13,214 nucleotides of DNA from Candidatus Zixiibacteriota bacterium (GCA_036170655.1 JAVHPP010000078.1:1-13214), one strand, 5' to 3'; shown: positions 1 to 13,214, counted from the stretch's first letter. The notes: a model not told the origin generated them from the letters alone. Translations and numbers: made by a program.

Positions 1-2
1 CG

Positions 3-404
3 CATCGGGCGGTGTCGTGCAACCAATGCCATACGAGCGGATTTGCGGGAACGCCAACCACCTGCGATGGCTGTCATGACGCCAAGTACCGTGCAACGAC
101 CAACCCGAATCATCTCAGCGCACATTTCCCAACCGACTGCATTTCCTGCCACACAACATCGGCGTGGCAACCGGCGAATTGGGATCATGACGGCCGTTTC
201 TTCCCGATCTATTCAGGAAAACACCAGGGAAAGTGGAGCACCTGTGCCGATTGTCATGTCAATCCGGCGAATTACAGCGCCTTCGAGTGCATCTTCTGCC
301 ATGAACACAATCAGACGAAGATGGATTCGAAGCATACTGGTGAGAGTGGGTACCGGTATGCCAGTTCCGCCTGCTACAACTGTCATCCGCGAGGGAAGGG
401 TTGA
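3..404 (+). CDS. Multiheme c-type cytochrome, C-terminal fragment (5'-truncated by window edge), six CxxCH heme-binding motifs visible
   Basis: The frame is open from nt 3 (H-R-A-V-S-C...) to TGA at 402-404. Motifs: CNQCH (18), CDGCH (63), CISCH (138), CADCH (243), CIFCH (288), CYNCH (372). Spare His residues (NPNH, WDH, GKH, HEH, SKH) could serve as distal heme ligands. The GTG at 12 is almost certainly internal. Confidence 0.95.
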   Translation, partial: HRAVSCNQCHTSGFAGTPTTCDGCHDAKYRATTNPNHLSAHFPTDCISCHTTSAWQPANWDHDGRFFPIYSGKHQGKWSTCADCHVNPANYSAFECIFCHEHNQTKMDSKHTGESGYRYASSACYNCHPRGKG

Positions 405-2077
405 AAGACAACAACTTCTGTCAGGCGAGACGTTCGGCGCTCCATCGCGCCAGCATCGGGTGGTGGATTGGTCTGGGCATCATTCCCCTGACCGCTGTTT
501 CGTGCGCTTGGGCGAGTGAGCCTAAAGACGCATTCACGGTCACGTATTTATCGTCGGAACTCGTCTACCTGAACGGTGGAACCGACGCCGGCTTGGCGAT
601 CGGGGATCGTGGGATCATCAGGCAAAAGGACAGCGCGGTCGTGGAGATCGAGGTGGCGTATGTAGCGTCTCACTCCTCTTCCGGCCGGATTCTGCGGCTC
701 GAGCGGGATGTGCAGGTCGGGGATACTGTGCATATAACGGCGAGAGCGGATCGTCCCATGACACCTCCCGGGCCGGAGGCGAGTTCGGGCAAGATGACGA
801 CCGATCAGGCCGCCGGTCCGAAGTCGGCTGCCCTCAAACCTGGTGGCACACGGTTGGCGAGTCTCGGCGGGAGCGTCTATCTTCTGTACAATCGTTGGGA
901 TGACCGGCAGCACACTGATCTAGGGTTCCGACAGGCGAATGTTAGTCTCAATTTGCAGGCGCGCCGAATCGCGGGCACGGACCTGACACTGACTGTCCGC
1001 ACCAGCGGATATCGCGATCAGCAAAACCGGCCGTTCGGCCAGAGCAACCGCGGGGATGAGTGGAGCAGCCGCATCTCGGCCCTCTTTCTGACATACAGCG
1101 CTGTCAAGGTGGGATTGACGATACAGGGTGGACGGATGGCCGCGACGCGAGTCGGCGGTATTGGGTTTATCGATGGACTGCTGATTGAACAGCGCGCCTC
1201 AGAGCACTTCGCTGTTGGTGCGCTGGGAGGCGCTCAGCCGCGATGGCAGTACTCGGACAACATCATGTCGCTGGAACGGGCTGGTGTGTACCTGAGTTAC
1301 AACAAAGGGAACTACCGTACGACCATGATCGAAGCCACTCTTGCAGCGCTGGGGGAATATCATCACGCCACCCTGAGCCGAGAGGTTCTCTACACGCAGG
1401 AACGTCTCAGCATCGGCGACCGGTTCAGCCTTATGCAGAACTCTGAAATCGACGTGAACCGTGGCTGGCGGCACCAGCGTGCGGGAGAGCAGTTCACCCT
1501 GACCAGCTTCTACATCAACGGGCGATATCGACTAACGAGCTGGTGGGCGGCCGGCATGACATACGACGATCGCAAGAACTACTGGACGTATGAGATCCGG
1601 ACCCTTGCGGACAGCCTCTTTGATGATCATTTCCGCCAGGGGTTGCACACGCAATGGGATTTCACCCTGCCGGCGCGGATCGCCGCCAGTGCGAGTGTGG
1701 GTGTACGTGGTCTGAGCACAGCCCCAGACAAGACTTACTCATACACGGCCAGTCTGCGCAAGAGCGGACTTTGGAACTCCGGTTCTACGATCGATTGGCA
1801 GGGAGCGGGGTTCTCCGGGTCGCTCGAAGATGGGTATGACCTGTCGTCGCACTTGGGACAGTACATACGAGGACGCAATTACATCAGTGTCGGCGCGGGT
1901 CAGTACGGTTACAAGGGCGCGGGACAAAGTGGCGTCCACCGGGTCAATCGCTGGGTCGAAGGATCGGTGCGTGTCGATCTCCTTCGGCACCTGTCGGTAA
2001 GTACAGAATACCGTTACAGCAAGGGTAACGACGTCAACGGCCAGCGTATTCAGACAAGTCTGAGCTACATCCTGTAA
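401..2077 (+). CDS. Exported outer-membrane beta-barrel protein, putative porin of a porin-cytochrome conduit, with a small N-terminal soluble beta-domain
   Basis: The TTG start overlaps the cytochrome stop (TTGA at 401-404) and follows GAGGGAAGGG. The N-terminus has a basic region, a hydrophobic stretch and an AWA|SE signal peptidase site. From about aa 154 there are alternating hydrophobic/polar strands rich in Y/W/G/S/R (GGSVYLLYNRW, NVSLNLQARR, AGVYLSYN, FYINGRYRL, LSVSTEYRYS). The C-terminal strand QTSLSYIL has Tyr at -3. The barrel call is solid; the cytochrome-porin role is inferred from context. Confidence 0.8.
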   Translation: MKDNNFCQARRSALHRASIGWWIGLGIIPLTAVSCAWASEPKDAFTVTYLSSELVYLNGGTDAGLAIGDRGIIRQKDSAVVEIEVAYVASHSSSGRILRLERDVQVGDTVHITARADRPMTPPGPEASSGKMTTDQAAGPKSAALKPGGTRLASLGGSVYLLYNRWDDRQHTDLGFRQANVSLNLQARRIAGTDLTLTVRTSGYRDQQNRPFGQSNRGDEWSSRISALFLTYSAVKVGLTIQGGRMAATRVGGIGFIDGLLIEQRASEHFAVGALGGAQPRWQYSDNIMSLERAGVYLSYNKGNYRTTMIEATLAALGEYHHATLSREVLYTQERLSIGDRFSLMQNSEIDVNRGWRHQRAGEQFTLTSFYINGRYRLTSWWAAGMTYDDRKNYWTYEIRTLADSLFDDHFRQGLHTQWDFTLPARIAASASVGVRGLSTAPDKTYSYTASLRKSGLWNSGSTIDWQGAGFSGSLEDGYDLSSHLGQYIRGRNYISVGAGQYGYKGAGQSGVHRVNRWVEGSVRVDLLRHLSVSTEYRYSKGNDVNGQRIQTSLSYIL

Positions 2078-2088
2078 GACGGAGAAGA

Positions 2089-3528
2089 ATGGCTGTGATC
2101 GCGGCCTTGGCACACATGGAGCACACACTCATCTGGTCCGTCGTGGTGGCGATCACGCTGGGTATCGTCGTCCCGTATTATGTCCGGTTCCGCCGGGTAC
2201 ACCGGCATGCCGCCCAACAGAAGAAAGAAGCACACGAGCTCGGCATCGACCGTGCGCGGGCACAGTACCCTCACATCAACGTGTCGCTGTGCATCGGCTG
2301 CGGTTCCTGTGCCCGGGCATGCCCTGAAGAAGATGTCTTGGCTGTTGTCCTCGGGACGGCGACGGTGGTCAACGGTGTGCGTTGCGTGGGGCACGGCCAC
2401 TGTGCAACGGCCTGTCCGGTCGGGGCTATCACGATTGGGCTGGGCGACATCCGCTCGCGAGATGATATCCCGGTGATGAATGAGTACTACGAGACGACCG
2501 TCCCCGGCTTGTACATCGCTGGTGAACTGGGTGGCCAGTCGCTCATCCGCAATGCCATCGACCAGGGCCACCGTGCGGTTGAACGCATTGCGCAGACGTC
2601 GGCGGGTGGCTCACGGGGAGATATGCTGGATGTCATCATTGTGGGGGCGGGGCCCGCGGGATTCAGCGCGGCGCTGACCGCCATCCAGCACAAGTTGTCC
2701 TACGTGGTTTTGGAGGAGCGGGACGTCGGAGGCACCATCCTGCACTATCCGCGCCGCAAGCTGGTGATGACCCAACCGGTGGAGATCCCGCTCTACGGCT
2801 GGCTGCGCCGTGAAGAATACTCTAAAGAAGACCTGGTCGCTATCTGGCAGGAGATCACCGGCAACTTCAATCCCGAGATTCGCACGGGGGAAAAGGTCGA
2901 ACACATCCGGCAGGAGCCTGACGGTCTGGTTGTGCAAACCCAGAATGGAGCGCACAAAGCACGCAATGTTGTCTTGGCAATGGGACGCCGTGGGACACCG
3001 CGCAAGCTGGATGTGCCGGGAGAAGATCTGTCCAAAGTCATGTATCAACTTGTTGATGCGCAGTCGTATTCCGGTCTGCATCTGCTGGTCGTCGGCGGCG
3101 GAGACAGCGCCGTCGAGGCGGCTGTAGGTCTGGCCCGCCAGCCGGGAAACACGGTGACCGTCTCATACCGGAAGAACGCTTTCTTCCGTGTGAAGAAAAA
3201 GAACGAGGTGCTCGTAAATCGCTTTATTGAACAGGGGATCATTCACCCCATCTTCGATTCCCAAGTGGTGGAGATCAGGGAGAAATCGGTCGTGCTGCGA
3301 TCGCCTGCTGGGCAGACCGAACTACCGAATGATTATGTTTTTGTTTTCATTGGAGGGACGCCGCCGTTTCCCGTGCTGCGTGAGGCCGGCATCGCTTTCG
3401 GGAGTGACATGCCGGCGCACGAAAAGCGTCCCAAGCTTCCCGCCGCCGGGTATGGCAAGTTAGGATTGATTAAGACTCCAGCGCCGATTGTCTCCGCTCA
3501 ACCGCCCGATTTGCAGACGGTCGCCTGA
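2089..3528 (+). CDS. Membrane-anchored ferredoxin (two Fe-S motifs) fused to a TrxB/YpdA-like FAD/NAD(P)H-dependent oxidoreductase
   Basis: GGAG RBS at 2081-2084 precedes ATG 2089. A TM helix (IWSVVVAITLGIVVPYYV) is followed by basic RFRRVHRH. Motifs: CIGCGSCARACP (2290), CVGHGHCATACP (2383), TTVPGLYIAGE, FAD Rossmann DVIIVGAGPAG (ending near 2661), VVLAMGRRG (ATG-motif equivalent), NADPH-type VVGGGDSAVEAA with downstream VSYRK, and VFVFIGG. Confidence 0.92.
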   Translation: MAVIAALAHMEHTLIWSVVVAITLGIVVPYYVRFRRVHRHAAQQKKEAHELGIDRARAQYPHINVSLCIGCGSCARACPEEDVLAVVLGTATVVNGVRCVGHGHCATACPVGAITIGLGDIRSRDDIPVMNEYYETTVPGLYIAGELGGQSLIRNAIDQGHRAVERIAQTSAGGSRGDMLDVIIVGAGPAGFSAALTAIQHKLSYVVLEERDVGGTILHYPRRKLVMTQPVEIPLYGWLRREEYSKEDLVAIWQEITGNFNPEIRTGEKVEHIRQEPDGLVVQTQNGAHKARNVVLAMGRRGTPRKLDVPGEDLSKVMYQLVDAQSYSGLHLLVVGGGDSAVEAAVGLARQPGNTVTVSYRKNAFFRVKKKNEVLVNRFIEQGIIHPIFDSQVVEIREKSVVLRSPAGQTELPNDYVFVFIGGTPPFPVLREAGIAFGSDMPAHEKRPKLPAAGYGKLGLIKTPAPIVSAQPPDLQTVA

Positions 3529-3618
3529 AGCGCGCCCCGATTTTCTCTGTCCGGACATCGATAAGAGGCAGGCAGGTCCGTCTCCTGTTCGTCAATTTGT
3601 ACTGAATCCGTCCGGGGG

Positions 3619-4353
3619 CTACAATCCCATTATGTGCCACTGTGCCAGCGTCGCGCGGCAAAATTCCCGCACTTTGGCAATGGCGCCCTCACGATAGCGG
3701 CGTCCCTTTCCCTCATCGAATACCGGAGCGCCCTGCCCCTCTTTGTAGGTGATGACAGGGCCGGGGAATGGGTAGACGGTGACGGCGGGATTGAAGTTCA
3801 CGGACATGGCATCCTTGTACAAGTCGGGACGGACGGTCTCCGGACGGATGGCCATCACGTACCCGTTTTCGTCGCAGCCGGCATGGCCGCCTGCCTGTTG
3901 ATAGACTTCCTCGCAGACGGAGTTGGCGAGAATCCACCAGTCAACGACGAGGACCTTGATCTTGGTGCGTGCGTGAACGGACCACGCCGCCTGTTTCAAT
4001 GTCTGCGTGTTGCCACCGTGTCCGTTGATGACAATCAGATGCTCAAATCGCCAGTCCGCGATGCTGGCAAAGACGCTTTGGCAGTATGACAGTAGGGCGG
4101 ACTCATCGACCCCGAGGGACCCGTGATACCCGGCCAGTCCCCTCACCTGTCCGTAATGGATGGGTGGACAGATCAACGCCGACAGGTCATCGGCGATCTG
4201 TGCCACCATGTCAATCGGGATGAAGTTGTCTGTGCCCAGCGGCCCGACACCATGCGCTTCGACGGTGCCAACGGGGACAATGGCCGTGGGGAATTCGTTC
4301 GGCACACGCCGTTGGAACTCGATCCAGTTCAGATCCTCCCAGTAAGTTGCCAC
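3619..4353 (-). CDS. Creatininase-family (creatinine amidohydrolase/MftE/ArfB-like) binuclear metallo-amidohydrolase
   Basis: Motifs PVGTVEAHG, LGTD, INGHGGN and GHAGCDE supply the family E/H/D/H/E metal ligands. I moved the start from 4377 to GTG 4353 because GGAGG (4358-4362) lies just upstream and the resulting N-terminus (MATYWEDLNW.EF) matches the usual family start. Confidence 0.9.
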   Translation of the reverse strand: MATYWEDLNWIEFQRRVPNEFPTAIVPVGTVEAHGVGPLGTDNFIPIDMVAQIADDLSALICPPIHYGQVRGLAGYHGSLGVDESALLSYCQSVFASIADWRFEHLIVINGHGGNTQTLKQAAWSVHARTKIKVLVVDWWILANSVCEEVYQQAGGHAGCDENGYVMAIRPETVRPDLYKDAMSVNFNPAVTVYPFPGPVITYKEGQGAPVFDEGKGRRYREGAIAKVREFCRATLAQWHIMGL

Positions 4354-4422
4354 ACGTCCTCCGCAATGGCCCGGCACGCGAATGCACGCAGCGGTTTGTC
4401 TCTGACCAATTCGGCCAGCGAA

Positions 4423-5181
4423 TCAGTCCAAGTGGCCGTCACCGTATGGCAAGCCGTCGATGAACTCGGCCAGGATGCTTTCCGTGCATCGGGCGGTCTC
4501 TTCGTCGCCGATGAATCGGCAGTGATTGATCTCATGAATAATGAATTCAAGGTCTTCTTGATGGACGACATCGTAAGAAAGTTCGCTCTCCTGCCAGGTG
4601 AGTCCCGCTTTGGACAGGGCGCTGGTCGAGTGCTGGTAGGATACATCTGACCCCAGTGTCACCAGTCCGATGGCCTTGCGGCAGTCAGCGCGCAAGCCGA
4701 TCAGGTAGCAGCCGCCCTCGATCGTGGGACCTAAGATCAGGGGATGCTGACGCAAATGTCTGAGGGCTTCACTGAGGCGATGAGGGTCCAGCGTTGGGTG
4801 GTACCCGCCCACCATGACTACGCGTTCGTAGCCGTTGTCGAGACAGTGCTCCAAGCTGCCGGCTGTCCGTTCTTCCAGTGGCGCCACCGTCTGGGTAATG
4901 ATCTCCACCCGCTCGGGTAATTCACGGAATCGTTTGCGGCGCGCAAAGCGGGTTGCGAGATGACTGATGGCAACTTTGGCCCACCCGGCGCGGTTGGGCG
5001 GTGCCACGGCGATCTTGATGTCCACCGGTTCGATCTCCGCGACCTGTCGCAGCGTGTCCTCGAAGAAAGCGCGTTTCAGCCGCAACATTTTCTCATCGTC
5101 GAAAACGCGCAGGATCGGGATCGGCTCGTCTGGGCCTGCCGGATTCCTGAGTTGCACGATGATTGCGTCCTTCTGAGTCAC
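4423..5181 (-). CDS. DUF2064 / TIGR04282-like (CofC-related GT-A fold) protein with degenerate motifs
   Basis: The segments LKRAFFEDTL, QTVAPLEERT, GYERVVMVGGYHPTL, LILGPTIEGGCYLIGL and SYDVVHQEDL match the DUF2064 layout (LGPxxDGGYYLIG; DVDxxxDL). I moved the start to GTG 5181, which is preceded by GGAGAGG (5189-5195). Confidence 0.8.
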   Translation of the reverse strand: MTQKDAIIVQLRNPAGPDEPIPILRVFDDEKMLRLKRAFFEDTLRQVAEIEPVDIKIAVAPPNRAGWAKVAISHLATRFARRKRFRELPERVEIITQTVAPLEERTAGSLEHCLDNGYERVVMVGGYHPTLDPHRLSEALRHLRQHPLILGPTIEGGCYLIGLRADCRKAIGLVTLGSDVSYQHSTSALSKAGLTWQESELSYDVVHQEDLEFIIHEINHCRFIGDEETARCTESILAEFIDGLPYGDGHLD

Positions 5182-5200
5182 GATGAGACCTCTCCGCGCG

Positions 5201-5229
5201 AGTATAACGAACCGGCGGACGCGGAACAA
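5201..5229 (-). promoter_or_regulatory. Candidate sigma70-type internal promoter for the DUF2064-creatininase pair
   Basis: Minus strand reads TTGTTC (5229-5224), a 17-bp spacer, then TATACT (5206-5201). It lies in the nadD-DUF2064 gap just upstream of the RBS. Confidence 0.5.
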
Positions 5230-5243
5230 GGGGGTGGAAGATC

Positions 5244-5822
5244 TTATCGCGAGCGATAAAGCCCGACACGGGCGATGTAGGATGCGACCGCGGCCGGTGT
5301 CAGAAAATCGATCGATGCGCCTGCGGCCACCTGTGCGCGAATGGCTGATGCGGAGATGTCGATACGCGGCATTTGGATCACACGCGATCCGGGTGCACCC
5401 TCGTCGGGCAGCACGCCGTCACGCGTGACGAGCGCAAGTTGCACCATCTGTAGGACGGCGTGGGACTCCCTCCAGCGGGGCAGATCCCTCGCGCTGTCGG
5501 CGCCAAGGATGAGGAAGAAATCGCTGTCGGGAAAGAGGGTGCGCAGTTCCTTCAGTGTCTCCACCATGTAGGAAATACCGCCACGCCGTCCTTCAATGTC
5601 ACTGACCCTGAATCCGCGGACGTCGCCGATGGCCAGCCGCAGCATCTCCAGACGGTCCGCAAACGAAGCCACCGGAGCTGCCGCCTTGAGCGGGGAACGG
5701 GCGTTCGGTATGAAAAGAAAATCGTCCGTGTCCAACTGGTCACGGGCACAACTGGCGAGGATCAGATGGCCGATATGGACGGGGTCAAATGTCCCGCCGA
5801 GTATTCCAATGCGACGCGCCAC
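5244..5822 (-). CDS. nadD: Nicotinate-nucleotide adenylyltransferase
   Basis: IGILGGTFDPVHIGH (HIGH motif), SPLK, RLEML, SYMVETL, ILGADS..LPRW and IDISASAIR. The 192-aa length is typical. GTG start. Confidence 0.96.
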   Translation of the reverse strand: MARRIGILGGTFDPVHIGHLILASCARDQLDTDDFLFIPNARSPLKAAAPVASFADRLEMLRLAIGDVRGFRVSDIEGRRGGISYMVETLKELRTLFPDSDFFLILGADSARDLPRWRESHAVLQMVQLALVTRDGVLPDEGAPGSRVIQMPRIDISASAIRAQVAAGASIDFLTPAAVASYIARVGLYRSR

Positions 5823-5837
5823 TCTTCTGCTTCCCTA

Positions 5838-6647
5838 TCACTCTGCGGCCCGCGGCAGGGCCTGTTCGCGGGCAATCTTGGCGACGCGCTTCCGCGCCTT
5901 TGCCGTCAGGGAGTGATCCGGGTATAAATAAATCAGCTTTTCGTACAATTCGACGGCTTGTTTCAAAGAATCAGATTCCCGCTGCCCCTCGGCCATGTAG
6001 TACAACGCATCGGGTACGAGTGGTGACTCTGTGTATCGGTCGATCATTTCCTGCAGATATACGCGCGAAGCCCGGTACTGTCCCATCTTGTAGTAGAGGA
6101 CGCCGGTGCGGAAATCCTTCTGAGACATTCGGCGCAAGGCGGTTTGCAGGAGCGTGTCGGCCGACGTGACGTACTCTGAAAGCGGATGATTGTCCTTGAA
6201 CTGTTGCAGTTCATCGATGGCGGTTTTTGTCTGTTCCTGATCGAGTCCGGGGTTGCCGGGCGCCGCGCTGAGGAGACAGCGGCAGCGCATGAGGTCCGCC
6301 TGGTCAACCAACGGACTGGTCGGATACCGCGTGCGAATACGAAGAAACTCAGCGGCGCCGACGATGGGATCGTTCTGCTTGTAGTGACACATGGCCAGCA
6401 GGAACTGGGCGGAATCGACCAATGAACTCCCGGGGTGATTGAACACGACGATCTCGAATGCGAGCCGGGCCTTCTCCCATTTGCCCTTATTGTACATCTG
6501 ACGGGCTTCGTCAAATGCGGTTTGGGCTGAGGTCGGCTGCGGCGGAACGCTGCCGGAGCATCCTGCCCATCCGCCCAGCAGCAGAAAGACAGGAACAAGG
6601 CGGGTGCAGAACGCGCGACAATGGCTTGATGTCAAAAGGTGTCTCAT
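5838..6647 (-). CDS. bamD: Outer membrane protein assembly lipoprotein BamD (ComL/YfiO family, TPR repeats)
   Basis: The likely start is ATG 6647 after GGGAAGGG. The signal peptide ends in a lipobox-like LLLGGWAG|C. TPR helices include HPGSSLVDSAQFLLAMCHY and YPTSPLVDQA. The BamD-typical DQEQTKTAIDELQQFKDNHPLSEY and LYYKMGQYRAS are present. Confidence 0.9.
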   Translation of the reverse strand: MRHLLTSSHCRAFCTRLVPVFLLLGGWAGCSGSVPPQPTSAQTAFDEARQMYNKGKWEKARLAFEIVVFNHPGSSLVDSAQFLLAMCHYKQNDPIVGAAEFLRIRTRYPTSPLVDQADLMRCRCLLSAAPGNPGLDQEQTKTAIDELQQFKDNHPLSEYVTSADTLLQTALRRMSQKDFRTGVLYYKMGQYRASRVYLQEMIDRYTESPLVPDALYYMAEGQRESDSLKQAVELYEKLIYLYPDHSLTAKARKRVAKIAREQALPRAAE

Positions 6648-6662
6648 CCCTTCCCGTCCAGA

Positions 6663-6691
6663 AACATACGTTTCCCGTGGCATGGCTTCAA
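6663..6691 (-). promoter_or_regulatory. Candidate sigma70-type promoter for bamD-nadD
   Basis: Minus strand reads TTGAAG (6691-6686), a 17-bp spacer, then TATGTT (6668-6663), ending 15 nt upstream of the bamD ATG. The -10 sits inside a GAAAC-N4-GTTTC palindrome (6661-6674). Confidence 0.4.
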
Positions 6692-6834
6692 GGTCAAAGC
6701 CGTTCCCGGTTGTAGTTGACTGGGGCGAATCGGTTCCCAGCAAGGTTGAAGCCGTGTGCTCCGGCGCCCAATGCGCTGCATAACGAATGTTGGTTGACCT
6801 CCGAAAGTCATGCGCACGGGGCGTGCGGTTCCCT

Positions 6835-7554
6835 TTACCGGACCACAAAAAAGAGGGCGGTCAGGACACCGGCAGCGGAGATGACAATGGCTGGCTCGGC
6901 CAGCTTCTCCAGCGTGGTGACGGGGGGGACCGGAGACAAGAAAGGGAGAGTGGAATCAGACAGGTTATGGAGGTGTGCCTTGGGGACCCAATCGCTCCAT
7001 GTGCTATCGGCCGCATTCGACCAGAGAAGCTGCCCCGATTCCATGTCCCAGATCTGCAATTGGAGGGAAAGGTCGAAGACACGCTGTACCCATATTTTTC
7101 CCAGAAAGGAGCGCCGGGCGCATTGAGGCAGCGACAGACGGAAACGGTCGAACCGGTAGCGTACCCCCCAGAGGACGCTCTGCGCCGTGTCGCCCCCGGG
7201 CGATTCCTGGACAACGTACCCGCGCTCGAACAACTCTCGCGCTGCGGTCTCCTCGAACCAGAAGTTCTTCGCCTGTCCGTCGGCGGGAGTGATCCAAAGC
7301 GGCTTGGGTCTGACGAATGGGAATCCATCGAAGATCTTTGCCGTGACGGACCGGATACCACCACGCACGAGTTGCGCGTGGGTCGGGTATGTGACCGTAG
7401 AGACAGCCGCCTTGACACCATCCGTGTCGGCCGGTGTTTCCTGCGCCCCAGCCGGATGGCGCAGGGACAGAGCGGCCATGATCACGAGCAGCAATGCAGA
7501 AAGATGCCTAAGGCGAGGGTGGGCCAATGAAGTCGGGACAGGCCGAGGGATCAT
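6835..7554 (-). CDS. Hypothetical exported protein with a Sec signal peptide and a C-terminal transmembrane anchor
   Basis: The signal peptide RLRHLSALLLVIMAALSLRHPAGA|QET leads into a mixed alpha/beta core. A Pro-rich linker precedes the hydrophobic C-terminus EPAIVISAAGVLTALFFVVR-stop. It is co-oriented between slt and bamD. The start is uncertain (ATG 7554 or TTG 7527). Confidence 0.75.
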   Translation of the reverse strand: MIPRPVPTSLAHPRLRHLSALLLVIMAALSLRHPAGAQETPADTDGVKAAVSTVTYPTHAQLVRGGIRSVTAKIFDGFPFVRPKPLWITPADGQAKNFWFEETAARELFERGYVVQESPGGDTAQSVLWGVRYRFDRFRLSLPQCARRSFLGKIWVQRVFDLSLQLQIWDMESGQLLWSNAADSTWSDWVPKAHLHNLSDSTLPFLSPVPPVTTLEKLAEPAIVISAAGVLTALFFVVR

Positions 7555-8203
7555 AGCGGCGTTGCAATCGTTGGTATTCCTTCAGGACGCGGCGCAGATA
7601 CGACTGCGGCAGAGTGAGCCCCTCCGAGAGCATTCCGCGCACGGCCGACTCTCCATAATTGTAAGCAATTAGTGCCTTCTCGACACTCCCAAATTTCAGC
7701 ACGAGATCAAAAAGATAGTCGATGCCCAGCCGAACATTGATGATCGGCTGGAACAGATTGTGGTCTCCGGACCACTCCCAGCCCAGCTTGGAGACGACGG
7801 CACGAGCAGTAGCCGGTTTGACCTGCATGAGGCCGCAGGCGCCGTTTGATGATATGGCGCGTGGCCCGAACGACGATTCCACCTGGATCATTGCCAGAAC
7901 CAGCAACGGATCGAATCCATGCGAGCGGCTGCATTGGTCGATATGTGCAGCCAATTGGGCCTCACCCGTCGGTGTGAGATTCGTATGCATGTCTTCGATC
8001 ACTTCGAGGACCTTCAGACGCTCCTTCAGCTGGCGAATCTCCACGTCTTGATGTTTGATGGTCTGCTTCTGTGCGATATTTTCGCGCAGCAGGACACCCA
8101 ACCCCACGGTCTGTCCGGCCCAGATCAGCGCCAAGACAGCGGCGATCGGCCAACTGATGATCACCGCGGCGCGCCGGAGTGATGGGCGTCCATTCGTGGT
8201 CAT
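7508..8203 (-). CDS. Membrane-anchored lytic transglycosylase (SLT domain) with coiled-coil stalk
   Basis: An N-terminal TM helix and a coiled coil (IKHQDVEIRQLKERLKVLE) precede the SLT motifs DPLLVLAMIQVESSF (catalytic Glu), AISSNGACGLMQV, NVRLGIDYL and ALIAYNYG. The start overlaps the rimO stop (ATGA at 8200-8203). Confidence 0.93.
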   Translation of the reverse strand: MTTNGRPSLRRAAVIISWPIAAVLALIWAGQTVGLGVLLRENIAQKQTIKHQDVEIRQLKERLKVLEVIEDMHTNLTPTGEAQLAAHIDQCSRSHGFDPLLVLAMIQVESSFGPRAISSNGACGLMQVKPATARAVVSKLGWEWSGDHNLFQPIINVRLGIDYLFDLVLKFGSVEKALIAYNYGESAVRGMLSEGLTLPQSYLRRVLKEYQRLQRRYDPSACPDFIGPPSP

Positions 8204-9612
8204 CGCATACTCCGTCGCACGCCGGTCAAGGCAATATCCCGATGGCTGATTGACATTGTTTCTTCCACAAGCCGGCCGGACAAATCAACGCCGGTGGCTT
8301 CCTCGATGACGACGTGGTACAGGCCGGTTCGGTCGGCCTCGCCGGATACGATCACCTGGCCATCGATTTCCGGGGCATCGTGGACGGTCCGTCCCAGCCA
8401 CGTGTTTCCGAGACGCCGTTCCAGCAGACAGGGGATCGTCAACCCGATCTTGTCAACCGACATTTCTGATGACCACTCATCAAACGCCTGATTCAACCGC
8501 GCCTGCCGTTCACGCGCGACTGCCTCCGGCACCGTGCTGGTCATCTGGCCGGACGGGGTTTCCTCCTCGCGCGAGTAGACGAAAACGCCCAACCGCTCAA
8601 AGGCATTGTCCTCGGCGAACAGGCAGAGTTCCTCGAAGTCGTCCTCAGTCTCGCCGGGGTGACCGACGATAAAGGTTGTCCTCAACGCCAGGCCGGGGCA
8701 CGCGGCCCGGAGACGGTCGATTTTCTCCTGCGTCTCGCCGTGCGTGATGTGACGATTCATGATCTCGAGCATGCGGTCGCTGATGTGTTGCAGCGGCATG
8801 TCGAGATATGGCACGATCTTCTCACTATCGGCGATGGCGCCGATCTGACGGTCGGTCAGGAACGCAGGGTGCGCGTACATGAGGCGGATCCAGAATTGTC
8901 CGTCGATCCGATCAATGGCGCGCAGGAGAACGGATAGTTCGTTGCTTCCCCCGAAATCAAAACCCCAAGAGGTCGTATCCTGCGCGACGAGGATGATCTC
9001 CTTCGTCCCGGCGGCGACCAGTCCACGGATTTCAGCGACGATGGATGTCAGAGGACGCGAACGCAAGCGTCCGCGAATCAGCGGAATGGCACAGAAACGG
9101 CAGGCATTGTCACACCCATCTGAGATCTTCACATAGGCCGATAGGGGAACTGCCTGGCCCGCGGGCCATACGGTCAACATTTCATCATCGCGGTACGTCC
9201 GACCCGGCTTCTCGATCCAGCACGCTGGCGCTCCGCTGGGTGATGCATCCATCGCCTTCAAAACCAAATCGGGCCGGTCGAAACCGACGATCGCGTCGAT
9301 CTCCTTGATCTCTGAGGCCAGTTGTTGCCCGTACCGTTGCGCCAGACAGCCAGTCACAATCAGTTTGCGATGTTTGGTCTTGGAATCGGCCTTCCGTTGC
9401 ACGGATTCCCAGATTGCGTCCAAGGACTCAATCTTTGTGGGCTCGATGAACCCGCACGTGTTGACGATCTCGACGTCCGCCATTTCCGGACTGTCTACCA
9501 CGACCCAGCCGGCACGTGCCAGATGCCGTGCCAACACGCTCCCATCGACCTCATTCTTAGGGCATCCGAGAGTGCGCAGGTAGACGCGACGTATAGGCAT
9601 GGATTGATCCAT
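8200..9612 (-). CDS. rimO: Ribosomal protein S12 methylthiotransferase RimO (radical SAM)
   Basis: UPF0004 motifs TLGCPKNEVD, VNTCGFI and VTGCLAQRY; radical SAM motif KISDGCDNACRFCAIP; AQDTTSWG, WIRLMYAHP, YLDMPLQH, LRTTFIVGHPGET; C-terminal TRAM domain with DAPEIDG, which is RimO-typical. The start could be TTG 9621, ATG 9612 or ATG 9600. Confidence 0.95.
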   Translation of the reverse strand: MDQSMPIRRVYLRTLGCPKNEVDGSVLARHLARAGWVVVDSPEMADVEIVNTCGFIEPTKIESLDAIWESVQRKADSKTKHRKLIVTGCLAQRYGQQLASEIKEIDAIVGFDRPDLVLKAMDASPSGAPACWIEKPGRTYRDDEMLTVWPAGQAVPLSAYVKISDGCDNACRFCAIPLIRGRLRSRPLTSIVAEIRGLVAAGTKEIILVAQDTTSWGFDFGGSNELSVLLRAIDRIDGQFWIRLMYAHPAFLTDRQIGAIADSEKIVPYLDMPLQHISDRMLEIMNRHITHGETQEKIDRLRAACPGLALRTTFIVGHPGETEDDFEELCLFAEDNAFERLGVFVYSREEETPSGQMTSTVPEAVARERQARLNQAFDEWSSEMSVDKIGLTIPCLLERRLGNTWLGRTVHDAPEIDGQVIVSGEADRTGLYHVVIEEATGVDLSGRLVEETMSISHRDIALTGVRRSMR

Positions 9613-9672
9613 AGGGGTCAAACACGAACCGTTGTGTTGATGCGTAAAGATAAGGTACGAAAGCGGAGAACG

Positions 9673-10359
9673 CTACCCTTTTCTTGCGGGCAGAACGATG
9701 ATTTCGGTACCGGCGGGGGGCGTAAGTGTAAAGCGCCCTTTGTCTTTCGAGGAATCGGGGCGGTAATCCAAAAACTTCATCCGTGAGACTTCTTCGTTGT
9801 AATCCACGTATTCAGCGGCTGCCGGAAGGTTCGTTTTGACTTCGATCCACAGGGTAAGTCGTTGAAGCGCTGCCGTTTCCGTCTTGGCGGCTAAGCGGAC
9901 TCGCCAGCAGACGACCTGATCTAATGTGTCCATCTGGCAGTCGACGGGAAAGAAGTCCGTACGAATAGACCCGAAGAATCCGGCTGGTCCAAACTCGAGC
10001 GAGTCGAGCCCCCCCGTGCGAATAGTCACTTGGCGGGATGCTGCGTTGTAACTCCACAATGTATCGAGCCCGCGTACATACGTTTGCGAACCGGTCTCCA
10101 CCCGATAACGTTGGGGAGGGGCCAGCCAAAGCGTGCCCTTTTCCGTGGGGCGTTCGCCAAAGACCAGCGAGCGAGATTCCTTGGTGTAGTTCACACGAAG
10201 AGTCTTATGCGACTTGACCGTTTCCTCGAAAATGGTCAGTGCGGAGTCAGCGCTGCAAGCAGACGCGTGCACGGACAGCGCGAGCGGGTACGCCACACCC
10301 GCGACCACCGCCAGAACAATCGGCCATCGGGAAGCGAGCGCTTTTGAAATACGTGCCAT
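9673..10359 (-). CDS. lolA: Outer-membrane lipoprotein carrier LolA-family protein
   Basis: A signal peptide followed by EKGTLWLAPPQRYRVET..QTYV....TLWSYNAASRQVTI, LTLWI..KTNLP and the C-terminal FTLTPPAGTEII. It lies immediately downstream of ftsK, the classic ftsK-lolA order. Confidence 0.88.
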   Translation of the reverse strand: MARISKALASRWPIVLAVVAGVAYPLALSVHASACSADSALTIFEETVKSHKTLRVNYTKESRSLVFGERPTEKGTLWLAPPQRYRVETGSQTYVRGLDTLWSYNAASRQVTIRTGGLDSLEFGPAGFFGSIRTDFFPVDCQMDTLDQVVCWRVRLAAKTETAALQRLTLWIEVKTNLPAAAEYVDYNEEVSRMKFLDYRPDSSKDKGRFTLTPPAGTEIIVLPARKG

Positions 10360-10430
10360 CGTTCGTCAGGAAACTTGGCCGGAGAAAGTTTGGCAGGTCA
10401 CGGGTCACCCATCCGGCATTTCAACAGGCA

Positions 10431-10495
10431 AGATGCGATCCGTCGGGCCCCAAGTCTACAAGCTTATATGCTGGGGCCGTCGGCGGATCCGATCT
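10431..10495. repeat. GC-rich inverted repeat (hairpin) directly after the ftsK stop
   Basis: GATCCGTCG-GGCCCCA (10437-10452) pairs with TGGGGCC-gt-CGGCGGATC (10472-10489), with one wobble/mismatch and a 2-nt bulge. Outer AGAT/ATCT extends the stem. There is no strong U-tract on the minus strand. Confidence 0.55.
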
Positions 10496-12784
10496 TTATT
10501 GGGGGGTCTTGGCAAATTTCTCTTCGAAATCCGCGCGTGTCCAGAGGACTTCACGTGCCTTGCTGCCGTCATAGGGGCCGACAACTCCGGCCTCCTCGAG
10601 TTTGTCAATCAAGCGTGCCGCACGTTGATAACCGACCCCGAGGCGTCTCTGGAGGAGAGAGACAGATCCCTGCTTGTGCCGGACCACCAGTTCCGCTGCC
10701 TGGTAGAAAAGGAGATCTCCATGATCGTCATCGTTGTCGGTGTCCGTTTCCGGGTTTTCGGCGATAACCGGGTCGGGTTCTGCATTGTGGTTCTGCCGTT
10801 TGAGGAAGTCCACGATGGCCGTGGTTTCCTGGCTGGAGATGTAGGCGCCGTGGACACGCATGGGTTCCGGCTGACCGGGGGCGAGATAGAGCATGTCACC
10901 GCGTCCGACGAGCTTCTCGGCCCCATTGCCGTCAAGCACAGTGCGTGAATCGACCTTCGTCGCCACTTGAAACGCGATCCGGCAGGAGAAATTGGCCTTG
11001 ATCAGGCCCGTGATGACGTCCACCGATGGGCGTTGCGTGGCCAGAATCAGATGAATCCCCACGGCGCGCGCCATCTGCGCCAGACGGGTGATGAGCATCT
11101 CGATCCGTGCGGCTGACTGGCTCATCATCAGGTCCGCCAGTTCGTCAACGACGATCACAAGGTATGGGAGCCGTTTCTCGGGAGTGATCTGGCTGTTGTA
11201 GTCCGCGATGTTACGGACACCGCATGACGCCAGTGTCTTGTAGCGCTCCTCCATTTCCCGCACCGCGTCGGCGAGCAGGCGCTCGGCCCCTCGCGGTTGT
11301 GTGACGACCGCGCGCTCCAGATGGGGGATGCCCTGATACATGGACAGCTCCAGCATCTTGGGGTCAATGAAGAGCAGGCGCACATCACGCGGATGGTGAC
11401 GGAACAGCAACGATGTAATGATCACATTGATGCAGACGCTCTTGCCCGATCCAGTCGATCCGGCGATCAAGAGATGAGGCATTGCCGCCAGATCGGCCAC
11501 GAATGGCTTCCCCTCGATGGTCACCCCCAACGCCAATGGCAACGAGGCATCGGACTCGACAAACGCGGGATCTGCGAGAACGCGGGCCAGCGACACGATT
11601 TCCGGGTCGGCATTGGGAATCTCGATACCGACGGCCGGCTTACCGGGGATTGGCGCGACCACACGGACGCGCGAGGCGGACAGCGCCAGCGCGAGGTCGT
11701 CAGAGAGTCCGACGATCTGATTGACCTTCACGCCAGCCGCTGGGCGGAACTCGTACCGTGTGATGACTGGTCCGGGGAAACTCTGAATCTCTCCCTCGAC
11801 GCCAATGTCAAAGGTCTTCAGCGCCTGCAGGAGTAGTTCGGGGCCACGTGTGTCCGACCGGCGCCGGGGTGTCTTTTCCGGAGGCTGCAGCAGCTCCAGC
11901 GATGGGAATTCGTAGCCGGGGTCAGCCGTCGCGTCCCGCCGTGTCACGCGACGCGACGACACGGAATGAATTGTATCGCGCGCTGCATCCCCTCCCGTCT
12001 TTTCTGCGGCGGATTCTCCATTTGGTGTGCGGAATCCGATCGCCGCATTGACAGACTGCATATCCGGAGGAACGGAAGCAGTGGATTCTGCAGACTCAGA
12101 CGGAGTCCTTTCGGCGCGGCGATGAGTCAGGCAGGCCCATCGTTCTGCCAGCCATGCGCGTAATTTCCTGAGATAGGCGGGGCGTTCCCGTCGGCGAGTC
12201 TTCGCCGGCTTCTTGCGTTGCAACCATGCCGGTAACGTCAGGCCTTTTGGTTTCCAGGGGATGGTCCAGTAGGCCGCGACGAGCAAGATGGCTCCGAGGA
12301 CCAAAGACCCGCCCAGCACGCCAAGAAGGTCCGCGAAGGATTCGGCAAAGAGACGGCCCCACCAACCGGAGATGGTTTCGACTCCGGCTCTCCATGGGGT
12401 TCCCGCTTTGGCGGCATGCAGATCCGTCAGGATGCCAAAGAGAAAGACGGCGGCCCACACGCCTGCAAGAGTCCAAAAGGGGCGGCGGCGCTGAATCAAG
12501 AACAATCGTTTGACCCCGAATGCGCCGAGTGCGGCCAGCATCAGCCAAGCCGACCAGCCCAGCCATTCAAAGAGCACGTACGACACCAGCGCGCCGACCG
12601 CGCCGGCCTGGTTTCGCAGGTAATAGTCTCCCCGCCATGCCTCGTCACGATCGGCCGTGATCCAGCGATCATCCCCGGCCGTGTGCGTCACCAGAGACAG
12701 CAGACAAAAAAGAGCGAGGAGAATGAGCAAAAAGCCGAAAAGCTCATTCTTACGCTTATACGAAATTTTGGAAAACCACTTCAC
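10496..12784 (-). CDS. ftsK: DNA translocase FtsK
   Basis: N-terminal multi-TM domain (NQAGAVGALVS); alpha domain GPVITRYE...GVKV; Walker A HLLIAGSTGSGKS; IDPKMLELS; Walker B IVVDELADLMM; ARAVGIHLILATQRPSVDVITG; gamma domain SVSLLQRRLGVGYQRAARLID. I set the start at GTG 12784 (preceded by AGGGAAAGG) rather than 12946. Confidence 0.97.
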   Translation of the reverse strand: MKWFSKISYKRKNELFGFLLILLALFCLLSLVTHTAGDDRWITADRDEAWRGDYYLRNQAGAVGALVSYVLFEWLGWSAWLMLAALGAFGVKRLFLIQRRRPFWTLAGVWAAVFLFGILTDLHAAKAGTPWRAGVETISGWWGRLFAESFADLLGVLGGSLVLGAILLVAAYWTIPWKPKGLTLPAWLQRKKPAKTRRRERPAYLRKLRAWLAERWACLTHRRAERTPSESAESTASVPPDMQSVNAAIGFRTPNGESAAEKTGGDAARDTIHSVSSRRVTRRDATADPGYEFPSLELLQPPEKTPRRRSDTRGPELLLQALKTFDIGVEGEIQSFPGPVITRYEFRPAAGVKVNQIVGLSDDLALALSASRVRVVAPIPGKPAVGIEIPNADPEIVSLARVLADPAFVESDASLPLALGVTIEGKPFVADLAAMPHLLIAGSTGSGKSVCINVIITSLLFRHHPRDVRLLFIDPKMLELSMYQGIPHLERAVVTQPRGAERLLADAVREMEERYKTLASCGVRNIADYNSQITPEKRLPYLVIVVDELADLMMSQSAARIEMLITRLAQMARAVGIHLILATQRPSVDVITGLIKANFSCRIAFQVATKVDSRTVLDGNGAEKLVGRGDMLYLAPGQPEPMRVHGAYISSQETTAIVDFLKRQNHNAEPDPVIAENPETDTDNDDDHGDLLFYQAAELVVRHKQGSVSLLQRRLGVGYQRAARLIDKLEEAGVVGPYDGSKAREVLWTRADFEEKFAKTPQ

Positions 12785-12845
12785 AGAAGCGGCCTTTCCC
12801 TGACCAATGCCGTTGGTACTGCACGGTCCCCCCTGGACCGTCGGC

Positions 12846-12874
12846 AAACAACCGGTGCGGATGGCGTCTGTCAA
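12846..12874 (-). promoter_or_regulatory. Possible ftsK operon promoter
   Basis: A perfect -35 TTGACA lies on the minus strand (12874-12869), but the -10 at 17 bp is weak (TTGTTT). It is followed in the leader by the hairpin ACGGTCC-N5-GGACCGT (12823-12841). Confidence 0.3.
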
Positions 12875-12949
12875 TGGGAAATGCGACGTCTTTAGGCGTT
12901 CCTTGAATTGCGCGGTTTTCAAGTCATGCAGGAAACGCTGAACCATTTG

Positions 12950-13043
12950 CCCTTACCCCTACAGGGCCTGCGGCAGGACCTTCGGCGGACAAGGGGCTTA
13001 AAGCCGCTTGCCCTCGCCGCGCGAGATGAGACAAGGGTAAGGG
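12950..13043 (-). repeat. Nested inverted-repeat element (REP/MITE-like or structured RNA)
   Basis: Perfect terminal inverted repeat CCCTTACCC (12950-12958) / GGGTAAGGG (13035-13043). It encloses the imperfect palindrome GACAAGGGGC-TTAAA-GCCGCTTGCC and smaller hairpins. Confidence 0.55.
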
Positions 13044-13127
13044 TGTACCGTGCTTCGTGCTTGGACCGCCCTGCGGCCAGGTGGGTTATTCAACACGCCC
13101 AAAAGAGGTGGAGCTCTCGGAGCCCTG

Positions 13128-13164
13128 AGAAAACAGAAAGGGGCGCCCTTTGGCGCCCCTGCTG
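13128..13164 (-). terminator. Rho-independent terminator of an upstream minus-strand gene
   Basis: Minus strand reads AGGGGCGCC-AAAG-GGCGCCCCT (a perfect 9-bp stem, 13139-13160) followed by TTCTGTTTTC. Confidence 0.8.
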
Positions 13165-13187
13165 CTCCACATACAAGACTTGCATGA

Positions 13188-13214
13188 TTACGGCCGCGGA
13201 CATGTCTCGTTGCA
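13188..13214 (-). CDS. Possible last codons of an upstream gene (...CNETCPRP-stop)
   Basis: One minus-strand frame ends with TAA at 13190-13188, about 27 nt before the terminator stem. The other two frames read into the terminator. Only 8 codons are visible. Confidence 0.35.
   Translation of the reverse strand, partial: CNETCPRP

Follow-up and report, generated by a model that had tools for sequence, protein, structure and literature searches.

The three genes at the start of the window, by which we mean the whole stretch of 13,214 nucleotides analysed here, are the last three of a conserved five-gene module that, as judged by sequence comparison, occurs in many uncultured bacteria. Its likely role is to move electrons from NAD(P)H in the cytoplasm out to the cell surface, probably bypassing the quinones. 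In relatives, the full module consists of an inner-membrane protein of ~300 aa (IMP), a cytochrome with 20 haems and another with 16 to 73, an outer-membrane barrel and a membrane-anchored Fe-S flavoprotein (F).

The three genes of the window

The window is an entire contig, so the 5' part of the operon is absent. Its start cuts a giant multihaem cytochrome gene, of which the 3' end (3..404, 133 codons and a TGA stop) is open at the contig start. This is followed, likewise on the plus strand, by the gene for a 558-aa outer-membrane beta-barrel (401..2077, stop TAA 2075–2077) and, after an 11-nt spacer (2078..2088) with GGAG four bases 5' of ATG 2089, by that for F (2089..3528, 479 aa). The junction between the first two genes (391..404) consists of the Shine-Dalgarno-like stretch GAGGGAAGG, immediately 5' of the barrel start at TTG 401, and then TTGA, which is common to this start and to the cytochrome stop (TGA 402–404) and gives a 4-nt overlap. 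No other ATG, GTG or TTG occurs as a barrel start before the signal-peptide-like segment. A preliminary description of this DNA had proposed that the three genes are tightly coupled, through the TTGA overlap and an 11-nt gap with a ribosome-binding site, and each of these elements lies where it had been placed. Nearly all F homologues begin at the residue matching an alternative start, ATG 2116 (M10). The true start may therefore be 2116, in which case the gap between barrel and F would be 38 nt. The next gene (3619–4377) is on the opposite strand. Neither promoter-like sites nor plus-strand terminator-like sites were found within positions 1–4500, and no RNA is on record among the listed sequencing runs that hold this DNA.

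Conservation of the module

F was found at 66 loci in contigs taken from one genome per species, and module partners are present at 63 of them, in four gene orders. The barrel gene is directly upstream of F at 52 of the 66; F is directly upstream of the IMP gene at 8, adjoins it at two more (same-strand in one case, divergent in the other) and shares its reading frame with a cytochrome at one. IMP, cytochromes, barrel and F are all together at 42 loci, whilst at one (L035) F stands alone with 10 kb on each side, which counts against linkage. The linkage spans Zixibacteria, Ignavibacteria- and Calditrichia-labelled MAGs, KSB1, Cytophagia, Gemmatimonadota, Rhodothermales, Thermoanaerobaculia and one Gammaproteobacteria MAG, whose locus (L066) has an IMP matching the profile at E 4e-31, 21- and 15-haem genes and a divergent F. 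The 63 loci bear out the association of the oxidoreductase with multihaem cytochrome and porin genes that had been proposed from the window.

The phyletic pattern is similar. Across 41 related genomes, the barrel is present in 14 and full-length F (E ≤ 3e-114) in the same 14. In the converse test, 24 of 80 metagenome loci fetched with the IMP profile hold F, and wherever the locus extends 9 kb or more beyond the downstream end of the IMP gene (13 loci), F is present. The IMP itself occurs in the 13 barrel-holding related genomes other than the window's own, so that the polytopic haem-b-type subunit predicted upstream is found there; the assembly of the window genome breaks inside the repeat cytochrome, and neither the IMP nor the 20-haem cytochrome gene was found in it. 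Of 10 wide loci from relatives, 8 include a gene for a 17 to 20-haem cytochrome, and contig ends cut the remaining two. From these relatives we infer that IMP and 20-haem cytochrome genes lie further upstream in the operon of the window as well.

The repeat cytochrome and the outer-membrane barrel

The cytochrome fragment has six CxxCH motifs, at residues 6, 21, 46, 81, 96 and 124 of its 133, and these are not a chance occurrence, since only 16 stop-to-stop frames with at least four CxxCH exist in the whole 2.6-Mb assembly. The fragment is 56–65% identical to the C-terminal 132 residues of the cytochromes of all 10 relatives compared, and 30–48% identical to their internal 72-aa repeats. At full length, these large cytochromes have 434 to 1827 aa and 16–73 CxxCH (10/10 relatives), with a 72-aa period, three haems per repeat (~25 residues per haem), 14% Thr and a number of repeats that varies. 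Judged by these identities, the window cytochrome is the tail of a giant cytochrome made of 72-aa, three-haem repeats, in agreement with the earlier view that it is not MtrA-like. Its Pfam matches to Cytochrome_C7 and c3_2 are below cut-off.

The barrel protein comprises a signal-peptide-like segment (401–517), a small beta domain (530–742), a disordered linker (752–850) and a predicted barrel domain (860–2074), all on the plus strand. An AlphaFold2 model from a 19-sequence alignment has 22 strands over residues 154–557, with a mean pLDDT of 75.5 and mostly 80–95 in the barrel blocks. Its best structural matches are outer-membrane barrels, up to Z 18.6; MtrB is not among the 50 best. In most members of the family, the C-terminus is F or L after alternating residues. 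The protein belongs to no Pfam or NCBIfam family; hmmscan of it and two orthologues against Pfam-A gave no family at E ≤ 0.05, MtrB_PioB included. With a profile built on 19 members, 2970 representative clusters (50% identity) are retrieved out of 1.84 billion at E ≤ 1e-3.

Cytochrome and barrel genes overlap or abut in relatives too. The barrel might serve merely to secrete or anchor the cytochrome, with F and the IMP sending reducing power to the periplasm, for example to keep the many haem-binding Cys residues or the haems reduced as they mature or to reduce a soluble substrate there, and with no extracellular wire at all. Surface exposure of the giant cytochrome is indeed predicted, the barrel has an extra N-terminal domain without an assigned role, and in MsrPQ a membrane haem protein of this sort serves periplasmic repair (PMC12525009). 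We nonetheless give this reading little credence: 16–73 haems at ~25 residues each and a variable repeat number fit a long-range conductor, and the barrel gene is always translationally close to the cytochrome gene, as in porin-cytochrome systems.

The flavoprotein F

F has a single N-terminal hydrophobic helix (TM helix, 2128–2184), two Fe-S motifs (2272–2436), namely CIGCGSCARACP at residues 68–79 and CVGHGHCATACP at residues 99–110, and a YpdA/TrxR-like FAD/NAD(P)H domain (about 2446–3423), all on the plus strand. Pfam assigns Pyr_redox_3 at E 5.6e-44, plus Fer4 families. The nucleotide-binding motifs GxGxxG and GGGDSA are both present, as GAGPAG (186–191) and GGGDSA (336–341). All seven Cys residues lie inside the Fe-S motifs, and the invariant residues, in the numbering of the window protein, are C68, C74, C78, C99, H102, C105 and C109; the C, H, C and C of CxxHxxCxxxCP are invariant in 38/38 members. 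In 38/38 family members there are 0–1 K/R before the helix and 4–9 in the next 20 residues, and none has a twin-arginine (Tat) motif, which agrees with the cytoplasmic location of the catalytic part deduced previously from the positive-inside rule.

The closest solved structures to the flavin domain are those of the bacillithiol disulfide reductase YpdA/Bdr (7a7b, E 8.7e-49; 7a76, E 5e-45), followed by thioredoxin reductases and TrxR-type ferredoxin-NADP reductases (PDB 3ab1, 6gas and 3lzw, E 1e-21 to 1e-24). The FAD and NADPH motifs of F are the same as those of YpdA/Bdr and the TrxR-type ferredoxin-NADP reductases, whereas its TM anchor and Fe-S domain are extra. The Cys of GGGPCG in YpdA is Ala in the GAGPAG of F, and the segment that is the last of the FAD-binding segments in YpdA precedes GxGxxG in F, an apparent circular permutation. 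Assignment as a disulfide reductase is ruled out by the absence of Cys from the flavin domain. F was also rejected as a YpdA/Bdr (TIGR04018, 173.8 bits against a cut-off of 339.9; motif Cys absent) and as a thioredoxin reductase (TIGR01292, 91.8 bits against 343.45; no CxxC in the flavin domain).

The inner-membrane protein

In relatives, the IMP has five predicted helices, SGxxGR and two Hx13H pairs. H99, H113, H269 and H283 are invariant in 40/40 sequences, all of which thus have the two His pairs ~13 residues apart that are expected on two transmembrane helices in the ferric reductase superfamily. Assignment by similarity is less clear-cut. None of the Pfam matches (Ferric_reduct, cytochrome b561, DUF4405) attains its cut-off, Ferric_reduct reaching 17.4 bits against a cut-off of 28 in one of five IMPs, and the sequence has no match in the PDB. 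The structure model, a confident one (pLDDT 90.2), has no Foldseek match to known structures at E ≤ 0.001. A wide structure search gave CybB (5oc0, Z 7.5), FdnI (1kqg_C, Z 6.7), STEAP1 (Z 6.7), STEAP4 (Z 6.4) and SpNOX (Z 6.3), but dihaem and haem-b membrane proteins score no better than unrelated helical proteins, and the STEAP and SpNOX matches are within noise. In 13 proteins of 676–739 aa, Fe-S dicluster domains are fused to an IMP-type domain, indicating that direct Fe-S to IMP wiring occurs in nature.

Comparison with known systems

PCC3, porin-cytochrome c complex 3, is a predicted cluster (He et al. 2017, PMC5566968; Hoover et al. 2023, PMC10734462). The suggestion that clusters of the PCC3/PCC4 type had already been catalogued proved apt, as the four-gene core fits the uncharacterised PCC3 described in the text of PMC5566968. 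The IMP matches the PCC3/PCC4 signature given there: PCC3 has an IMP of ~300 aa with five helices, SGxxG and two Wx3Hx13H motifs, and 8/8 relatives have the former on helix 4 and the latter on helices 3 and 5. The periplasmic cytochrome of PCC3 has ~21 haems, against 20 in the relatives here. PCC3 also combines a barrel gene with a very large second cytochrome built from Thr/Ser/Ala-rich repeats; here a porin-like barrel gene (22-strand model) adjoins a multihaem cytochrome gene with a 4-nt overlap, and the large, repeat-built, Thr/Ser/Ala/Gly-rich cytochrome is present in 10/10 relatives, the window holding its last 133 residues. This likeness is to the published description (gene set and motifs) rather than to the reference sequences of Sideroxydans lithotrophicus ES-1 or Leptothrix.

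There are also differences. The large cytochrome has up to 73 haems here and 10–35 in Gallionellaceae PCC3, with 63 quoted for Amphritea (PMC5566968). The carriers here are Zixibacteria, other FCB-group and Acidobacteria MAGs, whereas PCC3 is described mainly from Proteobacteria. The fifth gene, F, is always linked here and goes unmentioned for PCC3 in the main text of PMC5566968 and PMC10734462.

He et al. modelled the IMP of PCC3 as a quinone-active cytochrome b, and the clusters described in Proteobacteria have four components and no flavoprotein (PMC5566968). The IMP could exchange electrons with the menaquinone pool, leaving F not as the main input but as an auxiliary or alternative donor or as a device poising or protecting the haems. 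MsrQ binds ubiquinone besides accepting electrons from a cytosolic reductase (PMC12525009), and quinone enzymes of the Nuo and NrfD types are encoded in the window genome. A search for a motif typical of quinone sites, however, identified none, and F is present wherever the contig permits (13/13 metagenome loci; 14/14 barrel-holding genomes) and often directly beside the IMP gene. Being so constant and so placed, F fits better as a core subunit than as an accessory, and we consider quinone coupling rather unlikely.

MtrCAB, MtoAB, PioAB and the Geobacter Pcc system (OmaB-OmbB-OmcB) share the arrangement of a barrel beside a multihaem cytochrome and the presumed path across the outer membrane. 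The barrel of MtrB has 26 strands, compared with 22 in the model here, and the decahaem MtrA protein of MtrCAB-type systems has no counterpart. Entry at the inner membrane would be through the IMP and F instead of the CymA, ImcH or Cbc-type quinol dehydrogenase of the Mtr and Pcc systems.

A predicted electron route from NAD(P)H outwards

On the sequence evidence we lean towards a split NOX/MsrQ-like input, with a predicted order of NAD(P)H, FAD, Fe-S, haem b and cytochrome wire. A single N-out helix would anchor F in the inner membrane and leave the cofactor domains on the cytoplasmic side. The FAD of F would be reduced by NAD(P)H, probably NADPH in view of a YRK..F.R motif after GGGDSA, and electrons would pass through the two Fe-S clusters, one with a His ligand, to the cytoplasm-side haem b of the IMP. 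The four invariant His residues would hold two stacked haems, as in NOX, STEAP and MsrQ-type proteins, and the outer of these would reduce the periplasmic 20-haem cytochrome. The last stretch would be the giant repeat cytochrome, leading through the 22-strand barrel or starting from it and delivering to minerals, humics, electrodes or partner cells. Both the passage from NAD(P)H to the wire and its direction are predicted functions, which we infer from the gene products.

NOX, STEAP and MsrQ-Fre follow the same logic, in which a flavoenzyme in the cytoplasm oxidises NAD(P)H and feeds stacked haems b, held by His pairs on two helices, which in turn reduce an acceptor across the membrane. The electrons of MsrQ, a member of the NOX/STEAP superfamily, stem from a cytosolic NADH oxidoreductase that is a separate protein and go on to a partner in the periplasm (PMC12525009), and F is likewise separate from the IMP. 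The parts differ: the dehydrogenase here has a YpdA/TrxR fold, two Fe-S clusters and its own anchor in place of an FNR-fold domain or Fre. With five helices and a ~120-residue cytoplasmic insert, the IMP departs from the six-helix pattern, and the acceptor is a multihaem wire. Circumstantial support comes from a Lentimicrobium MAG, recovered only with conductive carbon, whose porin cluster includes cytochromes of 61 and 20 haems (PMC13013709).

Such a route would be a redox-balancing electron dump that builds no proton-motive force, since electrons leave and protons stay inside. Against it, an export path that uses up membrane potential is energetically wasteful, and quinone-linked genes of the Nuo, NrfD and NapC types are present in the window genome as well.

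The earlier proposal allowed flow in either direction. The TrxR-type ferredoxin-NADP reductases, which the flavin domain of F resembles, can run both ways. In an uptake mode the wire would draw on Fe(II), a cathode or a partner cell, and the IMP and F would supply NAD(P)+ or the fused ferredoxin domain with electrons for use in biosynthesis. Inward flow would, however, oppose the inside-negative membrane potential and run uphill to the NAD(P)+ couple, at about −320 mV, and the module has no coupling device (proton-translocating or bifurcating subunit). The first reports of PCC3 came from Fe(II) oxidisers, with models of electron uptake (PMC5566968, PMC10734462), whereas the carriers here are, by label, heterotroph-like FCB-group and Acidobacteria MAGs. 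On thermodynamic grounds inward transfer is less likely than export, and as an account of the module we find it quite improbable.

Implications

To our knowledge, quinol dehydrogenases of the CymA/NapC, ImcH and Cbc types are the exit from the inner membrane in every bacterial route to extracellular acceptors that has been characterised. The preferred reading, export from NAD(P)H, would if true be a direct wire to the surface with no quinone step, spending membrane potential instead of gaining it. More tentatively, and a little short of an even balance, the module may represent a widespread fifth inner-membrane crossing for extracellular electron transfer, in which a two-component, NOX-like NAD(P)H:haem-b oxidoreductase made up of F and a dihaem IMP would join the pyridine-nucleotide pool of the cytoplasm to a cable of up to ~90 haems and the barrel. 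PCC3, predicted in 2017, would gain a concrete and assayable inner-membrane mechanism, as F, the IMP, the 20-haem cytochrome and the barrel are small enough for expression. The barrel family alone has 2970 representative clusters and no Pfam model, and genome screening for metal, humic and electrode respiration would change if the reading is true. Fermentative or acceptor-starved bacteria of poorly studied phyla could then dump electrons without quinones or quinol dehydrogenases.

Gene layout of the window operon

The G000 assembly comprises 2.6 Mb in 184 contigs, and the window is the entire contig C78. It opens inside a multihaem cytochrome gene, of which the 3' end is present (3–404, plus strand, open at the contig start; 133 residues, six CxxCH motifs, TGA at 402–404). 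The second gene on this strand, the 558-residue barrel ORF, starts with TTG at 401, so that the cytochrome stop and the barrel start have TTGA in common; it is preceded just 5' of the start by GAGGGAAGG, begins with a signal-peptide-like segment ending AWA/SEP, and stops with TAA at 2075–2077. An 11-nt spacer containing GGAG separates it from the third gene, which encodes the membrane-anchored Fe-S flavoprotein F (ATG 2089 to 3528, plus strand, 479 residues). The start of F is uncertain by nine codons, homologues nearly all beginning at the residue that matches ATG 2116. The overlap and the spacer were thus found where the preliminary description, which had called the three genes tightly coupled, had placed them. 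Neither a promoter-like site nor a plus-strand terminator-like site is seen in window 1–4500. Among the listed sequencing runs that contain window 1–3600, none is recorded as RNA. The remaining genes (3619–12946) are all on the minus strand and encode a creatininase-family protein, DUF2064, NadD, BamD, a 239-residue protein without a family, an SLT lytic transglycosylase, RimO, a LolA-like protein and FtsK. These are housekeeping genes only, with no other redox gene among them, and we therefore take the operon to end with the third gene and to have lost its 5' part at the contig end.

The cytochrome fragment matches the Pfam cytochrome c7 and c3 models below cut-off only. Against the last 132 residues of the cytochromes at the equivalent position in ten relatives, its identity is 56–65%, and against the internal repeats of these giant cytochromes it is 30–48%. 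The relatives' proteins are 434–1827 residues long with 16–73 CxxCH motifs and have a 72-residue period of three haem motifs (spacings 15, 25 and 32), about 25 residues per haem and 14% Thr. It was probably the cytochrome repeats that broke the assembly.

Linkage of F to the module

F belongs to a module that consists, in relatives, of an inner-membrane protein (IMP), a 20-haem cytochrome, the giant repeat cytochrome, the barrel and F; three independent counts agree on this. The first is of gene neighbourhoods. Sixty-six genome loci with F were found in all, and in 52 of them F comes directly after the barrel gene. In eight, F directly precedes IMP; in two more the F and IMP genes are neighbours, sharing a strand in one and divergent in the other, which is from a Gammaproteobacteria MAG. 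In one locus, the reading frame of F continues into a 25-haem cytochrome. All four kinds of partner are present in 42/66. The preliminary description had tied the flavoprotein to multihaem cytochrome and porin genes, and the homologues do co-occur with them, only three of the 66 loci being without a partner: one with F alone and full flanks, one in which a partial F opens the contig and a 27-haem gene lies on the opposite strand, and one on a 2.2-kb contig.

Two of these loci deserve separate description. In a Calditrichaceae MAG (L035, 10004–11314), F is 60% identical to that of the window and stands alone; among loci with complete 10-kb flanks, this is the single case with no cytochrome, IMP or barrel nearby. 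In a Thermoanaerobaculia MAG (L073, 9503–13231, plus strand), the F domain is joined in frame, by way of a hydrophobic segment, to the 25-haem cytochrome. Either this is a natural fusion, for which the in–out topology would be consistent, or a stop codon has been lost.

The second count is phyletic. Among 41 genomes (our own and 40 relatives), the barrel is found in 14 and full-length F (E ≤ 3e-114) in exactly the same 14, of which the 13 other than G000 also have IMP, and all three are missing from 27. Being related, these genomes are not independent observations, but presence is patchy within genera (for example 4/6, 2/3 and 1/2). Three of the 27 have only an F paralogue of different architecture.

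The third count is the converse, starting from IMP. Of at least 525 matches to an IMP profile, we fetched the 80 closest metagenome loci, and the result accordingly describes the closest IMP families and is uninformative on distant ones. F is present in 24 of the 80, and in all 13 of the loci with at least 9 kb downstream of IMP. The barrel gene is reached in 23, with F directly after it in 21; the other two contigs end there.

Nature and topology of F

F has one N-terminal helix, the segments CIGCGSCARACP and CVGHGHCATACP, GAGPAG, and GGGDSA followed by YRK..FFRVKK. Its cysteines all lie within two Fe-S motifs. Across 38 aligned family members, the C, H, C and C of the second motif never vary, nor do three of the Cys of the first, whose second Cys is lost in a more distant clade; from the invariant His, one cluster is predicted to be His-ligated. 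Among solved proteins, YpdA/Bdr (7a7b, E 8.7e-49) is nearest, followed by thioredoxin reductases and TrxR-type ferredoxin-NADP reductases, and F scores below the curated cut-offs of the YpdA and TrxR models. YpdA and TrxR have redox cysteines, whereas F is without them, and a role as a disulfide reductase is excluded because the flavin domain has no Cys. Judged by its sequence, F is most aptly seen as a ferredoxin joined to an FNR-like enzyme of the TrxR fold that has no cysteines.

Residues of about 120–155 of F (window 2446–2550), ETTVPGLYIAGELGG, align to residues 277–293 of YpdA, its C-terminal FAD-binding segment, and also to the C-terminal FAD-binding segment of the glutamate synthase small subunit. 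The flavin domain looks circularly permuted, with the putative FAD-binding segment preceding GxGxxG. The paralogues mentioned above, of 675–684 residues, occur in the module-less genomes G004, G008 and G037 (L089:5345–7372, L090:4908–6947 and L091:1776–3830); they have the flavin domain N-terminal and the ferredoxin motif C-terminal, with no IMP or barrel nearby.

All 38 members have 0–1 Lys/Arg before the helix and 4–9 in the next 20 residues, and a twin-arginine motif is absent from all 38. Taken together, these signals would place the cofactor domains of F in the cytoplasm, and the charge pattern from which a cytoplasmic catalytic part had been proposed by the positive-inside rule holds throughout the family.

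Upstream genes

The order in ten wide loci of relatives, two of which are cut by contig ends ahead of the first genes, is an IMP of about 300 residues, a 17 to 20-haem cytochrome, the giant cytochrome, the barrel and F. It is from these relatives that we infer the upstream genes of the window operon. The predicted polytopic inner-membrane subunit upstream is thus present in relatives, as IMP, but was not found in the G000 assembly, where tblastn returned no homologue (best E 1.2) and the IMP profile search nothing. The 20-haem cytochrome gene is not assembled in G000 either, tblastn giving only a distant cytochrome cluster on contig C50.

In 8/8 cases, about five hydrophobic helices are seen in IMP together with SGxxG and two Hx13H motifs, and in seven of the eight both His motifs read Wx3Hx13H. 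Across IMP sequences from several phyla, neither the four His nor SGxxGR varies (40/40). Its model is confident (pLDDT 90.2) and has no match in the PDB by Foldseek at E ≤ 0.001. In a wide structural search the highest Z was 8.2, and dihaem proteins ranked among unrelated helical proteins, within noise; a PDB sequence search gave no family and the ESM Atlas only unnamed clusters. As the fold matches are within noise, the predicted binding of haem b rests on the four invariant His. IMP may also have a quinone site.

Thirteen proteins of 676–739 residues (P0286–P0298, one of them named from Myxococcales) fuse Fe-S dicluster domains to an IMP-type domain, in the layout N-terminal domain, Fe-S dicluster domains, five-helix IMP-type domain with Wx3Hx13H and SGxxGR. 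No fusion of a flavin domain to IMP was seen among the long proteins with an IMP domain.

The barrel protein

The barrel has no family in Pfam or NCBIfam. Its AlphaFold2 model, from a 19-sequence alignment (mean pLDDT 75.5, pTM 0.61), has three parts: a small beta domain (44–114), a disordered linker (118–150) and 22 strands over 154–557. Foldseek matched this model to outer-membrane barrels only, at low TM-score. In a wide structural search, 22-strand TonB-dependent/SusC barrels came top (5t3r_D, Z 18.6, 360 residues aligned, rmsd 4.2), with OprD-type porins and ushers next. With no Pfam match, and MtrB absent from the best 50 structural matches, an MtrB-like identity is excluded, and the module does not belong with the Mtr/Mto/Pio or Geobacter Pcc systems. 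Only 12 relatives came out of a word-indexed search. When 1.84 billion representatives were searched with a profile, 2970 passed E ≤ 1e-3 and 1036 passed E ≤ 1e-30, so that the barrel represents a large unnamed family.

In window 530–850, the barrel is preceded by an N-terminal beta domain of ~70 residues, in which a YLxGG...GD motif is conserved, and by a disordered linker of 35 residues. The N-terminal domain overlays the plug region of TonB-dependent transporters in some structural alignments.

Comparison with catalogued clusters

It had been anticipated that similar clusters might already be catalogued, and the four-part core does fit PCC3, one of the predicted porin–cytochrome clusters of He et al. 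2017 (PMC5566968). The main text of that paper gives PCC3 as a porin, a repeat-built extracellular cytochrome that is rich in Thr/Ser/Ala/Gly and has a median of 34 haems, a periplasmic cytochrome with a median of 21 haems, and an IMP, four parts described alike in the main text of Hoover et al. 2023 (PMC10734462), and the IMP signature that it reports for PCC3/PCC4 is that of the relatives' IMP. The core of the module is thus PCC3-type as set by gene content and IMP signature. The divergent Gammaproteobacteria locus (L066) hints that proteobacterial PCC3 clusters may likewise have an F gene close by. The main texts of these two papers make no mention of a flavoprotein alongside PCC3, and none is described in such clusters in the searched text of PMC7399161, 10.64898/2026.05.27.727921 and PMC13013709, whose supplementary tables and figures could list neighbours. 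In the main texts of the literature searched, neither the constant F nor the predicted cytoplasmic NAD(P)H link nor the taxonomic range appears. The Lentimicrobium porin cluster of PMC13013709, which has 61- and 20-haem cytochromes and comes from a MAG obtained only where conductive carbon was present, is probably the same module, judged from the description in the paper.

A proposed electron path

We propose that F and IMP would form a split, NOX-like input. NAD(P)H would reduce the FAD of F, and electrons would pass through its two Fe-S clusters to a cytoplasm-side haem b of IMP, cross the membrane to an outer haem b, and be handed to the 20-haem periplasmic cytochrome, from which they would leave by way of the giant cytochrome, at the 22-strand barrel or through it. 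The F–IMP step is supported by the natural fusion of the IMP family to cytoplasmic Fe-S dicluster domains in the 13 proteins; such a fusion is also noted for PCC4 in the main text of He et al. (PMC5566968). By analogy, the split reading draws support from MsrQ, described in PMC12525009 as a haem protein of the NOX/STEAP superfamily whose donor is a separate cytosolic NADH oxidoreductase.

G000 also has NuoD, NrfD-type and NapC/NirT-domain genes. A second multihaem cluster lies on its contig C50 (~22500–41250, minus strand), with seven frames of 17, 20, 11, 7, 6, 6 and 42 CxxCH motifs. The NapC/NirT domain sits in the 17-haem frame, and a quinol-linked route therefore probably exists as well. 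Inward electron flow through the module opposes the membrane potential and runs uphill to NAD(P)+, and electron export is therefore the favoured direction. Given the NuoD, NrfD-type and NapC/NirT genes, the module would be an additional route in this organism and not the sole one.
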